Source: an uncultured Ruminococcus sp.
Lineage (GTDB): Bacteria; Bacillota; Clostridia; Oscillospirales; Acutalibacteraceae
Assembly (NCBI GenBank): GCA_902796475.1
Contig: CADBPE010000013.1
Coordinates: 1 to 56,764, forward strand
DNA: 56,764 bases
Direction of reading: 5' to 3'
Part shown: positions 1 to 56,764 of the stretch, in pieces
Layout: the number at the start of each line of letters is the position of its first letter
Position numbering within the stretch: position 1 is the stretch's first letter
Notes under the pieces: generated by a model
What the model was told of the DNA's origin: nothing
The model's input: the letters and a program-made list of their open reading frames with translations, nothing else
The model's database searches: none
Translations under genes and position numbers: made by a program

Positions 1-2
1 GT

Positions 3-72
3 CTGGGGGAGAACCCTTTGTTTCTAACAAAGGGTTTCCCCCAGTATGACTTGCCGCGCAAAATTGATTTCC
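3..72 (+). repeat. Type-A intergenic element, copy A1 (G5/C5 hairpin 3-44 plus TTGATTTCC box 64-72)
   Basis: CTGGGGGAGAACCCTTTGTT-TCT-AACAAAGGGTTTCCCCCAG hairpin followed by TATGACTTGCCGCGCAAAATTGATTTCC. The same composite recurs at 17944-18013(-), 28523-28579 and 56619-56665, and in degenerate form at 8539-8596(-). Confidence 0.85.
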
Positions 73-93
73 GCAGGGTTTTCGAGAAGTGTA

Positions 94-122
94 TTGACCC
101 AAGGCGGGAAATATGCTATACT
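94..122 (+). promoter_or_regulatory. Sigma-A type promoter of proBA (TTGACC-N17-TATACT)
   Basis: -35 at 94-99, 17-nt spacer, -10 at 117-122, about 55 nt upstream of the proB ATG. Confidence 0.6.
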
Positions 123-178
123 TTAGGTCTGAACAATGTAATTCCCAACTATTCTATAAAAGATCAGAGGAAAGAAAA

Positions 179-982
179 ATGGATACATTCAAGTCAAGAA
201 GAATAGTCGTCAAGGTCGGCACATCTACGCTGACCTATGATAACGGTAAGGTGAATCTCAAAAGGCTCGAAATGCTCTGCAAGGTGCTCAGTGACCTGCA
301 CAACAGCGGCAAACAGATAATCCTTGTAAGCTCAGGCGCCATCGGCGTGGGCATGGGCAAGCTGAAGCTTAAAGAAAGACCAAGCGAAACACGATATAAA
401 CAGGCTCTTGCGGCTGTGGGACAGTGCGAGCTTATGTTCCTTTATGATAAATTCTTCGGGGAGTATAACAATTCCGTTGCTCAGGTGCTGCTGACTAAAA
501 ATGTTGTGGTAAACGACCACTCACGTCAGAACGTAATGAACACCTTTCAGACCCTGCTGGAAATGGACATCATACCCATAGTAAACGAGAATGATACGGT
601 GGCTATTGATGAGCTTGTCGGCGCCAACTTCGGAGATAATGATAATCTTTCGGCTATCGTTGCCGATCTTGTTGGAGCTGACCTACTGGTGATACTCACA
701 GATATTGACGGTCTTTACGATTCCGACCCGAGAAAAAATCCCGATGCGGTGAAGATACCTGTTGTTACGCATATTGACGAAAATATCCGCACTATGGCGG
801 GCGGCTCAGGCTCCAACAGGGGCACCGGCGGCATGGCTACGAAGATAACCGCAGCAGCAGCGGCAACTCAGGCAGGCATAAACTGCTGCGTTATGTCGGG
901 CAGAGACCCCGCAAGCCTTTACAGATTGATAAACGGTGAGCAGATGGGCACTATGTTCGTGGCTCAGGACGGCAGAATGTAA
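179..982 (+). CDS. proB: Glutamate 5-kinase (short form, no obvious PUA domain)
   Basis: ATG 179 follows AGAGGAAAG. The product starts MDTFKSRRIVVKVGTSTLT and contains SSGAIGVG and NENDT kinase motifs. The ORF-track start at 113 is judged an over-extension. Confidence 0.9.
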   Translation: MDTFKSRRIVVKVGTSTLTYDNGKVNLKRLEMLCKVLSDLHNSGKQIILVSSGAIGVGMGKLKLKERPSETRYKQALAAVGQCELMFLYDKFFGEYNNSVAQVLLTKNVVVNDHSRQNVMNTFQTLLEMDIIPIVNENDTVAIDELVGANFGDNDNLSAIVADLVGADLLVILTDIDGLYDSDPRKNPDAVKIPVVTHIDENIRTMAGGSGSNRGTGGMATKITAAAAATQAGINCCVMSGRDPASLYRLINGEQMGTMFVAQDGRM

Positions 983-1069
983 AATGCTTTCTGCGGATAA
1001 GCGGCTCAAACAAATATGAGCGGACAGACTGATATGTCCGGACATAAATGATAAAGGAGGATAAATCAA

Positions 1070-2314
1070 ATGAGAATAATTGACGAAATGGGCAAAAAGG
1101 CAAAAATCGCTTCAAGACAGTTAGCAACTGCCGGAGAACAGAAAAATACTGCTCTTAAAGCTATTGCCGATGCTCTTATGGCAAACAAGGAAAGAATCAT
1201 CGAGGCAAATAATACAGACCTTGAAAACGGCAGGGCAAACGGTCTGAGCGCTTCGCTGCTTGACAGACTCAAGCTTGATGAAGGACGCATAAAAGGCGTT
1301 TCCGAGGGTGTGCTGGAGGTCGCGGCTCTGCCCGATCCGATAGGTACGGTAATTTCGGGCAGCACAAGACCCAACGGAATGGAGATCACAAAGGTCCGTG
1401 TTCCGCTGGGCGTTATAGGTATTATATTTGAGGCTCGTCCGAATGTTACGGTCGATGCGGCTGTTCTTTGCCTTAAAAGCGGCAACGCAGTTATCCTCAG
1501 AGGCGGCAAGGAAGCGATCAATTCCAATAAGTGTCTTACCGCCATAATGCAGGACGCCATAGAAAGCGCCGGTCTTGACAGGAACTGTGTGCAGCTTATC
1601 GAGGACACTACAAGACAGTCCTCAGTTGAGCTTATGGAGCTTACCGAGTATCTTGACGTACTCATTCCCAGAGGCGGCAAGGGACTTATCCGCGCCGTTG
1701 TGGAAAATGCAAAGGTGCCCGTTATCGAAACGGGCGCAGGCAACTGTCATGTGTTCGTTGACGAGAGCGCCGACATAAATATGGCGGCGGATATCATTTA
1801 CAATGCAAAGACATCCCGTCCTTCTGTCTGCAACGCTATCGAAACTATCCTCGTGCATGAGAATATCGCTGAAAAGGCTCTGCCGGTGATAAAGGCTCGT
1901 CTGGACGAGAAAAACGTTGAGCTTCACGGCTGCGAAAAAACCGCCGCTATTTTAGGGGACTGCGTTGTTCCTGCCGATGAAAGCGACTGGGAAACAGAGT
2001 ATCTCGACTACAAGCTTGCGGTCAAGGTGGTTTCCTCCATTGACGAGGCTATGGATCACATTGCTAAGTATTCCACCGGACACAGCGAATGCATCGTTAC
2101 TCAGAATTATAAAAACGCAAAGCTCTTTACATCGACCGTTGATTCCGCTGCGGTCTACGTCAATGTTTCCACGCGCTTCACCGACGGCGGTATGTTCGGT
2201 CTCGGCGCAGAGATCGGCATTTCCACTCAGAAGCTTCACGCAAGAGGTCCTATGGGACTCAACGAGCTGACCTCCATGAAGTTCGTTATCGAAGGCGACG
2301 GTCAGATCAGATAA
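1070..2314 (+). CDS. proA: Gamma-glutamyl phosphate reductase
   Basis: AAGGAGG lies 9 nt upstream. The 414-aa product has an aldehyde-dehydrogenase fold with a VCNAIETILVH catalytic-Cys motif, and the gene sits next to proB. Confidence 0.92.
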   Translation: MRIIDEMGKKAKIASRQLATAGEQKNTALKAIADALMANKERIIEANNTDLENGRANGLSASLLDRLKLDEGRIKGVSEGVLEVAALPDPIGTVISGSTRPNGMEITKVRVPLGVIGIIFEARPNVTVDAAVLCLKSGNAVILRGGKEAINSNKCLTAIMQDAIESAGLDRNCVQLIEDTTRQSSVELMELTEYLDVLIPRGGKGLIRAVVENAKVPVIETGAGNCHVFVDESADINMAADIIYNAKTSRPSVCNAIETILVHENIAEKALPVIKARLDEKNVELHGCEKTAAILGDCVVPADESDWETEYLDYKLAVKVVSSIDEAMDHIAKYSTGHSECIVTQNYKNAKLFTSTVDSAAVYVNVSTRFTDGGMFGLGAEIGISTQKLHARGPMGLNELTSMKFVIEGDGQIR

Positions 2315-2735
2315 GCAGATACATCAGCGCCATAAGCAGCGCATTGTCTGTCTTTTCGTCCATCAGGAGAAGTATCAGACCAAGTATAAGGGTCTTTTCC
2401 TTATCCCTGAAAAGCACATCAAAAATGCCGCCTGACGGACGCCCCGAAAGCGCTTCCCCTGCAGGCGGTTCGCTTTTATGGTCACGGTGTTCTTTTTCCG
2501 AAGGCGCATTTTCGCTGATGCTGATATTTTCCGGACTGCGCTGCTCCGGCTCCGGCAAAGGACGCACCTCCGGCGGCGGTTCAGGTTCCGGCTGAGCCCG
2601 GGAAGTTCCGGCATTTGTACGGCTTGTCTGCGGCGCGCTGCCGGATGCAATGCGTATGGCGTCTGCTCTGCGCTGCATTTCCTGTGTTCGTCTGAGAGCC
2701 TCCTCCTGCATTCTTCGCATCTCGTTCTCGGTCAA
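2307..2735 (-). CDS. Hypothetical protein with a Pro/Glu-rich middle and hydrophobic C-terminal helix
   Basis: 142-aa ORF, last gene of a tight three-gene minus-strand operon. The C-terminus LILGLILLLMDEKTDNALLMALMYLLI looks membrane-associated. The 3' end overlaps proA by 8 bp. Confidence 0.6.
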   Translation of the reverse strand: MTENEMRRMQEEALRRTQEMQRRADAIRIASGSAPQTSRTNAGTSRAQPEPEPPPEVRPLPEPEQRSPENISISENAPSEKEHRDHKSEPPAGEALSGRPSGGIFDVLFRDKEKTLILGLILLLMDEKTDNALLMALMYLLI

Positions 2736-2750
2736 ATTATCACCGCCTTC

Positions 2751-3119
2751 TCAGAAAAGCTCGAAGCCCATTCCCTTTAGTACGGGAAGGAGCCTCATTA
2801 TTCCTAAAAGTCTTATGGCGCTGTCCAGACGTCTTGAGCGCTCCTCGTGGAGAAAGGGTCTCAGGGCGTGGAGCAGCCTTGTGCTGTCGTCCTCACGGTT
2901 GACAGATCCAAGCAGCGGCGCCAGCTTCATCATCATACCCAGCATATCGGGGTCGGCAGAAGGCTCCGGCGCCGGCGCGGGCCTGGGCATGCTCTGCACC
3001 TGCGGCGCAGTCTCAGGACTGCCCTGTGAGCGCGAAAACATGCCTGCAAGCTCCTTTATCTGCTCCATTGCCGAAGGATCGCTGAGCAGCTCGCCTATTT
3101 TTCTGGAGATATCCTCCAT
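2751..3119 (-). CDS. Hypothetical protein (Pro-rich linker, conserved-looking ends)
   Basis: 122-aa ORF lying 15 nt upstream of the next gene and 3 nt downstream of the previous one. I recognise no family. Confidence 0.6.
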   Translation of the reverse strand: MEDISRKIGELLSDPSAMEQIKELAGMFSRSQGSPETAPQVQSMPRPAPAPEPSADPDMLGMMMKLAPLLGSVNREDDSTRLLHALRPFLHEERSRRLDSAIRLLGIMRLLPVLKGMGFELF

Positions 3120-3122
3120 GAA

Positions 3123-3278
3123 CTACTTTTCTCCCATAAGCTTCTTGAGCAGAGCCTGAGCCTGGGGAGTTTTCATTATCTCCTCGGTTTTGCGCCTGTC
3201 CGCAAGGATGCTCTCCACCTTTTTGCGATCCTCTCCGGAAAGACCTTCAAAAAGCTTGTCTACACTGTTTTTATCCAT
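3123..3278 (-). CDS. Small hypothetical protein (51 aa)
   Basis: Internal ATG at 3278 is preceded by GAGGTGGTGAG. The ORF-track start at 3392 has no SD and runs into the divergent promoter region. Confidence 0.5.
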   Translation of the reverse strand: MDKNSVDKLFEGLSGEDRKKVESILADRRKTEEIMKTPQAQALLKKLMGEK

Positions 3279-3321
3279 ACACTCACCACCTCTACATGAA
3301 TATGTAAGTAAGGAGGCAATT

Positions 3322-3816
3322 ATGAAGATACTGGTTTTTTCTGATTCACACGGCAACGAAAGACCGATGATGCTCGCTGTGCGCAAGCACAAGGATGCCG
3401 AGCTTATAGTTTTCTGCGGCGACGGTCATCGTGATTTTGAGGATCTGCAGCGCACCTTACCGAAAAAGACCTATCTTGCGGTAAGGGGAAACTGTGACTG
3501 GAACTGTCAGAACCCCATGCTGCTCACATATACGATTGCCGGAAAGAAGATGCTTGTTTCTCATGGCCACGGGCAGTATGTCAAAGAGGGGCTGAGTCAC
3601 ATTATCGCCCTTGGACACAAGGAAAAGGCGGATATACTTTTGTTCGGGCACACGCATCGTCAGCTCACCACAGCCGACAGCCGCATGCTTATAATGAATC
3701 CCGGTTCCATAGGCTTTGGCGGGCAGTACGGCATTATAGAGATAGATGAGCAAAGCGGCAGGATAACCGCTAACGAATATCCGGACAACGAGTACGGACC
3801 TGTTATCATTACATAA
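3322..3816 (+). CDS. Metallophosphoesterase, YfcE/MJ0936-like
   Basis: AGGAGG SD then ATG 3322. Motifs present: SDSHG, GDGHRD, GNCD, HGH and GHTH. Confidence 0.85.
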   Translation: MKILVFSDSHGNERPMMLAVRKHKDAELIVFCGDGHRDFEDLQRTLPKKTYLAVRGNCDWNCQNPMLLTYTIAGKKMLVSHGHGQYVKEGLSHIIALGHKEKADILLFGHTHRQLTTADSRMLIMNPGSIGFGGQYGIIEIDEQSGRITANEYPDNEYGPVIIT

Positions 3817-3823
3817 TATGCGC

Positions 3824-3912
3824 GCGCAGAGTCTGCGCACCCGAAATATCAAACAAAAACACAAAAGCTTGCCGCAAAACCCGAAAAAGCTGCGCTCACC
3901 GCCGCAAGTTTG
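3824..3912. repeat. Type-B modular repeat, copy B1
   Basis: GCGCAGAGTCTGCGC palindrome, then CCCGAAATATCAAACAAAAACACAAAAGCTTGCCGC. This is related to 27708-27965 and to the reverse complement of 37861-38159. Confidence 0.7.
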
Positions 3913-3970
3913 TTAAAGAAAAACTGGAGCTTATGACGCTGAGTTTTCCCCGGATAACTCAATCGGACGC

Positions 3971-4027
3971 AAAAAAAGCGGCTGTCACAAGGCGTATTCG
4001 CTGTGACAGCCGTTCTTATTTTTTTAT
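3971..4027. terminator. Bidirectional rho-independent terminator
   Basis: 11-bp stem CGGCTGTCACA/TGTGACAGCCG (3979-3989 / 4002-4012) with an A7 tract upstream and a T-rich run downstream, between convergent genes. Confidence 0.75.
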
Positions 4028-5158
4028 TTAATTCGTGCTTTCATAGAAGCTTACAAGCTGCTTCAGATATGCAACGTAGTTTTCCCGTATATCCTGGGGA
4101 GCTGTGATAGTGATGTCGCTTTTGAAGCCGCTGAGCCATGAATAAAACTGGTCGCTTATCTGTACGCTGACGCTGCAGCGGAAGAAATCACTGTTTTCAT
4201 CGGGAAGTATCTCTGTGTCAAAACCAAAACGATCCGCAATGACTGAGGCAAGATCCTTTTTCACACGCAGAGTGACCTGCTTGTTCTCGCCGCCGAACAT
4301 CGAAAATGCCGTATTGCTGTAATCCGCAATATCAAGATCACTGTAATGCTCCTGACAATCCCTTTTTTCTCCTTCAAGCTCAAAAACATCCTTCATTCTG
4401 TCCACACGGAAGGTTTTGGGCTTGTTCTGCTCTTTATCGTAGCACAGTACATAATAATACTCGTTTTTCCACACCAAAGCGATCGGGTCAAGAACATAAA
4501 GCTTGTCAAGACCTTCATCATTCTTTCTGGAAATATCAGCAAGACAGTTTCCGCTGTCGCCTTCGTTTACAACAGTGTGCATATACTTGAATGAGATCTT
4601 TCTGTCTGAATTTATGGCTCTGTGTATGTTGTCTATGTTATAGATGACCGAATTGTTCTCACTGCGGAAGGGATTGCCCTGAAACACCTGTCTGTTGCGC
4701 AGATCGTTAAGGTTGCCGAGATCCTCGCCTTCACAGTCCTTGGTCTCGACCAGCTTTTTTATAATGCTGTCGGCCTTGGCTGTCGGAATAAATCTTGAAG
4801 AATTGAGAGCGTCTGCGATAAGCCTCAGCTCGGCAAGCTGAAATTTGCTGTTGCCGTCGCTTGTATCGCCGTATTCACTATCATTATCGGCTTTTTTGCC
4901 TATGAGATAGTATCCTCTTTTGTCGGTCTCTATTTCATAGCCGTAGTACATAAGATTTCTGATGTATGTATATACCGACTTTCTGTCGGCTGTCAGCTCC
5001 TCGCTGTCGCCGTCCTTAACGCTGATCTGTCTGAGCTTGTCGATGATCTTGTTTGCATTGATGAACCTTCCGGGTTCATATTTGCCGTGAAGCTTGGAAT
5101 TTTCCTTTAGTATATCCAGTATGTACAAAATTTTCAGGCTGTTCTTTCCTTTAGCCAT
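4028..5158 (-). CDS. WYL-domain transcriptional regulator (wHTH-WYL-C-terminal extension)
   Basis: N-terminal HTH (SLKILYILDILKENS). The central region KISFKYMH...YVLDPIALVWKNEYYYVLCYD...KTFRVDRM is typical of WYL domains. A GGGGGTG SD lies 5 nt before the ATG. Confidence 0.8.
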   Translation of the reverse strand: MAKGKNSLKILYILDILKENSKLHGKYEPGRFINANKIIDKLRQISVKDGDSEELTADRKSVYTYIRNLMYYGYEIETDKRGYYLIGKKADNDSEYGDTSDGNSKFQLAELRLIADALNSSRFIPTAKADSIIKKLVETKDCEGEDLGNLNDLRNRQVFQGNPFRSENNSVIYNIDNIHRAINSDRKISFKYMHTVVNEGDSGNCLADISRKNDEGLDKLYVLDPIALVWKNEYYYVLCYDKEQNKPKTFRVDRMKDVFELEGEKRDCQEHYSDLDIADYSNTAFSMFGGENKQVTLRVKKDLASVIADRFGFDTEILPDENSDFFRCSVSVQISDQFYSWLSGFKSDITITAPQDIRENYVAYLKQLVSFYESTN

Positions 5159-5202
5159 CGTGACACCCCCGTATTAATATACGCGCATTTCTTAATAAAA
5201 TC

Positions 5203-5231
5203 ATTATACCATTAAAAAACCAATCTATCAA
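5203..5231 (-). promoter_or_regulatory. Promoter of the WYL regulator (TTGATA-N17-TGgTATAAT)
   Basis: Minus strand: -35 at 5231-5226, 17-nt spacer, extended -10 at 5208-5203, about 45 nt upstream of the ATG. Confidence 0.6.
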
Positions 5232-5605
5232 GATTTTTGTTTGATTTTTATAAAAAAAATCCCCAGTTAATTTAAGTTTATTTTGTTTATAATAATCAAA
5301 AAATGTGTATAATTTATTAATGATAATAGTTAAGGGTAAACAATTACCCATTATAATATGCTTATTTTCATTAAAATTTCACTCTTGCATTTTAAATGTA
5401 TAAAGTTCATATTTCAAACTATTTCTGCGCTGATACGGCTTTATGAAATCATGTTCATTTGCGATGCAAACCGTCAGGCGCCTGCAAAAAATTGCGCAAG
5501 CGTCCACAAATGCCCATAAACAGCGGATTTTACGGGTATACTTACCGGATCGTCATATAGTATCCGGCGATGATTTGTTTTGTATCGCGCTTGATCCGGA
5601 CTTGA

Positions 5606-5656
5606 TTTTTTAATAAAATAAGACACGGCAAGCCGCTCAAAAGGGCTGCCGTGTCT
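5606..5656 (-). terminator. Terminator of the Zn-ribbon/TPM operon
   Basis: 10-bp stem AGACACGGCA/TGCCGTGTCT (5621-5630 / 5647-5656). On the minus strand it is followed by TATTTTATTAAAAAA. Confidence 0.6.
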
Positions 5657-5734
5657 GTTGTGAACGCTGGATCTCCGCAGATCGTGTGAATTTTTATACT
5701 GAAAATAGTGAAAGTTCCGGTGCTGCCGGCGAGA

Positions 5735-7267
5735 TCATCTGTGGCTTCCACCGCCTCCGCCGCCGACATGGTGCCCGCCGCCGTGACCGCCGTGACCGCC
5801 GCTGCTTGACTGCAGGCGCACCTTGCTCACATGGCTGCCGATAAAGACGTCCTGCGAGTGGCGCATGAATATTTTCTCCTTCGAGGTATAGACAGATGCG
5901 GAGGTAGAGCTTTTGAACTTGTAGCGGCGTTTGACGCTGATAGATGTGACAGCTGCCACAATAGCTCCTACCGCCAGACCAATGAGCAGAGCTATCCACC
6001 AGTAAATATACGGTTTCATATTGCTGTGTAGTATTTTGCCGCCTGAAGCGTACACATATTCTCTTGTTTTCGGGTCGGTGTAGTAAGTGCCCTCTACAAG
6101 TCCTTTTGCTTTGTATTTCACAAGCTGTTTGCAGTATTCTTCAAGACCGGATATGATATCCGATATGACTATCTCCTGACCGCCGGCAGGAAAATGCGCC
6201 TGCATGGCATGAAGGATCTTCTTGATCCTGTCCTCGGTAAAGTCATCGCCGTTGGTATAATAGAGAAAAGCGTCATTGTAGCAGAACATATAGTCATAGG
6301 CGTTTGTGTAGCCGTCAAGGTCGATGTACAGGCATACGGTGCCGGTATATGACGAGTTAGGGAACACCGTAGAAGCCAGGGATCTCGTCCGGCTTTCTAC
6401 CGAAGAATCACTTCTTGATTTGCCTGCCGCAAAAAGCACGAGATTGAATTCTATCTCACCGGCGGTGCGGTCGAACATATTCAGAACCTCCAGAGCCTGT
6501 GCCTGGCTGAACAAATTGCTTTCATCTGTGAAGGTGACACGATCCGTAGTGTATGTATTCATATCGCTGCCGGTGCTATTTGAGCTGTAATTGCTGCGGA
6601 AGGTGCTGCTTTCTAATATATATGAGTCCGGATTGGAGCTGCTGCCGGAACTTGAGGTGGAAGCTGAGCTCCATTCCTCCATGTCCGCGCTTACAAAATC
6701 GGCGAAGCTGTCTATATAAAGCATAATGGAATCGCACACAAAGACAGCTCGGTCACGCAAATTTTCTGATGCGCTTTTGTTCTCATCGGGCTGAAAGGTA
6801 TGCTTTGAACGGTACATTATTTCCTGAGCGGCATCGTAGTCGCTGTTATCGCCGTTTGGAACAAGCTTGTGAGCATTGCCTGAGGCGTGCATATAGCAAA
6901 AGGCGTTTTCCCGTCCCGTACAGTCAAGATAAATTATAAAAGCGCCGCTTGTGTTAAACGAATAATATATATCATCGGCAGCATTTTTTGCAATATCAAC
7001 TATGTCGGGAGCATGTCTGTTTTCGGCAGCGAGGAAGAAGCCGATATCACAGTTGGTAAGGTTATAGACCTCGGTCATTTTTTGCGCAAGCAGTTTTTTG
7101 TCCTCCGCAGTCATCTGCTTTGTTTCATCGAAGATGTAAACGTGTTCGACGCCTGTGCCGGCATTCGGAATGAATATACTGTCGGCAAAAGCAGCGAGAG
7201 TGAACGAAAGCGCAATGATGAGGGTAAGAAGCAGCGCGGAGGCTTTTTCTATGATCTTTGTTTTCAT
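5735..7267 (-). CDS. Membrane protein with two TPM (YgcG/UPF0603-like) domains and a Gly/His-rich tail
   Basis: ATG 7267 (MKTKIIEKASALLLTLIIALSFTLAAFA signal/TM). Two TPM-like modules, a TM helix (YIYWWIALLIGLAVGAIVAAV), then the GGHGGHGGGHHVGGGGGGSHR tail. ATGA overlap with the upstream gene. Confidence 0.7.
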   Translation of the reverse strand: MKTKIIEKASALLLTLIIALSFTLAAFADSIFIPNAGTGVEHVYIFDETKQMTAEDKKLLAQKMTEVYNLTNCDIGFFLAAENRHAPDIVDIAKNAADDIYYSFNTSGAFIIYLDCTGRENAFCYMHASGNAHKLVPNGDNSDYDAAQEIMYRSKHTFQPDENKSASENLRDRAVFVCDSIMLYIDSFADFVSADMEEWSSASTSSSGSSSNPDSYILESSTFRSNYSSNSTGSDMNTYTTDRVTFTDESNLFSQAQALEVLNMFDRTAGEIEFNLVLFAAGKSRSDSSVESRTRSLASTVFPNSSYTGTVCLYIDLDGYTNAYDYMFCYNDAFLYYTNGDDFTEDRIKKILHAMQAHFPAGGQEIVISDIISGLEEYCKQLVKYKAKGLVEGTYYTDPKTREYVYASGGKILHSNMKPYIYWWIALLIGLAVGAIVAAVTSISVKRRYKFKSSTSASVYTSKEKIFMRHSQDVFIGSHVSKVRLQSSSGGHGGHGGGHHVGGGGGGSHR

Positions 7268-8379
7268 GTCAGAAAATACCCTCCGATAACAATTGCTATC
7301 GCTATGAGGATCGCTAATATTGTGCAGAACATTGTGAGCTTGCCCTTTGATATAGGCAGCTCGCCTGCGACCTTGCCGCTCTGACCGTTTACGGCATATT
7401 CCCACAGCTTTCCCTTATAGTTGAACGTCATGAACCATACAGGCAGAAGCATATAGTCCCAACTGAGACTGTCTGTTCTGTCGTACTGCTTTCGTGAGGT
7501 AAGACGTGTGTAATGCGTGGTGGAATCGAGTATCTGAGCGTTGTTGCTGTACATTCTCTGCTGTATCCTCGGCAATACGCTTTCTTTGTCTACGTCGTAT
7601 TTGTCGGCGTAGAATCCGCTGAGATATGCCATATTGAAAGGTCTTGCCTTGGTGTAGTCGAACGGCTCTATGGATTCCATCAGCAGATCTTCTATTTTCT
7701 GAGAGCCGTCTGCGGGGATACCTTCATATTTTACGTTAGCCTCACGTTCTACTCTGTATCGTGTAGTTTCGGTATAGCGATAGTTGCCCGACGTCCATGA
7801 ACGGACATTCTCACCGATAGCGTTCATCATTGATGTAGTCGAGCTTCTGGCGACCCAGAAAGGAACATACAGACCTGTAAGCTTTTCGATCTGTACTGCG
7901 GAAAGGAGGTCCTTCGGAATGAACCATTTTTTCTTTGCCCATGCTTTATAGTGCTCCACTGCCTTATCCTTGTCGAAATCGAAGGGAAGCACCATAGAGG
8001 GCTTATACATACCGTCTACACGTCCCTTGAGGATGACCGGGTTATGGCAGTAATAGCAGAAAGCCGCAGCCGTATTGTGGTCTGCGATGATCTCAGCGCC
8101 GCAGCTCGGGCATGAATAAAGCTGCGATTCCTCGTTGAACTGTTCACGCTGACGCCGTTCCTCCTCGCTGACGTTCATTTCCGGCGGCATCTGATCCTTA
8201 TACGGATCGTAATTCTGTTCCTGATCCATATACCGGCGCTGGAATTCCAGCACCTCCGGCTCGTTGAAAGAACTGCGGCAGTATTCGCATGTGAACATAT
8301 GCTGTGAGGCAGAGTATTTCAGATCCGCATAGCAGTTCGGGCAATGGAACTGTTGAGCTTCTCTTGCTTCGTTGTTCAT
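7264..8379 (-). CDS. Double zinc-ribbon protein with C-terminal TM anchor (YdjG-like)
   Basis: Two CxxC...CxxC ribbons (CPNC..CEYC and CPSC..CYYC), a roughly 230-aa conserved-looking body ending NGQSGKVAGELPISKGKL, and a C-terminal TM helix. Confidence 0.7.
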   Translation of the reverse strand: MNNEAREAQQFHCPNCYADLKYSASQHMFTCEYCRSSFNEPEVLEFQRRYMDQEQNYDPYKDQMPPEMNVSEEERRQREQFNEESQLYSCPSCGAEIIADHNTAAAFCYYCHNPVILKGRVDGMYKPSMVLPFDFDKDKAVEHYKAWAKKKWFIPKDLLSAVQIEKLTGLYVPFWVARSSTTSMMNAIGENVRSWTSGNYRYTETTRYRVEREANVKYEGIPADGSQKIEDLLMESIEPFDYTKARPFNMAYLSGFYADKYDVDKESVLPRIQQRMYSNNAQILDSTTHYTRLTSRKQYDRTDSLSWDYMLLPVWFMTFNYKGKLWEYAVNGQSGKVAGELPISKGKLTMFCTILAILIAIAIVIGGYFLT

Positions 8380-8490
8380 TTTTACCTCCTGTCGTCAGGA
8401 TAGAGCGCAGTCAGCCGCCCTGTCCGTCGGGTGTTATTTTTGACGCAATAGTAAGACGGTTTATGAAAAAGTATATAATATCTTATGATA

Positions 8491-8519
8491 ATAATACTAT
8501 TTATTATATATATTGTCAA
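8491..8519 (-). promoter_or_regulatory. Promoter of the Zn-ribbon/TPM operon (TTGACA-N17-TATTAT)
   Basis: Minus strand: -35 at 8519-8514 and -10 at 8496-8491. The Type-A box starts 30 nt upstream, at 8549. Confidence 0.55.
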
Positions 8520-8538
8520 GTAAAATCGCAGTGTGAGC

Positions 8539-8596
8539 GGGAAAATCAATTTTCGATCAATTTCGCGCTGTATGCTGTACCGGTGTAGACCCTTTT
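8539..8596 (-). repeat. Type-A element, degenerate copy A6
   Basis: The minus strand reads AAAAGGGTCTACACCGGTACAGCATACAGCGCGAAATTGATCGAAAATTGATTTTCCC. It aligns to the Type-A consensus with an 11-bp internal duplication. Confidence 0.65.
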
Positions 8597-8616
8597 CTGA
8601 AAAACTGATTTATGGC

Positions 8617-8650
8617 GAAAAAAACAGCGTGAGGTCTTGTCCTCACGCTG
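8617..8650 (-). terminator. Terminator of the small-protein gene
   Basis: 10-bp stem CAGCGTGAGG/CCTCACGCTG followed on the minus strand by T7. Confidence 0.8.
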
Positions 8651-8683
8651 AAATGCGGTGCTGTGCTATGCTATGCTTTCATA

Positions 8684-8908
8684 TCACTTTTTGCCGAAGA
8701 GTCCGCCAATGCCTGAGCCGATGCCGCCCAGCTTATCAAGGCTGATTTTGGTCTTGATGCCGTCAACTATGGGCTGTATCTGCTCTGGAGGAATATTGCC
8801 TGCAAGCGCCTTAACGGTTCCTGCGGGATCCTTCTCAAACTTTTCCTTCATTGACTCGTCGCCGCTGATCTTTGCAGCCAGCTCACCGATCTTTGCTTTG
8901 ATATCCAT
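8684..8908 (-). CDS. Small hypothetical protein (74 aa) with Gly-rich C-terminus
   Basis: ATG 8908 follows AGGAGAAAA. Product MDIKAKIGELAAKISGDESMKEKFEKDPAGTVKAL...GGIGSGIGGLFGKK. It has its own promoter and terminator. Confidence 0.65.
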   Translation of the reverse strand: MDIKAKIGELAAKISGDESMKEKFEKDPAGTVKALAGNIPPEQIQPIVDGIKTKISLDKLGGIGSGIGGLFGKK

Positions 8909-8946
8909 TATATTTTTTCTCCTTTCATGAAATATCTGACTATAAT

Positions 8947-8975
8947 ATATTACATCACACATTTGTAAATGTCAA
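8947..8975 (-). promoter_or_regulatory. Promoter of the 74-aa gene (TTGACA-N17-TAATAT)
   Basis: Minus strand: -35 at 8975-8970, 17-nt spacer, -10 at 8952-8947. Confidence 0.55.
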
Positions 8976-9061
8976 ATGATTTATTTTATTATGTTAAATT
9001 GAAGAAATTTGACATTCAGCGGTTTTAGGAAAGGGCAATGTCATCAGCCTGAGGCTTTCTT

Positions 9062-9187
9062 TCACCGCCTTGCGGCGGTGAGGGTGATCTTTTCATGATC
9101 TGCCGCAAGGGGACGCCCTCTTGCGCAGGGCGTCCCCTCTCAAAAAACAGTCCACCGGACAGTTTTTTGATTCACCCCTTGCCGCCG
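9062..9187. repeat. GC-rich hairpin cluster in a divergent promoter region
   Basis: TCACCGCC-TTGC-GGCGGTGA (9062-9081) and GGGGACGCCCT-N7-AGGGCGTCCCC (9109-9137), plus CTTGCCGCC/GCCGCAAGG motifs. No gene ends here, so these are unlikely to be terminators. Confidence 0.6.
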
Positions 9188-9280
9188 AAAATAATGTTTG
9201 CACTGAAATAGACTATTCCTTTTTTGAAATCAACGTGATATAATTAGTATACAAACATTGTATCTGAAGAGGTGAATATT

Positions 9281-9895
9281 ATGGTCATTACTATCGGCAG
9301 ACAGTTCGGCAGTCAGGGACATGATATAGGCAGGGCGCTTGCTAAAAAGCTCGGCATAGATTACTACGATAAGGAGCTTCTCGAAATAGCCGCAAAGGAA
9401 GGCGGATTCAGCAGCGAGGTGCTGGAAAAGTATGACGAGAAGGCTTCAAACAGCCTGCTGTATTCCTTGTCGCTGGGAGCCTCTGCTACATTGAACAGCG
9501 AATACGGCAAATCTCCCGAAACGCCGCTGACTGATAAGCTGTATCTGCTGGAATATAATATTATCCGCCGCGCCGCAGAAAAACCTTGCGTTATTGTGGG
9601 ACGCTGCGCCGACCATGTTCTTGCTGACAGGAGCGATCTGCTGAAGGTATTTGTCTATGCGGATAAGGAAGCCAGAATAGAGCATATTATGTGGAAGCAT
9701 GGCGTTGACGCCGAAAAAGCAAAAGCTATGATGAAAAAGAACGACAAGTCAAGGGCAAACTATTACAACCACTACGCAGCAGGCAAGTGGGGAGATCCCG
9801 AAAATTATCATCTGTGCATAAACAGGTCGCTTTTGGGAGTTGAGGGCAGCGCCGAACTGCTTATAGCCTGCCTGAGACTGAGGAAAATGCTATGA
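9281..9895 (+). CDS. Cytidylate kinase-like family protein
   Basis: ATG 9281 follows GAAGAGGTG. The MVITIGRQFGSQGHDIGRALAKKLGIDYYDKELL N-terminus is typical of the cmk-like (AAA_28-type) family. Confidence 0.7.
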   Translation: MVITIGRQFGSQGHDIGRALAKKLGIDYYDKELLEIAAKEGGFSSEVLEKYDEKASNSLLYSLSLGASATLNSEYGKSPETPLTDKLYLLEYNIIRRAAEKPCVIVGRCADHVLADRSDLLKVFVYADKEARIEHIMWKHGVDAEKAKAMMKKNDKSRANYYNHYAAGKWGDPENYHLCINRSLLGVEGSAELLIACLRLRKML

Positions 9896-10386
9896 AACGA
9901 TTATTCATGGCTATGACCGCACTGCTTATGGTCATGCTTTGCGGCTGCGGCAAAAATAACGGCGGTGTTCCCGAAATAAGCTATGAGCCTGTCGAATATA
10001 GCATTGTAGATGACACATCGGTTATCGAGAGCATCGAAGCTGCCGTAAACGGTTATCTTAACGCCCTGACAAACCACAGTTTCAACGAACTGCCGCTCTA
10101 TGCGGATACAAACCTTCCTGTATGCGTTGACCAGACTGCATTTGAGGATTATATTATCGGACTGGGAGAGGCAAGGCTTGAAAGCATCGAAACTGATATG
10201 ATTTCCGAAAACAGCGGCAGTTATTATGTAAAGGTGCGCTATGAACTTATCTTCACGGGCGCCTATACGAACCCTGACGGCAGCCGTGAAATACCCGGAA
10301 CGGTTGAAAAATACGAAAGCTTTACCCTGAAAAAGGGCGACGGCGGCTTTGTAATAACAGCCATTGAGCCTACCGGCGAGGGATGA
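9892..10386 (+). CDS. Putative lipoprotein
   Basis: Signal peptide with MLCGC lipobox. ATGA overlap with the upstream gene. Confidence 0.65.
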   Translation: MKRLFMAMTALLMVMLCGCGKNNGGVPEISYEPVEYSIVDDTSVIESIEAAVNGYLNALTNHSFNELPLYADTNLPVCVDQTAFEDYIIGLGEARLESIETDMISENSGSYYVKVRYELIFTGAYTNPDGSREIPGTVEKYESFTLKKGDGGFVITAIEPTGEG

Positions 10387-10444
10387 CCAAAGGAAGCATA
10401 AATTATTAATAAACACACATCTTAAGGAAAGAGAGGAAACATTT

Positions 10445-11113
10445 ATGAATATTGATCTGAGGACAGAAGCGCTGCTTGATCTTACAAAGACCGTTGCAGC
10501 CGGTATTTTTGAAGGCATTACTTATCCTTGGGAGGCTCTGCCGAAGATAAGCGGCTTTATCCGGGCGCTTGGCCCCACGCTTCCCGCTGACGAATACGAG
10601 CAGCTCAGCGAGGATATCTGGGTCGCAAAAAGCGCAAAGATCGCCAAAACAGCGTATCTTCACGGACCTCTCATTATCTGTCCGGACGCCGAGGTGCGCC
10701 ACTGCGCATTTATAAGAGGCAGTGCCATCGTGGGCAGAGGTTCCGTTGTGGGCAACTCCACCGAGCTTAAAAACTGCATTATTTTTGACAATGCTCAGGC
10801 GCCGCACTACAACTATATCGGTGACTCGATCCTGGGCTACAAGGCTCATCTTGGAGCCGGAGCCATCACTTCAAACCTCAAGTCCGACAAAAGTCTGGTG
10901 ACAGTGTTCGCAGACGGCGAAAAGCTTGATACCGGTCTTAAAAAGTTCGGAGCCATTGTCGGCGATAATGTAGAGGTAGGCTGCAATTCCGTACTGAATC
11001 CCGGTTCGGTCGTTTGCAGAAGGACTAACGTTTATCCGCTCTCTATGGTAAGAGGCGTTGTTCCGCCCGACAGCATTTACAAGAAGCAGGGCGAAGTGGC
11101 GGAAAAGCTCTGA
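10445..11113 (+). CDS. Hexapeptide-repeat (left-handed beta-helix) transferase, GlmU C-terminal-like
   Basis: ATG 10445. Repeated [LIV]G hexapeptide pattern (IRGSAIVGRGSVVGNSTELKNCIIFDN...IGDSILGYKAHLGAGAITSN). Confidence 0.65.
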   Translation: MNIDLRTEALLDLTKTVAAGIFEGITYPWEALPKISGFIRALGPTLPADEYEQLSEDIWVAKSAKIAKTAYLHGPLIICPDAEVRHCAFIRGSAIVGRGSVVGNSTELKNCIIFDNAQAPHYNYIGDSILGYKAHLGAGAITSNLKSDKSLVTVFADGEKLDTGLKKFGAIVGDNVEVGCNSVLNPGSVVCRRTNVYPLSMVRGVVPPDSIYKKQGEVAEKL

Positions 11114-11132
11114 GGCAAACGGGCGAAATATT

Positions 11133-12143
11133 ATGAAGAAGATACTTGTTATTATGACAGGCGGCACCATAGGGAGTTGTCTGAACAACGGCGTTATTTC
11201 CGTAAAAAAGGACTCGTGCCGCGCTGTGGAGCTTTACCGTGAAAGATATGATGACGGTGCTGAACTGCATACTGTCGAACTTATGAATATTCTCAGCGAA
11301 AACCTTGACAAGAGCCACTGGGAAAAGCTTGTGAATTATATTTTGTCTTCCGATCTGCGTGAATACGGCGGCATTATCATCACACACGGCAGCGACACGC
11401 TTTCCTACAGCTCTGCAATGATGGGCTTTTGTCTTTGCGGACTGGGGATACCTGTTGTGCTTACGGCAGCCGATCTTGTTCCCGATTTGCCGGAAAGCAA
11501 TGCCGTTGATGACATCCGAGGCTCTGTTGCCGTTATAAAGCGCATGAAAAGCGGAGTTTTTACAGTTTACCGCAATCCCGGAGAAAGCGAATGCGCGGTT
11601 TATCTTGCCACAAGGGTGCTGGAGGCTGACAGGGTAAGGGGCTGTTTTGGTTCGTTTGACGGCGCACCCTTTGCTCATGTCCGTGACGGCGAGCTTGAAT
11701 TTACCGGCATAATTGATCCCGGTGTGATCGCAGGAAATATTTGTCCGCCGGATATTACTCTTCCGTTTTCCCTGGATAATGATGTGCTGATGATAAGACC
11801 CTATCCCGGCATGGACGTCTCTGAAATAAGAATTGGTGAGAGGGTAAAGGCGGTGCTGCACATAACATATCATTCCTCTTCGGCAAGCGCAGACGGGCGG
11901 GGAAGTGTGCTGAAGCTTCTTTCGCAGTGCAGGAGCCGGGGGATAGAACTGTTTCTTGCGTCATATCCGGAAAATCAGGCGCTGTACGAAACGTCATGCG
12001 CGCTTATCAGGAACGGAGCGGTTCCGCTTTTGCACATTTCGGACGAAGCCGCATACACTAAGCTGCTGCTTGGAGTAAACATTCCGAACGAAGACATCCG
12101 CAGCTTTATGGAGCGGGATATATTTATGGAAGCTTTAAGATAA
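11133..12143 (+). CDS. L-asparaginase family protein (type I-like)
   Basis: MKKILVIMTGGTIGS active-site N-terminus and the HGSDTL motif. The ORF-track start at 11058 is an over-extension. Confidence 0.8.
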   Translation: MKKILVIMTGGTIGSCLNNGVISVKKDSCRAVELYRERYDDGAELHTVELMNILSENLDKSHWEKLVNYILSSDLREYGGIIITHGSDTLSYSSAMMGFCLCGLGIPVVLTAADLVPDLPESNAVDDIRGSVAVIKRMKSGVFTVYRNPGESECAVYLATRVLEADRVRGCFGSFDGAPFAHVRDGELEFTGIIDPGVIAGNICPPDITLPFSLDNDVLMIRPYPGMDVSEIRIGERVKAVLHITYHSSSASADGRGSVLKLLSQCRSRGIELFLASYPENQALYETSCALIRNGAVPLLHISDEAAYTKLLLGVNIPNEDIRSFMERDIFMEALR

Positions 12144-12170
12144 CGTCTAAGCCCTGCGCATGATAATAAA

Positions 12171-12218
12171 AAATAAAAGTACCGGTTTCAGATATGTATA
12201 TCTGATCCGGTACTTTTT
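12171..12218. terminator. Bidirectional terminator between convergent operons
   Basis: About 15-bp imperfect stem AGTACCGGTTTCAGATA/TATCTGATCCGGTACT flanked by an A4 tract and a T5 tract. Confidence 0.7.
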
Positions 12219-12251
12219 GCTGCATAAAGCTCAAATTCGTCTGAGCAGCCT

Positions 12252-13727
12252 TTAGAATGCCGAGCTCATTTTGGGCGAGGTGTAAATGCTCTTCGCCTGT
12301 TCAATGATCTTGTCGGCTTTTTCGCTGTTTACACAGCATTCCGCAGTGCCGTTCAAAATGATGAGAGTCTTTCCGGCGCTGTTGCGCATGAGCTTGATGT
12401 TGTCGTTCAGTTCAGGATAATTGTAATACTTGAGGTCGATCTCCAGAAGCTTGTCCTTGAAGCCGGAAATATCGTCCGGAAGTTCGAGCGTGCGGCTGAG
12501 CTGCGTAAGATCGTTTAAGAATATGGTGATATTGGTGTACGGGATAATCTTGTCGCCGCATTTTACGGTTATGGTCTCATTTTCATTATCGCCTGCCATG
12601 AACTGCTCACGCTCGATAATACAGGTATTTTTGTCGCTGCCGATGACGGTGCTGAGCTGCTGTACCTCGGCAGGCAGAACAGAGATAACAGAATCCTGCA
12701 GCAGATCGAATCGTGTGATGCCATGCCATGAATTTTCGCTCTTCTTTATGGTGCAGATCATGCTTGAGCCTTCGGTCATGGTGTAGATGATGCCGTCATT
12801 ATCGGCTTCCGAAGTGAGTACGTTTATGGACTGTCCGCCCTTGCCCCTGACACTGACCTTCTGATAAGGTTTGTCAAGTCCGTATTTTGCAAGATCATCG
12901 GGAGTAACGTCAATAGCGGCAACGCTTTCACCCTTTAAAGACTGCACGCCGCTGTAAACGGCCTTTGAAGCATCGTCGTCACAGGCGACCCTTGAAGGCT
13001 TCTCAATGATATACATAGCCTGATAGCAGTGGTAAATATTCTCGGTGACGCTGATCTCCTCTTCATAGCCCTCTCCGCTGATGGTAAAGCCAAGGACCTC
13101 ATCAATAGAGCCGGTCATGTGCTTGTCAAAAAGCTGCAGCTTTTCAATAAAGAAAGCGCTCAGATCGTAGCTGTCCACAAGATAGACGTTTTCGTCACCG
13201 TCGACCTTTACATAAATACCCTTGTTGCCGGGCGCAAAGCTGCCTATTTCTATTTTTAATTCGGTAGCGTCACTGTATCTTACGGAATAGCTTCCTTTCG
13301 GCTCGTCAAGACCGTACTCTTTGTATTTTTTGCCGCTTTTGTCTATTATCTCTTTGGCATACAGCTTCTGACATGTGTTTACAAGCTGATCGGTGATCTC
13401 TTTATCTAACTTATATTCGGGGTGATCCTGCATGGTGTATACGATATCCGTGCCGTCGCTCATTGAATGGGAGCTTTCCTCGTCGCTGCTTTCAGAAACG
13501 GAGGAGGGCTGATTGAAGAAGTATCCGAGAAGCTCGTATTCTCCGCTGTCGTTTTTTACGGAGATAGCCTCAGGCATAAGACCTTCCTTGTCGTAGATCG
13601 TCAGTGTTTCGTTGTCGCTGCTGGTTATCTGCTTGTTGGAGGGCAGCGCAAGGACGACAGCCAGAGCCGCTGAAAGCAGAGCGATAATGCCAAGCACTAT
13701 AATAATGATCTTTTTGTTCTTTTTCAT
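12252..13727 (-). CDS. DUF4340-like protein (GldG-associated)
   Basis: N-terminal TM helix. 491 aa. It lies immediately downstream of a GldG-like gene, the usual ABC-2/GldG/DUF4340 arrangement. Confidence 0.65.
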   Translation of the reverse strand: MKKNKKIIIIVLGIIALLSAALAVVLALPSNKQITSSDNETLTIYDKEGLMPEAISVKNDSGEYELLGYFFNQPSSVSESSDEESSHSMSDGTDIVYTMQDHPEYKLDKEITDQLVNTCQKLYAKEIIDKSGKKYKEYGLDEPKGSYSVRYSDATELKIEIGSFAPGNKGIYVKVDGDENVYLVDSYDLSAFFIEKLQLFDKHMTGSIDEVLGFTISGEGYEEEISVTENIYHCYQAMYIIEKPSRVACDDDASKAVYSGVQSLKGESVAAIDVTPDDLAKYGLDKPYQKVSVRGKGGQSINVLTSEADNDGIIYTMTEGSSMICTIKKSENSWHGITRFDLLQDSVISVLPAEVQQLSTVIGSDKNTCIIEREQFMAGDNENETITVKCGDKIIPYTNITIFLNDLTQLSRTLELPDDISGFKDKLLEIDLKYYNYPELNDNIKLMRNSAGKTLIILNGTAECCVNSEKADKIIEQAKSIYTSPKMSSAF

Positions 13728-13739
13728 ACGCAGCCTCCG

Positions 13740-15338
13740 TTAGCGGTTCCTTCTGATAAGGAACATTGTGAAGCCTGCGCCGAGGATAATAACAGGAATG
13801 ACAGCGTACACCAAAAAGCCCAGATTAACGGCAGTCTGACGGTCTATGTTTATGTCATAGGCTGTTATGACCTTTTCGGGAATGCTTACAAGCTCAGGTG
13901 TGCGTCCGTTTACGGCTGCTAACATTGTGGAGAGATAGGGCTTGTTGCTGTAATCCGAACCATAGTATGCGCGTGTGAATATCTTGTCGGAGCCGGACAC
14001 TATTACAGACGAATAGTTTCCGTCACTGCCGATGGTACCCTGAGCAAGCACAGGTATATTGCCGACCATAGCGTCCAGATATGACCAGCTTTCGTCTGCG
14101 TCAAAGGGGCATACTCCTGAATATTCCGAGTATTTCAGCAGAGGAACGGCGATGTTGCCGTCCTCGATATTCACGGGCTTGGAATATCCGGCTATGACAG
14201 GTCTGTTGATGTCGGCGATGTTATTGGTGTAAAGCTCGTTTGCATAGCTGCACAGAACGCCGTCAAAGTAGTTGTCGCTGCTGCTGTTTATCCTATTGCT
14301 GTCCGCTTCAAAGGCGAATCCTTCGCCAAGGCTCATGCCGTATTCATACAGCAGACCGCCGTAGTTTTTCAAAACTCCGGTCTGAGTGGGGGAGGCGATG
14401 AAGAGCAGGCTTTTTCCGAATTTGCCGCCGTTGCCCAGAAAGGAGGTTATTTTGTTGAGAGAGGCGGTGCTGATATCCTTGGACGGTGTGTAGATAACAA
14501 GGAACTGAGTGTTTTCGGGGATATCCTGACTTGCAATGTTTATCTCTGTTACGGAATAGCCGTTAGCCTTCAGAGTGGATTCAAAGTAGCTCCTGTCCTC
14601 GCTTGCATTGTCAACGATAACAGCGGTATGGATCAGTTCTTCGGTGGTCACGGCAAGCACCGCATTGTCGATCTCCTGCTCGGACTTTGATGAGGTTATG
14701 TAGCTGTAATTTCCGGTATAGTTTTCAAAGGTGAACATATCGGAGACCTTGAGTATCCTTCTGTTGTCACCGCTTGCAACTATGATGTCGGTAGTGTTCA
14801 GATTTTCGCCGTCATATTCATCGGTAAAGGAAGGATTGCGCACGATATCCACATAATTTACGTCAAGCATGCCGTCGGAGCATTTTGCCATTGCTTCGGC
14901 AAGTATAGCGGTCTGCTTGCAGTATGGGTCGATATTGACATAGGTATCTCTGTCGGAAAGAAATGTAACGCTTATCTTCCGTTCCAGATTTTGGGCTATA
15001 TCTCTTGTTTTGCCGCTTATTTCAAAGCTTTTCATTCCGGTGATATCGGCGGTGAGCCCCGGCAGCTTTTCAGTCATTATGGAAGCGACCACGTTCACAA
15101 GTATAACGGCGATAAGCACCATCACCGAGATCACAGCGGATACAAGTCCACGCTTCATTTTGCGGCTCATGCCCTTTGAGGAACTGCTTTTTGGTTCGTC
15201 GGATTCATTCTTGGCTTTGCTTTTCTTTTCGGTATTATTGTCCGGTCCTTCGGCAGGAGTGTCTGATATTTCGCCGGTTTCTTCGGGAGAAGCGCCGTTC
15301 AGCTCGTCAAGCTCCTGCTTGTTTTCGTTTTCGTTCAT
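13740..15338 (-). CDS. GldG-family ABC transporter accessory protein
   Basis: ATG 15338 follows GGAGGTACC. N- and C-terminal TM helices flank a large extracytoplasmic domain. The gene sits after the ABC-2 permease. Confidence 0.7.
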   Translation of the reverse strand: MNENENKQELDELNGASPEETGEISDTPAEGPDNNTEKKSKAKNESDEPKSSSSKGMSRKMKRGLVSAVISVMVLIAVILVNVVASIMTEKLPGLTADITGMKSFEISGKTRDIAQNLERKISVTFLSDRDTYVNIDPYCKQTAILAEAMAKCSDGMLDVNYVDIVRNPSFTDEYDGENLNTTDIIVASGDNRRILKVSDMFTFENYTGNYSYITSSKSEQEIDNAVLAVTTEELIHTAVIVDNASEDRSYFESTLKANGYSVTEINIASQDIPENTQFLVIYTPSKDISTASLNKITSFLGNGGKFGKSLLFIASPTQTGVLKNYGGLLYEYGMSLGEGFAFEADSNRINSSSDNYFDGVLCSYANELYTNNIADINRPVIAGYSKPVNIEDGNIAVPLLKYSEYSGVCPFDADESWSYLDAMVGNIPVLAQGTIGSDGNYSSVIVSGSDKIFTRAYYGSDYSNKPYLSTMLAAVNGRTPELVSIPEKVITAYDINIDRQTAVNLGFLVYAVIPVIILGAGFTMFLIRRNR

Positions 15339-15352
15339 GTCGGTACCTCCTG

Positions 15353-16057
15353 TCAAGCCCATCTTCTTCTGTCAATGATCCTGTCTGTAATGAACAGGAA
15401 AAGCGCTGTCACGCTCAGGAAGAATACTATATCGCTGAATGAAACCAAGCCCACAGCGAAGCTGTTGTATCTTGACTGGAACGAGAGGGAATATACCGCG
15501 CTTTTCATCCATTCCCAGGGAATAGTTGAAGCGATGGTGTCCACCATGCTAATAAGCACGTTTGCAGCAAAAGACAGCACTGCGGCAATTATAACGCTTT
15601 CGGTAAGTGAAGAAATAAGCAGTCCTATGGAGATGAACGCTGCGCCGATAAGCACATCGGCTGCCATATTGCCGATGATAACGCCCCAGTCAGGAGAACC
15701 GACAAAGGAGAGTATGAGTCCGTCAACGGCGTATGAAAGCAGGCATATCAAAAGCAGCGCCAGAGCCGAGAGGAACTTGGCAAACACGATAGAGGCTATC
15801 CCCACAGGAGAGGTGAGCAGCGCCTGATCGGTGCGGTTGTGTTTATCCTCAGCAAACAGACGCATTGTAATGAGCGGTATAATGAAAAGCTCGATAAAGA
15901 ACATACTCTGAAATACGGAAGTCATGTTTGAGGTGCCGGAAAACAGGCACTGAACATAAAAGAAGATGCCGTTGAACACCATGAACGCTGCCGCCACAAC
16001 ATAGCCGACAGGCGAGGTGAAATAAGAGGCAAGCTCCCGTCTGAAAATTGCATACAT
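15353..16057 (-). CDS. ABC-2 type permease
   Basis: ATG 16057 (MYAIFRRELASYFTSPVGY) follows GGAGGAAAGG. Polytopic membrane protein. Confidence 0.8.
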   Translation of the reverse strand: MYAIFRRELASYFTSPVGYVVAAAFMVFNGIFFYVQCLFSGTSNMTSVFQSMFFIELFIIPLITMRLFAEDKHNRTDQALLTSPVGIASIVFAKFLSALALLLICLLSYAVDGLILSFVGSPDWGVIIGNMAADVLIGAAFISIGLLISSLTESVIIAAVLSFAANVLISMVDTIASTIPWEWMKSAVYSLSFQSRYNSFAVGLVSFSDIVFFLSVTALFLFITDRIIDRRRWA

Positions 16058-16076
16058 AGTTTTTCCTTTCCTCCTG

Positions 16077-17009
16077 TCAGTTTTGTTTTCCCGAAATGAT
16101 CTCCAGGTAAATATCTTCAAGCGAATGTCCCGCAGGCTGCATGAGCATAACGGCGTAGTCTGTACGGGAGATCGCTCTTGACACGGCTCTGCGCACGTCC
16201 TTCCTGCTTTCCAGACGGAACTCATAGCAGCCCCTTTCGGTCTCGCCGAGAGACGTCACTCTTATAACGCCGTCGATACCCTTTAATACGGACTGTATGC
16301 CCTGTTCACGCCCTTCGATCACGAGCCTGATAACGGTGGTGCTGCGTCCGGTGCCCATTATCTGTCCGATATTTCCGGCAGCGGCTATTTTGCCGTTGTT
16401 TATCATTACTATTTTGTCGCAGACGGCCTGTATTTCCGTCAGCACATGAGAGGAAAGTATAATTGTATGGTTTTCTCCGAGCTGACGTATAAGGTTTCTC
16501 ATCTCGATGATCTGCGCAGGGTCAAGACCGACCGAAGGCTCGTCCAGAATAAGCACAGGCGGGTCTCCGAGCATAGCCTGAGCAAGTCCGACACGCTGTT
16601 TGTAACCCTTTGAAAGATGACCTATTATTCTCTCGCTCACATCTGTAAGGCTGAGGGAATCGCATATCTTTGATATATGTTCGTCCTTCGGCAGCTTTAT
16701 TTTTTTAAGTCTGAACATGAATTCAAGATATTTTATGACGGTCATATCATTGTAAAGGGGCGGTATCTCAGGAAGGTAGCCTATTCTTGACTTTGCCTCC
16801 TTCGGTTCCTCAAGAATATTTTTCCCGTCTATGAGAACATCGCCGCTGTCGCAGGAGATATATCCCGTAATGATGTTCATGGTTGTGGACTTTCCCGCTC
16901 CGTTAGGTCCGAGAAAGCCCAGTATGTCGCCTTTTTTGACTTCAAAGCTGATGTCGTCCAGCGCCTGGTGTCTGCCGTAGCGCTTGCTGACATTTCTGAC
17001 CTCGATCAT
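16077..17009 (-). CDS. ABC transporter ATP-binding protein
   Basis: Walker A GPNGAGKST, signature LSKGYKQRV, Walker B ILDEPSVGLD. Confidence 0.9.
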   Translation of the reverse strand: MIEVRNVSKRYGRHQALDDISFEVKKGDILGFLGPNGAGKSTTMNIITGYISCDSGDVLIDGKNILEEPKEAKSRIGYLPEIPPLYNDMTVIKYLEFMFRLKKIKLPKDEHISKICDSLSLTDVSERIIGHLSKGYKQRVGLAQAMLGDPPVLILDEPSVGLDPAQIIEMRNLIRQLGENHTIILSSHVLTEIQAVCDKIVMINNGKIAAAGNIGQIMGTGRSTTVIRLVIEGREQGIQSVLKGIDGVIRVTSLGETERGCYEFRLESRKDVRRAVSRAISRTDYAVMLMQPAGHSLEDIYLEIISGKQN

Positions 17010-17024
17010 GCAAATTACCTCCGA

Positions 17025-17822
17025 TCAAATATCGATCTCCAGAACTACCGGACAATGGTCACTGCCAAGCACATCCGAAAGAATATCCGCTTTGGTGATC
17101 CTGTCCTTTATTCTGTCGGAAACTATAAAGTAGTCGATACGCCAGCCTGCGTTGTTTTTTCTTGCGTTAAAGCGGTAAGACCACCAACTGTATCGTCCTG
17201 TATCGTCGGGATGCAAAAAGCGGAAGCTGTCAACGAATCCGCTGCTGAGCAGGGTGCCTATCTTTTCACGTTCTTCATCAGAAAAGCCTGCATTGCCCCT
17301 GTTTGACTTTGGATTTTTCAGGTCTATCTCATTATGCGCAACATTAAGGTCGCCGCAGTAGATCACCGGCTTTTCGGAATCCAGTCTTTTAAGATAGGCG
17401 AGAAGATCGTCCTCCCATTTCATGCGGTAATCCAGTCGTTTCAGACCGTCCTGCGCATTGGGGGTATACACGTTGACGAGGTAGAAATTTTCCGCCTCAA
17501 AGGTTATCATACGTCCCTCATGGGAGTGTTCTTCGATATTCATGCCGTCATACACCAGACTTAGCGGCTTATGCTTTGTAAAAACGGCAGTGCCCGAATA
17601 GCCTTTTTTTTCTGCGCTGTTAAAGTATTTATCACAGTTCAGCGGCACCTCTGCCTGATCCGCCTGCATTTTGGTTTCCTGCAGACAGACAAAATCCGCA
17701 TTCTGACTATTTACAAATTCAAGAAAGCCCTTTTGCATACAGGCTCTCAGACCGTTCACGTTCCAGGATATAAATTTCGTACAGATCAGTCCTTTCGATA
17801 ATATAGTGACAATCAGATCCAA
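17025..17822 (-). CDS. xth: Exodeoxyribonuclease III (AP endonuclease, EEP family); start uncertain
   Basis: [11 protein letters not shown]...SDHCPV hallmarks. The only canonical in-frame start upstream of the conserved N-terminus is TTG 17822, which has no SD. AAAGGA at 17795-17790 is followed only by CTG/ATC. Confidence 0.8.
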
Positions 17823-17892
17823 GGCAATAACGCAAATGTCAGAGCCGCAGAAATGCAGGCGCTTACCGGCGTTAATTGCGCAGTGCTTCTTT

Positions 17893-17922
17893 ATTATATC
17901 ACACCACCCTTGCTGACATCAA
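17893..17922 (-). promoter_or_regulatory. Promoter of the xth-ABC operon (TTGATG-N18-TATAAT)
   Basis: Minus strand: -35 at 17922-17917 and -10 at 17898-17893. The Type-A box starts 30 nt upstream, at 17952. Confidence 0.55.
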
Positions 17923-17943
17923 CCTTTTTAAGGCAATATTCAC

Positions 17944-18013
17944 GGAAATCAATTCTGACTTGCAAGTTACACTGGGGGAACCCCTTTGTTAGGAACAAAG
18001 GGTTCTCCCCCAG
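17944..18013 (-). repeat. Type-A element, copy A2 (hairpin 17972-18013 plus box 17944-17952)
   Basis: CTGGGGGAACCCCTTTGTT-AGG-AACAAAGGGTTCTCCCCCAG. On the minus strand this is followed by GTGTAACTTGCAAGTCAGAATTGATTTCC. Confidence 0.85.
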
Positions 18014-18084
18014 ACCCCCTTCCTAAAAAACTTGTATTTTATTATAGCTTATAGAGATACCATATAAAAACCGGAATTTTTATA

Positions 18085-18113
18085 TTGACAAGCATGATTA
18101 GACGTGTTAAACT
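18085..18113 (+). promoter_or_regulatory. Promoter upstream of the HMA gene (TTGACA-N17-TAAACT)
   Basis: -35 at 18085-18090 and -10 at 18108-18113. It leaves a leader of about 170 nt containing a CGTCGGG...CCCGACG stem. Confidence 0.45.
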
Positions 18114-18289
18114 GTATGCAAAGATTAGATAAAACTAACCGGTTCCGGCGCGCTTGTGCCGGATATTATCAAGACCGTCGGGTCAGCTTGCTCTGATTAG
18201 TATAATTTGCTCCCGACGATATATCGGGTATCTTCTTTTCACGCTTTCTTAACGGATATGATGATAATATAATAAAAAGGAGAAGGATC

Positions 18290-18553
18290 ATGGTCAAAAC
18301 AATACTGAAAATTGATGGAATGATGTGTTCAATGTGTGAATGTCATGTGAACGACACAATTCGGCAGCATTTCAAAGTAAAAAAAGTCAGCTCGTCCCAC
18401 TCAAAGGGAACGGCTGAGATCATCAGTGAGGAACCTCTCGATGAAAGCGCTGTGTGTGATGAGATCTATAAAACAGGCTATAAGGTGCTGGAACTGAAAA
18501 CAGAGCCATACGAAAAGAGAGGTTTTTCTTTGAAGGAGCTTTTTCACAAATAA
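18290..18553 (+). CDS. Heavy-metal-associated (HMA) domain protein
   Basis: GMMCSMC metal-binding motif near the N-terminus. 87 aa. AAGGAGAAGG SD. Confidence 0.8.
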   Translation: MVKTILKIDGMMCSMCECHVNDTIRQHFKVKKVSSSHSKGTAEIISEEPLDESAVCDEIYKTGYKVLELKTEPYEKRGFSLKELFHK

Positions 18554-18655
18554 TACAGTTTGATGATGACGCTTACAGAGGAAAGCGCTCATCGATCCGA
18601 TCCGGCGGCGCAAAGATGCCTGCCTGTCTGAAAAAAGAGAAAGGAAGGAAAGAAA

Positions 18656-19357
18656 ATGTCTATCGTAGCATTTGAAAACGTCACAAGGGTCTATAAAACA
18701 GGAGAGCATGAGCTTAAAGCCCTCGATAAGGTGAATTTCACACTCGATGAGGGTAAGTTCGTTGTTATCCTCGGACCGTCAGGCGCCGGCAAAAGTACGC
18801 TGCTTAATATGCTGGGCGGTCTTGACAGCCCGACGGAAGGAACGATAACCGTAAACGGCAAGGATATTTCCAAGCTCAGCGATAATGAACTTGCGGATTT
18901 TCGCGCTTCAACGGTTGGCTTTGTGTTCCAGTTCTATAATCTTATCCCCACACTGACGGTATATGAAAATGTGGAGCTGGTGTCGGAAATATCAAAAAAT
19001 CATCTTGATGCAAAGCAAATGATCGCAGAGGTCGGACTTTCCGAGCATCTGCATAATTTTCCGTCTGAGCTTTCGGGCGGCGAGCAGCAGAGAGTGTCTA
19101 TTGCAAGGGCGCTGTGCAAGAATCCGCAGGTGCTTCTTTGCGACGAACCGACAGGCGCGCTTGATTCTGACACGGGCGTAATGGTGCTGAAGCTTCTTCT
19201 TAAAATGGCGAAAAGCTACGGCAAGACCATCGTTATCGTCACGCATAATCAGAGTATCGCAAAAATGGCTGATGTGGTCATACGCGTGAAAAACGGAAAA
19301 ATACGCTCCATCGAGGAACAGAAGAATCCGATGAGTGCAGACGAGGTGGAATGGTGA
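18656..19357 (+). CDS. ABC transporter ATP-binding protein (MacB/LolD/FtsE-type)
   Basis: [24 protein letters not shown] and [11 protein letters not shown] motifs. Confidence 0.9.
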
Positions 19358-21744
19358 TGCTGATACGCAAATTGTTTCGTACCGCATGGAGCTATAAAGC
19401 TCAGTTTATCTCCATGATAATTATGATAACTCTCGGCATGGGTATCTTTCTCGGATTCAATATGGAGTGGTACACTATCGAATACGATACGTCACGCTTT
19501 TTTGCCGATACGGGATATGCAGACTACCGCCTGTATTCGCAGGATGGCTTTACCTCGCACGAGTTTGACAGGATCGCTTCAATTGACGGTGTGGATGCGG
19601 CAACACGCTTCATGTCGGTGAATCTTGACGTAAAGGGCGAAAATAACAAGTCGCTTGCGCTTGACGTCAGCGAGAACTTCACCGTTTCGACCTTTGTTGT
19701 CATGGACGGCGAGGAATATGACAAAAACAGTGACGGCTTCTGGCTTTCGGATAAATTTGCAAATGCCAACGGATATAAGACGGGCGATGAACTGACTCTT
19801 TCGTTTCAGGGCATGGACGTCAGCGGGAAGATCGTTGGCCTGATAAAATCCGGCGAGCACATGATATGCGTAGCCGACAAGAATCAGATGATGCCCGATT
19901 ACAGCACATACGGATATGCCTATATGACGCCGAAAAAGCTGAGGTATGTCATTCGTGAAAAAACGAAGGGCGTTATGACCGAAAAGCTGAAACAAGCCGG
20001 TGTTCCGGACAGCATGATAAGCGAAAAGCTTGAAGAGATGCTTACTGACGAGGCTCTGAATGAAGCCGAAAGCAAGGTCTATGCGCAGATAAACCTGCTC
20101 TCGGAGAAAGACAAGGAGAGCCTTGAGGAAGCCGTTAAGGACAAGCTCGGCAAAACGATCATGGTAACGCCGAAGGATGACCATGTTGTTTATAAAGAAG
20201 CTATGGGCGAATCGCAGGAAGGCAAGACAATGGGCTCCGTCCTGCCGGTGCTGTTCCTTGCAATAGCCATACTTACAATGGTAACGACTATGCACCGTAT
20301 CGCCACAAAAGAGAAGATACAGATAGGCACCCTGAAAGCCCTCGGCTTCAAGAACCGCCGTATACTGCGGCACTATACCTCTTACGGGCTGTTTATAGGC
20401 ATTGTGGGAACGCTGCTCGGCTCGGTACTCGGACTTCTGGTCTGCAAGGCGGTCATGAGCGAAAACGGCATGATGGGAACATATTTCGATATGCCCGACT
20501 GGACAGCGGCAGCGCCGTTTTTCTGCTATCCCGTTATGCTCGGAACTATTCTTTTTCTGACCATCATCAGCTATCTTTCGGTTTATCGTCAGCTCAGGGG
20601 GACGGCTGCCGAAACTCTGCGTCCGTACACCCCAAAGAAAATGCGAAAGACCCTGCTTGAACGCACAAAGCTGTGGAACAGGCTGCGTTTCGGAACAAAA
20701 TGGAACCTTCGTGACCTCAGCCGTCACAAGAGCCGCTCTTTTATGACGCTTTTCGGCATTGTGGGCTGTATGGTGCTTATGGTGGGCGGTCTTGGAATGC
20801 GTGACACAATGGCGGGCTTTCTTGAACTGCTGGATAAGGACATCTCCAATTATTCCACAAAGGTCAATCTCATCGACAACGCCGACAGCGCAAGGGCAAA
20901 GGCGCTCGCCGCAGAGCTTAACGGCGACTGGGAGGCTCTTACGGGCATCAGTCTTGACGGAGACACCGTCACCCTTGATATAATACACAATCCGGCTCAA
21001 AAACTCAATGTGATCGACGAGGATAACCGCCGCATTGATCTGAGCGGCGAGGGCGTTTATCTGTGTCTGCGTCTTAAGGACAAGGCACAGATCGGAGAAA
21101 ATATTTCGTTCTCGCCCTACGGCTCAAAGGAAACGTATACAGCCAAGGTCATAGGCTACAACCGTTCGATCATGACAGAAAGCGTGACGCTGACTGATAC
21201 GCTTGCGGACAAGCTCGGTATTGATTACACGCCGACATCTGTTTACACTGATACCGGTATCAGCGATATTCCTTCTGATGACATAATTTCCGGCAAGCAG
21301 GACAAGGCTCAGCTTATGGCGACATTCAACAGCTTTGTCAGCATTATGGACGGCATGGTGATTATTCTGGTCATCGCCGCCGCTGTGCTGGGTATTGTTG
21401 TTCTGTACAATCTGGGGATAATGAGCTATGTGGAGCGCTCCCGTGAGCTTGCAACCTTAAAGATCCTTGGCTTCCGCAACAAACAGATCGGCAGGCTGCT
21501 CATCTCTCAGAATATATGGCTGACGGTCATCGGCGTTATCATCGGACTTCCGGCAGGCGTAGGGGTCCTGAACTGGATGGTCACTGCTCTTGCGGGAGAG
21601 TATGAGATGAAGCTCATGCTCGGACCCTTGACTTATTGTGTTTCTATCCTTCTGACCTTTGGCGTTTCGCTGCTTGTCGGCATGATGGTCGCCAAAAAGA
21701 ACAGGAAGATAGATATGGTCGAAGCCCTGAAAGGCTCGGAGTGA
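19351..21744 (+). CDS. FtsX-family ABC permease (two FtsX modules)
   Basis: 797-aa polytopic protein with large extracytoplasmic loops. The start overlaps the ATPase stop; ATG 19351 or 19357 are both possible. Confidence 0.85.
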   Translation: MVMLIRKLFRTAWSYKAQFISMIIMITLGMGIFLGFNMEWYTIEYDTSRFFADTGYADYRLYSQDGFTSHEFDRIASIDGVDAATRFMSVNLDVKGENNKSLALDVSENFTVSTFVVMDGEEYDKNSDGFWLSDKFANANGYKTGDELTLSFQGMDVSGKIVGLIKSGEHMICVADKNQMMPDYSTYGYAYMTPKKLRYVIREKTKGVMTEKLKQAGVPDSMISEKLEEMLTDEALNEAESKVYAQINLLSEKDKESLEEAVKDKLGKTIMVTPKDDHVVYKEAMGESQEGKTMGSVLPVLFLAIAILTMVTTMHRIATKEKIQIGTLKALGFKNRRILRHYTSYGLFIGIVGTLLGSVLGLLVCKAVMSENGMMGTYFDMPDWTAAAPFFCYPVMLGTILFLTIISYLSVYRQLRGTAAETLRPYTPKKMRKTLLERTKLWNRLRFGTKWNLRDLSRHKSRSFMTLFGIVGCMVLMVGGLGMRDTMAGFLELLDKDISNYSTKVNLIDNADSARAKALAAELNGDWEALTGISLDGDTVTLDIIHNPAQKLNVIDEDNRRIDLSGEGVYLCLRLKDKAQIGENISFSPYGSKETYTAKVIGYNRSIMTESVTLTDTLADKLGIDYTPTSVYTDTGISDIPSDDIISGKQDKAQLMATFNSFVSIMDGMVIILVIAAAVLGIVVLYNLGIMSYVERSRELATLKILGFRNKQIGRLLISQNIWLTVIGVIIGLPAGVGVLNWMVTALAGEYEMKLMLGPLTYCVSILLTFGVSLLVGMMVAKKNRKIDMVEALKGSE

Positions 21745-21761
21745 CGCTAAAAGAAGAATAT

Positions 21762-21856
21762 CCCCTGAAGGCGCATAAAACCTTCAGGGGATAGCTGCTG
21801 CCGGATCTTCCGCCGGAAACACTGCGGAAAAGCGGCAGCAATTTTTTGTGTTTTTT
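21762..21856. terminator. Convergent terminator region (two hairpins)
   Basis: CCCCTGAAGG/CCTTCAGGGG (21762-21790) and GCTGCCG...CGGCAGC followed by a T6 run (21797-21847). Confidence 0.55.
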
Positions 21857-23075
21857 ATCTTTGACTTGTGCATATCATCATTTTGCCGTTTACGGTGAGA
21901 ACGCCCTTGGTCTTTTTTATCGCAGGCGAGGCGGGAGGAATGAAAAACGCAGCCGATATGCTGCTGCATTCGATCTTGCCAAGGTTTGTCAGACAGTAGC
22001 CATCGGGCGAACCAAAACCGAATACGCTCTTGCCGACGTATGATGCCGCTCTGCTCTTGAAGCCGTCCTTCGCAGCCATAAATGAGGCGTCGAGCAGGGA
22101 AGGAGTGAGATTTGCATAGCACTGCAGCGACAGAAAAAGGTCGGAGGACTTTTCAAGTATCTTTTGCACTGCTTTATGTACCTCTTTCGCAAGCACAAAC
22201 GGATCACGAGCCTTTTTCCTGACAGTTACGGAAAAGGCCGACGAGAAATTCCCAAGCGATCCCGGCACATAGAAATCCAGCTTGTCCCTTATGTCGCTGG
22301 CAATAATGATCTTGTCGGTGCCTTCATCAATGAACATTTTTGCAAGCAGAAAATCGTTTATGGTTATGCCGATATCTCTGCAGGCGTTTGACGTCCTTGA
22401 AAGCTCGTCCTTGTCTATGCGCTTCATCAGATGGCGTACCTTGTTTTCCTGTACGAACTTGTCGGCAAATTCGTGGTACTCATCGTAAGAGATCGGCTTG
22501 CGCCTTTCGAGCGCCCAGTCACGGTTGCCTCTGTCTATCATCATGCGGTTTATCAATGACATTTTTGAGTCTTTCGGAAGATCGTTTACTGAGGATATCA
22601 GCTTTTCGGGAGCATCGGGCGGCATGATCCTGTCAGCATAGAGGTTCGCAAGCTCGGCAGCAAGGTTCAGAGCGCCCCGTCCGTCCGCTAAAAGATGATG
22701 AAAGACCATCAGAAAGCAGGTGTACCTGCCCATTTTCCACACCGAGACCTTGAGCATGCCTTCGGCTACCAGATCCCAGTCATATTCGGTCATGCGCTCA
22801 AATTCGCTTATTATTTCCGAAGCTTCTATACCCGAAAGCTCATTTTCGTTGAAGATTATCTCTATGCTTGAACCGTCTGTTATGTCATAAAAGTAGTTGT
22901 TAGTTTCCTCCTCAAATCCAAGGAAGGCTTTAAGAAACGGATGCGCGCCGGCAAGGGTGTTAAAGGCTCGCCGTACCTTGATCTTGTCAAATTCGGCCTT
23001 TACCTTCAGAGCAATGCCGAAGCACATTCCCGGACACATCAGATGCGCCCTTTCCGTAAACAGATATTCCATCAC
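21855..23075 (-). CDS. Stand-alone condensation/acyltransferase-like protein (HHxxxDG family)
   Basis: FHHLLADGRG matches the HHxxxDG catalytic motif of NRPS C-domains and the WS/DGAT/PapA5-type fold. 406 aa. AAGGAG SD, with GTG 23075 or ATG 23072 as start. Confidence 0.65.
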   Translation of the reverse strand: MMEYLFTERAHLMCPGMCFGIALKVKAEFDKIKVRRAFNTLAGAHPFLKAFLGFEEETNNYFYDITDGSSIEIIFNENELSGIEASEIISEFERMTEYDWDLVAEGMLKVSVWKMGRYTCFLMVFHHLLADGRGALNLAAELANLYADRIMPPDAPEKLISSVNDLPKDSKMSLINRMMIDRGNRDWALERRKPISYDEYHEFADKFVQENKVRHLMKRIDKDELSRTSNACRDIGITINDFLLAKMFIDEGTDKIIIASDIRDKLDFYVPGSLGNFSSAFSVTVRKKARDPFVLAKEVHKAVQKILEKSSDLFLSLQCYANLTPSLLDASFMAAKDGFKSRAASYVGKSVFGFGSPDGYCLTNLGKIECSSISAAFFIPPASPAIKKTKGVLTVNGKMMICTSQR

Positions 23076-23489
23076 AGATGCATCTCCTTGTGAAATGAAT
23101 GATTTTAAAGTTATAACAATATAGCGTTGTTTGTCTTTGCTGCGGCAGTATGCTTGTGCAGAGTGCCGCCATTTATGTAATTATATCATAATTTTATAAG
23201 AAAAAGTATGACTAATTCCTGACAAAGTTGTTAATAAATAATAAATAAATCACAAAAAAGCAATGGCTTTATAGTTAAAATTATAAATTTGAAAATAAAA
23301 CAGAGAATATGCAGTTACGTTTGCGAAAAATATAAAGAAAATTCCCGTGAAGAAACAATATGTAAATATTTTATAAAAAATATCCTTGGAAAATGTCAAA
23401 ATTTGATGTAAAGTGTTGTTGATTTTTCGCATACAAATAAATATAATTTTATCAGTACAAAAAAATACTTTTTGAAAGGATGTTCTTTT

Positions 23490-24395
23490 ATGAAATCAAA
23501 GGTTTGGAAACTCTTAGCTGTAGCTATGGCAGCAGCGCTTATCGCTTGCGCAGGCGCAGGCTGCGGCAATAAAGACAACAAGTCACAGCAGAGCTCAACG
23601 ACATCTGCCGCATCAACGACCGAGTCTGCTGCTTCAGCTGAAGAAAGCAAGAAGGAAGAGAGCAAGGCTGAGGAAAGCAAAAAGGAAGAAAGCAAGACTG
23701 AGGAGAGCAAGACAGAAGAAAGCAAGACCGAAGAGAGCAAGACCGAGGAATCCTCCGAGGAGCCAAGTGAGGAGTCCGAAGAAGAGTCTGAGCAGGAGTC
23801 TGAGGAGGAGTCCGAGGAGGAGTCCGAGGAAGAATCACCTGCAGCGACCGAGATCACGGCTGCTGATGTTGCCGGCTGCTATGAGTACGGTACAGGCGAT
23901 CAGTATATTGGCTTTATTCTTTCCGATGACGGCAACCTTAACTACAGAACGTCAAACGGATACACAATGAACGGCAATTGGGCGCTTGAGGGCACAAAGG
24001 TTACAATGCATATAGCCGGCGGCGCACAGTCAGTAGAATATCAGGACGGCAAGCTGGTCGATGACAGCGGTTCAGAGCTTACTGCGGTAGAATCTCTTTC
24101 CGTAGAGGATAATACCGACAATATTGTTTTGCAGGCGGCTACGTCAGGCACTTGGTACCGTTCCACAGATGACGGCGTAAATGTCAGCTTCACTCTTAAT
24201 GAGGACGGAACAGGCAGCTACATTGCCGGCGCTCAGGAGTTTACCGCTACATGGGAGGTATCGGACGGCGGTCTGACGATCTATGTTGAGGGCGGCGCAG
24301 AGAGACTGATATTCGGTATTTCTGCTGACGAATCGATCAAATTTGTTGATCCTGAGGGCACATACTCATTCAGTAAGTATACCGGCGAAGAATAA
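23490..24395 (+). CDS. Lipoprotein with acidic EESK/EES repeat linker
   Basis: MKSKVWKLLAVAMAAALIAC lipobox, then (K/T)EESK x8 and SEE repeats, then two similar beta-rich modules. Confidence 0.7.
   Translation: MKSKVWKLLAVAMAAALIACAGAGCGNKDNKSQQSSTTSAASTTESAASAEESKKEESKAEESKKEESKTEESKTEESKTEESKTEESSEEPSEESEEESEQESEEESEEESEEESPAATEITAADVAGCYEYGTGDQYIGFILSDDGNLNYRTSNGYTMNGNWALEGTKVTMHIAGGAQSVEYQDGKLVDDSGSELTAVESLSVEDNTDNIVLQAATSGTWYRSTDDGVNVSFTLNEDGTGSYIAGAQEFTATWEVSDGGLTIYVEGGAERLIFGISADESIKFVDPEGTYSFSKYTGEE
23639..23835 (+). repeat. In-frame 15-bp and 9-12-bp tandem repeats (EESK/SEE)
   Basis: GAAGAAAGCAAGACN-type units repeated about 8 times, then GAGGAGTCC-type units. Confidence 0.85.
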
Positions 24396-24419
24396 TTGAC
24401 CGTCGCATAATAAAAAACG

Positions 24420-24452
24420 GCAGCATCTGTTAAAAGCAGGTGCTGCTTTTTT
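24420..24452 (+). terminator. Rho-independent terminator
   Basis: 10-bp stem GCAGCATCTG/CAGGTGCTGC (one G-U pair) followed by T6. Confidence 0.8.
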
Positions 24453-24508
24453 GTATGATCTATAAACATGGTAAATTTGCCAAAATATTATCTTTTGCGC
24501 TTATTTAC

Positions 24509-24537
24509 TTGAATAGACTGTTTGATTTTGGTATAAT
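24509..24537 (+). promoter_or_regulatory. Promoter of the HD-GYP sensor gene (TTGAAT-N17-TATAAT)
   Basis: -35 at 24509-24514 and -10 at 24532-24537. Confidence 0.6.
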
Positions 24538-24596
24538 ATGATCGTATCTTTATTTTAGTGCAATAAAGCGTAAAATTCCGGGGAGAATGGTAAGCT

Positions 24597-27500
24597 ATGA
24601 AAATATTAAATAAACCGGACAGTCTCAAAAAGAGCATGCTGAGGGCTGTTATATCGCTTGCGGCTGCGGCACTGTTCCTTGTGTATGGTTCCGGAATGAT
24701 GATGTGTCCGGCAGCCTGGGCGGAAACAAACGCCGTAGAGGAGGATCTTTTCGACCCCGTCGGAGAGGACGAGGGATATTCGGCTACGCTTTACGATAAT
24801 ACAAACGGACTGCCAACATCTGAGGTAAACGCTATTGCTCAGGATGTCGAGGGCTTTATCTGGATAGGCAGCTATGGCGGTCTTGTAAGATATGACGGCA
24901 GCAGCTTTACTCAGGTTGGTATTACCGAAGGCGTTACAGGTGTGCGCTGCCTGCACGTTGACAGCAAGGACAGGCTCTGGCTCGGCACGACCGACAATGG
25001 CGCAGCCTTTATGGAAAAAGAAAAATTTCATTTCTTTGACGAACTGCGCTCGATCACAGTGTACAGCATTTGCGAGGACAGCAGCGGTATGGTTTATCTT
25101 GCCACACAGGAAGGCATTTTTATGTACGATACCAACAGCGATGAAGAAAAGAGCGTAAGACTGGATGACAGCCGTATCACCATAATATACACGGAAGAGC
25201 TTAAACTTGGCGCAGACGGCTGTGTTTACGGCCTTACGGCGGACAACGATATTTTTTCGCTCAGGGACGGCAAGGTGTTCAACTTTGTAAAGCGTGAGGA
25301 CACGGGCATTGAAAATATATCCTGCATGATGCCGGATTCTCTCGAATCCGGGAAAATATATATAGGCACCCATGAGGGCGTTGTCGCTCACGGTTCGCTT
25401 GCAAAGGGCTTCACTGCGGATACGCTTGTAAACATATCGCCGCTGGTGAATCTTATAAGGATAGATTATGTGGTCGATAATGTATGGCTCTGCGCATCAA
25501 ACGGCGTAGGCGTTCTTACGGAGGATAAGGTCAAGGTGCCGAAGCATTTCCCGCTGGATGCCTCTGTCGGTCATGTAATGAAGGATTATCAGGATAATCT
25601 TTGGTTCACCTCTGACAGACAGGGCGTTATGAAGATAGTCAAAAACCGCTTTACCGACATTTACAAGCACTTCGATATGCCTAAAAAGGTAGTAAACGCC
25701 ACCTGTATGCTTGACGACAAGCTTTTTGTTGCCACCGATTCCGGTCTGACCGTGATAGGAGAGAACGGTCCGGAGGAAAAGCTGCTTATGGACAAAAAGA
25801 TCCGTATCCACGATAAAAACGAGGAAACGGATGATCTTATCAAGCTGCTGACCGACTGCCGCATACGCTGTATAATGCGTGACAGCAGGGACAGGCTGTG
25901 GTTTTCTACATGGTGCAGCTATGGCCTTATATGCTACGATAAAGGAAAGGTGACTGTCTACGATGAGAAAAGCGGGCTTATTTCCGACAGATTAAGGGGT
26001 CTTTGCGAGACCTCAGACGGTTCTGTTCTTGTGTCGCTTACAGGCGGAGTGTGCGTTATAAAGGACGGCGCTGTGCAGAAGTCCTTCAGCACTGAGAACG
26101 GCCTGAAGAACTGCGATATGCTCACGGTTGCCGAAGGCTCGGACGGCGAGATACTTCTCGGCTCCAACGGTTATGGCATATATGTTATCGACAGGGACGG
26201 CAGTGTCAGAAACGTAGGACTTGAGGACGGTCTGATGTCAAAAACGATAATGCGCATAAAGAAGGACAGAAAGCGTGATCTTTACTGGATAGTTTCCAGC
26301 AATTCATTGGCATACATGACGCCTGATTTTAAGGTGAAGACTATCGATCGTTTCCCTTACAGCAACAACTTTGACATTTATCAGAACAGCAGCGACGAAA
26401 TGTGGGTGCTGTCGAGCGCCGGAGTTTTTGCCGATTCTACCGAAAGGATACTTGGAAATTCGGATATCAACCCGATATTCTACGGTATCTCAAACGGTAT
26501 GCCGTATATTTCAACAGCAAACTCATACAGCTTTCTTACCGATGACGGAGAGCTTTTTATTGCCGGTAACAAGGGCGTTATCAGGGCAAATATAGAGTCG
26601 ATCTTTCAGCGTGATACGGATCTGAAAGCTGTCGTGCCTTATATCGACGCCGACGGCGAAAGGATATTCCCTGACGAAAAGGGCGTTTTCCGCGTTACGT
26701 CAAGGGTAAAGAAGCTCACGATATACAGCTATGTATTAAACTATTCTCTCAGTACGCTCAGAGTTTCGTATCATCTTGAAGGCTTTGAGGATACCGAGAC
26801 CACCGTTGAAAGGAATGCTCTTTCGCCCATAGATTACACTAATCTTCACGGCGGAGAATACACCTTTGTTATGAATATAAAATCCCCTGACAGCATCATA
26901 AACAAGACTATGAACGTAAAAATAGTTAAGGAACGGGCTTTTTATGAACAGCTGTGGTTTTATATCATTACAGGTCTTATCATAATAATTATTATGATAG
27001 TCGGTGTCAGATTCTACATAAACGCCAAGCTGCGCATGCTGGAAAAGAAGGAAAAGGAAAGCATGATACTTGTACACGAGATAACCGAGGCGTTTGCAAA
27101 GGTGATAGATATGAAGGATGCCTATACCAACGGTCATTCTACAAGAGTGGCAAGGTACACGGCAATGCTTGCCAAGGAGCTTGGCTATGATGATGAAACG
27201 ATCGAGAAATACTACCATATCGCGCTTCTGCACGATATCGGAAAGGTAGGCGTACCGTCGGAGGTACTGAATAAGCCCGGCAAGCTTACCGATGAGGAAT
27301 TCGAGATAGTCAAGTCGCACGCATCTCTGGGCTACGGCGCTCTTGAAGGGATAAGCATAATGCCGGAGCTTTCTCTGGGGGCGCAGTCTCACCACGAAAG
27401 ACCTGACGGCAAGGGCTACCCGAATCATCTTAAAGGCAATGAGATACCGAGAGTAGCTCAGATAATTGCTGTTGCCGACTGTTTTGATGCAATGTATTCA

Positions 27501-27707
27501 AATCGTCCTTACAGAAAGCGCATGAACTTTGAAAAGGCGGTTTCGATAATCAAGGAGGTTTCCGGCACCCAGCTTACTCCGGATGTAGTAGATGCTTTTC
27601 TGCGTCTGGTAGACAAAGGCGAATTCAGAGCGCCTGATGACGACGGCGGCGGAACGACCGAGAATATCGAAAACATCAGATCAGGCGCATCGGAGCCGAA
27701 GCCCTAA
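24597..27707 (+). CDS. Membrane sensor: beta-propeller repeats plus Y_Y_Y-like domain, TM helix, HD-GYP phosphodiesterase domain
   Basis: N-terminal signal/TM, then about 750 aa of propeller-type repeats. TM helix (LWFYIITGLIIIIIMIVGV). C-terminal HD domain with HDIGK and HHERPDGKGYP motifs. Confidence 0.8.
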   Translation: MKILNKPDSLKKSMLRAVISLAAAALFLVYGSGMMMCPAAWAETNAVEEDLFDPVGEDEGYSATLYDNTNGLPTSEVNAIAQDVEGFIWIGSYGGLVRYDGSSFTQVGITEGVTGVRCLHVDSKDRLWLGTTDNGAAFMEKEKFHFFDELRSITVYSICEDSSGMVYLATQEGIFMYDTNSDEEKSVRLDDSRITIIYTEELKLGADGCVYGLTADNDIFSLRDGKVFNFVKREDTGIENISCMMPDSLESGKIYIGTHEGVVAHGSLAKGFTADTLVNISPLVNLIRIDYVVDNVWLCASNGVGVLTEDKVKVPKHFPLDASVGHVMKDYQDNLWFTSDRQGVMKIVKNRFTDIYKHFDMPKKVVNATCMLDDKLFVATDSGLTVIGENGPEEKLLMDKKIRIHDKNEETDDLIKLLTDCRIRCIMRDSRDRLWFSTWCSYGLICYDKGKVTVYDEKSGLISDRLRGLCETSDGSVLVSLTGGVCVIKDGAVQKSFSTENGLKNCDMLTVAEGSDGEILLGSNGYGIYVIDRDGSVRNVGLEDGLMSKTIMRIKKDRKRDLYWIVSSNSLAYMTPDFKVKTIDRFPYSNNFDIYQNSSDEMWVLSSAGVFADSTERILGNSDINPIFYGISNGMPYISTANSYSFLTDDGELFIAGNKGVIRANIESIFQRDTDLKAVVPYIDADGERIFPDEKGVFRVTSRVKKLTIYSYVLNYSLSTLRVSYHLEGFEDTETTVERNALSPIDYTNLHGGEYTFVMNIKSPDSIINKTMNVKIVKERAFYEQLWFYIITGLIIIIIMIVGVRFYINAKLRMLEKKEKESMILVHEITEAFAKVIDMKDAYTNGHSTRVARYTAMLAKELGYDDETIEKYYHIALLHDIGKVGVPSEVLNKPGKLTDEEFEIVKSHASLGYGALEGISIMPELSLGAQSHHERPDGKGYPNHLKGNEIPRVAQIIAVADCFDAMYSNRPYRKRMNFEKAVSIIKEVSGTQLTPDVVDAFLRLVDKGEFRAPDDDGGGTTENIENIRSGASEPKP

Positions 27708-27965
27708 GCCCGCGCCGCAGAGCCTGCGGCGGCAAGCTGCCGCTCCCGATTTCGCCGGCGCAGAGCCTGCGGCGGCAAGCTGCCGCTCCCGATTTCGCGT
27801 TCACAGATAAACAAGCGAAAAGTAATCACCCGCGCCAAAAAATATCATCCCAAAACTCAAACACAAAAGTTTCGCTGCAAGCCTTTTCAAAGGCTTGGCG
27901 CAGAGCCTGCGCACCCGATTTCGCGTTCATAGATAAACAAGCGGAAATGTAATTGCCCGCGGCTG
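27708..27965. repeat. Type-B modular repeat array, copy B2
   Basis: 43-bp tandem duplication (27714-27756 / 27757-27799) of GCAGAGCCTGCGGCGGCAAGCTGCCGCTCCCGATTTCGC. CCCGATTTCGCGTTCAnAGATAAACAAGCG occurs twice, 125 bp apart. Confidence 0.85.
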
Positions 27966-27973
27966 GAATATAG

Positions 27974-28369
27974 TTAAAGCAGATCGGTCAGCTTTTTGGA
28001 GTAGAAGAAATCGTGTATTATATGGTCAAGCTCCGACCACATGGATAGAGTGTCGCACTCGGCAGCTCTTGGACATTTTTCGGCGCCCTTTTCCAGACAG
28101 GCTACTACCGCCAGCGATCCTTCTGTAACTTCGAGTATCTCTCCTACGGAATATTCCTCCGGTTCACGCGAAAGACGGTAGCCGCCGCCTTTTCCGCTGG
28201 TTCCGGTGAGCAGCTTCGCATTAACAAGATCCTTAACGATTATTTCCAGATACTTTTTGGATATATTTTCCTGCGCGGCAATATCCTTAAGCGGAACGCA
28301 GCCCTCATTGTGACGTCTTGCAAGTTCGATCATAAGTCTGAGCGCATAGCGCCCTTTTGTTGAGATCAT
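27974..28369 (-). CDS. Rrf2-family transcriptional regulator (IscR/CymR-like, three-Cys cluster ligands)
   Basis: MISTKGRYALRLMIELA N-terminus. The CLEKGAEKCPRAAEC spacing (C-x6-C-x5-C) is typical of Fe-S-binding Rrf2 proteins. Confidence 0.85.
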   Translation of the reverse strand: MISTKGRYALRLMIELARRHNEGCVPLKDIAAQENISKKYLEIIVKDLVNAKLLTGTSGKGGGYRLSREPEEYSVGEILEVTEGSLAVVACLEKGAEKCPRAAECDTLSMWSELDHIIHDFFYSKKLTDLL

Positions 28370-28411
28370 ATTGTCACTCCCTTTGATATGATAGTTGGTT
28401 TGTATTGCTCT

Positions 28412-28440
28412 ATTATAGCATAGGTAAATAGGTAAATCAA
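28412..28440 (-). promoter_or_regulatory. Promoter of the Rrf2 gene (TTGATT-N17-TATAAT)
   Basis: Minus strand: -35 at 28440-28435 and -10 at 28417-28412. The spacer contains a tandem TTTACCTA direct repeat (plus-strand TAGGTAAA x2). Confidence 0.6.
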
Positions 28441-28522
28441 CCTGTTATGATAAATTTTGCACGCAGCCGCATAAAACACAATTTTTTCAGAAAAATGCTC
28501 TGTAAAATTCAGCAGTTTTAGG

Positions 28523-28579
28523 AAAGGGGTTTCCCCAGAGTAATCTGCAAATCAAAATGGATTCGAAAAATTGATTTCC
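28523..28579 (+). repeat. Type-A element, copy A3 (half hairpin plus box)
   Basis: AAAGGGGTTTCCCCAGAGTAATCTGCAAATCAAAATGGATTCGAAAAATTGATTTCC. Confidence 0.75.
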
Positions 28580-28600
28580 CGGCAAGCGCTTACTGAAATA

Positions 28601-28629
28601 TTGACAAAGTGCGGTTAAAGGTGTATAAT
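28601..28629 (+). promoter_or_regulatory. Consensus promoter of the tetR-PPTase operon (TTGACA-N17-TATAAT)
   Basis: Perfect -35 (28601-28606) and -10 (28624-28629). The Type-A box starts 30 nt upstream, at 28571. Confidence 0.7.
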
Positions 28630-28638
28630 AAAATCATA

Positions 28639-28657
28639 GTGATAGTTGGACTATCAC
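28639..28657 (+). promoter_or_regulatory. Candidate TetR operator (GTGATAGT-TGG-ACTATCAC)
   Basis: Perfect 8-bp inverted repeat with a 3-bp spacer, 10 nt downstream of the -10 box and upstream of the tetR start. Confidence 0.55.
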
Positions 28658-28682
28658 ATTCACTGCTTTCGGGAGGTGCGAT

Positions 28683-29345
28683 ATGAGAAACGCTTTTCAG
28701 GACGAGATCGAGATGGAGGAGCGCAGGGAAAAGCTTTTGGAAACGGGTTTCAGGCTGTTTTCGAGGTCTTCCATAGAATCGGTAAAGCTCACCGAAATAG
28801 CTGAGGAAAGCGGGATAGGCATAGCTACTCTTTACCGCTATTTCGAGAATAAAAGTACATTGGTGATAGAAATAGGCATAAAGGTCTGGAGAGGCTACTT
28901 TGAAGAGGTATACAGAATGTATGACGAGATGAACGGCGATGATATGAGCGGCGAGGAGGAACTTTCGTTTTTTCTGGACTGCTTTATAGATCTTTACCGA
29001 AATCATAAGGATATCCTGCGATTCAACCGCAATTTTGATACTTATGTCAAGCATTCACGCTGCACTGCTGAACAGATGCGCCCGTTCAATGATGCTATGG
29101 GGATCTTTGTGCAAAAGTTCCATACGGTCATTTCCAAGTCGCAGAATGACGGTACTCTGAATATTACCGAGCCGGAGGAAAAAATGTTTATAAATCTGCT
29201 GTACATCATGCTGTCTGTTACGGAGATGTATACTGACGGGCTTGTATATCCCGTGATCGAGCAGCGCGACATGACCGCAGAGCTTTTCGAGCTTAAAGAA
29301 ATGATAATGAAGAACTACAAATCAACTCACGGAACCGGAAAATGA
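28683..29345 (+). CDS. TetR/AcrR-family transcriptional regulator
   Basis: N-terminal HTH (SIESVKLTEIAEESGIGIATLYRYFENK) and an all-helical C-terminal domain. Confidence 0.85.
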   Translation: MRNAFQDEIEMEERREKLLETGFRLFSRSSIESVKLTEIAEESGIGIATLYRYFENKSTLVIEIGIKVWRGYFEEVYRMYDEMNGDDMSGEEELSFFLDCFIDLYRNHKDILRFNRNFDTYVKHSRCTAEQMRPFNDAMGIFVQKFHTVISKSQNDGTLNITEPEEKMFINLLYIMLSVTEMYTDGLVYPVIEQRDMTAELFELKEMIMKNYKSTHGTGK

Positions 29346-29357
29346 AGGGGTGAGAAA

Positions 29358-29987
29358 ATGCTGTATATTTTAGAAAAGACCGACCTGCTTGGAGCAGGAT
29401 TTGAAAAAGCTGCCGTTCCTTTTCTCAGCCGTCAGCGTCTGGAGAAAATATCGGCGCTCAGATCGCCGCATGACAGGACAGACGGGTGCGCTGTGTATCT
29501 TCTGCTCAGGCTGGGACTTTTCAGGGAGTACGGCGTTTCGGACGCTCCTGAATTTATCTTCGGAGAACACGGAAAGCCTTATCTTAAGGGCAGCAGCATC
29601 TGTTTTAATATGAGTCACGCAAAAAACGCCGTGTGCTGTATTGTATCATCATGTGAAAATGCCGTTGACATCACCGATATCCGTGAAGTGAAGAACAATG
29701 TTATGCGCCGCGTGTGTGATGATGACGAGCTGCGTCTTATAGAAGCATCGGAGGATAAAAACCGGACTTTTCTGAAAATGTGGACAAGAAAGGAATGCCT
29801 TTCCAAGCTTTCGGGAAAAGGAATGTCCGAGAGTTTCCGGCGCTTGACGGATAAAATTCCGGAGTCGCGGCAGCTCAGGACAATAGAATGTGATGACTAC
29901 ATACTTTCCTACTGGTCGCAGACAGAGGAAACGATAAATTATATAAAAGAAAAAGAACTGCTTGACAGCATGAAAGCGCTGGTGTGA
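29358..29987 (+). CDS. Sfp-type 4'-phosphopantetheinyl transferase
   Basis: GKPY, FNMSHA and WTRKECLSK motifs. The metal-site region reads AVDITDI rather than the usual G(I/V)D(I/V)E. Confidence 0.75.
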   Translation: MLYILEKTDLLGAGFEKAAVPFLSRQRLEKISALRSPHDRTDGCAVYLLLRLGLFREYGVSDAPEFIFGEHGKPYLKGSSICFNMSHAKNAVCCIVSSCENAVDITDIREVKNNVMRRVCDDDELRLIEASEDKNRTFLKMWTRKECLSKLSGKGMSESFRRLTDKIPESRQLRTIECDDYILSYWSQTEETINYIKEKELLDSMKALV

Positions 29988-30226
29988 TCCGTCCTTGGCG
30001 ATGGCCGTGAACCGGCGCTTTTTCTGCTGCGTTCAGAAACGCAAAGGCTTAGTTCAATGCGGCAGGCTGACGCTCTCGATTTCTCTTTGATAGTTTACCC
30101 GCAAAGAAAGGTGCGCACAGCGATTCTTCCAAGTGCAAACCGTTAAGCTTTGGCGGCTTTTGTACGGAAAGAACGCCTGATTTGATAAAAAATATCAAAT
30201 TCGTTTCGAAATAATGCCATAAGGGT

Positions 30227-30255
30227 TTGAATTTTTCGCGAAATAGGTATATAAT
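30227..30255 (+). promoter_or_regulatory. Promoter of the COG0523 GTPase pair (TTGAAT-N17-TATAAT)
   Basis: -35 at 30227-30232 and -10 at 30250-30255. The spacer holds the palindrome TTTCGCGAAA, and AAATTCGTTTCGAAAT lies just upstream. Confidence 0.55.
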
Positions 30256-30329
30256 ATTGTGCAGACCCCCACAGCGACTGAGAGCTTCGGGAGAACAATG
30301 CTATGAAAAAGAAAAGGAGAGATGTCGTT

Positions 30330-31397
30330 ATGACAAAGATCGATATTTTTTCCGGATTTTTAGGCGCCGGAAAAACCACCCTTATAAAGAAACTTATCAA
30401 GGACGGCTATCAGGGTGAACAGCTTGTCCTTATTGAGAACGAATTCGGAGAGATCGGCATTGACGGCGGGTTTCTCAAGGAAGCAGGCATACAGATCAAC
30501 GAGATGAATTCCGGCTGCATCTGCTGCTCATTGGTAGGCGACTTCCGCCAGGCTCTTAATAAGGTGCTTGAAGAGTACCATCCTGACAGGATAATTATTG
30601 AGCCTTCGGGCGTTGGCAAGCTTTCCGACGTTATCAATGCCGTAAAGACCGTTGCAAATGAAGATGTAGTGCTCAACAGCTTCATTACCGTTGCAGACGC
30701 TACAAAGTGCAGGATCTACATGAAGAACTTCGGCGAGTTCTACAACAACCAGATCGAAAGCGCAAGCACCATTATCCTCAGCAGAACGCAGAATGTGACT
30801 GATGAAAAGCTGGAGGCTGATCTTGAGCTTCTCAGAGCGCATAACACCAAGGCGGCTATCGTTACCACACCATGGGATCAGCTTACCGGCGCTCAGATAC
30901 TTGCGGCTACCGAGGGCAAGGCTCTCCTTACGGTTGACGATGTTCATCCGGAGGACGAATGTGACGATCCCGAATGTGAGTGCCACCATCACCACCACCA
31001 TGACGAGGACGAGCATGAGCATCATCACCATCACCATGACCACGATGAGGACGAATGTGACGATCCGGAGTGCGAGTGCCACCATCATCACGACCATGAG
31101 GGACATCACCACCATCACCACCATGCGGACGAAATTTTTGTAAGCTGGGGCAAAGAGACCACAAAGAAATATACTCAGGAGCAGATCAAGGATATCCTTA
31201 ACGCTCTTTCGGACGAGGCAAAATACGGTCTTGTCCTCAGAGCAAAGGGAATTGTGCCTGCGCCTGACGGAACATGGGTACACTTTGACTTTGTGCCGGA
31301 GGAAGCCGATGTGCGCACAGGTACGGCTGACTATACGGGCAGGATCTGCGTGATAGGCTCAAAGCTCAACGAGGCGGCTCTTGCGGAGCTTTTCTGA
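30330..31397 (+). CDS. COG0523/CobW-family metallochaperone GTPase with His/Cys-rich insert
   Basis: Walker A GFLGAGKTT and a GCICCS (CxCC) motif. A roughly 60-aa HHHHHH/ECDDPECEC insert precedes a CobW_C-like tail. AAGGAGAG SD then ATG 30330. Confidence 0.85.
   Translation: MTKIDIFSGFLGAGKTTLIKKLIKDGYQGEQLVLIENEFGEIGIDGGFLKEAGIQINEMNSGCICCSLVGDFRQALNKVLEEYHPDRIIIEPSGVGKLSDVINAVKTVANEDVVLNSFITVADATKCRIYMKNFGEFYNNQIESASTIILSRTQNVTDEKLEADLELLRAHNTKAAIVTTPWDQLTGAQILAATEGKALLTVDDVHPEDECDDPECECHHHHHHDEDEHEHHHHHHDHDEDECDDPECECHHHHDHEGHHHHHHHADEIFVSWGKETTKKYTQEQIKDILNALSDEAKYGLVLRAKGIVPAPDGTWVHFDFVPEEADVRTGTADYTGRICVIGSKLNEAALAELF
30951..31091 (+). repeat. Internal 96-bp-period duplication encoding EDECDDPECECHHHH
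   Basis: GAGGACGAATGTGACGATCC(C/G)GA(A/G)TG(T/C)GAGTGCCACCATCA occurs at 30951 and again at 31047. Confidence 0.85.
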
Positions 31398-31423
31398 AAT
31401 AACAGGGAACGGAGTAGAGAAGA

Positions 31424-32374
31424 ATGAACACAATTCCCGTATATCTTTTTTTAGGCTTCCTTGACGGGGGCAAAACAAGATTCATGCACGAGAATCTTTG
31501 TGACAAGAATTTTATGAGCGGCGACAAGACCCTGGTCATCCTTTGCGAGGAGGGCGAGGAGGAGCTTGATACTTCAAAATATGTCGGCGGCAGAAACGTT
31601 ACCATCGTTACCGTGAACGACAAGGAGCAGCTCACCGAGAAGTTCTTCACCGAAGCGCTGAAAAAGTCCCGCGCAGACCGTGTAATGATAGAATATAACG
31701 GTATGTGGCTTCTCAATGATCTTGGTCAGGCTATGCCGCGCAACTGGCAGATTTATCAGATAATGATGGTTGCCGATGCGCAGACCTTTGATATGTACAA
31801 CAGCAATATGCGTCAGCTTGTTTATGATAAGGTGAACGTGACCGAGCTTGTAATTTTCAACCGTTACAGCAGCGAGATAGACAAGATGAAGCTGCACACC
31901 ATTGTCAGAGCCATAAACCGCCGCGCAAATATCATTTACGAATACAAGGACGGCACTGTTGAAAATGATGATATCGTTGATCCGCTGCCCTTTGATATCA
32001 ATGCGCCGGTCATAGAGGTAAAGGACGAGGACTTTGGTCTGCTTTATCTTGATGCAATGGACAAGCCGAAAAATTATGACGGCAAGACGATAAAGTTCAA
32101 GGCGCTGGTTGCCCGCAGCAGCAAAATGCCGCCGGACACCTTCGTTGGCGGACGCTTTGCCATGACCTGCTGTGTGGAGGATATCCGTTATGTAGGCTTC
32201 CTTTGCAGATGGAAGCAGGCGTCAACGCTTGCCAATAAAGGTTGGTACACTGTAACGGCAAAGGTAAAGGCGGTAAAGGATAAGATGTTCGGCAACGAGG
32301 TAGGACCGATGTTCTATGTTGACGAGGTCAAGCCTGCGCAAAAGCCGGCGGAGGAAACGGTGTATTTCTCATAA
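31424..32374 (+). CDS. COG0523-like GTPase (no CxCC) fused to a DUF1980/TIGR03943-like C-terminal domain
   Basis: GFLDGGKT P-loop with no CxCC motif. The C-terminal GGRFAMTCCVEDIRYVGF resembles the RF-x-TCC-x-x-D motif of YcgQ/DUF1980 proteins. Confidence 0.6.
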   Translation: MNTIPVYLFLGFLDGGKTRFMHENLCDKNFMSGDKTLVILCEEGEEELDTSKYVGGRNVTIVTVNDKEQLTEKFFTEALKKSRADRVMIEYNGMWLLNDLGQAMPRNWQIYQIMMVADAQTFDMYNSNMRQLVYDKVNVTELVIFNRYSSEIDKMKLHTIVRAINRRANIIYEYKDGTVENDDIVDPLPFDINAPVIEVKDEDFGLLYLDAMDKPKNYDGKTIKFKALVARSSKMPPDTFVGGRFAMTCCVEDIRYVGFLCRWKQASTLANKGWYTVTAKVKAVKDKMFGNEVGPMFYVDEVKPAQKPAEETVYFS

Positions 32375-32377
32375 GCA

Positions 32378-32488
32378 GCGCAGGCTCTGCGCCGGCAAGC
32401 TGCCGGTCCCAATTTACTCTTTGAGAGGTCTGAACCGCCGGCAGTGCATTTCTCTCCAAAGACTGATTCGGGAGCGCAGGCTCTGCGC
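32378..32488. repeat. Type-B palindromic sub-family, copy B4
   Basis: GCGCAGGCTCTGCGC at both ends (32378-32392 and 32474-32488). These enclose CGGCAAGCTGCCG and inverted arms TCCCAATTTACTCTTTGAGAG / CTCTCCAAAGACTGATTCGGGA. Confidence 0.75.
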
Positions 32489-32548
32489 AAATCTGTAAAT
32501 AATGACAAAAAAGCCGTATCGTCACAAAGGGCTGTGAGGATACGGCTT

Positions 32549-33247
32549 TTATACTAACTTTTTCATGCTGTCTTCGGTTTCACGGATGAGATTGTACAGG
32601 GAAGGCGCTTCGTCGGGATATTTCCTTGAAATGATGTCCGGCGAGAGCTGCAGTGATGCTCCGTTTGCAAGACCGTTGAATTCTCCGGCGGGCTTGCCGG
32701 CTGCCAGACACGATATCTTTGTTTCAACAACAGTCTGCATGGCGCTGGAAACGCCTTTGTAAAGCTCAGGCAGCACAGAGAACATTGCCTGTGGATTCTT
32801 TGTGTTGGCTGAATATATCAGTCGGATCATTTTGTAGATCGTTACCATTAAATATGAGGATACCTCGGTGGTCAGACCACGGCTGTCGGTCTGCTCCAGA
32901 AGCTCGAAGATAATGCTCATGGAATCGTTTATCAGCTTCCTGTTCTGGTCAACAAGGGCGGCGATGCGTTTCTCTTCAGCCGGACCTGCTGCCGGTGAGG
33001 ACGCTGCGGGCTTAGAGTATCCGCCGGCGCCGATGCTGCGTTCGGTCGTGCGGCCTAAAAGATAATCGCAGGATACGTCAAAATAATCTGCTATCTTGAC
33101 CATAAAGTCAAGTCCGCATTCACGAATGCCCTTCTCGTAGTGTGAAAGCAGAGCCTGCGAGATGTTCAGATCCAGAGCGACCTTTTTCTGGCTCAGCCCT
33201 CTCTCTTTTCTGAGAAGCGTGACCATTCGCGGAAATTCGTTTGCCAT
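32549..33247 (-). CDS. XRE-family HTH regulator with a C-terminal domain of unknown function
   Basis: ATG 33247 follows AGGGGGGTG. HTH segment LLRKERGLSQKKVALDLNISQALLSHYEKG. Confidence 0.8.
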   Translation of the reverse strand: MANEFPRMVTLLRKERGLSQKKVALDLNISQALLSHYEKGIRECGLDFMVKIADYFDVSCDYLLGRTTERSIGAGGYSKPAASSPAAGPAEEKRIAALVDQNRKLINDSMSIIFELLEQTDSRGLTTEVSSYLMVTIYKMIRLIYSANTKNPQAMFSVLPELYKGVSSAMQTVVETKISCLAAGKPAGEFNGLANGASLQLSPDIISRKYPDEAPSLYNLIRETEDSMKKLV

Positions 33248-33522
33248 AATGCACCCCCCTTGACAACAAAAGCTTAACATTATATTATCATATAAGAAAC
33301 TGCGCCGCAGGCTTACGGACAGCCGAAAGCCTGAGTGTTCCATAATGAAAATATAAAGCAGGATCATTTATATATGCCGCACTGACTTTGCGACATAATA
33401 TAACAGATTAAACAGTATGTAAATTATAATACATTTAAAACTGTTTGTAAAGTGCGTTTTTTGTTTTTTTTAAAGTTTACTGAAGAAAAATGATATTTTA
33501 TCAGAAAAGGACAGTGATTATC

Positions 33523-34152
33523 ATGCAGACATATACAATTTATTTTATCAGGCATGGTGCGGTCGATGAAACAAATCTTGGCAGGTATATCGGCAGCACA
33601 GATGTAAAATTATCCGCAAAGGGCAGAGAGACTCTTAAACAGATAAGTGAGCAGTTCGGATATCCTTATGCTGACAGTATATATTCAAGCCCGCTTCAGA
33701 GATGTACCGAAAGCTGCGGGATAATCTACCCCGGCAGAGACTTCAAAACCGTCGGCGCCCTCAGCGAATGTGATTTCGGGGAATGGGAGGGTAAGTCGGC
33801 GGCTGAGCTTGCGGGGGAGCCGTCTTTTGCGCTGTGGCTGCAAAATTCCGACAAGACGCCTCCGCCCGGAGGAGAAAGCGGACGCGATTTTGCGGCTCGT
33901 GTCTGCCGGGGCTTTGAGAGGATAGTTGAAGAGATGTCGGCTCAGGAAACAAGGACTGCTGCGATAATCACTCACGGCGGCGTAATAATGACGATACTTT
34001 CCATGTACGGACTTCCCCAGGCGGAAAGCTACCGCTGGAGAATGGATAACGGCTACGGCTTTGCGGTGCGCATAACCCCGATGCTGTGGATGCGTGACCG
34101 TGTGATGGAGGTATTTGATACTGTCCCGTTTGCGCCTAAAGCAGAGGAATAA
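33523..34152 (+). CDS. Histidine phosphatase family protein (PGM/CobC-like)
   Basis: IYFIRHGA (RHG) motif at the N-terminus, with ITHGGV later. Confidence 0.8.
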   Translation: MQTYTIYFIRHGAVDETNLGRYIGSTDVKLSAKGRETLKQISEQFGYPYADSIYSSPLQRCTESCGIIYPGRDFKTVGALSECDFGEWEGKSAAELAGEPSFALWLQNSDKTPPPGGESGRDFAARVCRGFERIVEEMSAQETRTAAIITHGGVIMTILSMYGLPQAESYRWRMDNGYGFAVRITPMLWMRDRVMEVFDTVPFAPKAEE

Positions 34153-34231
34153 AAATTCTTTAAAAAATTTTAAATTTCCTGTAACCTTATCAGCGACTGC
34201 CGTATTATAATGTCAAAAGGAGGTCGTTATT

Positions 34232-35767
34232 ATGAAAAACAAGAAATATTCATTACTGGTGTTTGCTTTATTACTGACAATGCTGACTTCTGCCTGCTCA
34301 TCGGCGGGCAGGGATACAGAGTCTCCCGCTTCTGGTGACAGCAAGGCTTCGGCCGTTGTCAGTGAAGCTTCAAAAACCGAGCCTTCGGATGAAGATCCGG
34401 ACGCTCCCGTTGAGCCGAGAATAACATATTCCAAGGACGGCGGAGCAGGTACGTCAAAGGATATGCTTGCCGCAAGGGAAGCGCTTACTTATGATTCGTT
34501 TACCGCTGATGAGCCTGTTGGAGAAGCATACGGTGAAAAGAGCCTGACCGCTGCTGCTGCCGCACCCGGCAGCGCAGACGCTGTAAAGAACGAAATAACG
34601 GCGGATGCCGGGGATTATCCCCCGACTGTTTCCGCTGAGGCCTCGTTCGGCGGAGATGACGTTGTTGTTATCGACCCGGTTGAACCGGATCCGTATCAGC
34701 CTGAGCCGGCAATAGGTCTGCTCACCGCAGGAGAATGGAAGGACAATGACAACTGGGGATTCTTCACGAATCTGGTAAACTCAGACAGGATAAGCTTTCC
34801 GAGCTACGGCATTGACCCAAGGTACCGCATAAAGATAGACGTCACTTCCCCCGATAAGGCTCCTCTTGCGAATGTGAAGGTCGATCTTCTGGACAAGGAT
34901 GACAATATAATATGGTCGGCAGTTACAGACAAGAACGGCACCGCCTATGTTTTTGAGGACAAGGAGGGCAGCGGATATTCCGTTCAGGTGAGCGACGGTA
35001 CAAAAACACAGAAAACCGAGCTTTCCGCCGATGCTTCAAAGCCCGTTGCCGAAACAGACCCGCAGTCGCAGCAGCAGGGCAGAGCGTCCGCTGATATAGC
35101 CTTTGGCGTTACCTTTGACGGTGAGGACAAGAAATACGAAAAGCTTGACCTTATGTTTATTGTCGATGCCACAGGCTCTATGGGCGATGAAATGGTATTC
35201 CTGCAGAAGGAATTTACCGGCATTTCCGAGGCTGTCGGCGACAAGAACACCCGCTATTCCGTTAACTTCTACCGTGACGAGGGCGATGAGTATGTAACAA
35301 AGTGCTACGACTTTACAAAGAATGTCGCGGATCTTCAAAAGCAGCTCAATTCAGAGGTTGCGACAGGCGGCGGTGACACCCCCGAAGCGGTAGACAGGAT
35401 ACTTGAGGAGTCGATCGTCAAGTCAAGATGGTCCGAGGATTCCGTGAAGTTAGCGTTTATGATATTTGACGCGCCGCCTCACGAGGGGACTGAGGAATCT
35501 ATTCTCAATTCCGTAAAGGCAGCCGCCGAAAAGGGCATAAGGCTGATACCGGTTGTATCGTCCAATTCCGAGCGTGAAACGGAGCTTTTCGGCAGAGCCT
35601 GCGCCATTGCAACAGGCGGTACTTATGTATTCCTTACAGACGATTCAGGCGTTGGCGGTTCGCACCTTGAGCCTATCATAGGAAAATATCAGGTAGAGAA
35701 GCTCTATGACCTTATTATCCGTGTGATAGACGAATACAAGCAGGCGCCGGAAATTGCGGCTGACTGA
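34232..35767 (+). CDS. Secreted/lipo-protein with C-terminal vWA domain
   Basis: Signal peptide ending LTSAC. LDLMFIVDATGSMGDEM (a MIDAS-type DxTxS variant) begins a vWA-like domain. Confidence 0.7.
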   Translation: MKNKKYSLLVFALLLTMLTSACSSAGRDTESPASGDSKASAVVSEASKTEPSDEDPDAPVEPRITYSKDGGAGTSKDMLAAREALTYDSFTADEPVGEAYGEKSLTAAAAAPGSADAVKNEITADAGDYPPTVSAEASFGGDDVVVIDPVEPDPYQPEPAIGLLTAGEWKDNDNWGFFTNLVNSDRISFPSYGIDPRYRIKIDVTSPDKAPLANVKVDLLDKDDNIIWSAVTDKNGTAYVFEDKEGSGYSVQVSDGTKTQKTELSADASKPVAETDPQSQQQGRASADIAFGVTFDGEDKKYEKLDLMFIVDATGSMGDEMVFLQKEFTGISEAVGDKNTRYSVNFYRDEGDEYVTKCYDFTKNVADLQKQLNSEVATGGGDTPEAVDRILEESIVKSRWSEDSVKLAFMIFDAPPHEGTEESILNSVKAAAEKGIRLIPVVSSNSERETELFGRACAIATGGTYVFLTDDSGVGGSHLEPIIGKYQVEKLYDLIIRVIDEYKQAPEIAAD

Positions 35768-35791
35768 TAAATATAATATGATCTGAAACAA

Positions 35792-35835
35792 AGCCTCCCG
35801 GACGCATCGGAATGATACGGCCGGGAGGCTTTTTA
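35792..35835. terminator. Terminator between convergent genes
   Basis: 10-bp stem AGCCTCCCGG/CCGGGAGGCT followed by TTTT. Confidence 0.75.
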
Positions 35836-35894
35836 TGGGGATATCAGGAGGATGCTGTCAGTACGCAAAAACGGCTTTTGCAGGTAATGTCCGG

Positions 35895-36842
35895 TCAGAT
35901 GCACTTTTTCAGCGGCGCCGGACTGAAGATCGTCTCAATGCGCTTTTCGCATGAGGCGGGGGAGTAGCAGAAGGAATCAATATGCGAGCCTGTACAGTAA
36001 TAGACCGGCTCTTTCGGCTCACAGTCATAATCGAAGGTGTCTATTATTATCAGCTTTATCTTCATCCTGTCAGGAATGATGTTCTTGATGTAAACGCTTG
36101 CCTGCTGTCCGGGACGAATGTTGTCCTTCATCTCCGCAAGACCGGCAAGATTAGGCGTCAGCTCCACAAAAGCGCCGTAGTCCTCTACCGAACGGATTAT
36201 TCCCGCTACGGTCTCGCCGATCTCGAAACTGCTCACGTTTTCTTCCCATGTGCCCAGCAGCTCCTTCTGCGAAAGACTGATGCGCCCGTTTTCTACCGAG
36301 CGTATTACGGCTTTGATCTCCATGCCGACCGAAAGACGCTCACGGGGATGGTCGATGCGCGAAACGGAGATAGCGTCTATCGGCAGAAGCGAAACGATGC
36401 CGCAGCCGATATCCGCAAAAGCGCCGAATGAATCGAGGTGGGTTATACGGGCGTCGATGATATCGCCGGGGATAAGTGTCGATACATAATCACGCATGCA
36501 GCGCTCCTGAGCGGCTCTTCGTGAGAGCATAGCGACGGTGTGTCCGGAGCTGTCCTTTGTAAGCTCGGTTATGACAAAGCATACGGGTCTGTTTACACGG
36601 GATATGACCGCGATATCCCTTACGCTGCCTTCTCTTATGCCTACGGCGCCTTCTTCACGCGGGATAATGCCCTTGACCGCGCCCAGATCGACTATAAGAT
36701 CATGAGCCGAGTTGCAGACCATCGCCCTTGCTTCGAGTATCCTGCCTTCGTGACAGGCCTCTGCAAGAGATGAAAGGGACTGCATGGCGGCAAGATTCTC
36801 CACCGTGTTTATGAGTCTGCCTTCAGGATAATATCCTGTCAT
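35895..36842 (-). CDS. S1 RNA-binding domain protein (multiple S1 repeats)
   Basis: Repeated S1-type segments (GDIIDARITHLDSFGAFADIG and GETVAGIIRSVEDYGAFVEL). Confidence 0.75.
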   Translation of the reverse strand: MTGYYPEGRLINTVENLAAMQSLSSLAEACHEGRILEARAMVCNSAHDLIVDLGAVKGIIPREEGAVGIREGSVRDIAVISRVNRPVCFVITELTKDSSGHTVAMLSRRAAQERCMRDYVSTLIPGDIIDARITHLDSFGAFADIGCGIVSLLPIDAISVSRIDHPRERLSVGMEIKAVIRSVENGRISLSQKELLGTWEENVSSFEIGETVAGIIRSVEDYGAFVELTPNLAGLAEMKDNIRPGQQASVYIKNIIPDRMKIKLIIIDTFDYDCEPKEPVYYCTGSHIDSFCYSPASCEKRIETIFSPAPLKKCI

Positions 36843-37035
36843 TTTGCTTTCATTCCTTTCCTGATGAGGCCGGGCCTCTTTAGTTTTTCTTCACATACTT
36901 ATGAAACGACAAACAATTCTATGCGTTGCCGGCCGTGTTTTTCAAAATACACTTGCATTCTCACGATATGTATTATAGAATAATATAGTATAGTCTGCCA
37001 ATGATAGGCAAATTAACATCGGGAGTGTGCAAACA

Positions 37036-37413
37036 ATGAGTGAAAACAACGACAACATAAAATTCCTGTCTGCCATATCATATATTTCCGTCCTCTTTGT
37101 TGTGGGACATTTTGCTGTCGAGCGGGATAATCCCGACCTGAGATTTCATAAGTATCAGGGAGCCGTACTTTTTGCGGCGGCTCATGCGCTTTACCTTGCG
37201 GAGGGTATTTTGCTGCTGATACTGTCGTTCGTTCCCGGACTCCGTTCTATTGTGGGGTTCCTGCTGACCGGAGCCATATCTCTTGCGTACCTGATGATGA
37301 TCGTTATGGGCATAAGCTCTGCGCTGAAGTTTGAGCAGAAGCAGCTGCCGTTCATAGGATTTTTTGCGGTAAGGCTGAGGGAAGCAAGAGACAGGCAAAG
37401 ACGCTCACATTGA
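37036..37413 (+). CDS. Small membrane protein (DUF4870-like)
   Basis: ATG 37036 lies 10 nt after GGGAG. Three or four TM helices. The N-terminal region KFLSAISYISVLFVVGHF is typical of this family. Confidence 0.6.
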   Translation: MSENNDNIKFLSAISYISVLFVVGHFAVERDNPDLRFHKYQGAVLFAAAHALYLAEGILLLILSFVPGLRSIVGFLLTGAISLAYLMMIVMGISSALKFEQKQLPFIGFFAVRLREARDRQRRSH

Positions 37414-37493
37414 GGATATCACCGTTTGTTCAGGTGATGTATATATTATAACATTTTGAATGATCGAAAATTGACGCTATAAGGGTGAGAAAT

Positions 37494-37832
37494 ATGAGTG
37501 AAGATATAATACTTGTAGATTCTTATGATCTTGATGTAAGGATAGAAAACGGCTTTTGTGCAGTGCTGTTTTATTCACAATGGTGCGTACACAGCAGAGG
37601 ACTCATTCCGATTATCGAAGAAATTGCCGATGAATATTATGATTACATGAGATTTTATGCTCTTGATGTAGAGCAGTCGCCGGATGCGGCGTCGGTATTT
37701 GCAGTTGATACAACGCCTACGGTAATATTTTTCCGCAACGGAAAGATAATTGAGAGGATAACAGGAGCAAACCCGCCGTCAGCCTACACAGAAGTGATAG
37801 AAGATGTAATTGCGGTGCTGGACAGCGAATAA
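37494..37832 (+). CDS. Thioredoxin-fold protein with WCVHS instead of WCxxC
   Basis: Thioredoxin-like layout (VLFYSQWCVHSRGLIPIIEEIADEY...TPTVIFFRNG). The second active-site Cys is replaced by Ser. Confidence 0.7.
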   Translation: MSEDIILVDSYDLDVRIENGFCAVLFYSQWCVHSRGLIPIIEEIADEYYDYMRFYALDVEQSPDAASVFAVDTTPTVIFFRNGKIIERITGANPPSAYTEVIEDVIAVLDSE

Positions 37833-37860
37833 AATACAGGCTGACCGTCCTCTGAGGTTG

Positions 37861-38159
37861 TTAAGAATACAAAACACAAAAGCTTCGCTCAAGCTTTTTC
37901 ATAGGCTTGAGCGAAGCTTTGTTGTTTGGTTTTTGGTTTGATATTTTTGAGCGCGGTCTGCTGCGTTTCCGCTTGTTTATCTGCGAACGCGCAATCGGGA
38001 GCGGCAGCTTGCCGCCTTGAGCGAAGCTTTGTTGTTTGGCTTTTGGTTTGATAATTTTGGGCGCGGGCTGCTGCGTTTCCACTTGTTTATCTATGAACGC
38101 GAATTTGGGAGCGCAGGCTCTGCGCCGCCGGCGGCTGTCAAGGATCTGATAACATCGCA
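37861..38159. repeat. Type-B modular repeat array, copy B5 (reverse orientation relative to B2)
   Basis: About 120-bp unit repeated in tandem (37906-38025 / 38026-38135). Its reverse complement matches the B2 modules (GGCGGCAAGCTGCCGCTCCCGATT..., AGATAAACAAGCGGAAA). Confidence 0.85.
37879..37935 (+). terminator. Strong terminator embedded in the Type-B array
   Basis: 16-bp stem AAAGCTTCGCTCAAGC/GCTTGAGCGAAGCTTT followed by GTTGTTTGGTTTTT. Confidence 0.8.
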
Positions 38160-40049
38160 TTACCGCGGGGTTCTGCCGGGCTTGGAACGCTTGTAGTATT
38201 CCAGCAGCTCGTAAAGATCGTCGATTTCTTCCATTATCCTTTTGCCGTTGTCGGTATCCTTTACCATGATGCGGTTTTTTTCGGTTTCTATCAGCCTTGA
38301 GCTTGAGATTATGTCGGTATTCTCGCTCAGGGCTTTTTCAATGGACTCAAACGGCTGGTGCGCCTTGATCCTCAGACCGTGAGAATTGTATATCAGCGTG
38401 TAGCCGGCAATGCCTGTCTTGCAGTGGTAGTCCCGGCAAAAGCCGCCGTCAATAACGAGAAGCCTTCCGTTGGCTTTAAGGGGCTGCTCTCCGCTCGATG
38501 CAAGCACCGGCGTGTGACCGTTTATTATGTGTGAGTATGGGGAATAAAGGTCAAATTCCCTAAGTATCATGCTGCAGCACTTTTCGGTTTCGTAATAACG
38601 GTAATAAGGGTCGGATTCCTCGTGCCAGGTGCTCTTGTCGTCTATGAAATAGCGCTCGAAGGTCTTTATGTTCCGCCCGCAAAGCGGCGAACGTCTGCCG
38701 CACCACAGATACCACAAAAGGTCAAGCTCCTCGCTGTCCTTTTCTCTGCTGTACCATACCCGCCTTACGGCGCTGTCCGCAAGGTCAAGCAGGGCGCGTC
38801 CCTTGTACAGCCTGCCGAAAAGATCTACGCCGTAGAAATTCCCGTTATCGTCCAGAGGTATGCAGCCGTGATACAGCAGATTTCCGTTGTAACAAAGATA
38901 CATGCTGCCCTTTTCCAGAAGAAAACGAACGTGCTTTCTCAGCCGTGAGCTGTTGAGAAAAGCGGCTTTCAGCTCGTCCATAATGGTCTGCTCTTCGGGC
39001 GAAAAGCTGTAAGGCATTCTTGGGTCAAGCGTGGGCAGCTCAGGCACGTTCAGAGGATAAGCTTTTCCGTCAAGCTCAACGGTGCCGGCGTCCTTGTTAA
39101 TCCTGCCCATAAGCAGACGGTCGTTCATGTCATATTCGGGGTGCCGCAGAATGATCTGCCCCTCGGCTTTGAACTGCATTACAGTAATGGCTCTGAGGGC
39201 GCGTTTCATGATGTCGTCATCGCTGTATGTCATTCCGGCAAAAACAGTCAGATTCCTAAGACTGATGCCGTAGCCGCTTTCGAGAGTTTCAAGGGTCTTG
39301 TACTTTATGCAGCCCCTTATAACATTGCAGATGCAGGCTTCGTTTCCTGCGGCGGCTCCTATCCATAGCATATCATGGTTGCCCCATTGTATGTCAAGAG
39401 AGTGGTGCTTTATGAGCAGATCAAGTATCTTGTCGGCGCTTGCGCCACGGTCGAAAATGTCTCCGACAATATGCAGGTGGTCAACAGCCAGACGCTTTAT
39501 CAGTCCGGCAAGGGCGTCGATGAAATCCTCGGCGTCAATTCCTATTATGCTGTCGAGAATTTTCTGGTGATAGAGTATCTGATTGTCGTCCTCGTCCTTC
39601 TGCGCGTGAAGAAGCTCGTCAATAATGTAGGCGTAGTCCTCCGGCATGGCTTTGCGCACCTTTGAGCGGGTGTACTTTGATGAAAGTACGCCCGCTATTT
39701 CTATCATTCGGTGTATGATGAGCCGGTAGCGCTCGGCGCTTATGACACGCTCGCTTTTGATGTGCCGCATCTTTTCCTTCGGATAATAAATTATGGTGCA
39801 GATCTCCTCGATCTCGCTGTCCGAAAGACGGTCACGGTACAGCATATCGGCTTTTTCGCGTATTACTCCTGCGCAGTTGTTCAGAATATGGCAGAAGGCT
39901 TCGTATTCGCCGTGAATATCGCTCATAAAATGTTCTGTCCCCTTGGGCAGATTGAGTATCGCCGACAGATTTATTATCTCTCGTGAAAGTGAACGCATGG
40001 TGGGATATTTTTCCGACAGCAGGCTTAAATATTTTTCTTTCTTTTCCAT
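38160..40049 (-). CDS. fbp: Fructose-1,6-bisphosphatase class 3
   Basis: 629 aa. The N-terminus KYLSLLSEKYPT...EIINLSAILNLPKGTEHFMSDIHGEYEAF is typical of Firmicute class-3 FBPase. Confidence 0.9.
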   Translation of the reverse strand: MEKKEKYLSLLSEKYPTMRSLSREIINLSAILNLPKGTEHFMSDIHGEYEAFCHILNNCAGVIREKADMLYRDRLSDSEIEEICTIIYYPKEKMRHIKSERVISAERYRLIIHRMIEIAGVLSSKYTRSKVRKAMPEDYAYIIDELLHAQKDEDDNQILYHQKILDSIIGIDAEDFIDALAGLIKRLAVDHLHIVGDIFDRGASADKILDLLIKHHSLDIQWGNHDMLWIGAAAGNEACICNVIRGCIKYKTLETLESGYGISLRNLTVFAGMTYSDDDIMKRALRAITVMQFKAEGQIILRHPEYDMNDRLLMGRINKDAGTVELDGKAYPLNVPELPTLDPRMPYSFSPEEQTIMDELKAAFLNSSRLRKHVRFLLEKGSMYLCYNGNLLYHGCIPLDDNGNFYGVDLFGRLYKGRALLDLADSAVRRVWYSREKDSEELDLLWYLWCGRRSPLCGRNIKTFERYFIDDKSTWHEESDPYYRYYETEKCCSMILREFDLYSPYSHIINGHTPVLASSGEQPLKANGRLLVIDGGFCRDYHCKTGIAGYTLIYNSHGLRIKAHQPFESIEKALSENTDIISSSRLIETEKNRIMVKDTDNGKRIMEEIDDLYELLEYYKRSKPGRTPR

Positions 40050-40220
40050 AGACTGGCTCCTTTCTGGTGATTATAGTAAAAATTATGTACTAAAATTCGC
40101 TGATATAGCAAAAATGGCATAAAGTGGAAAAATGCGCTCATCTATGATTAAGTAATACCATATAAACATGAATAAATAGTGAACTTTTGATTAACATTGA
40201 AAAAATATGATAGAATATGC

Positions 40221-40248
40221 TTGACATTGGCAAAAATTCTGCTATAAT
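40221..40248 (+). promoter_or_regulatory. Promoter of the fructose operon (TTGACA-N16-TATAAT)
   Basis: -35 at 40221-40226 and -10 at 40243-40248. Confidence 0.65.
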
Positions 40249-40281
40249 TTGAACCAGAGGACAGATTCGAGGTGATAAGTG

Positions 40282-41031
40282 ATGCTTACCCAAGAGCGAT
40301 ATAGGACTATTATAGATATTCTCTCGGAGCGTGACGCCGCAACTGTGACAGAGCTTGCCAATGCTCTGGGCATCTCGGAATCGACCATCCGGAGAGATCT
40401 GACGGCGCTTGACCGCGAAGGCAGACTGCGCAAGGTGTATGGAGGAGCTACGGCGATCAACCGCACAGAGGGAGCCTTGGAGGACGAGGTCAAGGTCAGG
40501 GATCAGATTATGGCTCAGGAAAAGGATCTTATCGGGGAATATGCGGCGACTCTTATCAATAACGATGACTTTATCTATATTGATTCGGGCACTACCACGT
40601 CAAGACTGATAGATCATATCGGAGCATCAAGAGCCGTCTTCGTTACCAACGGCATAATCCACGCGCAGAAGCTGCTGAGCAAGGGACTGAACGCCTACAT
40701 GATCTGCGGCAGGATAAAACCGGTCACTGCATCTGTCATAGGTTCGGAGGGAATAAATTACCTGCAAAGATTCAATTTCACAAAGGCTTTCATCGGCACA
40801 AACGGAATTGACGTGACTTCGGGCTACACCACACCCGACAGCGACGAGGCCATTATGAAAAGCAAAGCGATCGAGAAAAGCTTTGCGGTATTTGTTCTTG
40901 CGGATCACAGCAAATTCAGGAGGGTATATCCGGTGACCTTTGCAGAACTGAAGAAGTGCTGCATCATCACAGATAAGCTGCCTTACAGCAGCTTTTCGGA
41001 TAAAACGATCATAAGGGAGGTGAGATCATGA
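40282..41031 (+). CDS. fruR: DeoR-family repressor of the fructose operon
   Basis: DeoR HTH (ERYRTIIDILSERDAATVTELANALGISESTIRRDL) plus a sugar-phosphate-binding C-terminal domain, sitting upstream of fruK and fruA. Confidence 0.85.
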   Translation: MLTQERYRTIIDILSERDAATVTELANALGISESTIRRDLTALDREGRLRKVYGGATAINRTEGALEDEVKVRDQIMAQEKDLIGEYAATLINNDDFIYIDSGTTTSRLIDHIGASRAVFVTNGIIHAQKLLSKGLNAYMICGRIKPVTASVIGSEGINYLQRFNFTKAFIGTNGIDVTSGYTTPDSDEAIMKSKAIEKSFAVFVLADHSKFRRVYPVTFAELKKCCIITDKLPYSSFSDKTIIREVRS

Positions 41032-41930
41032 TCTACACACTTACGCTGAATCCTTCCATCGACTATGTTGTTCATCTGAACTCATTTGTCGGCGGCATAA
41101 CGAACCGCACTACGAGCGAGGACTACTTCATCGGAGGCAAGGGTATCAACGTTTCCTGCATTCTTGCGGAGCTGGGACTGAAAAGTACGGCGCTGGGCTT
41201 TACTGCCGGCTTCACCGGTGACGCCATAGAAAAGGGTCTGCGGGAGATGGGTATATGCTCAGACTTTATCAGGCTTAAAGAGGGCATATCCAGGATCAAC
41301 ATCAAGGTGAAGGCTGACAAGGAAAGTGAGATCAACTGTCAGGGGCCGCACATTTCCGAGGAGGAGTTTGAACAGCTTCTGAAAAAAACCGATGAGATAG
41401 GGGACGGCGACACCATTGTTCTTGCCGGCAGCATACCGAAAACCGTTTCGGATGACGCTTACGAGAGGATACTCAGGCGGCTTGAGGGCAGAGATGTGCG
41501 CAAGGTGGTGGACGCAACAAGAAAGCTTTTGCTGAACTGCCTGCCGTACAGACCTTTCCTTATCAAGCCCAACCGTCAGGAGCTCTCGGAGATATTCGAC
41601 AGAGAGGTAGTTACCGAGGAGGAGACCGAGTCCTGCGCAAAGGAGCTTATGAAGATGGGCGCGCGGAACGTGATAGTTTCGCTGGGCGGCGACGGAGCCG
41701 TACTGTTTGCGGAGGACGGAAAGACCTATCATACCGGAGTGGTAAAGGAAAAGGTGCTCAATACCGTTGGTTCGGGAGATTCGATGGTTGCGGGCTTCAT
41801 AGCCGGATATGAACAGAAGGGCGACTACGGCCACGCTCTGAGACTTGGAACAGCCTGCGGAAACGCAACTGCATTCTCAATGGGTCTGGCGACAAAAGAG
41901 AAGATAATGGAAGTTTTTGAAAAGCTGTGA
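41028..41930 (+). CDS. fruK: 1-phosphofructokinase (PfkB family)
   Basis: MIYTLTLNPSIDY N-terminus and the GSGDSMVAGF motif. ATGA overlap with fruR. Confidence 0.9.
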   Translation: MIYTLTLNPSIDYVVHLNSFVGGITNRTTSEDYFIGGKGINVSCILAELGLKSTALGFTAGFTGDAIEKGLREMGICSDFIRLKEGISRINIKVKADKESEINCQGPHISEEEFEQLLKKTDEIGDGDTIVLAGSIPKTVSDDAYERILRRLEGRDVRKVVDATRKLLLNCLPYRPFLIKPNRQELSEIFDREVVTEEETESCAKELMKMGARNVIVSLGGDGAVLFAEDGKTYHTGVVKEKVLNTVGSGDSMVAGFIAGYEQKGDYGHALRLGTACGNATAFSMGLATKEKIMEVFEKL

Positions 41931-42105
41931 GCGGGCAGCCGGAGAAAAAGCCGCTGTCATAATGCCAACCCTGATATGACAACAGAGATCAATAAGTCCG
42001 AATGACCTTTATCACAAACAAAAACTTCCATTTTCGATCATGTTCCGGAACTGAACGGAATAAAAGAACGGATCATCAATAACACAACATAAGGGGGTAA
42101 AAAAT

Positions 42106-44118
42106 ATGCGAATAACGGATCTGCTAAAAAAACAGGGCATCGAGATAGGAGCCGCTGTGAAGGATAAAGCGGCAGCTATTGAAAAGCTTGTTGCGCTGCA
42201 TGAAAAATGCGGCAATCTGAAGGACAGAAAGGCGTATAAAGAGGGCATACTTAAAAGAGAGGAAATGGGCACCACCGCCATCGGCATGGAGATAGCCATT
42301 CCTCACGCAAAGAGCGAGGCTGTAAAGGCGCCGGCACTTACAGCGATCACCGTTCCGGCAGGCGTAGATTACGGGTCACCTGACGGAGAGCCATGCAAGC
42401 TTATCTTTATGATAGCGGCAACCACTGACGGCGATGTTCACCTTGAGGTGCTTGCCCGCATGATGCAGATGCTCATGGATATGGATTTCACGGCTAATCT
42501 GAAAAAGGCAAAGACCGCAGACGAGTTCCTGAAGCTCATAGATGATAAGGAAACGGAGAAGTTCCCTGATGAAGCCAAGAAGGAGGACAAGCCGAAGGCT
42601 GATGCTCCGAAGGCGGCAGGCGGAAATGACGGAAGAATAAGAGTTCTGGCGGTCACAGCCTGTCCGACGGGTATTGCGCATACCTACATGGCAGCCGAGG
42701 CTCTTGCCAAGGCGGGCGAAAAGATGGGCATTACCATAAAGGTAGAGACCAACGGCTCAGGCGGCGCAAAGAATGTTCTTACCGCCAAGGAGATCGCGGA
42801 TTGTGACGGTATCATCATAGCCGCCGACAAGAGCGTTGAGACTGCTCGTTTTGACGGCAAGCCGGTGTTTTCCACCAAGGTCGCAGACGGTATCCACAAG
42901 CCGGAGGAGCTTATAAACAAGATCATAAACAAGGAAGCTCCCATATTCAAAGCAGACAAGAAGGCTGCCGCAAGTGAATCCATAGGCAACGAGAGCTTCG
43001 GAAGAAAGCTTTATAAGCACCTGATGAACGGCGTATCCCATATGCTGCCCTTCGTTGTTGCGGGCGGTATCTTCATAGCCATAGCGTTCCTTATCGATGC
43101 GGCTTGCGGCGTAGAGGCTGCCGGCAACAGCGCATTCGGTACGGTGAATCCTGTGGCTGCATGGTTCAAGAATATCGGCGGATTTGCATTCAACTTCATG
43201 CTTCCGCTGCTGGCAGGCTTCATAGCTATGTCCATAGCCGACCGTCCCGGTCTGTTGGTAGGTATTATCGGCGGTCTGTTGGCTTCTAACGGCGCTACCT
43301 TTGCCGATCCGGGCGCAGCTTCAACGGTTCCCTCCGGCTTCCTTGGCGCTCTTCTGGCGGGCTTCCTTGCAGGCTGGCTCATGAAGCTCTTTGAAAAGCT
43401 CTGTAACCACTTGCCCCGCGCTCTTGAAGGCATCAAGCCGGTGCTGCTCTATCCGCTTGTCGGTCTGGGCATAGTAGGCGTTATGATGTGCGCTGTCAAC
43501 CCGATAATGGCGGTCATAAACACCGGTCTTAACAACGGTCTTACATGGCTCAGCGACAACAATCTCGGTATCCTGCTGGGCTGCATCCTCGGCGCAATGA
43601 TGTCAATAGACATGGGCGGCCCGTTCAACAAGGCGGCTTATGTATTCGGTACAGGTATGCTCACTCAGGCTGCAAACTCGATGGATGCCGCGTTCCAGGC
43701 TAACTGCTATCAGGTAATGGCTTGCGTTATGATCGGCGGTATGGTTCCTCCTATCGCTATTGCGCTTTCAACTACTATTTTCAGAAAGTACTGGACTCCC
43801 GACGAGCGCAAGAACGGCATTGTAAACTTTATTATGGGTCTGTCGTTCATTACTGAAGGCGCTATCCCTTACGCCGCATCCTATCCGCTGAAGGTCATTC
43901 CTTCATGTGCGCTTGGCGCTGCAACAGCAGGCGCTCTCTCGTGGGCATTCGGTTGTACGCTCATGGCTCCTCACGGCGGAATATTCGTTATTGCGACAAT
44001 AGGCAGTCCGTTTATGTATCTGCTGGCACTTCTCATAGGCTCGGTGGTAGGTGCGCTGATGCTTACCTTCCTCAAGAGTCTCGGCTCAAAGAAGGAGAAG
44101 AAGGCAGAAAAGAAGTGA
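42106..44118 (+). CDS. fruA: PTS fructose-specific EIIABC
   Basis: IIA (AIPHAKS), IIB (LAVTACPTGIAHTYMAAEAL) and a polytopic IIC domain. Confidence 0.9.
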   Translation: MRITDLLKKQGIEIGAAVKDKAAAIEKLVALHEKCGNLKDRKAYKEGILKREEMGTTAIGMEIAIPHAKSEAVKAPALTAITVPAGVDYGSPDGEPCKLIFMIAATTDGDVHLEVLARMMQMLMDMDFTANLKKAKTADEFLKLIDDKETEKFPDEAKKEDKPKADAPKAAGGNDGRIRVLAVTACPTGIAHTYMAAEALAKAGEKMGITIKVETNGSGGAKNVLTAKEIADCDGIIIAADKSVETARFDGKPVFSTKVADGIHKPEELINKIINKEAPIFKADKKAAASESIGNESFGRKLYKHLMNGVSHMLPFVVAGGIFIAIAFLIDAACGVEAAGNSAFGTVNPVAAWFKNIGGFAFNFMLPLLAGFIAMSIADRPGLLVGIIGGLLASNGATFADPGAASTVPSGFLGALLAGFLAGWLMKLFEKLCNHLPRALEGIKPVLLYPLVGLGIVGVMMCAVNPIMAVINTGLNNGLTWLSDNNLGILLGCILGAMMSIDMGGPFNKAAYVFGTGMLTQAANSMDAAFQANCYQVMACVMIGGMVPPIAIALSTTIFRKYWTPDERKNGIVNFIMGLSFITEGAIPYAASYPLKVIPSCALGAATAGALSWAFGCTLMAPHGGIFVIATIGSPFMYLLALLIGSVVGALMLTFLKSLGSKKEKKAEKK

Positions 44119-44214
44119 TCTGAAAAAACCGGTTATCTGACGGCAGGCAGCCGCCCGACCAAAAAGGCGGCTGCATAAAAATAAAAAATAATATATTGTA
44201 AAGGAGATAATATT

Positions 44215-44478
44215 ATGGTATCAAAGGTATTAACAGTTCCGAACGCACAGGGCTTCCACATGAGACCCGCATCAGTTTTTTCAACAGCTATGGGCAAGTA
44301 TCCCTGCAACGTAACTATCAAGTTCAACGGCAATAGCTATAACGCAAAGAGTACCCTGAACCTTATCGCAGCTTGTATGAAGTGCGGCAGCGTTATCGAG
44401 CTGATCTGCGACGGCGATCAGGAAAACGAAGCTCTTGCTGAGGGCGCAAAGATGATCGAGGACGGCTTCGGCGAATAA
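44215..44478 (+). CDS. ptsH: Phosphocarrier protein HPr
   Basis: His15 context GFHMRPAS. Ser46 is present (NAKSTLNL). 87 aa. Confidence 0.9.
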   Translation: MVSKVLTVPNAQGFHMRPASVFSTAMGKYPCNVTIKFNGNSYNAKSTLNLIAACMKCGSVIELICDGDQENEALAEGAKMIEDGFGE

Positions 44479-44556
44479 TATGCCGCTGCGAATGACGGCC
44501 CCCGGAATAGAACGGAAAAGGGAACAAAAGGAAGAATAGTGAAGGGATAAGGCAAA

Positions 44557-44580
44557 GGGAGCGGCAGAGATGCCGTTCCC
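44557..44580 (+). other. Intercistronic hairpin between ptsH and ptsI
   Basis: GGGAGCGGCA-GAGA-TGCCGTTCCC (10 bp, one mismatch), preceded by a roughly 55-nt polypurine tract. It resembles the Type-B GGGAGCGGCAG module. Confidence 0.5.
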
Positions 44581-44601
44581 GATTTACAGGAGGTGAAAAA
44601 A

Positions 44602-46305
44602 ATGCTTAAAGGTATCGGAGTATCAAGCGGAATAGGTATCGGCAAGGTACTGCTGATAGAGGAACATTCCCTGACATATACCCCAAAGCAGATCACGGAT
44701 ACACAGGCGGAAAAGAAACGCTTTAATGATGCGGTAGAGCTTTTCTGTGAGAATACCGAAAAACAGGCAGAGGCTCTCAAGGTAAGCGCCGGAGCAAAGG
44801 AAGCGGAGATCATGCTGGGTCACATCAGCATTGTAAAGGATCCGTTCCTTATCGGAGAGGTGGATAAGCTTATTGACGGCGGTCAGTGCGCAGAGGCTTC
44901 ATTTGAAACTATGTGCGATATGTTCATTCAGATATTCTCTGCTGCGGACGATGATGTTACCAAGCAGAGAGCCGCTGACGTGCGTGACGTAAAGTCCGGT
45001 GTGCTGAGCATTCTGCTGGGCATATCCGAGGTCAGGCTTTCGGATGCGCCGCCTGAAACAGTGCTTTGCGCTAAAGAACTGACTCCTTCGATGATCGCGG
45101 AGATCAAAAAGGAGAATATCGTTGGCATTATCACCGAAACGGGCAGCACCACCTCACACAGCGCTATCCTTGCCCGTGTTCTGGAGATACCCGCAGTAAT
45201 GAGTGCAGCCGATATTATGACCGCTGCAAAAAACGGCGACACTGTAATAATTGACGGCGGCAAGGGCGATGTCATTCTTTCACCCGATGAGGCTCAGCTT
45301 GCGGACTACACCCAAAGGCGTGAAAAACTTCTTCAGGAGCGCCGTGAGCTTGAAAAGTTCAGGGAAAAGCCCACAGCCTCGGCGGACGGCACTGTTTATG
45401 AGCTGGTATGCAATATAGGCAAGCCGGAGGATGCGGCAAAGGCTCTTGAATTTGACGGCGAAGGCGTAGGTCTGTTCAGAACAGAGTTCCTGTTTATGGA
45501 TAAGACTTCGGTTCCCACGGAAGAGGAACAGTTTACCGAGTACAAGAAAGCGGCAGTCATGCTGAAGGGCAAGCCGCTCATTATAAGGACGCTTGATATA
45601 GGCGGCGACAAGGATATCCCATACCTTGGTCTTGCCAAGGAGGAGAACCCGTTCATGGGCTTCCGCGCCATCAGATATTGTCTGAAAAACCGCGAGCTTT
45701 TCAAGACACAGCTTCGTGCTATCCTGAGAGCCAGCGCATTCGGCAATGTTAGCATCATGTTCCCGCTGATAACCTGCGTTGACGAGGTAAGAGAGGGCAA
45801 GGCTCTCGTTGAGGAACTAAAGGCTCAGCTCAGAAGTGAGGGCGTTGATTTTGATGAAAATATCAAAGTCGGCATAATGACAGAAACAGCTGCTTCGGGA
45901 ATAATTGCCGATCTGCTTGCTGCCGAGTCGGACTTTTTCAGCATCGGCACGAACGATCTTACCGGCTACACTATGGCAGCCGACCGAGGAAACAGCGATG
46001 TTTCATATCTGTATTCAGCGCTCCAGCCGTCTGTGCTCAGAATGATAAAGTCGATCATTGAAGCCGGCAGGAGCAGAGGGATACCGGTAGGCATGTGCGG
46101 AGAAGCCGCTGCCGATCCGATGATGATACCTCTGCTGATATCCTTCGGACTTACGGAATTCAGCGTATCGGCGCCGAGTGTTCTGCGTGTGAGAAAGTGC
46201 ATTTCTACATGGACAAAGGAAAAGGCAGACGAAGCAGCCGCCAAAGCAATGTCGTTTGCAACGCAGAAAGAGGTTTATGATTATCTTGCATCTCTGACCG
46301 GATAA
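44602..46305 (+). CDS. ptsI: PEP-protein phosphotransferase (PTS Enzyme I)
   Basis: AGGAGGTG SD then ATG 44602. Active-site His context GSTTSHSAILAR and a C-terminal PEP-utilising domain. Confidence 0.92.
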   Translation: MLKGIGVSSGIGIGKVLLIEEHSLTYTPKQITDTQAEKKRFNDAVELFCENTEKQAEALKVSAGAKEAEIMLGHISIVKDPFLIGEVDKLIDGGQCAEASFETMCDMFIQIFSAADDDVTKQRAADVRDVKSGVLSILLGISEVRLSDAPPETVLCAKELTPSMIAEIKKENIVGIITETGSTTSHSAILARVLEIPAVMSAADIMTAAKNGDTVIIDGGKGDVILSPDEAQLADYTQRREKLLQERRELEKFREKPTASADGTVYELVCNIGKPEDAAKALEFDGEGVGLFRTEFLFMDKTSVPTEEEQFTEYKKAAVMLKGKPLIIRTLDIGGDKDIPYLGLAKEENPFMGFRAIRYCLKNRELFKTQLRAILRASAFGNVSIMFPLITCVDEVREGKALVEELKAQLRSEGVDFDENIKVGIMTETAASGIIADLLAAESDFFSIGTNDLTGYTMAADRGNSDVSYLYSALQPSVLRMIKSIIEAGRSRGIPVGMCGEAAADPMMIPLLISFGLTEFSVSAPSVLRVRKCISTWTKEKADEAAAKAMSFATQKEVYDYLASLTG

Positions 46306-46340
46306 GATAGTTATAGTCGGCTTTTATATAATAATACAGC

Positions 46341-46384
46341 AAAAAAATACCGGCAGTTCACAATGGACTGCCGGTATTTTGTTG
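46341..46384. terminator. Bidirectional terminator
   Basis: 11-bp stem ATACCGGCAGT/ACTGCCGGTAT flanked by A7 and TTTTGTTG. Confidence 0.8.
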
Positions 46385-46589
46385 TGACTGCAAGTTATAC
46401 TATTATCATATTAATTGATAGATAAAAAACACGGTTTTCGGGGGTGTCGGGGGGACTTTTTTCTAAAAGTCCCACTGACTCGCTGCCCGCAGGCAGCGAA
46501 ATCCTTATACTGCAAGCGCTCCGCAAGGCGTGACGGATGGAGTGATTTTGAAGAACGAACCATCTGTCAGCTTCACTGACATCCCCGGA

Positions 46590-47567
46590 TTATTCGCTGA
46601 AGTTTGCGTGATAGATACGGTTGTCAAGCCCCATTGCCCTTTTTTCGCTGATCTCTCCGGGCTTTATCTGAGGCATCTGGTCTTCAAAATTGTACATCCT
46701 TGCGTCAAGGCAGTCGATCAGGTGCAGCGCCATCGCTTCGGGTGTCGCAGGATTGACTACTGCGCCCCATTCCTGCTTTCCGTGATGCGAAAGTATCATG
46801 TGCCTGAGCATCTTTATCTTTTCGGGAGAGTAATTTTTGCCCTCGGCGTATTTCTCCACTATATTTGCTCCGATGAAAAGATGCCCGAAAAGAATGCCGT
46901 CGGAGGTGAAACACGAATCGCCGATCTCAGAAGTTTCGTACTCCGTCATTTTGCCGATGTCGTGCAGAACAGCACCGCAGACCATCAGCTCACGGTCAAG
47001 TATCGGATAAACACTGCACAATGCGTCAGCCGCCTTCGCCATCCGGTAGGAATGATAGATCAGTCCGCCAAGTATGTTGTGATGCATGGTTATCGCAGCG
47101 GATGACTTCATGTAGCTTTCCTTATGATCGTTTATTATTTCAAGAGCCAGCTCGGAAACAGGCGTGTGACCGTCGCCGCTGTTCTCGCAAAAAGCCTTGA
47201 GCATGCTGCATATCTCATTATACATGAGCTTGATGTCAACGGGCGGGACCTTCACAAAATCTCCCATAGTAACGGCAGGATTGCGGCATATTGAAATGTT
47301 GTTTACGATAAAGCTTTTTGAGCCCTGGTACTCGTTTACACTGAGATCGACATCAGCGATGCAGTGCTGTATGATCCCTTTGTTGGCGGTAAGGGCTGCT
47401 TCGGTGGTGTCGAACATCATGGCTACCTGCTCAGTAACGCCGTCCTTCATGCCGATCTTCAGAAAAGGCTTTCCTGTGCGTGATACCGACTCGGTAATGC
47501 TTGTGATAAGAACCGGACGTCTGAGAGCGCCGCCGATCCTTGCGTCTGAAAATAAAGTGAATTTCAT
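46590..47567 (-). CDS. yhaM: 3'-5' exoribonuclease YhaM-like (OB fold plus HD domain)
   Basis: ATG 47567 follows GAGG. N-terminal OB-fold region and an HD domain (LHDIGK, LSHHG). Confidence 0.8.
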   Translation of the reverse strand: MKFTLFSDARIGGALRRPVLITSITESVSRTGKPFLKIGMKDGVTEQVAMMFDTTEAALTANKGIIQHCIADVDLSVNEYQGSKSFIVNNISICRNPAVTMGDFVKVPPVDIKLMYNEICSMLKAFCENSGDGHTPVSELALEIINDHKESYMKSSAAITMHHNILGGLIYHSYRMAKAADALCSVYPILDRELMVCGAVLHDIGKMTEYETSEIGDSCFTSDGILFGHLFIGANIVEKYAEGKNYSPEKIKMLRHMILSHHGKQEWGAVVNPATPEAMALHLIDCLDARMYNFEDQMPQIKPGEISEKRAMGLDNRIYHANFSE

Positions 47568-47603
47568 AGATTGACCTCGTTTCAAAATCATTTTTCTTTT
47601 ACT

Positions 47604-47632
47604 ATAATACACTTTTCTGATGCTAAAATCAA
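47604..47632 (-). promoter_or_regulatory. Promoter of yhaM (TTGATT-N17-TATTAT)
   Basis: Minus strand: -35 at 47632-47627 and -10 at 47609-47604. Confidence 0.55.
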
Positions 47633-47754
47633 TCCTGTTTTTTTATCCGTATGTCCTTGTTGTTGTACTGAATATCCTGAATTTTTGATGAAAGCGTCAT
47701 TTAATGTCGGTGGACTTATATAACATTTTATTTTAATGTCTTATAAGAAAAATG

Positions 47755-47783
47755 TTGATTATGACCAAAATATGTGATATTAT
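47755..47783 (+). promoter_or_regulatory. Promoter of the M13 peptidase-ABC operon (TTGATT-N17-TATTAT)
   Basis: -35 at 47755-47760 and -10 at 47778-47783. Confidence 0.55.
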
Positions 47784-47839
47784 GATACTATTAATGAATT
47801 GGCATTTCTTCTCAGTTCGAAAAAGAAAGGATGTAGCTT

Positions 47840-49813
47840 ATGCGGAAAAAACTGCTGCCGATAATTCTGTCGCTGGCGGCGGCACTTTCACTGGCTGCCT
47901 GCAGCGAGGCTCCCGTGATGCCCGAACCACAGACTTCAAAAGCTGTACCTCAAAAACCGGAGATCGGCGAAAACTTTTACGGCAACATTAACTACGACTA
48001 TCTTTCCACAGGGCAGATACCATACGGCAAAACAGACTACGGCTTCATGCAAAATGTGAACGATAAGTTAGCGGATTATCTGGATGATCTTATCGACCGC
48101 TGTGTGAAAAGCGATCCTGCTGGCGGCTCCATTGAGGAAGCGGTGAAGGAACTTTATAATCAGTATATGGATGTGGACGCCAGAAACGAAAGCGATACAG
48201 AACTGCTTATGCAGTTGGTGTTCATGATAGAGCAATGCGGCACTATTGATGATCTTGTGGGCGCAATGGGCTTCATCTTTCAGAACTTCGGCGTAAGATC
48301 CCTGTTCAGTCCGAAGGTGAATCCTGATCCGTACAACACATCTGAAAATATCTTATTCTTTATGAGCTATAACTCCTTTGGAAACATGAAGGAGAATTTT
48401 ACCAAAACGGATGCCGGTCCGGATGAGACAGGCAGAAACGTGGAAAAGGCTCTCTCAGCTTTGAATATATCTGTGGATGAATCAAAAGCAAGAGCCAGAA
48501 ATACCGTAAAGATGATGAATGAGATAATGCTCCAAAGCAGAGACGTCGAGGATCTATATGATTTTGACAGTCAGTTCAAAATATATGACAAGAAAAAGCT
48601 TGCGGCTCTTTTTTCAAACATCGACACGGATAAAATGCTCGCCGCTTTTGGTATAAAAACGGACAGGTTTGTGGTCTACGATGAAAACCAGGCAAAAAAG
48701 ATAAATGAGATGTTTACAGACGAACATCTCAGAGAAATAAAGGATTATCTTTATACCTGTATAATGTTTGAATATTCCCGCGCGCTGCCGCCGAAATTTT
48801 CAAACCCGGATCAGTCGGCAGGCAATATCGACAGTGACGCCGACGAAGACGCAAAAAGCTTTGTGGCCGATATTATTTATGATGAGTTGGGTGTGCTTGC
48901 CGGCAAAGAATTATACACTCCCAAAGCAAGGGAAATGAGCGAAAAAATGCTCAAGACCATACAAAGCTCCTGCCGTGAGCTGATAAGCAATTGCGCCCGA
49001 CTCTCTCAGGACAGCCGGAACAAGTTCCTGAAAAAGCTTGACAATATGTCGGTGCTGATGGGTTATGATAATAATTTCAAACTTCCGTATAAAATTAAGA
49101 CCTCCAAAAATGGAGCTGCTCTTTTGGAAAATGTCGTATCCATAAAACGCGGCAGGATACAGGAAAATCTTGGAAAGCTGAACAAGCCTGCCAACAGAGC
49201 CGAATGGGAGATGTCGGCAATAGAGCCGAACGCTACATATTATCCCATGTCGAACAAGATAGAGATACCGGCGGTAATGCTGAGCAGCTTATGCGTAGAC
49301 CCTGACGACAGCGAGTATTACAATCTTGGTATTGATGGCTATATTATCGGTCACGAGATAAACCACGCTTTTGATTCCAACGGCTTCGAATTTGATGAAT
49401 ACGGCAACTACAAGCCTGACTGGATAAATGAGACCGACACCCGGAAATATAAGGAGCTTATGGAGCGCGTCAAGGAATACTACAATAATTTTACGATCCT
49501 TGATGTGTACCATGTAAACGGCAAGCTTACCCTTTCGGAAAATATTGCGGATCTTGCATCTATTCAGTGCGTACTTCATTCTATAAAGAATAAAGAAGAT
49601 CGCCGGCAGTTCTTTAAAGGGATAGCAACTCAGTGGGCATCTCTAACGCTTATAACAGACCTTGTCATCACTCTCAGCGGCGATGTTCACAGCCCGGCGG
49701 AAGCCAGAGTGAATGCGGTCCTGTCCACTATGGATGAGTTCTATGAGACCTATGATATAAAGGAAGGCGACAAAATGTATGTTGCTTCCGAAAACAGGGT
49801 AAAGGTGTGGTGA
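47840..49813 (+). CDS. M13-family (neprilysin/PepO-like) zinc metallopeptidase, lipoprotein
   Basis: LSLAAC lipobox, HEINHAF (HExxH) and a later ENIAD motif. 657 aa. Confidence 0.85.
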   Translation: MRKKLLPIILSLAAALSLAACSEAPVMPEPQTSKAVPQKPEIGENFYGNINYDYLSTGQIPYGKTDYGFMQNVNDKLADYLDDLIDRCVKSDPAGGSIEEAVKELYNQYMDVDARNESDTELLMQLVFMIEQCGTIDDLVGAMGFIFQNFGVRSLFSPKVNPDPYNTSENILFFMSYNSFGNMKENFTKTDAGPDETGRNVEKALSALNISVDESKARARNTVKMMNEIMLQSRDVEDLYDFDSQFKIYDKKKLAALFSNIDTDKMLAAFGIKTDRFVVYDENQAKKINEMFTDEHLREIKDYLYTCIMFEYSRALPPKFSNPDQSAGNIDSDADEDAKSFVADIIYDELGVLAGKELYTPKAREMSEKMLKTIQSSCRELISNCARLSQDSRNKFLKKLDNMSVLMGYDNNFKLPYKIKTSKNGAALLENVVSIKRGRIQENLGKLNKPANRAEWEMSAIEPNATYYPMSNKIEIPAVMLSSLCVDPDDSEYYNLGIDGYIIGHEINHAFDSNGFEFDEYGNYKPDWINETDTRKYKELMERVKEYYNNFTILDVYHVNGKLTLSENIADLASIQCVLHSIKNKEDRRQFFKGIATQWASLTLITDLVITLSGDVHSPAEARVNAVLSTMDEFYETYDIKEGDKMYVASENRVKVW

Positions 49814-49817
49814 TAAA

Positions 49818-52295
49818 ATGATAAGAGCAAAGCTTGTACTGCGTAATGTTATCGGCAAACCGCTCAGAACATTGATTATCGTGATCTCTCTGGCGGCAGC
49901 GGCATTTGCGGCGCTTTTCTGTATTGCGGGCATCAATACGGCAAAAAACGACCTCAGGGATTTTTTCAGAGCCAACTACGGCGATGCCGATATGATAATA
50001 ATGGACAGCTACGGCAAAAGCGTAAAGGTCACTTCGGACGACCTGCCGCCCGGAAGTAAATACGTTGGCGTGACAATGGGTTCGATCAACGAAACTATTC
50101 AGAACAGCAGGTACATAAACTATGTCAATCAGCTGAATATAGCTCTGATGGGCATAGACACCAAGGCCGCTTTTGAAATGAAAATGCTTGAAACACCATG
50201 TCCTACAAGCGGCGGCGTGACAATTACCGGCTCTCTTGCCGCTCAGCTTGGAAAAAAGGAGGGCGACACGATTTCTCTTGTCGGTTCCAAGCAGAAAAAA
50301 TATCAGCTCAGGATATTGGGTGTCGTACCGGCTAAAAAAATTCTCAATCCAAGACCGAACTGCATAATAATGACTCCTGAGCTGTGCAATCAGATAGTCG
50401 GCAACAAGGAAGGCACTGTTTCTATGGGCTACGCTGATGTGCCCGACGATCAGGTCACCTTTGCAATGGATAGCATAGGTCAGAAATATCCGGGTCACAT
50501 ATCTATGGGTACAACATCTCTTGATTCGGACGATACAATGGACAGCATGCTAAATATTTACTACCTGATCTTTGCAGTGGTGTTCCTCATGGTGTGCTTT
50601 ATAGTCGTGTCAATGTCAAAGCATATAGTGAACGAGAGAATGTCCGTTATAGGAATGCTGAGGAGCGTAGGCGGAAGCATAGCCGGCACAGGAGCCTTGC
50701 TGCTTTGTGAAAGCGCATTTTACGGTCTGTGCGGCGGTGTGCTGGGTACTCTGCTGTATCTGCCGTTTAGAGGAAATTCCGCCCTTGCGCTTTTCTCGCC
50801 CGCAGGCACAGAGGATATCACACATTCCGATGGGATAAACCTTCTGACGATAATTCTTGTTATTCTTGGAGTTACCGTTATCCAGTGCGTTTTTTCGGCT
50901 GCCGCTATTGTTAAGGCTGCCAGAACTCCCGTAAGAGATATTATTTTCGGCAATAAAGAGACAGTATATCTTCCCTCGTCAGCGCTGACCGTTATAGGCG
51001 CAGTAATGCTTGCGGCAGGTATCGTGATCTATCTGGTGACCGAGGATTTCGTGTTTACTGTGGCAGCGGCATTCCTTACAATGATCGGCGCTGTGCTTGT
51101 TTTCCCGATGATCCTGCTCTGGATATCCAAGGGTCTGAGTATACTGTTCACAAAGTGTAATCTGCCTGTTGCAAAGCTTGCCGCAAAGGAAATATCCAGC
51201 ACCAAAAGCAGTGTGTCATCTGCGCAGCTTCTTCTTTCTGCGCTGTCGCTGACGATAGCGATGCTTGTACTGTCGGTATCGCTGCTCCATTTTCTGAATA
51301 ATCCTAACTTTAACTGCAGCCTTATGATATTTCCTGCCGAGCAGGACGGAAATATATACGACTATGTTATAGGCAGCATAGACGGCGTTGCTGATGTTGA
51401 AAAGATATATTGCAAGGATCTTAAATATGAGTCGCATGCTCTTGTCAACGGAGTCGAGCGTGAACTTTCGGTGCTTGCGCTGAATGACGGCGGATATAAA
51501 AGTTTCAGCGGCGTTATGGACTGCCCCGGATCACTCGCCGATGACGAGATAGCCCTTGATAAAGTGATAGCTTCAAAGATGGGCTTCAATGTCGGTGACA
51601 CTGTAACTCTCGGTCTGCGCATAGAAAGCTATCTGCCGGTCGAGCTTAAACTCAGGGTAAAATGCCTGATCGATGCGGGCTACTTCAACAGCTACGGCAA
51701 CACCGTAATGGTAAGTCTGAATACCTACAAAAAGGTCTACTTTGACCGCCCCGCTTATGTGCTGATAAAAACTGCTCCCGGCAAAGAATACGATGTATGG
51801 GACATGATGCTGTCCACGCTTTCCGACCAGCCAAGCTCCATTATGAGCATGGATGATTATTATGAGATGCAGCGCTCCTATATGAGCGGCATTATGAGTG
51901 TGGTCTATGCGGTCGTTGTACTGGGCATCGCGCTGTCGCTCATGGGCACGTTCAGCAATATGCTTATGGGCTTCGAGCATTCCCGCAGAAAGTACGCAGT
52001 CTATTATTCGTCATCCATGAGCAAGGGCAAGCTCAAGGCTCTTATTATATGGGAAACCGTCCTTACCTGCGGCATTTCCGCAGCTGCTTCCGCTTTTTTC
52101 GGATATTTCTTCCTTGGAATAACCGAAAAAGCGCTTTCGATGCTGGATATGAGCCTGCCGCTTTTCCATCCGATGCTGTATTCCGTTTTCTTCGGAGCGG
52201 CGGCGTTTGTACTGCTGTTAGTGGTGGCGTTAAAGCCTATAAGAATGCTCTCGAAGATGAATATTGCCGAAGAAATAAAAACCGGCGCAGATTGA
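49818..52295 (+). CDS. FtsX-family ABC permease (two FtsX modules)
   Basis: Starts 4 nt after the peptidase stop, with AAGGTG upstream. 825-aa polytopic protein. Confidence 0.85.
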   Translation: MIRAKLVLRNVIGKPLRTLIIVISLAAAAFAALFCIAGINTAKNDLRDFFRANYGDADMIIMDSYGKSVKVTSDDLPPGSKYVGVTMGSINETIQNSRYINYVNQLNIALMGIDTKAAFEMKMLETPCPTSGGVTITGSLAAQLGKKEGDTISLVGSKQKKYQLRILGVVPAKKILNPRPNCIIMTPELCNQIVGNKEGTVSMGYADVPDDQVTFAMDSIGQKYPGHISMGTTSLDSDDTMDSMLNIYYLIFAVVFLMVCFIVVSMSKHIVNERMSVIGMLRSVGGSIAGTGALLLCESAFYGLCGGVLGTLLYLPFRGNSALALFSPAGTEDITHSDGINLLTIILVILGVTVIQCVFSAAAIVKAARTPVRDIIFGNKETVYLPSSALTVIGAVMLAAGIVIYLVTEDFVFTVAAAFLTMIGAVLVFPMILLWISKGLSILFTKCNLPVAKLAAKEISSTKSSVSSAQLLLSALSLTIAMLVLSVSLLHFLNNPNFNCSLMIFPAEQDGNIYDYVIGSIDGVADVEKIYCKDLKYESHALVNGVERELSVLALNDGGYKSFSGVMDCPGSLADDEIALDKVIASKMGFNVGDTVTLGLRIESYLPVELKLRVKCLIDAGYFNSYGNTVMVSLNTYKKVYFDRPAYVLIKTAPGKEYDVWDMMLSTLSDQPSSIMSMDDYYEMQRSYMSGIMSVVYAVVVLGIALSLMGTFSNMLMGFEHSRRKYAVYYSSSMSKGKLKALIIWETVLTCGISAAASAFFGYFFLGITEKALSMLDMSLPLFHPMLYSVFFGAAAFVLLLVVALKPIRMLSKMNIAEEIKTGAD

Positions 52296-52310
52296 TTAGG
52301 AGGAAACGAT

Positions 52311-53252
52311 ATGAATAACAGAGATCACGGTCAGGGTCAGAACATGAACAACTACCGACAGCCGCCTTATGAGGATCGGAGCGGCTATCAGGCGCAGCAA
52401 TTCTTTGAGGACGATAATAATTATTCCTACGAACAGAATGACCTGAGCGCCCAGTTCGCTTATAAGGATCCGGAGGATTATCAGCAGCAGTATTATGATA
52501 ACGTGCAGACCGGAAACGCATTTAGCGCAGAGCATACACAAAACAACGCACAGCAGCGCGCACCCCGAAAGCCGATAGGGAAGCTTGTAATAAGCGCAAG
52601 AAATGTCCATAAGACCTTTGGCAAGGGTGATACCGCTCAGGTCGTGCTGGACGGCGCAGATCTTGATATTGAAAGAGGAAGCTTTGTTTCGCTTATGGGC
52701 GAATCCGGAACGGGCAAGTCAACGCTTCTGTATCTTATAGGCGGTCTTGACAGAGATTTCAGGGGTGATATTTATGTTGCCGGCAGGAATATTTCAAGCC
52801 TTAAAGACAGCGAGCTTTCGGAGATACGCTGCAGGAAGATGGGCTTTGTATTCCAGTTCTACAATTTAGCGGCAAATCTGACTGTTGAGGACAACATTCT
52901 TCTCCCGCTTGAGATGAGCGGCAGGAGGATATCGGAATACCGTGAGAAGTACAAGGAAATACTGGAGATAACCGGACTGGAGAGCAAGGTAAAGTCATAC
53001 CCGTCGATGCTTTCGGGCGGACAGCAGCAGAGGGTGGCGATAGCCAGAGCGGTGCTTGGCGAGCCGGAGATCATTCTTGCGGACGAGCCTACCGGAAATC
53101 TTGACGCAGCATCGGGCGCCGAGATAATGGAGCTTTTCTCCAGACTCAATAAGGAACGAGGCGTGACCATATTACAGGTAACGCATTCAGCCGAAGCGGC
53201 GTCATACAGCAGCAGGATAGTCACACTGAAAAACAGAGTAATAATAGGATAA
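52311..53252 (+). CDS. ABC ATPase (MacB/LolD-type) with an ~85-aa Q/N/Y/D/E-rich N-terminal extension
   Basis: AGGAGG SD lies 6 nt before ATG 52311. GESGTGKST, LSGGQQQRVAIARAV and ILADEPTGNLD motifs. No alternative start exists near the canonical ATPase N-terminus. Confidence 0.85.
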   Translation: MNNRDHGQGQNMNNYRQPPYEDRSGYQAQQFFEDDNNYSYEQNDLSAQFAYKDPEDYQQQYYDNVQTGNAFSAEHTQNNAQQRAPRKPIGKLVISARNVHKTFGKGDTAQVVLDGADLDIERGSFVSLMGESGTGKSTLLYLIGGLDRDFRGDIYVAGRNISSLKDSELSEIRCRKMGFVFQFYNLAANLTVEDNILLPLEMSGRRISEYREKYKEILEITGLESKVKSYPSMLSGGQQQRVAIARAVLGEPEIILADEPTGNLDAASGAEIMELFSRLNKERGVTILQVTHSAEAASYSSRIVTLKNRVIIG

Positions 53253-53297
53253 TATTTTAGGATTTCGATAAACTGTAAAAGATCAAAACACGCAGGT

Positions 53298-53363
53298 GCA
53301 GGGGCTCGAGCCCCTGCCAGGGTCCAGGGGCAGCGCCCCTGGCGGGGTCTGGGGCAGCGCCCC
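53298..53363. repeat. Three tandem GC-rich mini-hairpins
   Basis: GCAGGGGCTCGAGCCCCTGC, CCAGGGGCAGCGCCCCTGG and GGGGCAGCGCCCC in a row, with no T-tract. Confidence 0.75.
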
Positions 53364-53631
53364 GGCAAGACTTGGCAATATCTATAATTTATCTCGTGAA
53401 ATTATATGGAATATGCTGATTGAAATGAACGCATAAAATTGATATAGTTAAATTGTATAATAATGCGTGTGGATGTTGATGTATCAGATTTAACATTCAC
53501 AGCTTTAAATACTGTATGTTCGTAAAAATGGACATGACTGTTAAATTGCTGCGTAGGATCGGGCGTACCGGTCTTATCGGGCTGTTCCGTATGGGACGGC
53601 GATACAGAACAAATTCACGGGAGGTATTATT

Positions 53632-54165
53632 ATGGCAATAGGCATTACGGTTACAAAGGGAGCAAAGGACGATGTCGTCAGCAAGTTTTTCGGAGCGCCT
53701 GCGGTTCCGTCAGAGTGGGAAAACGATTTCGGTGAGGAAATAATATTCTTCTGCCAGATCAAGCTTTCGGAGATAGCTAAGCTTGACACGGAGAAGCGCC
53801 TTCCTCATACGGGCTGGCTGTACGTTTTCCTCGATACTTCCGAGTATCCCTACAAGCCGATAGTTAGAATAAGCAAAACAAAGCCCGACATGGTAATTGA
53901 CGACTTCAACATGATCTTTGAGCAGTTTGAGCCGCTGAATGAGCCATGGTCGATCAAATTTTCCGAAGCAGCCGATAAGGGCGAGGGAATAAAGCTCTTT
54001 GGCGAGCCGAATGTTTGGAACAGCGAGGAATCCCCTGCAAAGCTCTTCATGCAGTTTGACCCGCAGGCGTCAGATATGCCTTTCCTCAAGGACGCCGGAG
54101 GTCTTGCTTATCTTTTCTATAACGAGGATATTACAGAACAGACAATGTTCATTCAGAATTCATAA
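53632..54165 (+). CDS. DUF1963 (YwqG-like) family protein
   Basis: SKFFGAPAVPSEWE...IFFCQIKLSEI...GWLYVFLD resembles the YwqG/DUF1963 pattern. GGGAGG SD. Confidence 0.6.
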   Translation: MAIGITVTKGAKDDVVSKFFGAPAVPSEWENDFGEEIIFFCQIKLSEIAKLDTEKRLPHTGWLYVFLDTSEYPYKPIVRISKTKPDMVIDDFNMIFEQFEPLNEPWSIKFSEAADKGEGIKLFGEPNVWNSEESPAKLFMQFDPQASDMPFLKDAGGLAYLFYNEDITEQTMFIQNS

Positions 54166-54393
54166 TTAAACCGATAAATGAGCAGGTGCGCTGACCACGC
54201 TAATTACAGTTCATAAAAAACGATAGCGCAGAAGTATCTGCTTAAGATCACAGGACAAAAGGGCAGCCGCTGTTACGGATGCCCTTTGTTAGTGCGCAAA
54301 AGCCGCTGCATAAACATAAAAATATGCGGCGCATACCGAAAATGACCGAGGAAAAGCAGAATTTTACAAGGTCTGCATAAGGAGGAAACAATA

Positions 54394-55572
54394 ATGCGTC
54401 CTGCAACAGCGCTGAACTCCGGAAGGAGCTGTACCAAGGAGCAGCTGAAAGAATGGCTGGAAAGCTATGAGGATATCGCCCGTATTTACCCCGACAGAAA
54501 GGAACAGGCAGATGTCCTGATATCACGGATAAAGATGGCTTATGAGCTTCTTTCGTCAGGAAGGGGAGAGGATTGTCCTGAACTTGACGGCAAATTTCCG
54601 CTTGGCTGCGAAGCTGATATGAGCTTTGCCGGCGAATTTTTCGATACCGATGAGCTTGCGCTTATTCAGGCGGGCGCATCATGGGCTGTCGATATTGACA
54701 GATATGAGGAGCTTTCCGATACTACCTGTATCCGCAGAGGATTTATAGAGGAGATACACGGAAATTTTGTGACTGCCCTGAACTGCTACAACAGCGTGTC
54801 GGATATTGAAATGGCGGAGGAACGTATAGCTCTTGTCACCGAAAAAAAGAAGGAGCTTGCCGCAGGATATTATCGGCAGGCGCAGTCGCTGATAAGCAGC
54901 AAAAATTACGGCGAGGTGTACTATTATCTTTCAAAGGCGGCTGATCTGGGACATACGGAGGCAATGACGGAACAGGCGCTCTGCGAGGCTTACGGGAGAT
55001 ACTGCAGCGGTTTTTCTCCGGACGAAGCAAAGGAAAAGCTGAAAAAGGCGGCTGATGCCGGCAGTAAGCGGGCTAAGGAGCTTATAGACGGCGGCTTTTG
55101 CGAAAAGACAAGGCGTGATCTGCTGCTTGACCTTATAAATGAAGGGGACACCGATGCTCTGTGGCAAATGGCTCTGCTTTGCCGTCAGGAGGGAAATAAG
55201 GAGGGGACTTTGAAGTGGCTTTCAAAGGCTATGGACGCCCGTCAGCCTGATGCGCTTTACGACGCCGCAAATGCGTTTATGTCCGGAACCGACAGTGAGA
55301 CACGGCGGCTTGGCAGGGAATATCTGCTGCTTGCAGCAGAAGAGGGTCAGCCGGAGGCAATGTACCGCGCAGCCTGCGATATGGAAAAGCTGAGCGATGC
55401 AAAGGCGAAGTCTGAAAAGATACTCAGCTATTACGAGGGCGCCGCCGCCAGCGGTCTTATAGACGCTATGGAAAGGTGCTTTCAGATATACCGGTACGGT
55501 ACGGGATTTGCCGCTCCTGATGAAGAAAAAGCGGGTTTTTACTCACGCATGCTTTCAAGGTACAAGGGCTGA
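54394..55572 (+). CDS. Sel1/TPR-repeat protein with a J-domain-like N-terminus (YPD instead of HPD)
   Basis: AAGGAGG SD. Residues 15-55, KEQLKEWLESYEDIARIYPDRKEQADVLISRIKMAYELLSS, resemble J-domain helices II-III. Several Sel1-like A-x-x-G-x-x-x-A repeats follow. Confidence 0.6.
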   Translation: MRPATALNSGRSCTKEQLKEWLESYEDIARIYPDRKEQADVLISRIKMAYELLSSGRGEDCPELDGKFPLGCEADMSFAGEFFDTDELALIQAGASWAVDIDRYEELSDTTCIRRGFIEEIHGNFVTALNCYNSVSDIEMAEERIALVTEKKKELAAGYYRQAQSLISSKNYGEVYYYLSKAADLGHTEAMTEQALCEAYGRYCSGFSPDEAKEKLKKAADAGSKRAKELIDGGFCEKTRRDLLLDLINEGDTDALWQMALLCRQEGNKEGTLKWLSKAMDARQPDALYDAANAFMSGTDSETRRLGREYLLLAAEEGQPEAMYRAACDMEKLSDAKAKSEKILSYYEGAAASGLIDAMERCFQIYRYGTGFAAPDEEKAGFYSRMLSRYKG

Positions 55573-55629
55573 AGCGCAGAGCCTGATAACTGAACAGAAA
55601 AAATTTACTGAACAAAGGAGACGAATATC

Positions 55630-55812
55630 ATGGAAGAAAAAGAGCTTATACTTGATGCGATGAAAAAGGCCGGAGAGCCGCTGAACGCCGGCAAAATAGC
55701 CGAACTGACAGGACTTGACCGCAAGGTGGTAGACAAGACCATGAACGCTATGAAGAAGGACGGTTCAATAGTATCTCCCGTAAGGTGCAAGTGGGAGCCT
55801 GCGGTCAAATGA
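55630..55812 (+). CDS. Small winged-helix DNA-binding protein (60 aa)
   Basis: AAGGAGACG SD. The segment LNAGKIAELTGLDRKVVDKTMNAMKKDGSIVSP has a wHTH pattern. ATGA overlap with the next gene. Confidence 0.65.
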   Translation: MEEKELILDAMKKAGEPLNAGKIAELTGLDRKVVDKTMNAMKKDGSIVSPVRCKWEPAVK

Positions 55813-56309
55813 GCGCGGCTCAAAGCATAATACACCCGTTTCCGCCGCTGTTTGATAAGGCTTCGGAAACGTTGATACTGGGCAGCTTTCCGTCGGTGCG
55901 CTCGCGTGAACAGGGATTTTTCTACGGACATCCGCAGAATCGTTTCTGGCGTGTGCTTGCGCTTATCTTCGATGAAGAGCTGCCCTCTACAATAGACGAG
56001 AAGAAAAAGATTGTGCTGAGTCATGGGCTTGCGCTGTGGGATTCGATACACTCCTGCACGATAACCGGTTCCTCAGACAGCTCTGTAAAGGATGTCGTGC
56101 CTAACGATATCAGCGGGATCATCAGCGGGAGCAGAATATCAAGGATATTCTGCAACGGCGCTCTGTCTCACAAAATGTATATGAAGTATATTTATCCCTC
56201 TGCCGGCATAGCTGCGGCAAAGCTGCCCTCGACAAGTCCTGCAAATGCAGCATGGTCAGTGCAAAGGCTCGTTTCCGCGTGGAGCGTGATAAAAGCGCCC
56301 TGTCAATAG
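55809..56309 (+). CDS. Uracil-DNA-glycosylase-superfamily protein (hypoxanthine/deoxyinosine DNA glycosylase-like)
   Basis: ATG 55809. ILGSFPSVRSREQGFFYGHPQNRFW matches the family-6 UDG-type N-terminal motif as I recall it. Confidence 0.65.
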   Translation: MSAAQSIIHPFPPLFDKASETLILGSFPSVRSREQGFFYGHPQNRFWRVLALIFDEELPSTIDEKKKIVLSHGLALWDSIHSCTITGSSDSSVKDVVPNDISGIISGSRISRIFCNGALSHKMYMKYIYPSAGIAAAKLPSTSPANAAWSVQRLVSAWSVIKAPCQ

Positions 56310-56390
56310 CAGCTTGATATTTCGCCGTCTGCGGGCAGTGAATGAACGTGACTTTTGCGAAAAAGTCCCATTTTGTATGACCTGCAGAGC

Positions 56391-56431
56391 AAAATTGATT
56401 TCCCTGATTCCGTCACACGGAAATCAATTTT
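56391..56431. repeat. Type-A box inverted pair, copy A5
   Basis: AAAATTGATTTCC-N15-GGAAATCAATTTT, with perfect 13-bp arms. Confidence 0.8.
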
Positions 56432-56528
56432 CAAAAAACCAATCCGTTCGAGAAGAAAGCTTTACTAAATTTCGCAATGTTTTAATCACAAAACACAAGT
56501 TTTTTAGGAAGGACGGAAAGCCTCCGCA

Positions 56529-56610
56529 CCCGAATTAGTCTTTGGAGAGAAATCTACTTTCAATATATAATATCTCTCAAAGAGTAATTCGGGACCGGCA
56601 GCTTGCCGGT
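56529..56610. repeat. Type-B palindromic sub-family, copy B6
   Basis: Arms CCCGAATTAGTCTTTGGAGAG ... CTCTCAAAGAGTAATTCGGG, followed by ACCGGCAGCTTGCCGGT. Same arm sequence as 32378-32488. Confidence 0.75.
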
Positions 56611-56618
56611 TGTTCCTG

Positions 56619-56665
56619 ACAAAGGGTTTCCCCCAGTGTAACTTGCAGCGCAAAAATTGATTTCC
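56619..56665 (+). repeat. Type-A element, copy A4
   Basis: ACAAAGGGTTTCCCCCAGTGTAACTTGCAGCGCAAAAATTGATTTCC. Confidence 0.85.
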
Positions 56666-56764
56666 GTGATTCCGTCAGCCAGGGTTTTTGAATGAGTAAA
56701 TAAACTGTTAACAGGTTTGTATTTTTATCATGATTTCTTACGAAATCATGATAAAAGCAATGGA

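Follow-up and report, generated by a model that had tools for sequence, protein, structure and literature searches.

Dispersed repeats at a fixed distance from promoters in a rumen Ruminococcus: probable traces of a promoter-targeting ISAs1-type transposon and of the MITEs derived from it

Why should the same short sequence box stand at one fixed distance from the promoters of operons that have nothing else in common? The DNA analyzed here, referred to as the window, is a stretch of 56,764 nt from an uncultured Ruminococcus sp. The original prediction, made from its letters alone, described an intergenic repeat of about 45 nt whose box lies exactly 30 nt upstream of the -35 hexamer of four operons. 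The copies that it listed are all present. The box, the 9-mer TTGATTTCC, has six exact matches in the window, all of them intergenic, and the hairpin arm ACAAAGGGTTTCCCCCAG has three where 0.02 would be expected. Furthermore, positions 1–73 match positions 17943–18015 in inverted orientation over 73 nt at 88% identity. We measured 30 nt from the box to the -35 at proB (64 to 94), xth (17952 to 17922), tetR (28571 to 28601) and the gene for a 371-aa Zn-ribbon protein (8549 to 8519), and each of these promoters has a 17–18-nt spacer and a TATAAT-like -10. Here and throughout, promoters are consensus predictions from matching -35 and -10 hexamers.

The probability of finding a promoter that good at one fixed offset in the non-ORF DNA of the window is 0.0017, and the occurrence of the 30-nt spacing at four of the six right ends in the window has a P of about 1e-10. 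Similarly, when the box (with at most one mismatch) was plotted against 86 strong promoter-like sites from all the gathered sequences, it was confined to -30 (n = 6) or -29 (n = 1), and related genomes added further copies with this spacing. The claim of a dispersed, mobile, previously unannotated element that is strictly positioned relative to sigma-70-type promoters is therefore upheld. As to its nature, we consider it very probable that the repeats are the footprint of a promoter-targeting transposon of the ISAs1 type and of its MITE derivatives. The relevant features of the window are as follows.

1–75, + strand: right part of MITE copy c1, which continues left beyond the window start; hairpin at 3–44, segment resembling a transposase 3' end at 44–63, inverted-repeat core AAAATTGATTTCCGCA at 60–75
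76–122, + strand: target DNA of c1; duplication position GGGTTTTCG at 76–84, 9-nt linker at 85–93, proB promoter with -35 TTGACC at 94–99 and -10 TATACT at 117–122
8491–8537, - strand: target DNA of c4; promoter of the gene for the 371-aa protein, with -35 TTGACA from 8519 to 8514 and -10 TATTAT from 8496 to 8491
8538–8600, - strand: degenerate MITE copy c4; tandem-doubled box at 8554–8564, decayed hairpin remnant, inverted repeat AAAATTGATTTTCCCG from 8553 to 8538 with one extra T
17893–17940, - strand: target DNA of c2; duplication position AATATTGCC from 17940 to 17932, then the linker, then the xth promoter with -35 TTGATG from 17922 to 17917, an 18-nt spacer and -10 TATAAT from 17898 to 17893
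17941–18040, - strand: MITE copy c2, without the left inverted repeat; left module ACAAGTTTTTTAGGAAGG from 18035 to 18018, hairpin from 18013 to 17972, segment from 17972 to 17953, inverted repeat AGAATTGATTTCCGTG from 17956 to 17941
28504–28582, + strand: MITE copy c3, with a variant left module and a doubled box; hairpin collapsed to GGGGTTTCCCC, inverted repeat AAAATTGATTTCCCGG at 28567–28582
28583–28629, + strand: target DNA of c3; the 9 nt CAAGCGCTT, a 9-nt linker, then the tetR promoter with -35 TTGACA at 28601–28606 and -10 TATAAT at 28624–28629
46383–46400, - strand: remnant AGTATAACTTGCAGTCAC of the segment that adjoins the inverted repeat elsewhere; the repeat itself is missing here
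56375–56406, + strand: right end of a truncated MITE copy, consisting of the segment and the inverted repeat AAAATTGATTTCCCTG
56407–56415: left copy of the target-site duplication ATTCCGTCA, abutting the left tip of the complete MITE
56416–56668, + strand: complete MITE; left inverted repeat CACGGAAATCAATTTTC at 56416–56432, right inverted repeat AAAATTGATTTCCGTG at 56653–56668
56513–56609: a different palindromic repeat, nested in the left hairpin arm of the complete MITE
56669–56677: right copy of ATTCCGTCA, abutting the right tip of the complete MITE

The box is the core of a 16–23-bp terminal inverted repeat, CACGGAAATCAATTTT...AAAATTGATTTCCGTG, and the repeats of the window derive from an ISAs1-family insertion sequence of rumen and gut Clostridia as non-autonomous, MITE-like elements. 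They are about 70–250 nt in size, contain no ORF and occur as dispersed copies, with seven inverted-repeat ends in the 56.8-kb window; terminal inverted repeats were also found in three of the gathered contigs (L001, L025 and L018). At the tips of the complete MITE, ATTCCGTCA forms a perfect 9-bp direct repeat, 250 nt apart. A duplication of the same length (CGGGTTTGC) flanks the element in L025, these two being the only MITE copies intact enough for the purpose, and in L018 the duplication has decayed to six matching positions out of nine. The complete MITE inserted into the 9 nt adjoining the tip of the truncated older copy, leaving two in tandem. What the original prediction had read as an inverted pair of boxes at 56391–56431 does contain both boxes, but one belongs to the right end of a copy and the other to the left end of the copy that adjoins it. 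The window also holds further repeat families, of which 56319–56665 is a mosaic, and two contigs of the same species (L012 and L013) end inside this repeat cluster.

The predicted unit of about 45 nt is likewise a real repeat, but it extends further left, with ACAAGTTTTTTAGGAAGG ahead of the hairpin; full copies have another box as well, in inverted orientation. Both c1 and c2 start with ACAAGTTTTTTAGGAAGG; for c1, this was seen in the same-species contigs L009, L010 and L011, found through ProB, which contain its leftward extension (ACAAGTTTTTTAGGAAGGGAGT). In L001, a rumen MAG contig (RUG267), an inverted box is followed by a spacer of ~95 nt and then by the left module, the hairpin and the box, which is the architecture of the complete MITE minus the nested insert. 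Beyond its box come 21 unrelated nt, TTGCAA, 17 nt and TATACT, making a fifth 30-nt case, in another genome. The left and right ends of the MITE diverge beyond 16 nt, and the segment that adjoins the right repeat, CTTGCAGCGCAAAAATTGA, looks like the transposase gene's 3' end as it stands in related copies of the IS (GTTGTCGGCCAAAATTGA). The hairpin, which shows compensatory changes at 4 of its 19 pairs between subfamilies, has no U-tract on either strand, as had been predicted. The 20–21 nt between the box and the -35 were said to share no sequence; apart from the leading GTG, which is part of the inverted repeat, they are indeed unrelated.

Does the element bring these promoters with it, or does it arrive at promoters that are already there? 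Five strains with identical ProB (L022–L026) differ only in the valS–proB spacer. In L025, the site is filled with CAC GGAAATCAA...TTGATTTCC GTG (also written CAC GGAAATCAATTTTC...AAAGTTGATTTCC GTG), with CGGGTTTGC on either side. L026 is the precise empty site, in which a single CGGGTTTGC is followed by ATTTTCTTA and TTGACC. Comparison of the filled and empty sites identifies the box as a terminal inverted repeat and shows that insertion duplicates 9 bp. The left part of the element is missing in L022 and L023, and the right end is missing in L024. The copies c1–c4, which have all lost the left end, fit the deletion series of L022 and L023. Most promoter-adjacent copies of the window are without a left repeat or a verifiable duplication, and their homology to the complete copies points to a transposon origin for them.

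The proB promoter, TTGACC-17-TATACT, is conserved in four relatives with 94% identical ProB (L014–L017), which have neither the box nor the hairpin. It is also conserved in L018 (93% ProB), where the box is present and the upstream DNA is different, and in L019–L021 (with the same ProB as L018), where another repeat occupies the place of the element. Similarly, the promoter of the Zn-ribbon gene, TTGACA-17-TATTAT, is conserved in L014 and L015, from which the box is absent. The promoters at these element-free orthologous loci, together with the empty site in L026, indicate that the promoters pre-date the insertions. Since the proB and Zn-ribbon promoters are unchanged in the element-free relatives, the element must be drawn to promoters already in place and does not supply them.

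An autonomous copy or a transposase gene was found neither in the window nor in the ~60 kb of same-species DNA that we examined. The autonomous partner was found on plasmid pRUMAL01 of Ruminococcus albus 7 and in gut and rumen metagenome contigs; the pRUMAL01 match came from a BLAST search of the L025-type element against plasmids, in which only its left end matched. The pRUMAL01 element is 1231 bp long, has perfect 22–23-bp inverted repeats of the MITE sequence, is flanked by the 9-bp duplication TACATTTAC and contains a single ORF of 372 aa. This ORF matches the NCBIfam model of ISAs1 family transposases (NF033564) over positions 1–314 of 314 with 284.9 bits (cut-off 70), and it carries the Pfam domains DDE_Tnp_1 (PF01609) and DDE_Tnp_1_assoc (PF13808). 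The stop codon of the transposase is the TGA within TTGATTTCC, and an internal promoter, TTGAAA-16-TATAAT, precedes its ATG at the IRL end. A search at E <= 1e-40 gave 2438 homologues of the transposase, and contigs were taken for five of them, at 69–80% identity. The Clostridial clade of ISAs1-family transposases comprises members that are 69–100% identical and more than 2000 metagenome relatives.

Other searches returned little. A scan of the genome collection with the hairpin arm found only two rumen MAG contigs, and the same scan of metagenomes gave one true relative and five chance matches. The inverted repeat had eight chance-like matches in viral contigs, without element structure, and BLAST of c2 against plasmids and phages gave no match. 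An Rfam scan of the whole window yielded zero matches at the gathering threshold, and a scan of the window for tRNA and tmRNA genes found nothing.

How precise is the targeting? At 12 of 15 independent sites of the autonomous element (L038, L039, L040, L042, L044, L045, L049, L052, L055, the L059 group, the L063 group and L070), GTG at the tip of the IRR is followed by 9 nt, another 9 nt, TTGACx, 17–18 nt and TATAAT, so that the -35 starts exactly 18 nt past the IRR tip, after the 9-bp duplication and 9 further nt. Matching 9-bp duplications at both ends were found in L038, L039, L040, L045, L049 and L059, and in L063 seven of the nine positions match. The left flanks do not match in the Logan/ENA contigs L044, L062, L064 and L070, which may be assembly chimeras at a repeat. 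The IRL flanks lack the geometry, except for one inverted case (L046), in which a promoter lies 17 nt from the IRL, and the gene downstream of the insertion is always co-directional with the transposase. The IRR geometry of the autonomous element, counted at 9 of 12 sites, has a P of about 1e-21. Among 12 right ends of MITEs, the distance is 18 nt at seven and 17 nt at two, and three have no promoter; no left end of a MITE faces one. There was no recognizable promoter at position 56668 of the window, at L010-1139, at L018-15897 or at L056, and the end in L041 abuts an ISLre2-type repeat instead of a promoter.

The consensus of 19 targets holds no information at positions 1–18, followed by TTGAC at 19–23, with TTG invariant, and TGnTATAAT at 37–47. 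The 30-nt rule of the window is explained by this geometry, as 12 nt (TTGATTTCCGTG), the 9-bp duplication and 9 nt add up to it. On the other hand, the three examined copies of an enterobacterial ISAs1 element on the E. coli plasmid NZ_CP010131.1 have no promoter at 18 bp, which suggests that the targeting is confined to the Clostridial clade.

Could the box be a regulatory site instead? One option raised in the original prediction was an upstream promoter module bound by a class-I activator or by the alpha-CTD; on such a reading, selection would maintain the spacing and the repeat would merely be the carrier. Arithmetic from the window copies places the center of the 16-nt AAAATTGATTTCCGTG at about -61.5, a classical class-I position, and the A-tract and TTGAT of the box look like half of an FNR site or like a distal UP subsite. 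The ISAs1-family element IS1548 also alters expression when it lies upstream of lmb and murB (PMC2875397, PMC8744998). However, the orthologous proB and Zn-ribbon promoters of close relatives have no box, and strains with identical ProB have it present, deleted or never inserted. A UP element or class-I site should be conserved along with its promoter in orthologues, and this one is not. Furthermore, the same box stands at both ends of the transposase gene as its inverted repeat, holding the stop codon, with 9-bp duplications alongside; the downstream genes are functionally unrelated across many genomes; and left ends with the same box never face promoters. We therefore regard a cis-regulatory box as very improbable. 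The other option raised at the outset, a mobile cassette that supplies the -35 and -10 and whose 21-nt gap has simply diverged, would account for homologous upstream DNA ahead of non-homologous genes, and the autonomous element does have an internal promoter, though at the opposite (IRL) end. It is hardly credible, as identity stops sharply at the tip of the repeat, the stretch from the tip to the -35 contains the 9-bp duplications, target positions 1–18 are free of information, and the promoter persists at the empty site and at element-free orthologues. A longer conserved repeat that takes in the -35 and -10, also envisaged in the original prediction, is different from what was found.

Targeting could also be mimicked by random intergenic insertion followed by selection for those copies that lie 18 bp from a -35, where they would be harmless or beneficial. 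The data do consist of standing copies, not de novo events, and a few copies lie elsewhere, namely behind the stop codon of metK, in the space between convergent genes and inside genes. A filter for tolerance, however, predicts a broad distribution beyond some minimum distance, and the observed peak is one nucleotide wide. Very recent insertions, whether polymorphic among strains whose flanking genes are identical or present as multi-copy IS with identical transposases, are already exact in spacing and orientation, and the 9 bp at 56407–56415 of the window served as target twice in succession. In addition, the same behavior of TnGBS was experimentally shown to be targeted, according to PMC3942029, which cites Brochet 2009. 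We consider selection alone a very unlikely source of the pattern. Membership in the ISLre2/TnGBS family (Mutator-like, p-MULT 3) might be suspected from the 9-bp duplication, the oriented insertion and a distance within the published 14–18-bp range, and ISLre2-type (UPF0236) genes do occur in the same communities (L041). This assignment has next to no chance of being right, because NCBIfam and Pfam both place the partner transposase in ISAs1 and not in UPF0236/Mutator. The tips read 5'-CAC...GTG-3' as against 5'-G...C-3' in the p-MULT elements, the distance peaks at 18, not 16, and the tips are homologous to those of the enterobacterial ISAs1 element (CAGGGAAAAATCATG / CACGGAAAAATCATG).

Some simpler identities were rejected as well. 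An IS200/IS605-like or REP/BIME (RAYT) element, considered for the hairpin 19 nt from ATCAA, would move as a hairpin-guided single strand and have neither inverted termini nor a target duplication; it is ruled out by the inverted termini, the 9-bp duplications and the DDE partner. A terminator does not agree with a hairpin that has no U-tract and whose copies mostly lie between divergent genes. The resemblances to CodY, FNR/CRP half-sites, the Spo0A box and UP elements fit a few bases at most, and they leave the duplications unexplained.

How, then, would a promoter-targeting ISAs1-type transposon give rise to this pattern? Transposition duplicates 9 bp of target DNA. The transposase of this clade sets the IRR, the end on the stop-codon side, at a sigma-A-type promoter that is already there, with exactly 18 bp between the tip and the -35, and the DNA that follows the tip is unrelated target sequence. 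Later deletions strip mostly the promoter-distal part, leaving at proB, xth, tetR and the Zn-ribbon gene one-ended copies that consist of the hairpin, the segment and the repeat. Most likely, the transposase contacts promoter-bound RNA polymerase or sigma-A, as proposed for TnGBS; we infer such a contact because the targets share both the -35 and the extended -10 while the insertion point is free of information. It is also possible that the transposase reads TTGAC directly. The orientation probably arises from unequal use of the two ends of the element. The hairpin may have a role in transposition, RNA stability or insulation, and the insertions may affect the expression of the downstream genes.

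These results replace the regulatory reading of the box with a mechanistic one: where spacing is conserved and sequence is not, a promoter-targeting transposase, and not an activator, can have left the pattern. We lean, by a small margin, toward the broader view that a Clostridial ISAs1 clade evolved oriented, single-nucleotide-precise insertion 18 bp upstream of sigma-A promoters independently of TnGBS, ISLre2 and ISKra4, and that it spawned MITE families which, in rumen bacteria, now adjoin the housekeeping promoters of proBA, valS, xth, purA and other genes. If the ISAs1 assignment and the 18-bp rule are true, promoter targeting arose at least twice in unrelated DDE transposases, which would strengthen it as a general safe-harbor strategy. 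Promoter targeting would then be a case of convergent evolution in an unrelated transposase family, the MITEs would be the first promoter-targeted ones in bacteria, and the small 372-aa enzyme would offer a second, compact system for studying the recognition of promoters or RNA polymerase by a transposase, including the proposed contact with RNA polymerase or sigma-A. The inverted-repeat tips would also mark promoters in uncultured rumen Clostridia at single-base resolution, and the elements explain breaks in MAG assemblies such as the ends of L012 and L013. By analogy with IS1548 in streptococci, MITE insertions right upstream of promoters may modulate expression.

How does this element compare with the known systems? 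The closest in behavior are TnGBS, ISLre2 and the ISKra4 group, all Mutator-like, for which Guerillot et al. 2014 (PMC3942029) describe oriented insertion 15–17 bp (range 14–18) upstream of the sigma-A -35, with 8–9-bp duplications. The same paper proposes a contact between the TnGBS transposase and RNA polymerase or sigma-A by analogy with Ty3. The p-MULT 3 inverted repeats are 18–39 bp long with a conserved terminal C, and Table S1 of the paper has tips such as GAGCGT..., GAACGT... and GACAGA.... Like TnGBS and ISLre2, the present element resides in Firmicute hosts, inserts upstream of sigma-A -35 hexamers at a short and constant distance (18 bp here) and in a fixed orientation with one given inverted repeat (the IRR here) proximal to the promoter, and has no sequence requirement at the insertion point. 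Unlike them, it depends on a DDE_Tnp_1/ISAs1 transposase, which is unrelated at the family level to the Mutator-like/UPF0236 enzymes, its tip sequence differs, and the window has it only as MITEs that lack a transposase. Consequently, it works like TnGBS, ISLre2 and ISKra4 but is not a member of that group.

By descent, on the other hand, it resembles the ISAs1 family, including IS1548 and the enterobacterial elements, in its size of ~1.2–1.3 kb, its single ORF, its 9–10-bp duplications, its tips of the form CA(C/G)GGAAA...TCA and the stop codon inside the IRR. The range of duplications in the ISAs1 family is 8–10 bp. The enterobacterial element has 33% identity, its tips (CAGGG/CACGGAAAAATCATG) align with those of the partner, and its stop codon also lies in the IRR. 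IS1548 has also been reported inside genes, and a large survey reports an enrichment of ISAs1 between convergent genes and does not flag it for promoter targeting (PMC9208149). What sets the present clade apart from the family as described is the promoter-targeting rule, which is stated in none of the ISAs1 papers that we found, although the published description would fit the 9+9 geometry if the duplication had been left uncounted. We found no report of promoter targeting by ISAs1 elements or MITEs in the literature searched, though an earlier description is possible, and a review of MITEs does not mention promoter-targeted ones (PMC10969869). Among such short elements, the Correia elements of Neisseria (PMC10969869) are similar in being non-coding, structured and intergenic, in having inverted repeats and duplications and in often lying upstream of genes. 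They carry their own promoters, however, and duplicate TA, whereas the element described here has no outward promoter at its promoter-proximal end and it is the target promoter that sets its position.

A second repeat family, distinct from the ISAs1-derived miniature element (MITE), is dispersed in the window. Each copy opens with a short GC-rich stem-loop, either GCGGCAAGCTGCCGC or GCGCAGAGCCTGCGC, after which come (A/T)CCCGAWTT and a further ~25 nt; copies are often paired as palindromes of ~95 nt, and one is nested in the MITE interior. The copy number varies from strain to strain, both between the same-species contig L012 and the window and among five relatives' proB loci that encode identical ProB (L022–L026).

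Copies of the second repeat family in the window
3824-3844
27713-27961
30043-30108
32376-32491
37866-38132
56513-56609

Could this family also be promoter-associated? In relatives, the hairpin ends 15–21 nt upstream of -35 hexamers (L022 at 16034 and 351, and L019), and on this spacing such an association may exist.

A further module, ATTTCGC..GCGGGCAG..GGGACTTTTT..AAAGTCCC, is common to two window sites, and at both it is followed by remnants of the inverted-repeat-adjacent segment. The module probably represents the central part of another MITE subfamily, the third.
46452-46502 and 56319-56369: the ATTTCGC.. module, mutually inverted

Two element copies in the same-species contig L010 have no promoter association, namely, a reverse-oriented variant hairpin with compensatory stem changes (985-1060), which begins ~30 nt past the metK stop codon, and a solitary box, the core of the MITE terminal repeat (1135-1147), flanked by convergent genes. 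Same-species metagenome contigs terminate or carry N-gaps inside the repeat cluster (L012 12865-13297 and L013) that is the counterpart of window 56300-56764; the repeats of this cluster break assemblies.

The genes upstream of proB differ in relatives, being a hypothetical gene then an AMP-binding enzyme, or valS, or rtcB. In the window's species, this position holds a restriction island.
L009 858-5863 / L010 4651-9656: McrB-like AAA_5 gene and LlaJI-type restriction gene, directly left of window position 1

Tandem repeats with periods of 15 nt and 12 nt also occur in coding sequence. They encode a stretch of acidic character rich in E, S and K, as well as repeats rich in His, Asp and Glu, the latter possibly belonging to a metal-binding protein.
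23640-23836 and 30951-31132: coding tandem repeats

The autonomous ISAs1-family partner carries its own promoter, TTGAAA-16-TATAAT, within and beside IRL, its repeat at the end away from the transposase stop codon (IRL ends of L039–L058; e.g., L039 1452-1500). Only ~7 nt separate the promoter end from the transposase ATG, a distance suggesting that the mRNA is leaderless or has a very short leader. In L041 (1167-1320), 10 nt lie between the end of the ISAs1-type IS and an ISLre2/UPF0236-type element, whose tip reads GTGTAAAATAAAAGTAGG...; successive insertions at one promoter by members of two distinct promoter-targeting IS families would be expected to give this arrangement.
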